NCBI RefSeq assembly: GCF_001548275.1
Contig: NZ_AP014945.1
Coordinates: 1,710,001 to 1,742,000 of the forward strand
Source of the DNA: Caldimicrobium thiodismutans
GTDB lineage: Bacteria; Desulfobacterota; Thermodesulfobacteria; Thermodesulfobacteriales; Thermodesulfobacteriaceae
Length of the DNA: 32,000 bases
Reading direction: 5' to 3'
The position numbers were made by a program, and so were the translations under genes. Under the pieces are notes generated by a model that ran no database searches, had not been told where the DNA came from, and was given only the letters and a program-made list of their open reading frames with translations. Shown piece after piece: positions 1-32,000 of this stretch (positions are counted from its first letter, which is position 1; the number at the start of each line of letters is the position of its first letter).

Positions 1-34
1 AAAATTTTAATAAAAATTTTAATAATGAATGATG

Positions 35-62
35 ATATTACATCTTTTTACAAAGTTGTCAA
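35..62 (-). promoter_or_regulatory. Candidate sigma70-type promoter firing leftwards out of the window
   Basis: On the minus strand: TTGACA (62..57), 16-nt spacer, TAATAT (40..35) directly preceded by TG. It lies just beyond the CCTAC end of repeat copy 1. The gene it would drive is outside the window. Confidence 0.35.
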
Positions 63-71
63 GGGATATCT

Positions 72-256
72 GTAGGAGGTGAAAATTTTAAACCCCCTGA
101 TTTTTGTGTCTGTTGTAGCACAGATATTCTTGTCTGTGTTTCTTTAATACCTTGGAATGTAATTTACCTTCACAGGCAAGATTGCCTGTGTTACTTTCAT
201 ACTTGATCCCCTCTTACCACCCTTTCTTTTTCTTGTAAGGATCTGAACTTGTGCAC
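72..256 (-). repeat. Copy 1 (reverse orientation, ~185 bp, internally shortened) of a dispersed intergenic repeat with two hairpins
   Basis: The reverse complement aligns by eye to 17941..18156 and 25777..25992, roughly 85% over the aligned part, with a ~30-bp internal gap. Hairpins: 119..138 (CACAGATA TTCT TGTCTGTG, one T.G pair) and 171..190 (CACAGGCA AGAT TGCCTGTG). Confidence 0.9.
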
Positions 257-260
257 TACC

Positions 261-290
261 TTGACCTTTTTTAATTTTAAGTTATAAAAT
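261..290 (+). promoter_or_regulatory. Candidate sigma70-type promoter of the pilin operon
   Basis: TTGACC (261..266), 16-nt spacer, TATAAA (283..288); alternatively TAAAAT at 285..290 with an 18-nt spacer. The -10 box ends only 7-9 nt before the ATG at 298, and no Shine-Dalgarno sequence lies between. Confidence 0.45.
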
Positions 291-297
291 AATTTTT

Positions 298-2073
298 ATG
301 AGGAAAAGGGTTTTTGGGTTTACCCTTGTAGAGATAGCTATCATTCTTGTTATTCTTGGTTTTCTCATAGGTCTTGGTGCAGCCCTAATCGGGCCTTTAA
401 CCAAGCGAATGAAAATCAATGAGACCCGTGAAACCCTCGATGCCATAACCGAGGCAATTATCAGTTATGCAGCGGGAAATAAATGTCTCAGTGGTAATCT
501 TACTACTATGGGAGTTAGGAAAACCATGGATGCCTGGAATAAGGATATACACTACATTCCAGCTAAAGAGGTTGTTAACGGAAATTATACGCTTAACAAT
601 AATATTTATCAAGGTAATTGCACATTTTATGAAAAAGATATTTGCGGAAGAAAGGGAACCTCTCTTAAACTTAGGATATGTAATGATGCGACTTGTACAG
701 CTCCCACGGTTTATGAAAATATTGCTTTTGTCATTGTAAGTGGAGGTCCGAATTATAATCTTCAGACTTTTTATAATGATACTGAAGTCATAATTTATGC
801 TCCGGGAACGCCCAATGTAGATGGTTATCCTTTTGATTTAAGTAGGCCTGAGGAATTTGATGATATTGTTAAGTGGGTGACCCTTGATGAATTGAGGGTC
901 AAAATGGGTTGCCCAGGTGCCCAGTTAAGAATCATTACCTCAGAGCTTCCTGTAGCCTATCAAAATAGAGATTATAATGCTACCGTTTACGCACAAGGTG
1001 GAGTTCCTTACGCAAGTGGTGGAAATTATAAATGGAATTACACTTTACCTTCCGGATTTAATGGCAGTCCGGCTTCTGGCAATCAAGGAGGCAACTTAAC
1101 TATATCAGCAAGTCCTGTTAATATATGTCCAGGAACCTATCAAGTTACTGTAACAGTAAGTGATAACGATACTAACCAAGACACAAGAGTATTTAATATA
1201 TCTATCCAACCTGACCCTGTAAGAGTAAGCCCCTATACAGCTGTTTACTACGCTACAAAAAATGTCAGTTATAACAACAGTATTCCATTAAGTATAAGTG
1301 GAGGAAAACCTTCTTATACTGTTAGTTGCCCTCCGACGAGTTGTAATGGTCTTAATGTATCATCTTGTGATACTTCTTCTGTAACCATAACCGGAACACC
1401 CACTGAAACTGGAACTTGTAATTTTTCTATCACAATTAGAGATTCTTGTGGACAATTTACCACAGCTACTTACTCTGTTGTAATTCAAGATGTTTCATCT
1501 GGCGGAGGTGGTGGAGGTGGTGGAGGAGGAGGTGGTGGAGCACCAAGTTGCACCTTAACAGCCTCTTCAAATCCTATAGATTATAATACAAGAGCAACAC
1601 TTAACTGGACCATAATCAATGGGCCTGCTACTTATAATTTTAATCCGACAAGTGGAAATTGCACCAGTGGCACAGGTTCAACTGGAGGAACCTGTCAAAC
1701 AAATCCTTTAACTCGCAATACTCTGTTTACTTTAGTAGTTTCCAATGCATTTGGAAGTAATACTTGTTACTATAAAGTTTGTGTGAGACCTACGAGCGGC
1801 TCAACTTACGAAGTATGGAATGAGAGTGGCAGAACCATTGAAGCAAGGCTTCCAGATGGCACATGTAGGGAAGTCGATAACAATCGAGAAATCACAACCC
1901 AAGCGCAGGAGCTTGGCCCTGGACAGGCTATTTTGATTTATCCTTCAGCTGGACCTGTAGATTGCACTGGAACTCTTCTCTATATTATAACATACGATGA
2001 AGCAGTTTGTGCAGATGGTGATGATAAAGATTTAAAGGTCAATTTTACAGGTTCTGGCTTAGCAGATAGGTAA
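298..2073 (+). CDS. Modular prepilin-type protein (591 aa): N-terminal type IV pilin domain, two He_PIG-like Ig domains, Gly13 linker, Cys-rich C-terminal domains
   Basis: Class III signal peptide MRKRVFG|FTLVEIAIILVILGFL, with Glu at +5 and a hydrophobic alpha1-N helix. Pilin-like FVIVSGGPN and FDDIVKW motifs. Two repeats match the 'putative Ig' pattern (LP..Y....GG.P.Y.W....LP.G....isG.P...GtY.vtvtvsD). 20 Cys and 19 N-x-S/T sequons by hand count. Confidence 0.85.
   Translation: MRKRVFGFTLVEIAIILVILGFLIGLGAALIGPLTKRMKINETRETLDAITEAIISYAAGNKCLSGNLTTMGVRKTMDAWNKDIHYIPAKEVVNGNYTLNNNIYQGNCTFYEKDICGRKGTSLKLRICNDATCTAPTVYENIAFVIVSGGPNYNLQTFYNDTEVIIYAPGTPNVDGYPFDLSRPEEFDDIVKWVTLDELRVKMGCPGAQLRIITSELPVAYQNRDYNATVYAQGGVPYASGGNYKWNYTLPSGFNGSPASGNQGGNLTISASPVNICPGTYQVTVTVSDNDTNQDTRVFNISIQPDPVRVSPYTAVYYATKNVSYNNSIPLSISGGKPSYTVSCPPTSCNGLNVSSCDTSSVTITGTPTETGTCNFSITIRDSCGQFTTATYSVVIQDVSSGGGGGGGGGGGGGAPSCTLTASSNPIDYNTRATLNWTIINGPATYNFNPTSGNCTSGTGSTGGTCQTNPLTRNTLFTLVVSNAFGSNTCYYKVCVRPTSGSTYEVWNESGRTIEARLPDGTCREVDNNREITTQAQELGPGQAILIYPSAGPVDCTGTLLYIITYDEAVCADGDDKDLKVNFTGSGLADR
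1501..1539 (+). repeat. In-frame run of 13 glycine codons (GGC GGA GGT GGT GGA GGT GGT GGA GGA GGA GGT GGT GGA) inside the pilin gene
   Basis: Read directly from the sequence. It corresponds to codons 402-414 of the 298..2073 ORF and separates the Ig-like domains from the C-terminal Cys-rich part. Confidence 0.95.
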
Positions 2074-2185
2074 GAGATAGCATCTTTTCCCTTAATCCGG
2101 ATAGGTCTTCTTATAAAATTTTCCCTTGACTTTTTTCTGATGGCACTAAAATTAAATATAAGAATATTCATAAAAAGGGTGGGTC

Positions 2186-5100
2186 ATGCCTGAAAAAGCC
2201 CCTCTCCTCTGGATAAAAAGAATTCTTTTTGTCATAAGTGTGATTTTTCTATCCTTTATTTTCAGGGATACAAAGCCTGTTACCGGAGGCATGAGTGATT
2301 ACTGCTACGCCCCCCCAATTATAAGCGAAACCGTTCCGCCCTTAGTTATGCTTGTTTCTGGAAAAGACCATAAATTATATTATGAAGCTTATAATGATGC
2401 CTCCGATTTGGATGAAGATGGAAAAATAGATGTAGGCTATAAGCACAGTATCGATTACTATGGATACTTTGATCCATATAAGTGTTATAAATATGAAGGG
2501 TCTTCTGCAAAGTTTGTTCCTGTAAGATACACAAGCAATAAATATTGTGGTGGGGCAGATGAATGGAGTGGCAACTTTCTTAACTGGCTAACCATGGCTC
2601 GTATTGATGTTTTAAGAAAGGTGCTTTATGGTGGATATAGGTCTACAGATTCAGCATCTGAAACAGTGCTTGAGGCAACCTTTATACCCCAAGATGCCCA
2701 CAGCTGGGGCAAAGAATACAGCGGAAGCGATACAAGACAATTAACTCCCTTCGATCCTCCAGGTAGCGGGCAAAGACACCTATTTTGTATTACCAGCCTT
2801 AGCAATGGAGAAACAAGGCGTATCAGAGTTTTACTGAATAAAACTAATAGAATCTGGGAGTGGGCATCAAAGGAAAGACCCGTATGTGATAATAGTTTGG
2901 GCACTCCTAATTATGAATATTATGTAAGAGTAAAAGTATGCGACCCAGCGGTAGGTCTTGAACCAAACTGTAAAAGATATCCAGCTGGAGCTGAAACATA
3001 TAAACCCATAGGTCTACTTCAAAAATATGGAGATGGTGATGGCACTAAATGGTGTTCCAAATCATTAAAACCCTGTAATACTGATAGTGATTGTAATCCT
3101 GCAGCCACACATGGGCTTTGTGTAGATAAAGCAAAGATGTATTTTGGTTTAATTACAGGCTCTTATGAGAAAAATTTTAGTGGTGGTGTATTAAGGAAAA
3201 ATATATGGTCTTTTTTAGATGAGATAAATTCTAATACAGGTATCTTTCAAACATCGGAGAATACACCAGGAAATATTGTGCTAACTTTTGATAGGTTAAG
3301 AATAATTGATTTTAGATATAGTGATTATTCATACGAACCTGGATGGCAGGGTGCCTGGGTGACCACGCGTCCTCCTAATGAAGGTGAATTTAAAAACTGG
3401 GGAAATCCCATCGCAGAAATGATGTATGAAGCCATTAGATATTTTGCAGGAAAAACAAGTCCAACAGGTGATTTTACATATTCGAAAAGTCAAGATGGTG
3501 GCTTAAATTTGCCCAAACCTGAATGGGGTAAATTTAAAAGTGGGAGATCTACTTATAGACTTTATGATGTATTTCCTATATGTGCTAAACCATTTATTGT
3601 AGTATTAAGCGATATTTACAATAGTTATGATTCCGATAAAGTTCCCGGGTCTTCATTTGGTAGTTTCTCAGGAGATATTTCTGGTTTGAATGTGTCTACA
3701 CTTGCGGATCTTATATCCTCAATTGAGTTTATTCCTGGAAGTTATTTTATAGGCCAATCTGGAACAAATTATGATTTTATATGTTCAGCTAAAGATATAT
3801 CTTCCTTTAGTAATATAAGGGGTCTTTGCCCAGAAGAGCCAACCAAACAGGGAAGTTATTATCCAGCTTCCATTGCTTATTATGGAAATAAGAAAAGTGG
3901 TGGCTGGAGAGACAATTTTTCAGATCAAAAACCTTACACAATTAAAACCCTTGCTGTAGCTCTTTCTTCACCTGTTCCAGATATAGTTTTTAAAGTAGGG
4001 GATAAAACTGTCCGGATCACACCCTTAGGAAAGAGTGTAAGTGGTGAACTTAATGTATATCAGTATTGTTACCAAAAATGCACTTTTCAAAGAGACGCAA
4101 ACGGTAATCTAAGGATATCAAATTGTCAAGATGGCTCATACTGTCCTACCAATCAAATAGTAGATTTTTATGTTGATACGATTAATTACGATGCAAGTGG
4201 TAATCTTGTCTATGCAAAGTTTAGAATTAACTTTGAGGATGTGGAACAGGGTGCAGACCACGATATGGACGCTATTGTAGAATATGAGATACAACCTATT
4301 AGTTCCAATCAAATAAGAGTGAAACTAACATCAAATTATGCTGCTGGAGGTATTGACCAGGTGCTTGGCTTTACCATTTCCGGAACAACAGAAGATGGCA
4401 CCTGGCTTGTGGTAAAAGATAAAGATGTGCCAGACACTGCTGACGGTGATACACCTTCCGTTGTAGCAGGCATGCCTCTTACCTGGCAAAAGGACTTTTC
4501 TGTTACTGGTTCAACTGCTGGGCAGTTAAAGCCACCTCTTTGGTATGCTGCAAAATGGGGTGGTTTTGATGATATGAATGGAAATGATTTGCCTGATTTG
4601 CCTTCTGAGTGGGACAAAGATGGAAATGGCATTCCTGATACCTATTTTTATGTAGTAAATCCTTTAAAGCTTGAGTCTCAGCTTAACAAAGCCTTTGCTG
4701 AAATCCTTCGCAGGGCTTCTTCTGGGGCAACGGTTGCAACTTTGACTTCAAGAAAGGGATTTTCCTCTCTTGTTCTCCAGCCCCTTTTTTATCCAAGCTA
4801 TCAATCTGGAGAAATAGAAGTTAACTGGATTGGAATGCTTAAAGCCTTCTGGACGGATTTTAAAGCAAATTTAAGGGAAGATACCAATTTAGATAAATGG
4901 CTTAATATAAAAAATATTGTTGATAAAATTTTTCAACTTGTGGTAAAAGAGGACGAGGAACCTCATGCCTGGTATATCTCAAATGAAAGCACCTGTTCTT
5001 ATGACCCTACCAAGATTGAAGCTCTTAACTTAAAGCCTGTTTTTGACGCAGGCTGTCAATTAGCCAATAGAGACCCCTTCAGTAGAAAAATCTTGGTTCA

Positions 5101-7036
5101 TATAGGTAACACCACTATCAAATCTATTGATGATACCGATGCAAAAACCTTCCTCAAAAACCTTTGGAATGGTGTTGCTGTAAGTGAAAGCCTTGGAATT
5201 TCTGTTGATGATACCTTTACTAATTGCCTTATTGAATACTTAAAAGGTAATCCTTCAGTTCCTTGTCTTTCAAATGCCACTATAAAGGACTATTTTTCCC
5301 GCAACCTAACCTTTGATGTAGGAAGCCTTTGTTCAGCCTCAGGTATAAGCGGAAATCACACCTGGAAGCTCGGAGATATTATTTTTTCTACACCAAGCAT
5401 TATATCTAATGAGCCTCTTAATATTTATCATGTGAGATATTTTGATTTTACATACAGAGCTTTCATTGCTAATGAAACTTATGCAAAAAGGACCACTTAT
5501 GCCTTTGTAGGGGCAAATGATGGTATGCTTCATGCTTTTAGGTTGGGTTATTTGAAATCAGCTGGAGATCAGGATAGACCTGTCAGATTAATTAATGCCT
5601 TTAACAGCGAAGCTATTGATTTAATAGGAAAGGAGGAATGGGCCTTCATTCCTCAGAATGCCCTTCCCTATCTTATCTGGTATGCCCATAAAGATTATTG
5701 TCATATTCCAACAGTTGATTACAGAACTTATGTCTTTGATGCCTCAATTGGTGGAGGTCCTGAAGAAACGAAAACTTCCGATTCCTGGAGAACCCTTTTA
5801 TTAGGGGTAATGGGGTTTGGAGGAAAGGAGATCTGTATCAAAAAACAGGGGAATAATTGTATAGAATCCTACAGTTCATCCATCTTTGTTTTAGATTTAA
5901 CAGATTGGTTAAAAGGAACCACCTCTGAGCCAAAGGTTTTATGGGAGAGGGCCCTGCCGGATAAAACTTTAACCCTATCTTTTCCTGCCATTGTCAGACT
6001 TGGAGAAAGGGATAAAAATGGAAAGTGGTATGTGGTGATCGGCTCGGGACCTAAGGATCCCCAAGGAACCAATTTTGTTAATCAAGCCAAAATATATTTC
6101 TTTGATCTAAGGACAGGAAGTTTAATAAAGGAACTCAATGTGGCTAATAATGTTTCTATAGGCGATATCTGGCCTGCAGATGTAGATAATGATTATCAAG
6201 ATGATGTTCTTTATTTCGGAACATATGATGCTAATTCCGGGAAGTTTTATAGGTTGAGCCTTAGAAATGATTCTATTACCCTTTCTTTTAATCCCAATGC
6301 ACCTGTTTTTTCAGCACCCACTTTTACCAAAGATAAATCAGGAAGGTTCTGGGTCTTTTTTGGGACAGGAAGATATTTAAGAAGCGAAGATAAAAATTTC
6401 AATTACTCCAATTATCTAATTGGTTTTATTGATGACTGTTGGTCAGGCAATTGCATGTCTACTTATAATTTTAACGACCTTTATAATGCAACAGGAGCAT
6501 TAGCTAATATTGTGGTTACAAGAACAACTCAAGTTTGCAAATGTGACTGGGATGGTTGTAACTCAACAGAAGTAGCTATAGATGGCTATTATAACGGAAC
6601 TGTCCCTCCTGCTATAATACGAGGTTGGTTTCATCAACTTGAAAAGGGAGAAACTTATAATGAACTAATTAATTCTCAACCTTTCGTATTTGGTGGTAAT
6701 TTGGATGCCCTTGTTTTTAGAACCTATAATGAAATCTGCAAAATCGGTGGAGAGACTTGGCTTATGGCTTTATGTTATGATACTGGAATTCCCTGTGGAA
6801 AGCCTTCTGCTCTTATTCATACTGCAGCAGTGGGTGAAACTATTACTATTAGATCAAAATATTTAGTTAGCCCTGGAGCCCCACCCCTTGGTCAGCCCTT
6901 TCAGGTAGCTACTTTTAAATCTCAAACAGGGCAATATGAAAAGATTGCTCAGGCCTCTTATGGAACAATTATAAGACTTACTCAGCAAGCGCAAGAGTCA
7001 GCAAGAGGAAGATTTATCCTGTGGTTAGAAAAATAA
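2186..7036 (+). CDS. pilY1: PilY1-like type IV pilus tip-associated adhesin / biogenesis factor (1616 aa)
   Basis: N-terminal signal-anchor. PilY1 hallmark motifs: AFVGANDGMLHAF (5501..5539) and LWYAAKWGGFDD...EWDKDGNGIPD. Three DxDxDG/DxDxNG-type Ca-binding loops (2405..2431, 4613..4639, 6179..6205). vWA-like FIVVLSD segment. Sits in an operon with minor pilins. Confidence 0.9.
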   Translation: MPEKAPLLWIKRILFVISVIFLSFIFRDTKPVTGGMSDYCYAPPIISETVPPLVMLVSGKDHKLYYEAYNDASDLDEDGKIDVGYKHSIDYYGYFDPYKCYKYEGSSAKFVPVRYTSNKYCGGADEWSGNFLNWLTMARIDVLRKVLYGGYRSTDSASETVLEATFIPQDAHSWGKEYSGSDTRQLTPFDPPGSGQRHLFCITSLSNGETRRIRVLLNKTNRIWEWASKERPVCDNSLGTPNYEYYVRVKVCDPAVGLEPNCKRYPAGAETYKPIGLLQKYGDGDGTKWCSKSLKPCNTDSDCNPAATHGLCVDKAKMYFGLITGSYEKNFSGGVLRKNIWSFLDEINSNTGIFQTSENTPGNIVLTFDRLRIIDFRYSDYSYEPGWQGAWVTTRPPNEGEFKNWGNPIAEMMYEAIRYFAGKTSPTGDFTYSKSQDGGLNLPKPEWGKFKSGRSTYRLYDVFPICAKPFIVVLSDIYNSYDSDKVPGSSFGSFSGDISGLNVSTLADLISSIEFIPGSYFIGQSGTNYDFICSAKDISSFSNIRGLCPEEPTKQGSYYPASIAYYGNKKSGGWRDNFSDQKPYTIKTLAVALSSPVPDIVFKVGDKTVRITPLGKSVSGELNVYQYCYQKCTFQRDANGNLRISNCQDGSYCPTNQIVDFYVDTINYDASGNLVYAKFRINFEDVEQGADHDMDAIVEYEIQPISSNQIRVKLTSNYAAGGIDQVLGFTISGTTEDGTWLVVKDKDVPDTADGDTPSVVAGMPLTWQKDFSVTGSTAGQLKPPLWYAAKWGGFDDMNGNDLPDLPSEWDKDGNGIPDTYFYVVNPLKLESQLNKAFAEILRRASSGATVATLTSRKGFSSLVLQPLFYPSYQSGEIEVNWIGMLKAFWTDFKANLREDTNLDKWLNIKNIVDKIFQLVVKEDEEPHAWYISNESTCSYDPTKIEALNLKPVFDAGCQLANRDPFSRKILVHIGNTTIKSIDDTDAKTFLKNLWNGVAVSESLGISVDDTFTNCLIEYLKGNPSVPCLSNATIKDYFSRNLTFDVGSLCSASGISGNHTWKLGDIIFSTPSIISNEPLNIYHVRYFDFTYRAFIANETYAKRTTYAFVGANDGMLHAFRLGYLKSAGDQDRPVRLINAFNSEAIDLIGKEEWAFIPQNALPYLIWYAHKDYCHIPTVDYRTYVFDASIGGGPEETKTSDSWRTLLLGVMGFGGKEICIKKQGNNCIESYSSSIFVLDLTDWLKGTTSEPKVLWERALPDKTLTLSFPAIVRLGERDKNGKWYVVIGSGPKDPQGTNFVNQAKIYFFDLRTGSLIKELNVANNVSIGDIWPADVDNDYQDDVLYFGTYDANSGKFYRLSLRNDSITLSFNPNAPVFSAPTFTKDKSGRFWVFFGTGRYLRSEDKNFNYSNYLIGFIDDCWSGNCMSTYNFNDLYNATGALANIVVTRTTQVCKCDWDGCNSTEVAIDGYYNGTVPPAIIRGWFHQLEKGETYNELINSQPFVFGGNLDALVFRTYNEICKIGGETWLMALCYDTGIPCGKPSALIHTAAVGETITIRSKYLVSPGAPPLGQPFQVATFKSQTGQYEKIAQASYGTIIRLTQQAQESARGRFILWLEK

Positions 7037-7521
7037 GGGGATATACTACTTTAGAATTGTTAATTTTAATTGCAATTCTTGCAATCTTATCAGCTATTTT
7101 TATCAGGGAATATTTAATCTATACAGCAAGAGAGCGTCTAAAAGGAGCAGCTAATGAAATTGCCTCTCAATTAAACTGGGTTAAAACGAAATCTATGATT
7201 TCCAAAAATCTTTATGGTATATGTTATGATAATAATACTCGCCAAATTTTAATTTTTGAGGAGAAAAATGGTGATGGAAATTATACTAATGGAATCGATT
7301 TGATTTATAAAATAATAAACATTTCAGAAAATTGGAGGGGAATAGAAGTAGTTGAAATAACAAGTAAACTATTATGTCCTCAAGCCTTTATTTTTGATAG
7401 AAGAGGTGAGTTGATAAGCGGAGGAGATAGTGGAAGTATAGTGCTTATAAATGCTTTTGGGGAGAAAATTAAAATTTCTATAAGTATTCTTGGAAGGATT
7501 AGCGTCCAATATGGCTCATAA
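7021..7521 (+). CDS. Minor pilin, FimT/GspH-like (prepilin-type N-terminal cleavage/methylation domain)
   Basis: GTG start overlaps the pilY1 stop by 16 nt. Leader MVRKIRG|YTTLELLILIAILAIL with Glu at +5. 166 aa. Positioned in the minor-pilin operon. Confidence 0.75.
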   Translation: MVRKIRGYTTLELLILIAILAILSAIFIREYLIYTARERLKGAANEIASQLNWVKTKSMISKNLYGICYDNNTRQILIFEEKNGDGNYTNGIDLIYKIINISENWRGIEVVEITSKLLCPQAFIFDRRGELISGGDSGSIVLINAFGEKIKISISILGRISVQYGS

Positions 7522-8092
7522 CAAACTTGCTCATAAGAAAAAACAGGGAATGACACTTCTTGAAATCCTTATTGCAATGTTAATTCTTGTATTCGTTATT
7601 GTAGGATTTATGAAAGCAACCACTGATTTTATGCTGTATTTAAAGGCTTCTAAAATTAATGCCAGAGCTAAAGAACTGGCTGAAAAATTGAGAAGTGGAA
7701 TCTTGAACTTGCCTCAGCTTTCTGCATGTTTCAATTCTTCTATCACTGGGGAGCTTAAATCTAATGCTACTGGAAATCAATCATTTATCACCTTTGATAG
7801 ACCTGATTTTTATGTAAAAGATTGTCCAAATGTAAATAACTGTATAAGTCAATTTGGATGTTTGTATTGTTATACTGGAGAAGAAATAATTTTAAGTAAT
7901 CAAATAAATTGCACAGTTGGATATCCTATAAGAGTTGGATATAATGCAGGAAAAGTTATATATAAAGATAATGAATCAGGACAAGAGATAGAAGTTGGTT
8001 CAGCTGTGGGGATTAAAGTATATTATATAGAACCTAAAACCAGAAGAGAAAAGGAAATTAATGTGCTTGTTTATAAAAAATATGAAGAATAA
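7511..8092 (+). CDS. Minor pilin, PilV-like
   Basis: The ORF is open from 7490. The ATG at 7511 gives MAHNKLAHKKKQG|MTLLEILIAMLILVF, a class III signal with Glu at +5. It overlaps the upstream gene by 11 nt. About 190 aa and Cys-rich. Confidence 0.7.
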   Translation: MAHNKLAHKKKQGMTLLEILIAMLILVFVIVGFMKATTDFMLYLKASKINARAKELAEKLRSGILNLPQLSACFNSSITGELKSNATGNQSFITFDRPDFYVKDCPNVNNCISQFGCLYCYTGEEIILSNQINCTVGYPIRVGYNAGKVIYKDNESGQEIEVGSAVGIKVYYIEPKTRREKEINVLVYKKYEE

Positions 8093-9047
8093 TGGATATA
8101 CTTTAATTGAAATACTTTTAGTTATGCTTCTTTTAGGAATACTAAGTGGGATTATATTTAGCACATATAGAAACTTTATTCAGGAATATAAATCTCAAAG
8201 TATAGGTGTGAGAAAGGAGATGGAACTTTTAAGTTTACAAATATATTTAAGAAAACTTATCCAGAGCATAGGTTTTGGAATACCAAGAGAAATCAGCAAT
8301 TATCAAATTTGGAGTTCTCCAAATTGCACAGATTCAAATTTATCTAAATTCAAAAATAGCAGAACTATTATAGGTTTAGCTAACGATTGTTCTATTTCTA
8401 ATGGGCCTAAACATGATAGGCTTTATTTTAGGAGCTTATTTGCAACTGGAGCAAAAGAGGCGGGATGTTGGTGGGTTATTTTACCGGATGGAGAAAAAAA
8501 GTCTATGGCTGTAAATAAATATGGATTTACATGCAATGCCATTTATGAAAATGATACATTATGTTATTATTTAGATGAAAATAGAAATTATCACAAAGAT
8601 TATCTTGATCAACCACTTAATTGCACCTCAAATTTAAAGGGTCCTGGTTTTTTATTTTTTTACACCAAAGGCAATGAAACACCTCCTGAAGTTTTTCGGC
8701 TGCACCTATCCGCCTTCGATGATAATGAGATAGCCCAAAAGCAGGCTTGTGCCCCAAAAAGTGGTAAATTAATGTTACAAAGGGAATGGAATATTCAAGC
8801 TCAACCCATTTTTGATTGTGTTGGAGGATTAAAATTTGATTTTATAGGTAATACTACTAATAACTTGCCATCTGCTATACAAGTATGCCTTCTTGTGCAA
8901 GTAAGTGGTAGAATGAGCACTAAAAGAGAGGTTCCTTTAAATTCTCAGTGTGGCCCTTTCCAGGAGGAGGATCCTGAATGGAAATATTATCGCTGGAGAG
9001 TTATAGAAGAGAGAATATCCTTAGAAAATTTAAGAGGTATCAAATGA
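8082..9047 (+). CDS. Minor pilin, PilW-like
   Basis: The ORF is open from 8061. The ATG at 8082 gives MKNNG|YTLIEILLVMLLLGIL with Glu at +5. It overlaps the upstream stop (8090..8092). About 320 aa, a size typical of PilW. Confidence 0.7.
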   Translation: MKNNGYTLIEILLVMLLLGILSGIIFSTYRNFIQEYKSQSIGVRKEMELLSLQIYLRKLIQSIGFGIPREISNYQIWSSPNCTDSNLSKFKNSRTIIGLANDCSISNGPKHDRLYFRSLFATGAKEAGCWWVILPDGEKKSMAVNKYGFTCNAIYENDTLCYYLDENRNYHKDYLDQPLNCTSNLKGPGFLFFYTKGNETPPEVFRLHLSAFDDNEIAQKQACAPKSGKLMLQREWNIQAQPIFDCVGGLKFDFIGNTTNNLPSAIQVCLLVQVSGRMSTKREVPLNSQCGPFQEEDPEWKYYRWRVIEERISLENLRGIK

Positions 9048-9547
9048 GGGGGAAATTGTCAATTCAAAGAGAGAGGGGAAGTGCTTTATTTACTGCTATA
9101 ATGTTTTCATTTATAGGCCTTCTTATTATAGCAGGGCTTGTTGCAGTGTGGTATAGATTAACTCATATTTTATTCCCTGTAAAAACTTATACATCAGTTA
9201 GAGAAGCCTCTGCAGGTGGTATTAAATTATTAGCATCTTATGTGGATCAAGGATACTTTTCCGAATTAGATAGAGGTATTTGTCCGCCAGGTACTTCCCC
9301 AACAGCCAATGGCACATGTTGTCTCGTAAATTTGAAATACAAACTTCTTGGCGAATCTAAGGAATATATTAATCCTATTACTATTTGTTTTTTGGGATAT
9401 CAACCTCAACCTGGTTTTGAAATTACAGGTGTTGCATACACTTCTCAGGCGGCAAGACTGGGATTAAATTATATTTATGGGTTTAATTCCACTGCCTATG
9501 GGCCAAATAATGTCACAGCCTATGTTGAAGCAGTTTATATTAAGTAA
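9044..9547 (+). CDS. pilX: PilX-like minor pilin / pilus assembly protein
   Basis: The ORF is open from 8978. The ATG at 9044 forms an ATGA overlap with the upstream stop. The N-terminus MRGKLSIQRERGSALFTAIMFSFIGLLIIAGL matches the PilX_N pattern (ErGsaL followed by a hydrophobic helix). Confidence 0.7.
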   Translation: MRGKLSIQRERGSALFTAIMFSFIGLLIIAGLVAVWYRLTHILFPVKTYTSVREASAGGIKLLASYVDQGYFSELDRGICPPGTSPTANGTCCLVNLKYKLLGESKEYINPITICFLGYQPQPGFEITGVAYTSQAARLGLNYIYGFNSTAYGPNNVTAYVEAVYIK

Positions 9548-9712
9548 TCTCTAAAATTGACTACTCTTGTAGAGGATAATGTCAAATTTTTTCCTTATTG
9601 CATAATTAATATCCCCTTTAAATAAAAAGGTTGCAATTCATTTAAATCCGCCCTGTTCAAAAGGATTGCATCAGGGGAAAAAGGCAGGAAAAATCTGATA
9701 ACATACAAATCT

Positions 9713-9741
9713 TTGAAATTGAAAAAATTTTGTTTTATAAT
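9713..9741 (+). promoter_or_regulatory. Candidate sigma70-type promoter (TTGAAA-17-TATAAT)
   Basis: TTGAAA 9713..9718, exact 17-nt spacer, consensus TATAAT 9736..9741. A GGAGG Shine-Dalgarno follows at 9759..9763. Confidence 0.55.
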
Positions 9742-9821
9742 CAATTTAAAACCCATCTGGAGGTATAAAAATTTTTCTTGAGCTTCTTGAGGCTTTATCA
9801 CCTCTTCCCTTTGAAACTTAT

Positions 9822-10868
9822 ATGGAACTTGCCCTTTATCATCCTGATTACGGGTATTATGCAAGGGGAAATGTCCCGGGGAAAGCAGGAGATTTTATAA
9901 CTTCACCTTGCGTACATAGGGTCTTTGGGGCAACCCTTGGTCTTCAGGTTCTTGAGGCTTTCGAATTGTTGAAAAAACCCAAGGATTTTGTCATAGTTGA
10001 GGCAGGAGCTGGAGCTGGTTATCTTGCCCTTGATATTTTGAATTATCTTGCCTTTAAAGGCTTTGATTTCCCCTATTACATTGTGGAGCCCTTTCCTGCT
10101 TTAAGGGCTCTTCAAGAAGAAACCCTTAAAGATTATCTAAAAAATATTAGCTGGTTCCAAGATTTTTCAGAGCTTCCACCTTTTGAGGGGATATTTCTTT
10201 GTAATGAGCTCTTTGATGCCCTGCCTGTGCATCTTGTTGAAAAAAGGGAGGGTGAGCTTTTTGAAATCTGGCTTGAATTCAGGGGAGGTGAAGTCACAGA
10301 AAAACTTGAAAAATTAACAGAGCCTGAGATTCTAAAAATTATCTATCCCTATGTTCCTTCCTGGCCTGAGGGATATAGAACTGAGGTCTCCTTAAGGGCA
10401 GAGGAAATCTATAGAGCCCTTTCTCAAAAAATGAAAAGGGGGCTTCTCCTTATCATTGATTATGGCTATCCCCGAGGGGATTATTATCATCTAGAAAGAA
10501 AAAAGGGAACTCTTCTTTGCTACTTTCGCCACAGAGCCTGTGAAAATCCCTATTTTAAACCTGGGCACATTGACATAACTGCGCATGTTGATTTTACCCT
10601 ACTCAGGGAACTGGGAGAAAAATATGGCTTCTTAAATCTTGGATTTACCCAGCAGGGCCCCTATCTTGCCTCTCTCGGGATAGATAGGGTCTTTCTTGAA
10701 ATTTCTGAGGGAAATTTTAGAGATAGGGAGGCCTTAAAACTCCTTGTCTTCCCTGAGGGGTTTGGACAATCCCACTGGGTGCTTGTTCAGGGGAGATTTC
10801 TGGGACTTACCAAAATCCCACAACTTTCAGGTTTTAGATTTAGCAATCGCCTAAAACTTTTGTATTAA
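9822..10868 (+). CDS. SAM-dependent methyltransferase, MidA/NDUFAF7 (DUF185) family
   Basis: LYHPDYGYYA...GDFITSPCVHRVFG...VEAGAGAGYLALDIL (SAM-binding G-x-G-x-G). The first ATG is at 9822. The frame is open from 9750 and the real start is probably ATT at 9771 (see findings). Confidence 0.8.
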   Translation: MELALYHPDYGYYARGNVPGKAGDFITSPCVHRVFGATLGLQVLEAFELLKKPKDFVIVEAGAGAGYLALDILNYLAFKGFDFPYYIVEPFPALRALQEETLKDYLKNISWFQDFSELPPFEGIFLCNELFDALPVHLVEKREGELFEIWLEFRGGEVTEKLEKLTEPEILKIIYPYVPSWPEGYRTEVSLRAEEIYRALSQKMKRGLLLIIDYGYPRGDYYHLERKKGTLLCYFRHRACENPYFKPGHIDITAHVDFTLLRELGEKYGFLNLGFTQQGPYLASLGIDRVFLEISEGNFRDREALKLLVFPEGFGQSHWVLVQGRFLGLTKIPQLSGFRFSNRLKLLY

Positions 10869-11078
10869 TTAAAGTGGCTTTTTTATAAAAAACCTTTAAA
10901 ATAAAAATTTATGACCCCCTTTTTGAGCTTGCTTATCTTCCCAATCTTATCTATCTCAAATCTTGCAATTTAAAAGATTTTGAGAGGAAGCGTATTTACT
11001 CTTGAGGAAATAAAAAGGGCTATGCCCTTTTAATAACCACCTCTATGGATTTTGTAAAATTATGAGATTTTAAGTGAG

Positions 11079-11543
11079 ATGGAAAAGCAGGAGCTTCAAT
11101 CCCGGGAGATTTCTGTTTATGTGGATGGTTGTTCCCTTGGAAATCCAGGGCCAGGTGGGTATGGGGTTTTAATTAAAAAGGGAGGCAAAGAGATTGTCCT
11201 CAAGGGTGGAGAAGCAGAGACCACTAATAATCGGATGGAGCTTATGGCAGTTATTAAGGCCCTTTCATACTTTAAAAATAAAAGTAAAATTGTTGTTTAT
11301 GGGGATTCTGAATATGTGATAAAAGGAGCAACCGAATGGTTACCCCTCTGGAAAAAGAAAGGTTTTAAGACTTCGGAGGGGAAACCCGTTAAAAATCAGG
11401 ATCTCTGGAAGGAGCTTGAAAGATGGTTAAATTTTCACGAGGTAAGATTCATAAAAGTGCCTGCCCATAGTGGACATCCTGAAAACGAAAGAGTTGACCA
11501 GATAGCTAAGGCTGAGGCAAGGAAATGGAAGAGAAACTCTTAG
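11079..11543 (+). CDS. rnhA: Ribonuclease HI
   Basis: VYVDGCSLGNPGPGGYG...TNNRMELMAVIKAL...YGDSEYV...VKNQDLW...VPAHSGHPENERVDQIAK carries the canonical DEDD RNase H motifs. Confidence 0.9.
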   Translation: MEKQELQSREISVYVDGCSLGNPGPGGYGVLIKKGGKEIVLKGGEAETTNNRMELMAVIKALSYFKNKSKIVVYGDSEYVIKGATEWLPLWKKKGFKTSEGKPVKNQDLWKELERWLNFHEVRFIKVPAHSGHPENERVDQIAKAEARKWKRNS

Positions 11544-12091
11544 TGGGAATCACCGGGGCAAGTGGCTCCATCTATGCCTTATATTTTCTGGAGGCCCTGA
11601 AATCTCTAAAAGTGCCCTTTGAGATAATTATAACTGATGCAGGAAAACTCGTTTTTCAACATGAACTTGACCGACCCTGGCAGATTCTTAAGGAATTAAC
11701 TGATATGGTTTATGAGGAAAGGGAGATTTCAGCTCCCCCTGCCAGTGGATCAGCCCCTTACCGAGGCCTTGTAATTATTCCCTGCAGTATGGGGACCTTA
11801 GGAGGCATTGCTACCGGTCAAGCAAGAAATCTTCTTTTGAGAGCTGCAGATGTCATGCTTAAAGAGAGGAAACCCCTTGTCCTGGTAGTCAGGGAAACTC
11901 CCTTTAACCTTATCCATCTTCAAAATATGCTCCTTTTGACTCAGGCAGGAGCAGTGATTTACCCGGCTATGCCTGGCTTTTACCACAAGCCTGCATCCTT
12001 AGAAGAATTATTAAAACAATTTACAGAAAGACTTCTTCAATTTTTAAAAATTGCTGAGAATTCAAAGCCATGGAAGGGTCTATATTCATAA
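11525..12091 (+). CDS. ubiX: Flavin prenyltransferase UbiX/Pad1 family
   Basis: LVGITGASGSIYA...IIPCSMGTLGGIA.G...LL.RAADV.LKERKPLVLVVRETP is the typical UbiX signature. Overlaps rnhA by 19 nt. Confidence 0.85.
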   Translation: MEEKLLVGITGASGSIYALYFLEALKSLKVPFEIIITDAGKLVFQHELDRPWQILKELTDMVYEEREISAPPASGSAPYRGLVIIPCSMGTLGGIATGQARNLLLRAADVMLKERKPLVLVVRETPFNLIHLQNMLLLTQAGAVIYPAMPGFYHKPASLEELLKQFTERLLQFLKIAENSKPWKGLYS

Positions 12092-12128
12092 CACAAAATT
12101 AAATCTCTTCAAAATTTAAAATTAACCC

Positions 12129-12157
12129 TTGATATTTTTCAGAAAGTGGTTTATAAA
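12129..12157 (+). promoter_or_regulatory. Candidate sigma70-type promoter (TTGATA-17-TATAAA)
   Basis: TTGATA 12129..12134, 17-nt spacer, TATAAA 12152..12157. AGGAGG Shine-Dalgarno just before the ATG at 12213. Confidence 0.45.
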
Positions 12158-12212
12158 AAACACCATTAATGAGAATTTACCATTTTAAACTTACTCTTAA
12201 GGAGGGTTAAGG

Positions 12213-12641
12213 ATGAGGATTCTTGAAGATAGGCTTTATACCGAAAATCATCTCTGGGTTAAAAAGGAAAAGAAAAAGATAGTAAGAGTGGGAATAACTG
12301 ATTTTTTTTCAGCCAAAGAGATAGAAATCATTAATGTGGATCTCCCAGAAGAGGGGGAAGAATATGAAAAAGATGATGTCTTTGGAAGTATTGAAAGTAT
12401 TGAAGAAGAATTCAATCTTGTTATGCCTGTTTCCGGGGTAATAGTTTCTGTAAATGAGAAGGTTCTTGATGATGTGGATCTTTTAAATGAAGACCCCTAT
12501 GAAGAGGGCTGGTTGGTTAAGATTGAGATGGCCAATCCCTCTGAGCTGGAGGAACTTCTTCCAGCAGAGGACTATGAGTTAAAAATTGCCGAAGAGTTTG
12601 AGGAGGTAGTTCCTGAAAAGGTTTCTGAGGAGGAAGAGTAA
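12213..12641 (+). CDS. Glycine-cleavage H-protein-like protein lacking the lipoyl-lysine; acidic C-terminal tail
   Basis: GcvH fold motifs are present: Y...HLWV...VGITDF......VDLPEEG...GSIESIEEEF.LVMPVSG.IV.VNE......LLNEDPYEEGWLVKI. The position aligned to the lipoyl-Lys of the ESVK motif is Glu (codon 64, 12402..12404). Confidence 0.8.
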   Translation: MRILEDRLYTENHLWVKKEKKKIVRVGITDFFSAKEIEIINVDLPEEGEEYEKDDVFGSIESIEEEFNLVMPVSGVIVSVNEKVLDDVDLLNEDPYEEGWLVKIEMANPSELEELLPAEDYELKIAEEFEEVVPEKVSEEEE

Positions 12642-13580
12642 ATGCTTGCTCTGGTATTTCCTGGTCAGGGCTCCCAGTATCTCGGAATGGGAAAGGACTT
12701 CTGGGAAGCCTCTTCTAAGGCAAAGGAAATCTTCTCTCTGGCTGAGGAATTAACAGGGATTCCAGTTAAAAGGCTTGTCTTTGAAGGCCCCCTGGAAGAA
12801 TTAACCCTTACAGAAAACTTACAGGTTTCTTTAACCACTGTAAATATTGTAATTTTTGAGGCTTTAAAGGCCAATCTGGAAGAAAAATTTAAGCATTTGG
12901 TTTCTTTTAATGCCGGGCATAGCCTGGGAGAATTTAGCGCTCTTTATGCAAGCTCAGTTCTTTCCCTGGAGGATACCCTTAAAGCTGTTAAAAAAAGGGG
13001 GGAATTAATGGGGAAGGCTGGGGGTGATAAGGCCTCAGGGATGTATGCTATTTTAAATTTCTCTGAAGAAAGGCTTAAAGAGATCATATCTCAAACAAAG
13101 GGGCTTGTCATAATTTCAAATTATAATTCTCCCCGTCAGCTGGTGATAAGTGGGGAGGAGCAAGCTATTACTGAGGTAGCTGAAGCAGCTAAGTCCAAGG
13201 GAGCCAAGGTTGTAAGACTCAAGGTTAGTGCTGGGTTTCACAGCCCTCTTATGGAATCTGCAGAAAGAGAATTTGCAGGACTTCTGGATACCCTTAATTT
13301 TAGAGATGCTCAAATTCCTGTGGTTAGTAATGTCTCAGCTCAGGCTGAAAAATCTGGCGAGAGCCTTAAGGAGTTAATGAAAAGGCAGATGACCTCACCT
13401 GTTCGCTGGATTGAGGTTATAGAGTTTATCTATGCTCAAGGAGTTTCAACCTTTGTTGAGATAGGCCCAAAACAGGTCCTTAAGGGACTAATTTCACAAA
13501 TCCTTCAAGATAGACCCTTCAAATGCTACAATGTAGAAAATTTAAAGGATCTGGAAAATCTCTTGAAAGATCTTCTTTAA
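12642..13580 (+). CDS. fabD: Malonyl-CoA:ACP transacylase
   Basis: FPGQGSQYLGMG...GHSLGEFSAL (active-site Ser)...SNYNSPRQLVISG...VSAGFHSPLM. The ATG directly abuts the upstream stop. Confidence 0.9.
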   Translation: MLALVFPGQGSQYLGMGKDFWEASSKAKEIFSLAEELTGIPVKRLVFEGPLEELTLTENLQVSLTTVNIVIFEALKANLEEKFKHLVSFNAGHSLGEFSALYASSVLSLEDTLKAVKKRGELMGKAGGDKASGMYAILNFSEERLKEIISQTKGLVIISNYNSPRQLVISGEEQAITEVAEAAKSKGAKVVRLKVSAGFHSPLMESAEREFAGLLDTLNFRDAQIPVVSNVSAQAEKSGESLKELMKRQMTSPVRWIEVIEFIYAQGVSTFVEIGPKQVLKGLISQILQDRPFKCYNVENLKDLENLLKDLL

Positions 13581-13581
13581 G

Positions 13582-13788
13582 ATGAAGATAAAAATCTTGG
13601 AAGAGCGTTGTAAGGGTTGCGGACTTTGCGTTGAATTTTGTCCAAAAAAAGTCCTTTCCCTTTCTGGAAAGAGAAATCTTCAGGGATATAAGGTGGTTTA
13701 TATAGCCAATGCTGAAAAATGTAATGCCTGTGGAATTTGTTTTCTCATGTGTCCAGAGGTGGTTTTTGTTGAGGAGGATTCCCCTTGA
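13582..13788 (+). CDS. korD: 2-oxoacid:ferredoxin oxidoreductase delta subunit (2x[4Fe-4S] ferredoxin)
   Basis: Two CxxCxxCxxxCP motifs (CKGCGLCVEFCP, CNACGICFLMCP). 68 aa. First gene of a delta-alpha-beta-gamma set, the order seen in OorDABC/KorDABC. Confidence 0.8.
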   Translation: MKIKILEERCKGCGLCVEFCPKKVLSLSGKRNLQGYKVVYIANAEKCNACGICFLMCPEVVFVEEDSP

Positions 13789-14867
13789 AAGGAAAAAAGC
13801 TACTTGTAAAGGGAGTTGAGGCTATTGCCCTTGGGGCTCTTGAAGGGGGATGTCAGTGTTATTTCGGTTATCCCATTACTCCTCAAAATGAGATTCCAGA
13901 GCTTATGTCTGCTGAGCTTCCCAAGAGGGGAGGGGTCTTTCTTCAGGCAGAATCTGAAACCTCGGCTATAAATATGGTGCTTGGGGCAAGTGCCGTTGGG
14001 GCAAGGGTTATGACAAGTTCATCAAGCCCGGGGATTTCCCTTATGAGTGAAGGGTTTTCATATCTTATTGCCCTTGAGCTTCCCTGTGTGGTAGTGAATG
14101 TGATGAGGGGAGGGCCTGGGCTTGGTGGAATTGAGGCCTCTCAGGGGGATTATTTTCAGGCAGTAAAGGCCCCGGGGCATGGAGATGGCCGTTTTCTCGT
14201 CTTAGCTCCCTATACCTGTGCCGAGGCCTATGAGCTTACTGCTAAGGCCTTTGAGCTTGCGGATAAATATCGCAATCCTGTTATGATTCTTTCTGATGCT
14301 ATTCTTGGACAGATGAAGGAACCTCTGGAGGTGAAACCCTTAAAAATTAAAAACTTTGCCAAAGAAGATTGGGCCTTAACAGGGGCTAAAGATAGACCCT
14401 CGCGCACCATAAAGAGCCTCTTCCTTGATTCTAAGGAGCTTGCAGAAAGGAATCTAAAATTGAAGAAAAAATATAAGGCTATGGAGAGAGAAATTCGCTT
14501 TGAAATACTCTCTGAGGGCCAGGAAGAGCTTATGGTAATAGCCTTTGGCTCCATAGCCAGAATTTGTAAAGAGGCTGTTCTTAATCTGAGAAGTAAAGGC
14601 TATGGGATTTCCTTTTTTAGACCTGTAACTCTTTTTCCCTTTCCTAAAAAGGCCCTTTGTTCTGCTCTTGATAGCAATGAGAAAAAAATAAAAGTGCTTG
14701 TATTTGAGCTTAATTGCGGGCAGATGGTTGAAGATGTAGCCAGTGCCCTCTGTGGAAGGGCAGAAGTCCTTTCCAGATTTTATCCTCCCAGTGTTTTACC
14801 TTTTCCAGAAGACATAGAAAGGGAGATTAAAAAGTGCCTGAACTCTTTAAATTTCCCCAAAGTTTAA
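13785..14867 (+). CDS. korA: 2-oxoacid (2-oxoglutarate-type):ferredoxin oxidoreductase alpha subunit
   Basis: TTG start in a TTGA overlap with the korD stop, preceded by GAGGAGGA. G.EA.A.GA...GC..YFGYPITPQNEI is typical of OFOR alpha subunits. Confidence 0.8.
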   Translation: MKGKKLLVKGVEAIALGALEGGCQCYFGYPITPQNEIPELMSAELPKRGGVFLQAESETSAINMVLGASAVGARVMTSSSSPGISLMSEGFSYLIALELPCVVVNVMRGGPGLGGIEASQGDYFQAVKAPGHGDGRFLVLAPYTCAEAYELTAKAFELADKYRNPVMILSDAILGQMKEPLEVKPLKIKNFAKEDWALTGAKDRPSRTIKSLFLDSKELAERNLKLKKKYKAMEREIRFEILSEGQEELMVIAFGSIARICKEAVLNLRSKGYGISFFRPVTLFPFPKKALCSALDSNEKKIKVLVFELNCGQMVEDVASALCGRAEVLSRFYPPSVLPFPEDIEREIKKCLNSLNFPKV

Positions 14868-15568
14868 AAAAGACGCTTTTTCACTATTGCCCGGGTTGTC
14901 ATCATAGTATTATTCATAGGCTCCTTTGTGAAGTGATTGACGAGCTTGAGATAAGAGATAAAACAGTTGGTCTTGCCTCAATTGGATGCGCCTGTTTTCT
15001 CTATTTTTATATAGATGTTGATATTATTGAGGCCCCTCATGGTAGATCTTGCTCAGCTGGAACAGGAATAAAAAGGGCAAGGCCAGATCTTGTAGTTTTT
15101 ACCTATCAAGGAGATGGAGACTTTGCAGCTATAGGCCTTGGGGATAGCCTCCATGCTGGATCTCGGGGTGAGAAAATTACAGCTATCATGATAAACAACA
15201 CAGTCTACGGGATGACCGGGGGGCAGGTTTCTCCCACAACCCTTCCCATGCAGAAAACTACAACGACCCCCTCAGGAAGAGATCCTTCTAAAGAGGGCTA
15301 TCCTCTGAAGGTTGCTGAGATTCTGGCAGGCTTTGAGGGAGTCGCCTTTTGTGCAAGAGTGGCTGTTAATACTCCACAGAGGGTGCTACAGGCCAAAAAG
15401 GCCCTTAAAAAGGCCTTTCTTGCGCAGATTGAGGAAAGGGGCTTTGGTTACATAGAGTTTCTTTCTGCCTGTCCTGTCAATTGGAAGATGGACCCCCTTT
15501 CCGCAACCAGGCACATTGATAAACTGGCTGAGGTTTTTCCCCTTAAAATCTTCAAAGACTTTGAATAG
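14834..15568 (+). CDS. korB: 2-oxoacid:ferredoxin oxidoreductase beta subunit (TPP-binding)
   Basis: CPGCHH...GDGDFAAIGL......INNTVYGMTGGQ is the TPP-binding motif. The only in-frame start is GTG at 14834, giving a 34-nt overlap with korA. Confidence 0.8.
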   Translation: MPELFKFPQSLKKTLFHYCPGCHHSIIHRLLCEVIDELEIRDKTVGLASIGCACFLYFYIDVDIIEAPHGRSCSAGTGIKRARPDLVVFTYQGDGDFAAIGLGDSLHAGSRGEKITAIMINNTVYGMTGGQVSPTTLPMQKTTTTPSGRDPSKEGYPLKVAEILAGFEGVAFCARVAVNTPQRVLQAKKALKKAFLAQIEERGFGYIEFLSACPVNWKMDPLSATRHIDKLAEVFPLKIFKDFE

Positions 15569-15580
15569 TGAGGTTAAAAG

Positions 15581-16150
15581 TTGAGGCTTGAAATAATTTT
15601 GTCAGGCTTTGGAGGCCAGGGCATACTTTTTGCTGGAAATCTTCTTGCTCTTGCGGGTATGTATCAGGGCTATAATGTTAGTTTTTTACCGGTCTACGGC
15701 CCAGAGATGAGAGGGGGAACCTGCCATTGCACGGTTATTATTTCTGATAAAGAGATTGCTTCCCCGTTGGTGCTTGAGCCAGGTTATTTGATTATATTAA
15801 ATCTTCCATCCTTTTTAAAGTTTCTCCCCAGATTGAAAAAGAGAGGGCTTGCCCTGGTAAATGGGGATCTCGTTAAATCTGAAGAGATTGAGAATTACTC
15901 AGAACTGATAAAAGGGAAAAAGATTGTTTCTCTGCCTTTAAACACCCTGGCAGAAGAGGTTGGTGCTTCCATGTCATTAAATCTCTGCGCCCTGGGAGCT
16001 TTTAATGGTCTTCTTGAAATCATTCCAGAAAAAATTTTTAAAAAAGCTCTGCGAGATATGCTTGGGAAAGGTAAAGCCCATCTTTTTGAGCCTAATCTCA
16101 AGGCTTATTTAAGAGGCTTTGAAGAGGTAAAAAAATTGCATAGAACTTAA
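15581..16150 (+). CDS. korC: 2-oxoacid:ferredoxin oxidoreductase gamma subunit
   Basis: TTG start. I.LSGFGGQGILFAG.LLA.A.......V...P.YGPEMRGG is the typical gamma-subunit signature. Confidence 0.8.
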   Translation: MRLEIILSGFGGQGILFAGNLLALAGMYQGYNVSFLPVYGPEMRGGTCHCTVIISDKEIASPLVLEPGYLIILNLPSFLKFLPRLKKRGLALVNGDLVKSEEIENYSELIKGKKIVSLPLNTLAEEVGASMSLNLCALGAFNGLLEIIPEKIFKKALRDMLGKGKAHLFEPNLKAYLRGFEEVKKLHRT

Positions 16151-16262
16151 AAGGGTTCTACCCCGGATAGGTTGCAAGGAGAGGAACAACTTTTGTGGAA
16201 AGATCTAAAAATTTGTTGTTTGAATTTTCTCAAAAAAGGAGTTTTGCTTTTTAAATAACAGA

Positions 16263-16724
16263 ATGAAAGCAGTTATTCAGAGAGTAAAATTTGCCAGGGT
16301 TTTAATAGAGGGAAAGGTTTTTTCTGAAATAGGAAGAGGCCTTCTTGCCCTGGTTTGTGCAGAAAGGGGTGATGACGAAAATGTGCTTTCCTGGATAGCT
16401 GAAAAGCTGGTTAATTTGAGAATATTTCCCGATGCTGATGGTAAATTTAATCTCAATGTGAAAGATATCTCTGGAGAAATTCTTCTTGTCTCCAATTTCA
16501 CGATCTGTGGACAATTGAAAAAGGGGACAAGGCCAAGTTTTCATCTCTCTGAAGAGCCTGAGCTGGCAAAGGCCTTGCTTGAAAAACTTGCGGAAAAGAT
16601 AAGAAAAAAGGGGGTGCCACTAAAGGAAGGGGTCTTTGGAGCTCATATGGAAATAGAACTTGTAAATGATGGACCAGTGACTATCTATTTAGAAAAGATC
16701 AATCCAGCCTATCTAATTGATTAG
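16263..16724 (+). CDS. dtd: D-aminoacyl-tRNA deacylase
   Basis: MKAVIQRV..A.V......IG.GLL.LV........L.W...K...LRIF.D.....N......GEILLVSNFT......KG.RPSF....P; about 150 aa. Confidence 0.85.
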   Translation: MKAVIQRVKFARVLIEGKVFSEIGRGLLALVCAERGDDENVLSWIAEKLVNLRIFPDADGKFNLNVKDISGEILLVSNFTICGQLKKGTRPSFHLSEEPELAKALLEKLAEKIRKKGVPLKEGVFGAHMEIELVNDGPVTIYLEKINPAYLID

Positions 16725-16785
16725 TCTCTTTGAAATTGTTAAAAAATTCTCTTGAATTTCCCCTAAATTCTGGCAAAATACCTCT

Positions 16786-17796
16786 ATGTCAAAGAAGAAA
16801 CCTCCCATTCCCTATGACCTTTTTGCCAAGGCCTTCCTCAAAGACCCTGAAAACTTAAAAGGCTTCCTCTCAACCTTCCTCCCTGATCACATTAAAACTC
16901 ATCTTGACCTTGACTCCCTTAAAATTATCCCTGAAGAACAGGTTTCTCTCTCAAGAAAAAAGCGAGAAATCCCAGATCTTGTTGCAGAGGTTAATCTCCT
17001 TAGTGAAGGTAAACCTTCAACCAAAGCCCATCTCTACATCCTTATTGAGCACAAAAGTGCACCTGATAAAAGAATTTACCTTCAGATTTTAAATTACATA
17101 ACCGCTTTAAATGAGAGGTCTTTCAAGGAGGGGAAGGGGTATGTGCCTGTTTTACCTCTTGTGTTTTATGAAGGGGATAAGCCCTGGGAGTATCCTGAAA
17201 GGATAGAGGAGATATTTTCAGTGCCAGAGGGGTTAAAGGGGGAACTTTTTAAGCTTCATGTGGTAGATTTAAAGAGGGTAGAGGATGAGAAGATTTTGAG
17301 GGTATTTGATATTTTAGCAGGGCTTGGGTGTTATCTTTATTTAATGAAGGCGGAAGCACTGGAATTTGATGAGATAATTGAAGTTATTACAAGGGCGACA
17401 GAGAGATTAGTAGCAATAGGGGAGAAAGGAAGATGGGAGATGGGGTTTTTGATAGAGATAGCAGTAATAAAGAGTGGGGTTGACGAGGAGGTAATCTGGT
17501 TTAATATATTAGATAGTTGTGAAGAAGAGGGGGTAAAGATGGAGTTAAAGAGCTTTTGGGATAAAGTGGGAGAGAAGTTTTATAAGCAGGGTATTGAGCA
17601 GGGGAAATATCAGGGGTTAATACAGAATGCAAGGGAGCTTGTGCTTGAGGCCATAGAGGTGAAGCTTGGGTATGTGCCGGAGGAAGTGAGGGAGAGGGTG
17701 GTAAGGGAAGAGGATAGAGGAGTTCTCAAGGAGTGGCTGAGGAAAATAATTCTTGCGAAGAGCTCTGAAGATATCTTTCAACTTTTTGAAAATTGA
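16786..17796 (+). CDS. Rpn-family recombination-promoting nuclease / YhgA-like putative transposase (PD-(D/E)XK)
   Basis: N-terminus PYDLFAKAFLKDPENLKGFLSTFLP, then the nuclease core ...PDLVAEV...HLYILIEHKSAPDKRIYLQILNYI, plus a helical C-terminal extension typical of this family. Confidence 0.75.
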   Translation: MSKKKPPIPYDLFAKAFLKDPENLKGFLSTFLPDHIKTHLDLDSLKIIPEEQVSLSRKKREIPDLVAEVNLLSEGKPSTKAHLYILIEHKSAPDKRIYLQILNYITALNERSFKEGKGYVPVLPLVFYEGDKPWEYPERIEEIFSVPEGLKGELFKLHVVDLKRVEDEKILRVFDILAGLGCYLYLMKAEALEFDEIIEVITRATERLVAIGEKGRWEMGFLIEIAVIKSGVDEEVIWFNILDSCEEEGVKMELKSFWDKVGEKFYKQGIEQGKYQGLIQNARELVLEAIEVKLGYVPEEVRERVVREEDRGVLKEWLRKIILAKSSEDIFQLFEN

Positions 17797-17940
17797 TAAT
17801 TTCATAATTTTTACAACTTATCTAACTTTATCAACTGTTATGGCTTTGTTAGAAATTTGTAAGGGTTAAAATTTTAAACTCCTTCAACAAAATTCTTTTT
17901 TTAAAAGACGCTGTTAAATATTTCAATTATAAGGCGGGGG

Positions 17941-18156
17941 TATAAGTTCAGATCCTTACAAGAAAAAGGAAGTGGGGTAAAAGGGGAATTAGATATCTAT
18001 ACAGGTGAGGCTTTATAAGTTTGTAAAAGTAACACAGGCAATCTTGCCTGTGGAGGTAAATTACACTCCAATCTGTGAAAGAAACACAGACAAGAATGTC
18101 TGTGCTACAACAGACCCCCAAAAAAATTCAAGGGGTATAAAATTTTAAACCCCTAC
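17941..18156 (+). repeat. Copy 2 (full length, ~216 bp) of the dispersed two-hairpin intergenic repeat
   Basis: About 94% identical by eye to 25777..25992. Hairpins: 18033..18052 (CACAGGCA ATCT TGCCTGTG) and 18085..18104 (CACAGACA AGAA TGTCTGTG). A third weaker stem is AGGGGT-N12-ACCCCT at 18130..18154. Confidence 0.9.
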
Positions 18157-18193
18157 TATTTAAGTCTCAAAAGATATGGACTTAGACATTTGC

Positions 18194-18221
18194 TTGACAA
18201 AATGAAAAATTGGCTTAAATT
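18194..18221 (+). promoter_or_regulatory. Candidate sigma70-type promoter of rplM-rpsI(-argC)
   Basis: TTGACA 18194..18199, 16-nt spacer, TAAATT 18216..18221. Preceded by the shared module AGTCTCAAAAGATATGGACTTA (18163..18184), which also occurs upstream of the fhs promoter. Confidence 0.5.
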
Positions 18222-18251
18222 TGAGGAAAAACTTTTTGAGGGAGGAAAAAG

Positions 18252-18698
18252 ATGCCTTCTTTCTTAACTCCACAAACTCCTTGGGTAAAAAAGGAGGAGG
18301 TCAAGAGAAACTGGTATTTGATTGATGCCAAGGATAAGGTTCTGGGAAGACTTGCTTCTCAACTTGCTTATATGCTTCAGGGTAAGCACAGGGCTGATTA
18401 TTCTCCTCATGTAGATCAAGGAGATTTCTTTGTTATCATCAATGCGGACAAAGTTAAGCTAACTGGTAAAAAACTTGACCAGAAGACCTATTGGAGACAT
18501 AGCGGCTATATGGGTGGTCTTAAACTTGAGACTGCAAGAGAGCTTCTCCAAAAAAAGCCTGAGGAGCTTATTTTACTTGCAGTAAAAAGAATGCTACCCA
18601 GAAATCGTATGAGAAATAAACTTCTTAAAAAGATAAAGGTTTATGCCGGGGAGGTTCATCCCCATCAAGCTCAAAATCCTCAACCCATGGAATTTTAA
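18252..18698 (+). CDS. rplM: 50S ribosomal protein L13
   Basis: W.LIDA....LGRLAS.LA..L.GKH...Y.PH.D.GD.V.IINA.K...TG.K...K.Y..HSGY.GG is the canonical L13 pattern. Confidence 0.95.
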   Translation: MPSFLTPQTPWVKKEEVKRNWYLIDAKDKVLGRLASQLAYMLQGKHRADYSPHVDQGDFFVIINADKVKLTGKKLDQKTYWRHSGYMGGLKLETARELLQKKPEELILLAVKRMLPRNRMRNKLLKKIKVYAGEVHPHQAQNPQPMEF

Positions 18699-18715
18699 AG
18701 GAGGTTAGATAGACT

Positions 18716-19105
18716 ATGAATAGCTTATATGCCACCGGAAAGAGAAAGACTTCAGTAGCAAGAGTCTGGCTTTTACCAGGCGAGGGAGAGATTCTGGTAA
18801 ATGAAAAGCCCTTTTCAGAGTATTTTAAGGATCACCTTGTTGCAGAGGATGTAATTTTTGGACCTTTTAGGGTTGCTAATTTACTGGGCAAGTTTAATGT
18901 GAAATGCACTGTTGAAGGTGGAGGAAAATCTGCTCAGGCTGAAGCCATTCGCCATGGCATCGCCAGAGCCTTAGTAGAATATAATCCAGAGCTTAAACCC
19001 CTTTTAAGAAAAGCAGGCTTCATTACTCGGGACCCCAGAGAAAAAGAGAGAAAAAAATATGGCCTTCGGGGAGCCAGAAGGGGTCAGCAATACTCCAAGC
19101 GTTAG
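18716..19105 (+). CDS. rpsI: 30S ribosomal protein S9
   Basis: YATGKRK.SVARV.L.PG.G...VN.......GGG..GQA.A.RHGIARAL........LR.AGF.TRD.R.KERKKYG...ARR..Q.SKR is the canonical S9 pattern. Confidence 0.95.
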   Translation: MNSLYATGKRKTSVARVWLLPGEGEILVNEKPFSEYFKDHLVAEDVIFGPFRVANLLGKFNVKCTVEGGGKSAQAEAIRHGIARALVEYNPELKPLLRKAGFITRDPREKERKKYGLRGARRGQQYSKR

Positions 19106-19111
19106 GATCAG

Positions 19112-20152
19112 GTGTGCGTGATCTCTGTTGCTATAGTTGGGGCAAGTGGTTATACTGGGCTTGAACTGCTCAGGCTTTTAAGTTACCATCCTGAAGTAGA
19201 AGTAACCACTATTACCTCAAGGGAACTTGCTGGAAAATGTCTATCCGAGGTCTATGGCTTTTCAGGAAAGTTTGCCTCCTTAATCTTTGAAGAACCAGAC
19301 CCAGAAGTTATATGCAAAAAGGCTCAGGCAGTTTTTTTATGCCTTCCTGCAGGAAAATCTCAGGAAATGGCAAGAATCTTTCTTGAAAATGATCTAAAAG
19401 TTATTGATTTATCAGCAGATTTTCGTTTTAAAAATCTTGAGGTCTATCAGAAAACTTATAAAATTGAGCATAAATTTCCGGAACTTGCTCAAAAGGCAGT
19501 TTATGGTCTTCCTGAGATCTATGGGGAAGAGATAAAAGAGGCAAGCTTAATTGGTAATCCCGGTTGCTATCCTACATCTGTGCTTATCCCCCTTATCCCT
19601 CTGTTAATGGAGGGGCTAATTGAAAAGGAAGAAATTATTGTTGACTCTAAAAGTGGAACCTCTGGAGCAGGTAGAAAAGCAGAGAACTATTACAGTTTTT
19701 GTGAGGTAAATGAAGATTTTAAGGCCTATAAAGTGGCTGATCATAGACACACCCCTGAAATGGAGGAAAAACTCTCTCAATTCGCTGGGACATCTATTAG
19801 GCTTATCTTTACCCCGCATTTATTACCAGTAAATCGAGGAATTTTTTCTACTATTTATGTAAAATTCAGGGCCTCCCTCAATAGGGTTTATGAATACCTC
19901 AGAGATTTTTACAAAGATAAACCCTTTGTTGAGGTCCTGTCTCTTGGTAGATATCCCCGCATATCTGAGGTTAGGGGAACTAATTTCTGTAAGTTTTCCC
20001 TTTTTGAAGATAAAGAAAGGGGTAGGGGGATTATCCTTTCAGTAATTGATAATCTTGTTAAAGGGGCAAGTGGCCAGGCAATTCAGAATTTAAACCTTAT
20101 AATGGGCTTGCCTGAAGACTTAGGTCTTCCAAAAAGTCCCCTTTTTGTGTAA
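19112..20152 (+). CDS. argC: N-acetyl-gamma-glutamyl-phosphate reductase
   Basis: VAIVGASGYTGLELLRLL..HPEV......GNPGCYPT (active-site Cys)...DNL.KGASGQA.QN.NL. The GTG at 19118 (MISVAIVGASGYTG) is the more likely start, given AGGA at 19104..19107. Confidence 0.9.
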   Translation: MCVISVAIVGASGYTGLELLRLLSYHPEVEVTTITSRELAGKCLSEVYGFSGKFASLIFEEPDPEVICKKAQAVFLCLPAGKSQEMARIFLENDLKVIDLSADFRFKNLEVYQKTYKIEHKFPELAQKAVYGLPEIYGEEIKEASLIGNPGCYPTSVLIPLIPLLMEGLIEKEEIIVDSKSGTSGAGRKAENYYSFCEVNEDFKAYKVADHRHTPEMEEKLSQFAGTSIRLIFTPHLLPVNRGIFSTIYVKFRASLNRVYEYLRDFYKDKPFVEVLSLGRYPRISEVRGTNFCKFSLFEDKERGRGIILSVIDNLVKGASGQAIQNLNLIMGLPEDLGLPKSPLFV

Positions 20153-20275
20153 AATTTAAGCTGTGATCCTGGCTTTTTTATATCCAGCTCTCCTTTTGAG
20201 ACCCCAAGTTATGAAGAATTTTCAGCTTACTGGGTTTGCTCTCTTTGAAGAGAAAATTGAAAGGGCCTTTTATTT

Positions 20276-21082
20276 ATGAGTGAACCATTGGTTAGAAATA
20301 TAAGACTTTTTATAGCTTATGATGGAACTAATTATCTTGGTTTTCAGATTCAACCCAAGGGTCCAACCATTCAGGGTATTTTACAAGATATATTAAGTCA
20401 GGTTCTGGGGCACAAGGTAAAGATTCGTTCTGCAGGAAGAACTGATGCTGGAGTGCATGCCCTTTGTCAGGTGGCTCATTTTTTAACCACCTCTGACAAA
20501 CCATTGGAGGTTATCTTCAGGGCCTTAAGTGGCCTTTTACCTCGGGATATTTCAGTTTGGCAGATAGAGGAAGTGGATTTTAAATTTCATCCCCAGAGGG
20601 ATGCCCTTAAAAAGACTTATCAATATAATATTTACAACTACTTTGTGAGAAATCCCCTGTTAAGACTCTATTCTTACTGGGTGCCAGAGCCCCTTAATAT
20701 TTCAGCCATGCAGGCTTGCCTCCCTGAAATTATTGGCACAAAGGATTTTGCAAGTTTTCGTAAATCCGGGACAGACATAAAAACCACTGTCAGAACCATC
20801 TATTCAGCGGAGCTTAAGTGGTCAGATACCTTCAACCATCTCCTTGTCTTTGAGATAACTGGCCAGGGTTTTATGCGCTACATGGTAAGGAATCTTGTAG
20901 GGGCTCTCCTTGAGGTAGGCAGAGGTAAAATGAGTCTTGAGGAGTTTAAAGAGGTTTTAGAAGCAAAGGACAGGAGAGTTGCCCCACCTCCAGCGCCACC
21001 TCAGGGATTAATTTTAAAGCACATTGAATATAAAGAGATTAAAATTATAGATCGTTATCCCCCATATCAAGTCCAGTTATGA
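20276..21082 (+). CDS. truA: tRNA pseudouridine(38-40) synthase
   Basis: IAYDGTNYLGFQIQP...GRTDAGVHA (catalytic Asp)...FASF...GQGFMRYMVRNLVG.L..VG.G. Confidence 0.9.
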   Translation: MSEPLVRNIRLFIAYDGTNYLGFQIQPKGPTIQGILQDILSQVLGHKVKIRSAGRTDAGVHALCQVAHFLTTSDKPLEVIFRALSGLLPRDISVWQIEEVDFKFHPQRDALKKTYQYNIYNYFVRNPLLRLYSYWVPEPLNISAMQACLPEIIGTKDFASFRKSGTDIKTTVRTIYSAELKWSDTFNHLLVFEITGQGFMRYMVRNLVGALLEVGRGKMSLEEFKEVLEAKDRRVAPPPAPPQGLILKHIEYKEIKIIDRYPPYQVQL

Positions 21083-21094
21083 GGAGGTGCTGAG

Positions 21095-22294
21095 ATGATT
21101 AAACTTTCTGAAAGGGTAAAAGCCTTAAAGCCTTCTGCAACTCTGGCAGTAGATGCCAAGGCTAAGGCCTTGAAAGAGCAAGGAGTAGATGTCATTAATC
21201 TTTCCGCAGGGGAGCCAGATTTTGATACCCCTGAGCCAATTAAAGAGGCTTGTATAAAGGCTTTGAAAGAGGGGATTACCAAGTATGCCCCAACACCGGG
21301 TTTTTTGAGCCTAAGAAAGGCCATTTGCCAAAAAATTTATGAAGATTATGCCCTTGAGTATCAGCCTGATGAGGTGATCGTATCAACAGGAGCTAAACAG
21401 GCTATTTTTAATCTCCTTCTGGCTCTTGTTGATGAGGGAGATGAGGTGCTTGTCCTTTCACCCTATTGGGTTTCCTATCCAGAGATGGTGGTTTGTGCAG
21501 GAGGTCGGCCAAAGATAGTGCCCTCAAGTTTTGAAAAACGATTTGAGCCTGAACTTGAGATAATTGAATCCACTATTACCCCTAAAACAGTTGGAATAAT
21601 AGTAAATAGTCCCTCCAACCCAACAGGCTTGATTTATACAGGGGATTTCTGGAAGGGACTTGCAGAACTTATTGAAAAACATAACCTCTGGCTAATAAGT
21701 GATGATATTTATGATAAATTGAGATTTGATGAGGCATCTCCTGAAAATATTTTAAGTTATGCTCCAGAGCTTAAAAGCAGGGTTTTTATTGTGAATGGTG
21801 TTTCAAAGACCTATGCTATGACAGGCTGGAGAATAGGCTGGGCCCTTGGTCCAAAGGAAGTAATTTCAGCCTGCGTAAAAATTCAAGGCCAGAGTACAAG
21901 TCATGCTACCTCTTTTGCCCAGAAGGGAGCAGAAGCAGCTCTTAAAACCCCTGCAGAGGAGATTAATAAGATGGTAAAGGCCTTTGCAAAAAGGGCTTCA
22001 GTTTTGAGCTCTGCTCTGCAGGAAATCCCTGAAATAGATTTTATACCCCCTCAAGGGGCCTTTTATCTTTTTGCCAGGGTCTCTGCCTATTATGGAAAAA
22101 AGACCCATGAAGGTAAGGTTATTCAAAATTCCATAGATATGGCGGAATATTTACTTGATAGGGCTCAGGTAGCAGTGGTTCCAGGGGTTGCCTTTGGAGA
22201 AGATGAATTTTTACGATTTTCCTATGCTACCTCTGAGGAAAATTTACTAAAAGCGGTAAAACGGATAAAGGAGGCTCTAAATGCCCTGACCTAA
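21095..22294 (+). CDS. PLP-dependent aminotransferase, class I (aspartate aminotransferase-like)
   Basis: LSAGEPDFDTP....A......G.TKY....G...LR.AI........SNPSNPTG........SDDIYD.L......NGVSKTYAMTGWRIGW (PLP-Lys). Confidence 0.85.
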   Translation: MIKLSERVKALKPSATLAVDAKAKALKEQGVDVINLSAGEPDFDTPEPIKEACIKALKEGITKYAPTPGFLSLRKAICQKIYEDYALEYQPDEVIVSTGAKQAIFNLLLALVDEGDEVLVLSPYWVSYPEMVVCAGGRPKIVPSSFEKRFEPELEIIESTITPKTVGIIVNSPSNPTGLIYTGDFWKGLAELIEKHNLWLISDDIYDKLRFDEASPENILSYAPELKSRVFIVNGVSKTYAMTGWRIGWALGPKEVISACVKIQGQSTSHATSFAQKGAEAALKTPAEEINKMVKAFAKRASVLSSALQEIPEIDFIPPQGAFYLFARVSAYYGKKTHEGKVIQNSIDMAEYLLDRAQVAVVPGVAFGEDEFLRFSYATSEENLLKAVKRIKEALNALT

Positions 22295-22704
22295 GGGCAA
22301 ACCCTCCTTGTTTCCTCTTTAACTAATTTACCATACTCGTAATACTGGACCTTTACCCACTCACATTGTCCTTCTGATTTAACTGGCTGGGCATAGACCT
22401 TTTGAACTCTATCTTCACTTTCATAGGTAACGGATTTTCTGGTTTTTGCTGAATCGTGACTTGCTCTGTCCATAATATAAGAAGCAGTTCCTCCAATAAC
22501 AGCTCCAATAGCAGAACCAAGGACTGCTCCTCTCCAGCGATTATTTTTGTCAAAAAGAACACCCAGGACACCTCCTGCAACAGCCCCAACAGTTGCTCCC
22601 TCTTTGGTCCTCTGGTTAAGATCAGGGGTGCATCCTGTAAAAAGGCTTACAGCTAAAAGAAAAATTAGTAAAGACCCCCAAAGTCTGTTAAGATTTTTCA
22701 GCAT
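22291..22704 (-). CDS. Small glycine-zipper lipoprotein (17-kDa-antigen / YMGG-like)
   Basis: Signal peptide with lipobox LFTG|C. Two Gly-zipper segments (GATVGAVAGGVLGV, GAVLGSAIGAVIGG). Its stop overlaps the aminotransferase stop by 4 nt in a convergent arrangement. Confidence 0.7.
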   Translation of the reverse strand: MLKNLNRLWGSLLIFLLAVSLFTGCTPDLNQRTKEGATVGAVAGGVLGVLFDKNNRWRGAVLGSAIGAVIGGTASYIMDRASHDSAKTRKSVTYESEDRVQKVYAQPVKSEGQCEWVKVQYYEYGKLVKEETRRVCP

Positions 22705-22992
22705 AGGTGACCTCCTGCAATTTTTTTGTTTATAATATACCCATGTTTCCTTTGCTTAAATTTAAGAAAACGGGGGACAAGAACTCCATATCACCTGGGC
22801 TTAAAAGCCCCAAAATGAGTCTGTCCCAACTCCCAAAGAGAAGGTTTAAGCTAAAACCCATTGCCACACGGGAGGATGGAGTAAGGCACAACTTTAATTC
22901 TATTCCCATCAAATATTTAGTAGAAGGATTAATAATTCCGGGGTGATTTGCCATGGCTAACTTTTTTACCTATTTTCTGATAGTTGACTCCT

Positions 22993-23664
22993 TTAATTAA
23001 TTTTAACATTTTTGGGTGGTGTAAATTTAAAAACTCTATCTGGGATGTCCAGATTGTATTCTAAGCTCTTAAAGGTAATTCTGACCCTTTCACCTGAAAA
23101 GTAATGAAGTAAAAGCTCCTGAACCTCTCCATTTGCAAGATTTACGCGAAGGGAGATCTTTTCTACCTGGCTATCCTGATATGCGGGGAGAAAATTTAAC
23201 TGCCACAACCCTTCATCAAGGACCTTAAAGCTTTCAAGTTTTAAATCTTTACGCAAGTTTCCCCTTCCACTCATAAAACCAAGGGCAAGTTGAGAGGATA
23301 GGGCCTTACCACTAGGATAGACAAAGGCCTGATTTTCTTCAGGATAATATACATAGATGTTTCTGCTATCAGAAATGATTATGAATTTTTCAGGGGTATT
23401 ATATTCCCAGCGAAAAAGACCAGGTTTTTTCATCCAGATTTTTCCTGAGCGATTCTCTTTATTGCCATTGGGAAAAATAGTTTCCTGAGAGAAGGATCCC
23501 CGGAGGGTCTGGGTTTGGCTGTAAAAGTGCTGAATTTTTTCAAGGACCTCCTCAACAGACTGAGCCTTTAGCTCTTTAAAGGGGCTTGCGAGGACCAATA
23601 ACAGGGCGAGGACGAACACCATCACTGGGACCAAGTATACCCTCTTCTTCCATTTTTTCAACAA
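22993..23664 (-). CDS. lolA: Outer-membrane lipoprotein carrier protein LolA
   Basis: Signal peptide, then ...F.Q........R...G.iw.kKPG.FRWEY..P....I.SD....Y.Y is LolA-like. The conserved ftsK-lolA synteny supports the call. The start is uncertain: TTG at 23664 overlaps ftsK by 89 nt, and ATG at 23622 is the alternative. Confidence 0.75.
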   Translation of the reverse strand: MLKKWKKRVYLVPVMVFVLALLLVLASPFKELKAQSVEEVLEKIQHFYSQTQTLRGSFSQETIFPNGNKENRSGKIWMKKPGLFRWEYNTPEKFIIISDSRNIYVYYPEENQAFVYPSGKALSSQLALGFMSGRGNLRKDLKLESFKVLDEGLWQLNFLPAYQDSQVEKISLRVNLANGEVQELLLHYFSGERVRITFKSLEYNLDIPDRVFKFTPPKNVKIN

Positions 23665-25654
23665 TCCTTGCCGCTCTATTATAACCTATTCTTAATTTTC
23701 TTTGTAACATAGAAACAGAGATTTTTCCATACTGATAGGCAATTTTTAAGGCCTCTTGATAGAGTTCATCTCCCATAGGGTCTGAAGAAAGGGTCTCTTC
23801 CTCTGACTCATCAGCAAGGCTCTCTAAGTCAGCTAAATATTCTGGCTCTCCAAAGGATTTAAGGTAGTCTACCACCCTTTTGACTTCTTTTTCCGAGACA
23901 AAGGGGGCATGAATGCGTTGAAGATGAGAACTTCCTGGGGGCATAAAGAGCATATCCCCTGCACCAAGTAATCTTTCAGCGCCCTGAGTATCAAGAATAG
24001 TGCGGGAATCAACCTTAGAGGTAACCTGAAAGGAAATGCGGGCGGGAAAGTTAACCTTTATAAGGCCAGTTATCACATCAACAGAGGGCCTCTGGGTGGC
24101 TACGATTAGATGAATCCCTGCAGCTCGTGCCATCTGAGCAAGTCTGGTAAGCAGGGTCTCTACTTCTTTTGAAGAGACAACCATGAGATCAGCCAGCTCA
24201 TCAATGATAATTACAATATAGGGGAGTTTTTCCTCAAATTCTTCATTATAGGATTCAAGATTTCTCACGGAGAATTCTTCAAAGAGGCTATAGCGTCTCT
24301 CCATTTCTGAGACAGCCCATCTTAAGGCCCGCGTTGCCATATTAGGCTCAAGGACTACAGGATGAAGTAAATAGGGTATTCCATCATAAACAGAAAGCTC
24401 AATTCTTTTAGGATCTATCATGAGAAATTTTACCTCTTCAGGGGTTGATTTATAAAGAATACTTAAAATAATGCTGTGAATAAAAATACTCTTTCCGGAG
24501 CCAGTGCTTCCAGCAATAAGGAGATGGGGCATTTTTCTTAGATCAGCAACTACAGGTATACCGGAGAGGTCTTTTCCAAGGGAAAAAGTAAGAGGGGAGT
24601 TAGATTTTTTGAAGGTTTCTTCAGTTAAAATCTCTTTGAGATAAACCAGTTCTCTTTGAGGATTGGAGATCTCAATACCAATAACACTTTTCCCAGGAAT
24701 AGGGGCAACAATGCGCACACTTTTGGCAGAAAGCCCAAGGGCAAGGTCATCAACGAGACTTAAAATTTTGCTAAGCTTGATTCCAGGGGCAGGCTTAAAT
24801 TCAAAGACAGTTATAACTGGTCCGGGATTAATTCCTGTTACCTCTCCCTCAATTCCAAATTCTCTAAGTTTGGCCTTTAATAACAGAGCCCTCTCTTTTA
24901 ACTCTTCAGGTTTTATCTTGTATGAGCTTGTTGGAGAATCACTAAGTAAATCAATGGGGGGAGGAAGGGTAAGTTTCTTTGGAATAGAAACCTCTGGAGT
25001 TTCTTCAGACTGGACTTGGTGCTCGGAGAGAGGGTTTTTCTCACCTGTTTGAACTTTAATATCTCTAAGTTCTAAAGGAGCAGGACTTTCCTGAGTTTTT
25101 TCCTGGGGGATACTAAATTTTTCTTCAGATTGATCACTTTTAAAAAAACGCGCTAAAAATTTTGTCCTATCCAAAAGGATAAATCCAGGTATCAAAAGTA
25201 ACAAAATTATTAAAAGGAAAAAACCAGGCACACCAAGGGCCTTAATGAATAATGAGGATATTTCACCTATAAAACCCCCATGTAAGGGGAAGCGCATCCA
25301 TAAATATTTATCTTTTATTTCAAGCATTTCAAAAAGAAAAGAAAAACTTAAGCAAAGAGAGATTAATAAAAAGATATTGATGAGTATGATTTTTCGCAAA
25401 GAAAATAAAAAAAATAGAAGAAGATAGCTCAAAAAAGTAAAAATTGGAATAAATAGGGCAACTATACCAAAGAAAAAGATGAAAAATGAACTAAGATATG
25501 CCCCTAAGAGGCCCCCTATATTTTTTATCTCCTTAGCTCCCTCTACACCAAACCCGGGATCCTGGGGATGATAGGTAAAAATGGAGAGGCTCGCAAATAG
25601 GAGAAAACCGAAAATAAGAATATTCAGGAAAATGGTTTTTGTTTTAGGCTGCAT
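23576..25654 (-). CDS. ftsK: DNA translocase FtsK
   Basis: N-terminal polytopic membrane domain, linker, then the motor domain with Walker A (AGSTGSGKS) and Walker B (IVIIIDELADLM). C-terminal gamma winged helix (ISVSMLQRKLRIGYNRAARIVE.ME..GI). Confidence 0.95.
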   Translation of the reverse strand: MQPKTKTIFLNILIFGFLLFASLSIFTYHPQDPGFGVEGAKEIKNIGGLLGAYLSSFFIFFFGIVALFIPIFTFLSYLLLFFLFSLRKIILINIFLLISLCLSFSFLFEMLEIKDKYLWMRFPLHGGFIGEISSLFIKALGVPGFFLLIILLLLIPGFILLDRTKFLARFFKSDQSEEKFSIPQEKTQESPAPLELRDIKVQTGEKNPLSEHQVQSEETPEVSIPKKLTLPPPIDLLSDSPTSSYKIKPEELKERALLLKAKLREFGIEGEVTGINPGPVITVFEFKPAPGIKLSKILSLVDDLALGLSAKSVRIVAPIPGKSVIGIEISNPQRELVYLKEILTEETFKKSNSPLTFSLGKDLSGIPVVADLRKMPHLLIAGSTGSGKSIFIHSIILSILYKSTPEEVKFLMIDPKRIELSVYDGIPYLLHPVVLEPNMATRALRWAVSEMERRYSLFEEFSVRNLESYNEEFEEKLPYIVIIIDELADLMVVSSKEVETLLTRLAQMARAAGIHLIVATQRPSVDVITGLIKVNFPARISFQVTSKVDSRTILDTQGAERLLGAGDMLFMPPGSSHLQRIHAPFVSEKEVKRVVDYLKSFGEPEYLADLESLADESEEETLSSDPMGDELYQEALKIAYQYGKISVSMLQRKLRIGYNRAARIVEKMEEEGILGPSDGVRPRPVIGPRKPL

Positions 25655-25700
25655 ATCTAAATTTTAAGTCAAAAAAAAGAAAAAGAAACCTCTACAAGCC

Positions 25701-25726
25701 CTGCATAAGTTTATATTTTTACAAGA
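25701..25726 (+). repeat. Solo partial duplicate of the left end of the intergenic repeat
   Basis: CTGCATAAGTTTATATTTTTACAAGA here versus CTGCATAAGTTCATATCCTTACAAGA at 25776..25801, 75 bp downstream. Confidence 0.7.
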
Positions 25727-25776
25727 TTTCTTCTCTTCTATTTGGAGGCATGAAAGACATAGATACATCCCAGCTC

Positions 25777-25992
25777 TGCATAAGTTCATATCCTTACAAG
25801 AAAAAGGAAGTGGGGTAAAAGGGGAATTAGATATCTATACAAGGGAGGTTATACAAGTCTGAAAGTAACACAGGCAATCTTGCCTGTGGAGGTAAATTAC
25901 ACTCCAATGTATGAAAGAAACACAGACAAGAATGTCTGTGCTACAACAGACCCCCAAAAAAATTCAAGGGGTATAAAATTTTGAACCCCTAC
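25777..25992 (+). repeat. Copy 3 (full length, ~216 bp) of the dispersed two-hairpin intergenic repeat, between divergent ftsK and fhs
   Basis: About 94% identical by eye to copy 2. Hairpins at 25869..25888 and 25921..25940 are identical to those in copy 2. Confidence 0.9.
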
Positions 25993-26125
25993 TTAAGGAA
26001 AGATTTTGCAGATTTTTTATCCTTTCTTTCCGAAGGGGAACGGGTATGTGGAAAGATTTAATTTGTGTTAGGCCCTAAGAAAAAATCCTATAGAGTCTCA
26101 AAAGATATGGACTTATACACAGCTC

Positions 26126-26155
26126 TTGACATTAAATATCTTATAGTATTAAAAT
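26126..26155 (+). promoter_or_regulatory. Candidate sigma70-type promoter upstream of fhs (distal)
   Basis: TTGACA 26126..26131. The best -10 is TAAAAT at 26150..26155 (18-nt spacer). Preceded by AGTCTCAAAAGATATGGACTTA (26094..26115), the same module as upstream of rplM. Confidence 0.4.
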
Positions 26156-26278
26156 GATAAAAATAAAATGGTGCAAGTTCTCCCCTTGGTGATTTTTTCC
26201 TCAAGAGGAAGCCAGTTGTAAATTTTGATAAAAAGTGCTATTAATTTTAGATGATTAGCTTAATAAATATTCTGGATT

Positions 26279-26294
26279 TGGCATGAAAATTGCA
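26279..26294 (+). promoter_or_regulatory. Candidate sigma54 (-24/-12) promoter of fhs-folD-cooS-hdrA
   Basis: TGGCATG-AAAA-TTGCA matches the TGGCACG-N4-TTGCW consensus with one mismatch and exact GG-N10-GC spacing. It lies 35 nt upstream of the fhs ATG, and AAGGAGG (26316..26322) lies downstream of the predicted transcription start. Confidence 0.5.
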
Positions 26295-26328
26295 TTAGTG
26301 GAGCACAAAATAAAAAAGGAGGTGGACT

Positions 26329-28092
26329 ATGCAACTTGATCCAACCAAGATGAAAGACTGGGAAATTGCTTACGAGGCAGAAAAGAATATGAAGACCGTT
26401 TATCAACTTGGAGAGGAGATGGGTTTGACCAAGGAGGAACTACTCCCCTATGGTCATTATGTTGCTAAGATTGATTACAAGAGGGTACTTGAAAGGTTAA
26501 AAGATAAACCCAATGGTAAATATATCAATGTAACTGCTATTACCCCTACCCCTCTTGGAGAAGGGAAAACTACTACCCTTATAGGTCTTGTGCAGGGGCT
26601 TGGTAAAAGAGGGCAAAATGTTATTGGCTGTATCAGACAGCCCTCAGGAGGCCCTACTTTTAATATCAAGGGTTCAGCAGCCGGAGGTGGCCTTTCTCAG
26701 GTGATTCCTCTGGATAAATTTTCCCTTGGTCTTACAGGGGATATTAATGCAGTCATGAATGCCCATAATTTGGCCATGGTTGCCCTCACTTCAAGGATGC
26801 AGCATGAGGCCAATTACGATGATGAAACCCTTGCCAAGAAAGGCTTAAGAAGGTTAAACATTGACCCCAAAAGGGTTGAAATGGGCTGGGTGATTGATTT
26901 TTGTGCCCAGGCCTTAAGGCATATTGTGATTGGGCTGGGTGGAAAAAACGATGGTTATCCCATGGAGTCAAAATTCTGGATTGCAGTAGCCTCTGAGGTT
27001 ATGGCAATCCTTGCTGTAGCAAGGGATTTAAAGGATCTTAGAGAGAGAATTGGAAAGATTGTAGTTGCCTTTGATAAATTTGGTAATCCTGTTACAACGG
27101 AAGACTTGGATGTGGCAGGTGCCATGACTGCCTGGATGGTTGAGGCTATCAATCCTAATCTTATGCAGACTATTGAGGGACAGCCTGTGCTTGTGCATGC
27201 TGGCCCCTTTGCTAATATCGCTATCGGCCAAAACTCTATAATTGAGGATTATGTAGCTCTTAAGCTTGGAGATTATGTGGTCACGGAATCTGGCTTTGCT
27301 GCTGATATTGGGTTTGAGAAGTTCTGGAATATTAAGTGCAGACTTTCAGGCCTTATACCCAATGTCTCGGTAGTTGTAGCAACTATTAGGGCTCTAAAGT
27401 GCCATGGTGGTGCCCCCATTCCAAGGCCAGGGCAACCCATACCCAAAGAGTATCTTGAAGAAAATCTTGAATGGGTAGAAAAGGGCTGTGAAAATCTCCT
27501 TCATTGCGTAAATATCGTCAAAAAGAGCGGTGCTATCCCGGTTGTCTGTATAAATAAATTTTATGCAGACACAGAAAACGAGGTCAAGCTTGTGAGAAAG
27601 ATCTGTGAAGAGGCTGGAGTGAGAGTTGCCTATTCAGATCATTGGCTAAAAGGTGGAGAGGGAGCGGTTGAGCTTGCAGATGCGGTTATGGATGCCTGTA
27701 GAGAAACTCCTCAGTTTAGATTCCTCTATGAACTTGATGAACCCATCAAGACGAGGATTGAAAAGATTGCCAAGGAGGTCTATGGAGCAGATGGTGTGAT
27801 TTATATGCCTCCTGCTGAGGAAAAGATTAAGATCCTTGAGGCTAATCCAGAGTTGAGGAAACTTCCCATTTGTATGGTTAAAACCCATTTATCTCTTTCT
27901 GATGACCCTGCAAAGAAAGGTGTCCCCAAGGGATGGACTTTAAGGGTCAGAGATGTCTTAATCTTTAGAGGATCAGGTTTCATTGTGCCTGTTGCTGGAG
28001 ATATCAATCTTATGCCTGGAACAGCTTCGGATCCGGCCTATAGAAGAATTGATGTGGATGTGGAAACCGGAAAAGTTAAAGGACTTTTCTAA
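26329..28092 (+). CDS. fhs: Formate--tetrahydrofolate ligase
   Basis: ...[19 protein letters not shown]...L.......IRQPS.GP.F.IKG.AAGGG..Q..P......L..TGD; 587 aa, the canonical FTHFS size. Confidence 0.95.
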
Positions 28093-28116
28093 AAGAAAAA
28101 TATCAGGAGGAGCGAT

Positions 28117-29016
28117 ATGTCCGCAAAGATACTTGATGGAAAGGCTGTAGCAGAGAAAATCAGGCAGAATATAAAGAGAGAGGTTGAAGAGCTTAAAGGG
28201 AAAGGGATTACTCCAGGGCTGGTTACCATTCTGGTGGGGGAAAATCCGGCCTCTGTCTCTTATGTAACTGCCAAGCAAAAAACTGCTCATGAGCTTGGAT
28301 TTTATTCAGTACAGGAAAATCTTCCTGAAAATGTTTCTGAAGAGAAACTTTTGAAGATGATTGATAAATATAATAGGGATCCCCAGATTCATGGAATCCT
28401 TGTTCAGCTTCCTCTTCCCAAACACATCAATGAAAAGAGGGTTCTTTATGCCATTGATCCGAGAAAGGATGTAGATGGCTTTCATCCTGTCAATGTAGGC
28501 AAACTTGTTATAGGAGAGCCCTGTTTTATCCCCTGCACGCCTTACGGAGTGCTTATGCTTCTTGCTGAAACAGGAGTGCCTGTTGATGGGGCTGATGTGG
28601 TTGTAGTTGGAAGGAGCAATATAGTGGGAAAACCCGTTGCCATCTTGCTTATGCAGAAGAGAAAACCTGTGGGAAATGCAACTGTGACTGTCTGTCATAC
28701 CGGGACCAAAAATATGGCAGAACATACCAAAAGGGCAGATATCCTGATTGTAGCTGCAGGAGTCCCTAAATTTGTCACTGCAGATATGGTGAAAGAGGGT
28801 GTGGTTGTAATTGATGTGGGGGTTAATAGAATTGGAACCACTCCAGAAGGCAAGGCCAAGCTTTGTGGTGATGTGGATTTTGAAGGTGTTAAAGAAAAGG
28901 CAAGTTTTATTACTCCGGTTCCGGGTGGAGTTGGGCCTATGACCATAACCATGCTTATGAAAAATACTCTTGAGTCTGCCAAGATGTGGGCCGGGCTCCC
29001 CAGTGAGGTAGCATAG
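28117..29016 (+). CDS. folD: Bifunctional methylene-THF dehydrogenase / methenyl-THF cyclohydrolase
   Basis: ILDGKAVAEKI...PGLVTILVGENPASVSYV..K.K......G......L...........DP.IHGILVQLPLP......VDGFHP.N.G.....VVVGRSNIVGKP...LL.......VT.CH..T....PVPGGVGPMTI.MLM.NT. Confidence 0.95.
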   Translation: MSAKILDGKAVAEKIRQNIKREVEELKGKGITPGLVTILVGENPASVSYVTAKQKTAHELGFYSVQENLPENVSEEKLLKMIDKYNRDPQIHGILVQLPLPKHINEKRVLYAIDPRKDVDGFHPVNVGKLVIGEPCFIPCTPYGVLMLLAETGVPVDGADVVVVGRSNIVGKPVAILLMQKRKPVGNATVTVCHTGTKNMAEHTKRADILIVAAGVPKFVTADMVKEGVVVIDVGVNRIGTTPEGKAKLCGDVDFEGVKEKASFITPVPGGVGPMTITMLMKNTLESAKMWAGLPSEVA

Positions 29017-29046
29017 TGACTAAATTCACAAGTTCTTAATTTATTG

Positions 29047-29071
29047 TAACTTTAAAATTATTTTAAAGTTA
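29047..29071. promoter_or_regulatory. Perfect 25-bp AT-only palindrome (11-bp arms) 26 bp upstream of the cooS start; candidate operator or structure
   Basis: TAACTTTAAAA-TTA-TTTTAAAGTTA, read directly. Lies in the 80-bp folD-cooS spacer. Confidence 0.4.
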
Positions 29072-29096
29072 TAAAGATTTATAGGGAGGTGTTTTT

Positions 29097-31133
29097 ATGA
29101 TAGATGAAAGAGCAAGATTTGGTAAAGGGAGGCCCGGGGTGCAGACACAAACTGCAGAGGAACTATACAGTAAACTTAAAGAAGATGTGCTTACTGCTCC
29201 CAGAAGGGTTGAGAGGAGAGGGACTCTTCCATGTGCCTTTGGTAAGGGAGGGACCTGTTGTAGGGTCTGCAATATGGGACCCTGTCAGGTAGTGGAAGGT
29301 GTTGAGGAATTGAAAGGAGTCTGTGGAGCCTCTGCAGCTACAGTGGTAGCCAGAAATTTTGCCAGAATGGTTGCTGCAGGAACCTCAGCTCATTCTGATC
29401 ATGGAAGACATGTGGCTAAACTCTTTTACGAAGCTGTGCATGGAGAGGTTCCCTTTGAAGTGAGAGATAAGAGAAAGCTTAGAGTTGTTGCTCAGGCTTT
29501 TGGAGTAGATCCCAATCTTCCTGAAGGGGATCTTCTAAAAGAACTTGCAGATGCTGCTTTGAGAATATTTTCACAACAGGAGGGAGAAATAATTCTTACC
29601 CATAGAGCTCCAAAGCCCCTTCTTGAAAAGTGGAGACAATATGGAGTTGTTCCAAGGGGTGTAGATAGAGAGGTGGTTGAGCTCACGCACCGGACAACTA
29701 TCGGCGTTGACCAGAACTATAAAAATATTCTTATGGGGGCTGCAAGATGTTCTCTTGCGGATGGCTGGGGAGGAAGTATGCTTGCTACAGAACTTCAAGA
29801 TCTTTTGCTTGGAAATCCCCAGCCTATAAGGGCAAAAGTTAATATTGGTCTGGGGGTCTTAAGGCCTGATCATGTGAATGTGGCTGTGCATGGGCATGAT
29901 CCCCTTTTAGCTGATGCCTTAGCTCAGGCAAGTTATGACCCTGAGATAATTGAGGAGGCAAAAAGGGTTGGTGCTAAAGGAATTAACCTTTCCGGAATCT
30001 GTTGCACTGGAAATGAAGTTCTTATGCGTAAGGGGATACCTATTGCTGGATCTTTTATTCAGCAGGAAGTTGCTATTGCAACTGGAGCACTTGAAGCGGT
30101 TGTTGTTGATGTGCAGTGTATCATGCAAAATGTAGTTGAAATAGCTAAACACTTTCATACAGCAGTGATTACCACAAGTCCCATTGCCATGATGGAGGGG
30201 GCAACGCATATCCCCTTTGATGAAAAAAGGGCTTTAGAGGTTGCTAAGGAAATTTTAAGAACAGCTATTGCCAGATTTCCTCAGAGGGACCTTTCTAAGG
30301 TAAATATTCCCGATCAGAGTGTGGATATTGTGGCTGGGTTTAGTCATGAGGCCATTATGTATATCCTTGGAGGAAGATTCAGGGCAAGTTATAAACCATT
30401 AAATGAAAATATTATTAATGGAAAGATCCTTGGAATTGCAGCCATTGTGGGTTGCGATCAGTATAGAGTAAATGAGCCCATTCAGGTTGAGCTTGCTAAG
30501 GAGCTTATTGCTAATAATGTGCTTGTTCTTGCCACAGGTTGTTCGGCAACCAACATGGCTATGGCAGGGCTTCTTTCTCCTGAAGCAGCAAAGCTTGCAG
30601 GAGATGGTCTGAGAGAGGTTCTTGAAGCAGTAGGTTGTCCGCCTGTTCTTCACATGGGGGCTTGTGTGGATAATTCGCGAATTCTTATTGCAGCAACAGA
30701 GATAGTTCATACAGGAGGTCTTGGAGATGATATATTTCAGATTCCAGCGGTAGGATGTGCCCCTCAGTGGATGAGTGAAAAGGCTATCGCTATTGGGATG
30801 TATTTTGTTACCACGGGTGTTCAGGTTGTTTTTGGGCCTGATTTTCCAACCCTTGGAAGTAAAACTGTTACCGATTTTCTCTTCTATGAAATTGAAAATT
30901 ATTTTAATGGATGCTGGAGGGTTGCAAGGACTGCCAATGAGTTTGCTAATATTATGATAGATAGAATTAATGGTGGAAGAAGGGCTCTTGGAATTGATAA
31001 GCCCAAGCCAAGAGTCCTCTTTGATATGGCTATGAGAAGGGCTCTTGAAGGGCCAAGATATGTGCCTGTGTTCCATGGACTTGGTTGTTTTGGTTCCCAT
31101 GAAAAGCTAACCACTGAAGAAAAAACTGCATAG
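29097..31133 (+). CDS. cooS: Anaerobic carbon-monoxide dehydrogenase catalytic subunit (Ni-Fe CODH)
   Basis: N-terminal Cys cluster C.FG..G.CCR.C.MGPC, HGHDP, GICCTGNE, GCDQ... and C-cluster ligand context (...TGC....MGACVDNSR). 678 aa. Confidence 0.9.
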   Translation: MIDERARFGKGRPGVQTQTAEELYSKLKEDVLTAPRRVERRGTLPCAFGKGGTCCRVCNMGPCQVVEGVEELKGVCGASAATVVARNFARMVAAGTSAHSDHGRHVAKLFYEAVHGEVPFEVRDKRKLRVVAQAFGVDPNLPEGDLLKELADAALRIFSQQEGEIILTHRAPKPLLEKWRQYGVVPRGVDREVVELTHRTTIGVDQNYKNILMGAARCSLADGWGGSMLATELQDLLLGNPQPIRAKVNIGLGVLRPDHVNVAVHGHDPLLADALAQASYDPEIIEEAKRVGAKGINLSGICCTGNEVLMRKGIPIAGSFIQQEVAIATGALEAVVVDVQCIMQNVVEIAKHFHTAVITTSPIAMMEGATHIPFDEKRALEVAKEILRTAIARFPQRDLSKVNIPDQSVDIVAGFSHEAIMYILGGRFRASYKPLNENIINGKILGIAAIVGCDQYRVNEPIQVELAKELIANNVLVLATGCSATNMAMAGLLSPEAAKLAGDGLREVLEAVGCPPVLHMGACVDNSRILIAATEIVHTGGLGDDIFQIPAVGCAPQWMSEKAIAIGMYFVTTGVQVVFGPDFPTLGSKTVTDFLFYEIENYFNGCWRVARTANEFANIMIDRINGGRRALGIDKPKPRVLFDMAMRRALEGPRYVPVFHGLGCFGSHEKLTTEEKTA

Positions 31134-31148
31134 GGGGAAGTTTAAAAG

Positions 31149-32000
31149 ATGAAGAATCCCAAAGGACAGGTCTTAGTTGTTGGGGGCGGAATTGCTGGGA
31201 TTCAGAGCGCTTTAGATTTAGCAGATCTTGGATTTTATGTTTATTTAGTGGAAAAAAAGGCAAGTATTGGTGGGGTAATGGCTCAACTTGATAAGACCTT
31301 TCCCACCAATGACTGTAGTATCTGAATCCTTGCCCCTAAGATGGTGGAGGCCGGGCGGTCTCCCAATATTGAAATCCTGACTCTGACTGAGGTGCTTGAG
31401 GTAAAGGGTAAGGCTGGAGACTTTAAGGTAAAGCTTAAAGTCAATCCTCGCTATATTGACCCGGATAAGTGCACTGCCTGTGGGGAGTGTATGAAGTATT
31501 GCCCAAGGCTTGCTATTGATACTTATAACGAGAATTTGACCTTTACCAGAGCTGCACGCATTGATTTTCCTCAGGCGGTGCCAACTAAGTATTATCTTGA
31601 TCCTGAGGTCTGTTTACGGTTAAATCATGAGACCTGTCAGCTCTGTAGTAATGTCTGCGGGCCAAAGGCCATAAATTTTGATCAGAAGCCAGAGATTAAA
31701 GAGGTTCAGGTGGGAGCTATTCTTTTGGCACCGGGTTTTGGAAAGGTCCCGGTTTCTGCTCTGGAAAAATTTGGCTATGGGAAGTTTAGTGATGTCCTCC
31801 ATAGTCTGGAGGTAGAAAGGCTTACCTGTGTAGCTGGGCCTACAGAGGGAGAGGTTATTAGACTTTCAGATTTCAAACATCCCAAAAGGATTGCCTATAT
31901 TCAATGCGTTGGCTCAAGGGATCTTACCTGTGGCCAGCCTTATTGTTCAAGTGTTTGCTGTATGTATGCAGTAAAACAGGCCTCAGTCATTAAGGAACAT
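31149..32000 (+). CDS. hdrA: Heterodisulfide reductase subunit A-like flavoprotein, selenocysteine-containing (5' partial; runs off the window)
   Basis: Translation gives [69 protein letters not shown]..., continuing without any other stop to 32000 (284 codons). It includes a CxxCxxCxxxCP ferredoxin motif and GSRD....CSSVCCMY. The TGA at 31323..31325 sits where HdrA proteins have Cys or Sec (NDCS[MI][CU]IL[AS]PK). Confidence 0.85.

Follow-up and report, generated by a model that had tools for sequence, protein, structure and literature searches.

A widespread, uncharacterised family of modular type IV pilins with a proposed filament-adhesin role and apparent exchange of modules

The window, by which we mean the whole 32-kb stretch of Caldimicrobium thiodismutans DNA that was analysed, begins 297 nt upstream of a gene encoding a protein of 591 aa, with an ATG at 298 and a stop codon at 2071-2073 (Table 1). 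Sequence comparison indicates that this is not a chance open reading frame, because a word-index search gave 59 relatives, with full-length identities of up to 54%, and relatives occur in at least 120 species-representative genomes. The features listed in the preliminary description were all found in the translation, namely the length of 591 aa, the leader MRKRVFG/FTLVE, the run of 13 Gly residues, two He_PIG stretches and 20 Cys residues (positions 63, 108, 116, 128, 133, 205, 277, 344, 349, 357, 374, 384, 418, 455, 466, 490, 495, 523, 556 and 571). The gene is followed after a gap of 112 nt, on the same strand, by a gene for a PilY1-like protein and then by four overlapping minor-pilin genes. 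No Shine-Dalgarno sequence is visible before the pilin ATG. A sigma-54 promoter was considered by eye upstream of both the pilin and the PilY1 genes and was rejected, the TGGCAC before PilY1 having no proper -12 element. Scans of the 32-kb window for tRNA genes and Rfam families gave no matches.

Table 1. Positions of the features in the window, with the strand and the evidence for each.
Feature	Position	Strand	Evidence
Sigma-70-like promoter match (TTGACC, 18 nt, TAAAAT), just 5' of the pilin ATG	261..290	+	10/12 consensus matches; consensus match only
Modular type IV pilin gene, 591 aa	298..2073	+	ORF call, translation, Pfam, relatives, family alignment
Prepilin leader MRKRVFG (aa 1-7), predicted cleavage before Phe8	298..318	+	Sequence; leader and Gly-1/Glu+5 conserved in family alignment
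Pilin module (aa 8-205): 52-residue alpha-1, disulfide-rich beta-sheet head with 6 Cys, ends in family signature EFDDIVKWVTLDELRVKMGC	319..912	+	AF2, family profile
Putative exchanged cassette (pilin-module end, Ig1, Ig2, up to the Gly run)	850..1538	+	DNA comparison with L004
Ig1 (aa 206-305), He_PIG	913..1212	+	PF05345 31.7 bits, profile positions 8-95 of 96
Ig2 (aa 306-400), He_PIG-like	1213..1497	+	PF05345 23.0 bits, E 1.1e-4, positions 5-95 of 96
Gly13 tether (aa 402-414), imperfect (GGN)13 tract	1501..1539	+	Codon read-out; family alignment
C1 (aa 415-500), Ig-like beta-sandwich	1540..1797	+	AF2, Foldseek, profile search, domain counts
C2 (aa 501-591), terminal ~90-aa beta domain	1798..2070	+	Alignment; AF2
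PilY1-like protein, 1616 aa	2186..7036	+	PF05567, E 1.5e-13
Four overlapping minor-pilin genes	7021..9547	+	ORF calls, Pfam
GspH/FimT-like minor pilin	7021-7521	+	ORF calls, Pfam
PilV-like minor pilin	7490-8092	+	ORF calls, Pfam
328-aa pilin (PilW-like)	8061-9047	+	ORF calls, Pfam
PilX-like protein, 189 aa	8978-9547	+	ORF calls, Pfam

The N terminus has the hallmarks of a class III signal (MRKRVFG followed by FTLVEIAIILVILGFLIGLGAALIG), with a short hydrophilic leader, Gly at -1, Phe at +1, Glu at +5 and about 20 hydrophobic residues. The proposal that about 200 aa at the N-terminal end are pilin-like is supported by the AF2 model of the pilin module (pLDDT 92.5), which predicts a helix of residues 10-61 followed by about eight strands, and by the family profile, which matches solved type IV pilins on alpha-1 (E 2.5e-6 for the Geobacter pilin and E 2.1e-5 for residues 1-78 of gonococcal PilE). 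The N_methyl profile (PF07963) scores 17.5-19.4 bits on this pilin, below the cut-off of 21.2, and is found at E <= 0.01 in 13 of the 16 full-length relatives. When the pilin module was compared with the PDB by Foldseek, a search that its long straight helix may hamper, the head had no significant match, and the best pilin matches had E values of 1.4 and 2.1.

Four beta-sandwich domains follow the pilin module, first two He_PIG domains and then, beyond the Gly13 tether, C1 and C2. The whole protein matches He_PIG (PF05345) in two stretches with E 3.4e-7 and 31.1 bits, compared with a gathering score of 24. We also scanned Ig1 and Ig2 separately. Of the two predicted He_PIG repeats, Ig1 clears the gathering score, and Ig2 on its own aligns over the full length of the profile and falls marginally short of it; the middle part of the protein is Ig-like, as had been noticed. 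He_PIG is found in 7 of the 16 relatives, with a best E value of 9.5e-22.

The Cys-rich C terminus of about 175 aa, previously regarded as unassignable, can be given a fold class. Its AF2 model, calculated with a 17-sequence alignment, consists of two all-beta domains with a mean pLDDT of 95.5, and Foldseek searches of this model against the PDB and BFVD returned generic tandem Ig-like/PKD/FN3 matches, none of them specific to C2. Both domains are predicted beta-sandwiches, and C2 is a new sequence family. C1 has no match in Pfam; elsewhere it is a repeat unit with up to 15 copies per protein, according to a representative search with domain counts. C2 carries a YxVWN motif near its start, two invariant Cys residues, an acidic D-x-D/N-x-D loop (ADGDDKD in this protein) and the protein end ...DR. 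A profile of C2 alone found no credible match in Pfam or among PDB sequences, and the last 178 aa of the protein, used as the query of a word-index search, retrieved just two close fragments, an exhaustive profile search being needed for more. By domain counts, C2 lies mostly at the extreme C terminus of the proteins bearing it. Fusions of C2 to PilX-like pilins and to a BACON protein with a Sec signal were found too, and in each case the gene is the final one in a run of minor-pilin genes. As judged from sequence, C2 is a pilus-associated end module belonging to an undescribed sequence family. By eye, its acidic loop resembles the calcium-binding DxDxDG loop.

By definition, a modular pilin joins to its N-terminal pilin motif at least one further domain without a specific link to pilus biology (Raynaud et al. 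2021, PMC8179133). With its pilin motif, a He_PIG domain above the gathering score and two further predicted beta-sandwich domains, the protein falls under this definition, bearing out the initial reading as a modular type IV pilin. The accompanying view that such pilins are rare and the architecture unrecognised did not hold. The published catalogue comprises over 1,200 such pilins, distributed over 264 architectures, and the 15 commonest of these in the InterPro census include PF05345 among their added domains (PMC8179133). The family itself was found in at least 120 species genomes from Thermodesulfobacteriota, Nitrospirota, Aquificota, Desulfobacterota and Sulfurimonas. Sixteen full-length relatives share the architecture at 34-59% identity; in metagenomes, there were no closer relatives above 52% identity. 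The linker at the position of the Gly13 tether (alignment columns about 597-632) varies in length and is Gly-, Ser- or Thr-rich in the full-length relatives; P0002 and P0030 are exceptions, with a very short linker or none. Across the family, one pilin module is combined with a variable remainder consisting of at least one Ig domain, with or without C1 and with or without C2, and some members contain PF18483 or fn3.

The preliminary description regarded the gene as the first of a PilY1/minor-pilin operon. In the window the genes do lie side by side, but the linkage is not conserved. Neither PilY1 nor relatives of the FimT, PilV, PilW and PilX proteins of the window were found at any of the 111 relative loci (80 genome, 24 metagenome and 7 further loci) in the fetched stretch of at most 10 kb on each side. 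Likewise, at the locus of the closest PilY1 relative with context (L116, 60% identical), no such pilin lies upstream of PilY1, which is the first pilus gene there and is preceded by sugar-metabolism genes. Judged by conserved co-occurrence, membership of the family pilin in the PilY1/core minor-pilin operon of the T4aP is not supported. What accompanies the family instead is a different machine. In 47 of the 80 genome loci (and in 32 of 48 when the count is confined to loci of 15 kb or longer), the family gene has beside it two or more of the genes for secretin, MshE-type ATPase, T2SSF and AAA_22; a pilin of about 205 aa likewise stands beside it in 47 of the 80. We call these loci MSH-like on the basis of Pfam domains and gene order rather than the published MacSyFinder models, MshEN and AAA_22 not being exclusive to MSH. 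In one of the two closest relatives with context (L001), the order is AAA_22 ATPase, a 425-aa protein, two small proteins, secretin, TPR protein, MshE-type ATPase and platform protein, which can be read as MshM-I-J-K-L-N-E-G. A PilD gene lies about 3 kb upstream both there (Pfam match to A24 peptidase) and in the other (L008; tblastn match to the PilD of L001). In the window, which reaches just 297 nt beyond the gene on its upstream side and where the pilin adjoins a T4aP-type PilY1/minor-pilin set, no gene for PilD, secretin, assembly ATPase or platform protein was found, and the MSH-like cluster is absent. About one third of the long relative loci have no pilus genes nearby; L006 and L007, for instance, have just a TPR gene as neighbour. 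The idea that the companion pilin of 205 aa is a stand-alone copy of the pilin module of the family was rejected, the similarity being limited to the first ~50 residues.

These observations bear on the possibility that the protein is a fifth, PilE-like member of the PilY1/FimT-PilV-PilW-PilX priming complex, co-transcribed with it, linking it to the T4aP shaft and acting as a second adhesin beside PilY1. Such a role would agree with the common strand and the short gap, with the absence of a terminator-like site in 2073-2186, with the Glu+5 of the pilin, and with a downstream set that comprises PilY1 and GspH/FimT-, PilV-, PilW- and PilX-like proteins and lacks a PilE-like pilin. We nevertheless consider it unlikely, given the missing linkage at the relative loci and at that of the closest PilY1 relative, and given the different machine at more than half of the genome loci. 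Moreover, PilY1 has a good ribosome-binding site of its own (GGGTGG), and TTGACT and TAAAAT were noticed by eye about 15 nt apart in the gap, where the promoter scan with a spacing of 16-18 nt gave no match.

The MSH-like cluster of the relatives contains essentially two pilin genes, one for the GspG/MshA-like protein of about 205 aa and one for the family pilin. Therefore, by analogy with CofB/TcpB or with PilB/PilC of Streptococcus sanguinis (S. sanguinis), the protein is most likely a low-abundance modular minor pilin associated with the tip or with initiation. We infer its position at the tip rather than in the shaft, and its minor rather than major status. If it instead built a filament of its own as the major subunit, an Ig stalk would project from each copy and the fibre would resemble a bottle brush. 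Some relatives are indeed the sole pilin gene nearby (L006 and L007), and the pilin module is well conserved with Glu+5 kept. Such a fibre is nonetheless quite improbable: the separate ~205-aa protein encoded beside the family gene in 47 of the 80 genome loci is a canonical pilin (N_methyl 30.6 bits), the characterised modular pilins are minor subunits (PMC8179133), and about 400 extra residues per subunit would, we reason, hardly fit through the secretin.

Display of a binding module on the pilus is by analogy the most reasonable predicted function, in keeping with what had been proposed, and modular pilins acting as filament-presented adhesins have precedent (PMC8179133). In the mechanism that we propose, a PilD-type prepilin peptidase would cut off MRKRVFG, and alpha-1 would then seat the protein in a type IV filament; it keeps Glu+5, like subunits beneath which further ones lie. 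The Ig stalk and the flexible tether would hold C2 at a distance of ~15-20 nm from the filament, by our own estimate, and the conserved terminal C2 would be the putative binding (adhesin) head. The family would evolve through exchange of whole modules, including exchange between phyla. Alternatively, the protein might never polymerise. Its class III signal would then serve only to anchor it in the inner membrane or to target it for surface display, with the Ig stalk spanning the periplasm. Pilin-like signal peptides do occur on non-filament proteins, no solved pilin was detectably similar in structure to the head, and C2 is found on Sec-signal proteins as well. However, the full 52-residue alpha-1 with Glu+5 has been kept, linkage to secretin, ATPase and platform genes is conserved, and the gene for the Sec-signal protein with C2 belongs to a pilin operon too, which makes a non-polymerising protein very improbable.

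The most unusual feature of the gene, and a new finding, is its composition. Within the cassette, it is 87.1% identical at the DNA level, over 699 alignment columns, to a Sulfurihydrogenibium-like gene of the Aquificota (L004), with Caldimicrobium-like sequence on either side. One breakpoint falls at a conserved junction and the other at the Gly tract, both coinciding with domain boundaries, and the reading frame is intact. A second, independent swap, of a different module, is found in P0002. By these comparisons, the pilin gene is a mosaic whose modules have been swapped between distant hot-spring bacteria. GC3 is 0.18-0.22 in the cassette compared with 0.31 in the pilin module, which hints at a cassette donor with lower GC. 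Both relatives come from similar hot-spring material, and reads from co-occurring Caldimicrobium-like and Sulfurihydrogenibium-like populations might have been joined in assembly into a chimera that corresponds to no real gene. The probability of this is close to nil: identity to L004 is 87% rather than about 100%, the Caldimicrobium-like type resumes on both flanks, the frame and the placing of the breakpoints are orderly, and the separate protein P0002 has a swap of its own.

Taken together, we consider the protein to be a modular type IV pilin of a widespread yet uncharacterised family, with the proposed filament-adhesin mechanism and module exchange, with a probability of roughly 0.7. A more far-reaching, joint reading is tentative, and we place it well short of even odds. 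C2 would be an undescribed pilus-tip effector domain, interchangeable among the family pilin module, pilins of the PilX-like kind and non-pilin proteins whose genes close a minor-pilin run; at the same time, the pilin family would be a cassette system in which whole adhesin/stalk modules recombine between Thermodesulfobacteriota and Aquificota in shared hot springs, with crossovers at the junction (EFDDIVKWVTLDELR...GCPGAQLRIIT) and at the repetitive Gly-codon tract. If both parts were true, the surface specificity of pili would be a horizontally tradable trait inside a microbial community.

How simple pilus fibres gain many binding specificities is an open question, to which modular pilins are the current answer. 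Few of them have been studied, mostly from pathogens, and the present family brings them to thermophilic and anaerobic lineages from the environment. C2 is a new, confidently modelled terminal domain and a candidate marker of pilus-displayed proteins. The mosaic gene offers a clean natural case of cross-phylum module swapping in which the breakpoints respect the limits of the domains; should the swapping be confirmed, adhesion specificity would have a route to spread through a community, and the linker and the junction would be sites for engineering. The basic picture of type IV pili is unchanged, and the value of the result is incremental.

Type IVb systems generally have one major and one large minor pilin. 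The two-pilin MSH-like loci resemble such a pair, including CofB/TcpB (TcpB of the Vibrio cholerae TCP), in an architectural sense only; the family profiles matched neither CofB nor TcpB among PDB sequences and point to no homology of that type. [quoted passage not shown] Unlike in CofB/TcpB, the leader of the family is short and type IVa-like, and the partner machinery is MSH-like rather than type IVb. [quoted passage not shown] 2019, PMC6668835). The loci of the relatives likewise hold secretin, MshEN-domain ATPase, T2SSF, AAA_22 (MshM/ExeA-like), TPR (MshN-like) and ~205-aa pilin genes, usually in one locus. The structural genes MshB, C, D, O, P and Q of Vibrio MSHA were not seen there, and the window contains no gene of the MSH-like cluster.

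Another large pilin-like protein from a thermophile, ComZ of Thermus thermophilus, has an extra beta-solenoid domain and a DNA-related role (PMC8179133). It shares with the family pilin the association with pili and the added beta-rich module, but its beta-solenoid differs from the C-terminal string of Ig-like domains, and the family profiles gave no sequence match to it among PDB sequences. With the modular pilins of PMC8179133, the family pilin has PF05345 in common as its first added domain, whereas its terminal C2 is not in Pfam. The studied modular pilins are PilB (pilin plus vWA) and PilC (pilin plus lectin) of S. sanguinis (PMC8179133). The family pilin, from a diderm host, has no sequence similarity to these beyond alpha-1, and carries four tandem beta-sandwiches and a Gly13 tether where those have a single bulky module attached by a short loop. 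Like PilB and PilC, however, it combines an N-terminal pilin module and class III signal with C-terminal non-pilus domains that would be expected to bind ligands on the filament.

Translation and a Pfam search upheld the preliminary description of the window pilin as an ORF with a prepilin leader, 20 Cys residues, a 13-Gly run and two He_PIG repeats. In the N terminus, MRKRVFG/FTLVE, Gly occupies position -1, Phe +1 and Glu +5, and a run of hydrophobic residues comes next. He_PIG (PF05345, gathering score 24 bits) matched two stretches of the whole protein with 31.1 bits; residues 200-400 are Ig-like as proposed, with Ig2 slightly below the cut-off when scanned separately. N_methyl remained below its threshold on the window pilin (17.5-19.4 bits vs 21.2) and was matched by 13 of 16 full-length relatives at E <= 0.01. 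The modules are ordered leader, pilin module, He_PIG, He_PIG, Gly13, C1 and C2.

Features of the window pilin and its surroundings (window positions in nt; aa numbers refer to the window pilin)
Feature	Position	Strand	Remark
Hairpins	117-140, 171-190		
Promoter-like site	62 to 35		strong, leftward; TTGACA-16-TAATAT
Modular pilin ORF	298-2073	+	591 aa
Ig1	aa 206-305		PF05345, 31.7 bits
Ig2	aa 306-400		PF05345, 23.0 bits, E 1.1e-4, full profile covered
Ig1-Ig2 cassette	850-1538		gene nt 553-1241
13-Gly run	aa 402-414, nt 1501-1539	+	imperfect (GGN)13 tract
C1	aa 415-500		all-beta domain
C2	aa 501-591, nt 1798-2070	+	terminal all-beta domain
PilY1-like, 1616 aa	2186-7036	+	PF05567, E 1.5e-13
GspH/FimT-like minor pilin	7021-7521	+	overlaps neighbours
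PilV-like minor pilin	7490-8092	+	overlaps neighbours
328-aa pilin	8061-9047	+	overlaps neighbours
PilX-like, 189 aa	8978-9547	+	overlaps neighbour
YhgA-like putative transposase	16786-17796		PF04754
C1-pathway genes	26329-31133		formate-tetrahydrofolate ligase, FolD, prismane/CO-dehydrogenase family protein, consecutive

The AlphaFold2 model of aa 1-215 (31-sequence alignment, pLDDT 92.5) has a single helix of 52 residues (aa 10-61) and about eight beta strands, and it closes with a short helix at the C terminus; this predicted topology is the lollipop of pilins. The profile of the pilin module matched solved type IV pilins on alpha-1, namely the Geobacter pilin (E 2.5e-6), residues 1-78 of gonococcal PilE (E 2.1e-5), Thermus PilA5 and Myxococcus PilA. 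Foldseek did not significantly match the head to any structure (best pilin matches, E 1.4 and 2.1); it is probably a divergent, family-specific pilin head. In the family alignment, the strongly conserved signature EFDDIVKWVTLDELR-x-K-x-GC closes the module. A PilD-type peptidase would cleave the leader, and alpha-1, in which Glu+5 is kept, would place the protein within a type IV fibre; a non-polymerising anchored protein is a less likely reading.

The Cys-rich C-terminus, first described as unassignable to any family, was modelled by AlphaFold2 (aa 414-591, 17 sequences, pLDDT 95.5) as two all-beta domains, which we named C1 and C2. Foldseek matched the model solely to tandem Ig-like, PKD and FN3 structures, including GhpA grappling-hook fragments (E 2e-5), titin and RPTP in the PDB and phage Ig-like structural proteins in BFVD. 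Therefore, this part consists of two further beta-sandwiches. An exhaustive search of 1.84 billion representatives with the C1+C2 profile returned 271 matches at E <= 0.001, of which 118 reached E <= 1e-10 and 42 reached E <= 1e-30. Large proteins elsewhere hold C1 as a repeat unit in up to 15 copies, and C2 is usually the last domain.

C2 has neither a Pfam match nor a sequence relative in the PDB. Its alignment shows YRVWN close to the start, two invariant Cys, a terminal ...DR and an acidic loop, D-x-N/D-x-D-G/C-x-V-N, which in our reading resembles DxDxDG calcium-binding loops. C2 is also fused to PilX-like N-termini in the relatives P0076 (locus L112) and P0163 (L114, L115), whose genes are each preceded by two or three small pilin genes, and is borne by a Sec-signal BACON protein (P0071, L113); all of these are encoded last in their runs of pilin-type genes. 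Because of these fusions, C2 behaves as a pilus-associated end module borne by different pilus proteins, and it looks like an undescribed domain of this kind.

A word-index search with the window pilin retrieved 59 relatives, the best of which, from a Caldimicrobium MAG, shared 54% identity over the full length; others came from Sulfurihydrogenibium azorense, Nitrospirota, Syntrophaceae and Sulfurimonas. Sixteen full-length relatives aligned end to end at 34-59% identity. Their linkers, rich in Gly, Ser or Thr, occupy the same site and differ in length; in P0002 and P0030 the linker is very short or lacking. When one genome per species was scanned, at least 120 genomes contained relatives, spanning Thermodesulfobacteriaceae, Thermodesulfovibrionales/Nitrospirota, Desulfosarcina and other Desulfobacterales, Aquificota, Deferribacteres, Syntrophorhabdus, Geobacteraceae and Sulfurimonas. 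The pilin module is common to the members, which otherwise differ: they have at least one and up to several Ig domains, C1 and C2 are each present or missing, and some carry PF18483 or fn3 instead. A 52%-identical relative on a 1.9-kb contig labelled 'archaeon MAG' (L010, JBAMLI010000105.1) and a PilY1 relative labelled Nitrososphaerota (P0253) probably reflect binning errors.

The identities of individual modules to relatives were mutually discordant. The pilin module shares 83% with P0002, 65% with P0001 (Caldimicrobium) and 44% with P0008 (S. azorense). For Ig1/Ig2, the values are 46/50% with P0002, 48/47% with P0001, 77/87% with P0015 (locus L004) and 63/77% with P0008. For C1/C2, they are 38/44% with P0002, 75/66% with P0001, 33/45% with P0015, 42% for C2 of P0008, in which C1 is absent, and 80/62% with the fragment P0060. 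At the DNA level, the Ig1-Ig2 cassette is 87.1% identical to L004 over 699 alignment columns (83-98% in 90-nt windows), with counterparts at L004 8140-8835 and, in another relative's locus, L003 10584-11269. Its flanks are 27-57% identical to L004 vs 50-76% to the Thermodesulfobacteriaceae loci L001 and L008. L004 is Sulfurihydrogenibium-like (Aquificota), since its flanking assembly genes, over 6.5 kb, share about 80% DNA identity with those of the S. azorense locus, and the window is Caldimicrobium-related, given the protein identities of its GcvH (76-79%) and FabD (68-73%) to L001 and L008. The 5' breakpoint lies at the conserved junction between pilin-module end and Ig1 start, the 3' breakpoint at the Gly tract, (GGN)13, and GC3 is lower in the cassette (0.18-0.22) than in the pilin module (0.31). 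Judged from sequence, the gene is a mosaic of an Aquificota-like Ig1-Ig2 cassette in an otherwise Caldimicrobium-like gene. An assembly chimera, which could give the same appearance, is unlikely because the identity to L004 is 87%, not 100%, both flanks revert to the same lineage, the reading frame is intact, and the independent protein P0002 displays a second swap, its pilin module being 83% identical to that of the window and its C1/C2 97/86% to Sulfurihydrogenibium-like P0015. A frameshift divides the L004 modular pilin itself (7513-9376) into ORFs called at 7513-8280 and 8387-9376; the gene is a pseudogene or its assembly contains an error.

The gene had also been assigned to a PilY1/minor-pilin operon, a membership that did not hold. 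Using tblastn with the window PilY1 and minor pilins and up to 10 kb of flank, we found neither PilY1 nor window-type minor pilins in 80 genome, 24 metagenome and 7 further loci of relatives; linkage of the modular pilin to PilY1 is not conserved. It is thus less likely that the window pilin acts as a PilE-like subunit of the PilY1 complex encoded next to it. The window PilY1 is itself well conserved, having more than 3,865 relatives (best about 61% identity), and at the closest of these with known surroundings, the pilus genes start with PilY1, after glycoside hydrolase and nucleotidyl-transferase genes. The beta-propeller match of the window PilY1 is confined to aa 1062-1360; PF28373 is also present in PilY1 relatives. 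The overlaps among the four minor-pilin genes (16-70 nt) suggest translational coupling. Upstream of the modular pilin, 297 nt without an ORF or an Rfam match reach the window edge; they contain two hairpins and divergent promoter-like sites, of which the leftward one suggests a divergent gene past the edge. PilD, secretin, ATPase and platform genes are all missing from the 32-kb window. Its remainder is housekeeping genes, with a putative transposase in their midst and a row of C1-pathway genes consistent with a C1-pathway autotroph of Thermodesulfobacteriaceae.

At least two of secretin, MshEN-domain ATPase, T2SSF platform protein and AAA_22 ATPase accompany the modular pilin in 47 of 80 genome loci, and in 32 of the 48 that are at least 15 kb long. 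The order in L001 is 205-aa pilin, modular pilin, AAA_22, 425-aa protein, two small proteins, secretin, TPR protein, MshE-type ATPase and platform protein, with PilD 3 kb upstream, as in L008. This gene set matches that of MSH systems, with mshA, E, G, L and M mandatory (Denise et al. 2019, PMC6668835); "MSH-like" here denotes gene content, not the published models. In these clusters, a conserved ~205-aa pilin (GFTLVELAIVLVIIGIILGAVLKGQELIFNAKVKRL...; 9371-9988 in L001) adjoins the modular pilin in 47 of 80 genome loci; it resembles the window protein over the first ~50 residues only, has no copy in the window and is likely the major pilin of the MSH-like system. That the window pilin is itself the major subunit, of a bottle-brush fibre, is less likely. 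Some relatives have no nearby pilus gene apart from a TPR gene: at L006 (11999-12913) and L007 (11276-12172), a ~300-aa TPR protein follows the modular pilin, and no further pilus gene lies within 10 kb. The pairing of pilin and TPR protein recurs, relatives of the latter being present in 21 surveyed loci.

The preliminary description took modular pilins as known but rare and did not recognise this architecture. They are an established class that numbers over 1,200 proteins with 264 architectures, whose 15 most frequent include PF05345 among their extra domains, with function unknown there (Raynaud et al., PMC8179133). By the definition of that class, the window pilin is a modular pilin, and its relatives occur in at least 120 genomes. 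A literature search found no paper on its family. Of note are a pilin head with no significant Foldseek match, a pilus-associated terminal domain not described before and the exchange of a cassette between phyla; the architecture itself would not surprise a pilus specialist, and module trading and C2 might be worth pursuing. We propose that the four Ig-like domains and the Gly tether would hold C2 about 15-20 nm off the fibre as a binding head, a reach estimated by us from ~4 nm per Ig-like domain. Family profiles compared with PDB sequences revealed no homology to CofB, TcpB or ComZ. Because the loci of relatives contain essentially two pilins, one small and canonical plus the modular pilin, the nearest functional analogy is with CofB or TcpB, each the single large modular minor pilin of its type IVb system, or with PilB/PilC of S. 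sanguinis, for which tip exposure and direct ligand binding have been proposed or shown (PMC8179133).

Follow-up and report, generated by a model that had tools for sequence, protein, structure and literature searches.

The window, by which is meant the whole 32-kb stretch of DNA analysed from the hot-spring bacterium Caldimicrobium thiodismutans, contains three copies of an intergenic repeat of about 215 bp, which is probably a non-autonomous REP-based mosaic of the REPIN/BIME type, spread as a composite by a RAYT. The identification of its two main hairpins, H1 and H2, as GTAG-tagged REPs is well supported.

Copies and parts of the repeat

The initial annotation of this DNA had described three copies with defined ends and no terminal inverted repeats, an internal deletion in the first copy and two hairpins with 8-bp stems in each, all of which was recovered here. 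The copies, each of them extragenic (between ORFs), and their parts are listed below by position in the window.

72 to 255, minus strand: copy 1, filling the gap between divergent promoter-like sites at 62-35 (minus) and 261-290 (plus)
17942 to 18156, plus strand: copy 2, between the Rpn/Transposase_31 gene and the rplM promoter
25780 to 25992, plus strand: copy 3, in the spacer of the divergent gene pair ftsK-fhs
17942 to 17986, plus strand: left arm of copy 2, ATAAGTTCAgATCCTTACAAGAAAAAGGAAG..GTAAAAGGGG, with a 5-bp hairpin TCCTT/AAGGA; REP-less copies occur elsewhere in the species
17988 to 18014, plus strand: variable module of copy 2 with the palindrome TAGATATCTA, absent from copy 1
18029 to 18052, plus strand: REP H1 of copy 2, GTAA tag and CACAGGCA-ATCT-TGCCTGTG
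18085 to 18108, minus strand: REP H2 of copy 2, GTAG tag and CACAGACA-TTCT-TGTCTGTG
18131 to 18156, minus strand: right-end hairpin of copy 2, AGGGGT..ACCCCT, ending in CTAC (GTAG on the minus strand)
25865 to 25888, plus strand: REP H1 of copy 3
25921 to 25944, minus strand: REP H2 of copy 3
171 to 194, minus strand: REP H1 of copy 1, GTAA tag on the minus strand
115 to 138, plus strand: REP H2 of copy 1, GTAG tag on the plus strand, one T.G wobble in the stem
25701 to 25726, plus strand: lone, degenerate piece of a left end, CTGCATAAGTTTATATTTTTACAAGA, which stops 54 nt short of copy 3 (direct reading)

Using BLAST and a repeat search, copies 2 and 3 were found to be 94.4% identical over 216 nt, in agreement with the annotated estimate of about 94%. 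Copy 1, on the reverse strand, was 90-91% identical to copies 2 and 3 over the ungapped arms only; it is without the 27-nt internal module and without 5 nt near the right end. Homology between the copies starts at (TGY)AYAAGTTCA and stops exactly at ...CCTAC, the CTAC/GTAG tag of the right-end hairpin being the point where it ends. By direct reading, the two ends (ATAAGTTCA... and ...CCCCTAC) are unrelated, with no terminal inverted repeat in the three copies, and the flanks of the three copies are not duplicated at the target site; a MITE was rejected on these two grounds. The conserved unit reaches 87 nt leftward and 48 nt rightward beyond the REP dimer. Divergence between copies was alike in the left part and the REP part (91 vs. 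94%, and 91 vs. 90%), which fits duplication of the whole composite.

The pattern CACAGRCA-N4-TGYCTGTG (one mismatch or less) was matched six times in the window, always within the three copies, while 0.00 matches were expected by chance (100 shuffles). These are the six instances of H1 and H2, each with an 8-bp stem and a 4-nt loop. Because the stems are palindromic, orientation is readable only from the flanking tag and the loop. H1 is tagged on the plus strand (GTAA, loop ATCT) and H2 on the minus strand (GTAG, loop TTCT), and the opposite reading of either hairpin gives no tag. The pair, which had been described as lying in the same orientation, is therefore inverted with its tags outward, as in the HH dimer of PMC3733652. 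The start-to-start spacing of H1 and H2 is 52 nt, and with RNAalifold (five available copies) H1 paired with H2, tags included, in a long hairpin of about 24 bp on either strand. By this prediction the dimer can fold in single-stranded DNA either as two 8-bp hairpins or as one REPIN-like hairpin of about 24 bp. Among the features of a REPIN, an inverted REP pair, a short spacer and predicted pairing into one hairpin were found, and among those of a GTAG REP, a short palindromic stem-loop (20-40 bp), an unpaired GTAG-like tetranucleotide at one end and an extragenic position. The known REP hairpins of C. thiodismutans, six in the 66 kb sampled, are all inside one 26-kb stretch; a further 34 kb of this species (loci L134 and L135) contained no REPs and no full copies.

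The tag and stem of the right-end hairpin, GTAGGGG, were not clearly enriched in intergenic DNA, so no second REP class is claimed. A hairpin of the form GTA(A/G)GGGTTAA..TTAAC is present just past the Rpn stop codon (17855-17895 in the window, 9035-9070 in locus L121) and resembles an inverted right-end hairpin of the repeat. Two other candidates were rejected, a CRISPR for its wrong period and lack of spacers, and a LexA box for the wrong order of the half-sites.

The hairpin in other genomes and RAYT genes

A loose double-hairpin scan of one genome per species gave at least 120 loci. Among the matches listed, these were in MAGs of Planctomycetota, Acidobacteriota, Verrucomicrobiota, Ignavibacteria, Omnitrophota and others, and the hairpins were single, in tandem arrays (period of about 30-33 nt) or in inverted doublets. 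Hairpins of the form CACAG[A/G]CA-N4-TG[T/C]CTGTG carried GT[AG][AG] on exactly one side in 257 of the 278 cases among the matches listed; GTAG accounted for 99 of these 257 and GTAA, the second commonest tag, for 66. Read from the tag, the loop was TTCC in 183 and TTCT in 40 (223 of 257, among the same matches). H2, with GTAG and TTCT, is a perfect member of this family, and exact matches to it comprised a 28-nt stretch with the hairpin in L094 and 24-27 nt in several unrelated MAGs. The inner 3 bp of the stem, which were free in the search pattern, were fully complementary in 463 of the 589 matches listed (9 expected) and varied in a compensatory manner across the hairpin family (ACA, CCG, GCA, CCA, CCT and others). 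Since free stem bases are complementary with many pair types, the hairpin itself is under selection.

RAYTs are Y1 HUH (tyrosine) transposases related to IS200/IS605 TnpA, and REP hairpins are their known kind of substrate. Using tblastn and phmmer, RAYT-like ORFs were identified in 11 of the 120 loci among the matches listed, and Y1_Tnp (PF01797) was confirmed by Pfam in REP-adjacent ORFs. REPs of the CACAG type were located 400 nt or less from 11 of 12 RAYT domains (among the matches listed), with REPs on both sides in 8 of these 11 and in the outward-facing REPtron layout in 5. The core of the repeat (H1, spacer and H2) aligned at 76-82% over 86-89 nt with doublets in L119, L069 and L110, the latter two of which sit directly 3' of RAYT genes. 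A profile of the RAYT proteins had about 7000 relatives, several of them named 'REP element-mobilizing transposase RayT' by JGI; no Caldimicrobium name was among the 120 matches listed. The absence of a Y1 transposase or RAYT from the window had been noted before, and no such gene was found there or in the other Caldimicrobium sequence fetched (66 kb of C. thiodismutans and the sister loci). H1 with its lineage-specific loop was matched in the metagenome scan by only two solo REPs, on high-GC soil contigs. Viral contigs gave 2 matches to the exact REP pattern and 0 to the left-arm pattern, and the supplements of the GTAG-REP paper contained no match to the hairpin sequence or its translated peptides.

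In unrelated MAGs, the RAYT domain and flanking REP arrays were also observed in frame inside long host ORFs, as follows.

L110, 3776 to 7948: ORF with in-frame RAYT and REPs
L069, 911 to 3994: ORF with in-frame RAYT and REPs
L022, 2510 to 4909: ORF with in-frame RAYT and REPs
L034, 2 to 3109: ORF with in-frame RAYT and REPs
L053, 6 to 2876, minus strand: ORF with in-frame RAYT and REPs
L118, 3219 to 7007, minus strand: ORF with in-frame RAYT and REPs

Four of the host ORFs, with two different insertion points between them, encode a DNA methylase of the Eco57I/TaqI_C type, and the others encode valyl-tRNA synthetase and the glycine dehydrogenase GcvP; the REP arrays within them are translated as peptide repeats (TDIPVCE.., QTGMSVLP.., TQPGAAVPHS..). 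These look like tolerated in-frame REPtron insertions.

Promoters, related strains and mosaic modules

The CTAC end of all three copies faces a TTGACA -35, at 9, 37 and 133 nt. The window copies lie 5' of promoters, which is unusual for REPs, most of which are 3' of genes (PMC3733652). This position could reflect access by a single-strand-specific enzyme to negatively supercoiled DNA upstream of promoters, or it could reflect later co-option. Separately, six promoters, those of rplM, fhs, tRNA-Met/Cys, rimP-nusA, tRNA-Leu and tRNA-Ser, have a 22-nt palindromic motif, (A)GTCTCAAAAGATATGGAC(TT), at 9-11 nt upstream of the -35, which resembles TTGACA (TTGTAA in the case of tRNA-Leu). The motif, likely bound by a transcription factor that serves translation-related genes, was not observed at the loci of the sister species. 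The sites are:

window, 18164 to 18181: motif
window, 26095 to 26112: motif
L134, 1051 to 1068: motif
L135, 15087 to 15104, plus strand: motif
L135, 14847 to 14864, minus strand: motif
L135, 9715 to 9732, minus strand: motif

Strain and sister loci were located by exact-protein look-up, for which eight proteins of the window and five homologues from the database served as queries. The FtsK protein of the window is 100% identical to that of C. thiodismutans. In a conspecific MAG (L121/L127), 98.5-99.5% identical to the window, copies 2 and 3 occupy the same sites, copy 2 being 99.5% identical in L121. The stretch from the Rpn gene to copy 2 has undergone rearrangement there, with a piece of the variable module duplicated to the left of copy 2, and sequence identity picks up again exactly at the left boundary of copy 2. 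Sister Caldimicrobium species (FtsK 73-74% identical) have the same gene order over 22 kb. Their ftsK-fhs spacer is 260 nt long vs. 674 nt in the window, their dtd-rplM spacer is 113 nt vs. 1527 nt (Rpn gene and repeat), and neither BLAST nor regular expressions detected any part of the repeat or any REP at the sites of copies 2 and 3. The core promoter of rplM is closely similar in both. With the repeat absent at both sister sites and the rplM core promoter kept, copies 2 and 3 are lineage-specific insertions upstream of pre-existing promoters and not conserved leaders or RNA genes. The comparison covers these two sites, that of copy 1 being outside all comparison loci, and no empty site was found at nucleotide resolution, for which the sister species are too diverged. 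Elsewhere in the window, a 272-bp segment at 22717-22988, between a glycine-zipper gene and lolA and with a possible ORF of about 75 codons on its minus strand, is absent from two 99%-identical strains (L121, L122).

The left arm of about 45 nt occurs without REPs in the 34 kb, two regions of the same MAG reached through Rpn paralogues (L134 964-1010 and L135 15044-14996, 84-89% identity), so the unit is a mosaic. These REP-less left arms point at the promoters of tRNA-Met/Cys and tRNA-Leu, and by direct reading the short forms end in ...GTAG about where the long forms go on with GTAA-H1. Other modules were observed in the same DNA. One of about 75 nt (GCAGATTTTT.TCCTTTCTTT..AGGG.AA..GGTATG; 26008-26075 in the window and 887-955 in L134, about 70-75% identity) follows copy 3 on its right in the window, and in L134 it is on the opposite side, to the left of the left arm. 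Another intergenic repeat, 339 nt long and 88% identical between L134 (10771-11090) and L135 (12154-12492), is unrelated to the 215-bp unit. Together with its promoter, the Rpn/YhgA-like (Transposase_31) gene also forms a repeat, of about 1.1 kb, with 89-93% identity among the gene copies given here.

window, 16743 to 17812: Rpn gene
L134, 2322 to 3448: Rpn gene
L135, 9963 to 11023: Rpn gene

The 90% cluster of the closest Rpn homologue has 18 members, and the dtd-rplM site of the sister species is without the Rpn gene.

Origin of the repeat and its relation to known systems

The conserved core of the unit is a head-to-head dimer of GTAG-tagged REPs (GTAA-H1 ... H2-CTAC), with the third hairpin, ending in CTAC, closing the right end and the left arm and variable module making up the left part. 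In the origin that we favour, the hairpins would be bound while single-stranded, at a replication fork or where vigorous transcription leaves negatively supercoiled DNA in its wake, by a Y1 (HUH) transposase of the RAYT type whose gene would lie at another place in the genome or have since been lost. By reading the GTAG tags, cutting and rejoining, it would move or copy the unit without terminal inverted repeats or target duplications, and the composite would later have been fixed upstream of strong promoters. We infer that a RAYT acts on the repeat in C. thiodismutans and that the mobilised unit is the full 215 bp and not just the REP core, and any effect on the promoters nearby would likewise be an inference. 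Several points weigh against this origin: no RAYT or Y1 gene was found in the 66 kb or the sister loci; the full copies known number just three and share one 26-kb stretch, whereas high copy number is a hallmark of REPs; no empty site was resolved to the nucleotide; the copies lie 5' of promoters and not, as REPs usually do, 3' of genes; and the conserved unit extends well past the REP dimer, unlike a plain REPIN. Since left arms without REPs exist, recombination of modules, in place of transposition, might have spread the unit.

It is quite unlikely that the copies stem from mosaic intergenic modules recombining or undergoing gene conversion with no Y1 transposase involved, perhaps with the help of the multi-copy Rpn nucleases (PD-(D/E)XK, Transposase_31) of the genome. 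The Rpn gene lies 146 nt left of copy 2 and is repeated in its own right, the spacer between them is rearranged between strains, and the order of left arm, variable module, module X and 22-nt motif differs between loci; however, copies 1 and 3 have no adjoining Rpn gene, and the proximity of Rpn at the extra loci is biased because these were fetched through Rpn paralogues. No mobilisation of specific elements by Rpn proteins is known. A role as a cis-regulatory or architectural module upstream of promoters (a 'mobile promoter-upstream element'), in which strong housekeeping promoters would be served by the left arm, hairpins and right end, as sites of protein binding or DNA structure, and the REPs would be co-opted or incidental, has a minor chance of being the explanation. 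It would account for the aim of all three right ends, and of two REP-less left arms, at -35 or tRNA promoters, and the separate 22-nt palindromic motif at six translation-related promoters is in keeping with it. The distance from the repeat to the -35 is not fixed, however, and the sister species keep a closely similar rplM core promoter without the repeat. The only parts conserved beyond the species, moreover, are the REP hairpins, which occur elsewhere in tandem arrays, in ORFs and around RAYT genes. A fusion of the two ideas, in which a RAYT-type REP doublet joined a species-specific promoter-upstream module as a domesticated REPIN and became a portable promoter accessory in a thermophile, is unlikely; if true, the composite would preferentially land, or have been kept, in the negatively supercoiled DNA immediately before the strongest promoters (those of ribosomal protein, tRNA and Wood-Ljungdahl operons) and act as an insulator or architectural element.

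It is very improbable that the copies are small structured RNA genes or a 5'/3' UTR element, with one strand transcribed and the hairpins serving as stems or terminators. This had been the alternative in the initial annotation, which recognised no Rfam family, and the Rfam search agreed, with 0 matches at the gathering score (window, element and eight loci) and a best match at E<=10 of 21.8 bits vs. a threshold of 52 bits. Both strands fold well below shuffled controls; the z-score of -4.7 is, however, equal on the two strands, as expected for DNA palindromes. RNAalifold gave no compensatory pair among the copies on either strand, a result of little power with three distinct sequences. The substitution noted in the copy 1 stem (119-138) does leave a T.G wobble on the GTAG-tagged strand, as had been said, but the transcribed strand deduced from it does not follow, since the right-end hairpin of copy 1 has the opposite strand bias and no strand is inferable from wobbles in conflict. 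Hairpins with T-runs do form terminator-like sites on the minus strand; of the run annotated after H1, the first four bases, TTAC, are the reverse complement of the GTAA tag. Transcription is probable for many GTAG REPs (PMC3733652), but no promoter is common to the copies here, and the absence of the repeat from the sister species at the sites of copies 2 and 3 is a stronger argument than covariation. Nothing in this analysis supports an RNA gene.

A strict IS200/IS605 miniature (PATE), possibly with a TnpB/IscB guide-RNA scaffold at the right end, is likewise very improbable. That the repeat is a non-autonomous REP-like element related to IS200/IS605, as first annotated, is upheld insofar as its hairpin family flanks RAYT genes elsewhere, and PATEs share with it a related transposase superfamily, single-stranded hairpin chemistry, sharp ends and the lack of terminal inverted repeats and target duplications. 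A PATE, in contrast, has a subterminal hairpin at either end, both oriented alike, and a recognisable full-length parent IS, neither of which was seen in the Caldimicrobium repeat. Its hairpins had been called subterminal, but the related pair lies inside the unit, 87 and 52 nt away from its ends, and is inverted, which makes it a REP dimer, REPIN- or BIME-like, in a larger mosaic. The hairpins match RAYT-associated REPs and not IS ends, no TnpA gene was found in the 66 kb, and the counts of exact matches in viral contigs given above likewise weigh against a PATE.

A RAYT-spread REP mosaic would place a REP/RAYT-type repeat in Thermodesulfobacteriota, a thermophilic lineage. The REP class GTAG-CACAGNCA-TTCY-TGNCTGTG is common to many phyla almost base for base. 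For annotation, three intergenic repeats that might otherwise be called sRNAs are explained. The fixed promoter-proximal orientation and the REP-less left arms together offer a small testable case of how REP-type elements choose or shape promoter-upstream DNA.

Among known systems, the BIMEs of E. coli and BOX of pneumococci are likewise intergenic mosaics of hairpin modules and conserved linkers in varying combinations, but have no sequence relationship to the Caldimicrobium repeat. REPINs of Pseudomonas and enterobacteria (Bertels & Rainey 2011, PMC3116915) share the inverted doublet, the single long hairpin, the lack of terminal inverted repeats and target-site duplications, and the presumed dependence on a single-copy RAYT; the Caldimicrobium unit, in contrast, is about twice the size of the doublet, has non-REP arms and was found with no cognate RAYT in 66 kb. 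The repeat agrees with GTAG REPs, HH dimers and REPtrons as they have been described (Di Nocera et al. 2013, PMC3733652; Nunvar et al. 2010, PMC2817692), although those REPs are of high copy number as against six hairpins in 66 kb here, and the Caldimicrobium units are 5' of promoters and embedded in a longer conserved unit. The main text of the survey (PMC3733652) does not mention Thermodesulfobacteriota. Common to both are the 20-nt palindrome with an unpaired GTAG or GTAA tag, the extragenic arrangement of two units 52 nt apart with tags outward, and the flanking of RAYT genes by the hairpin in other genomes.
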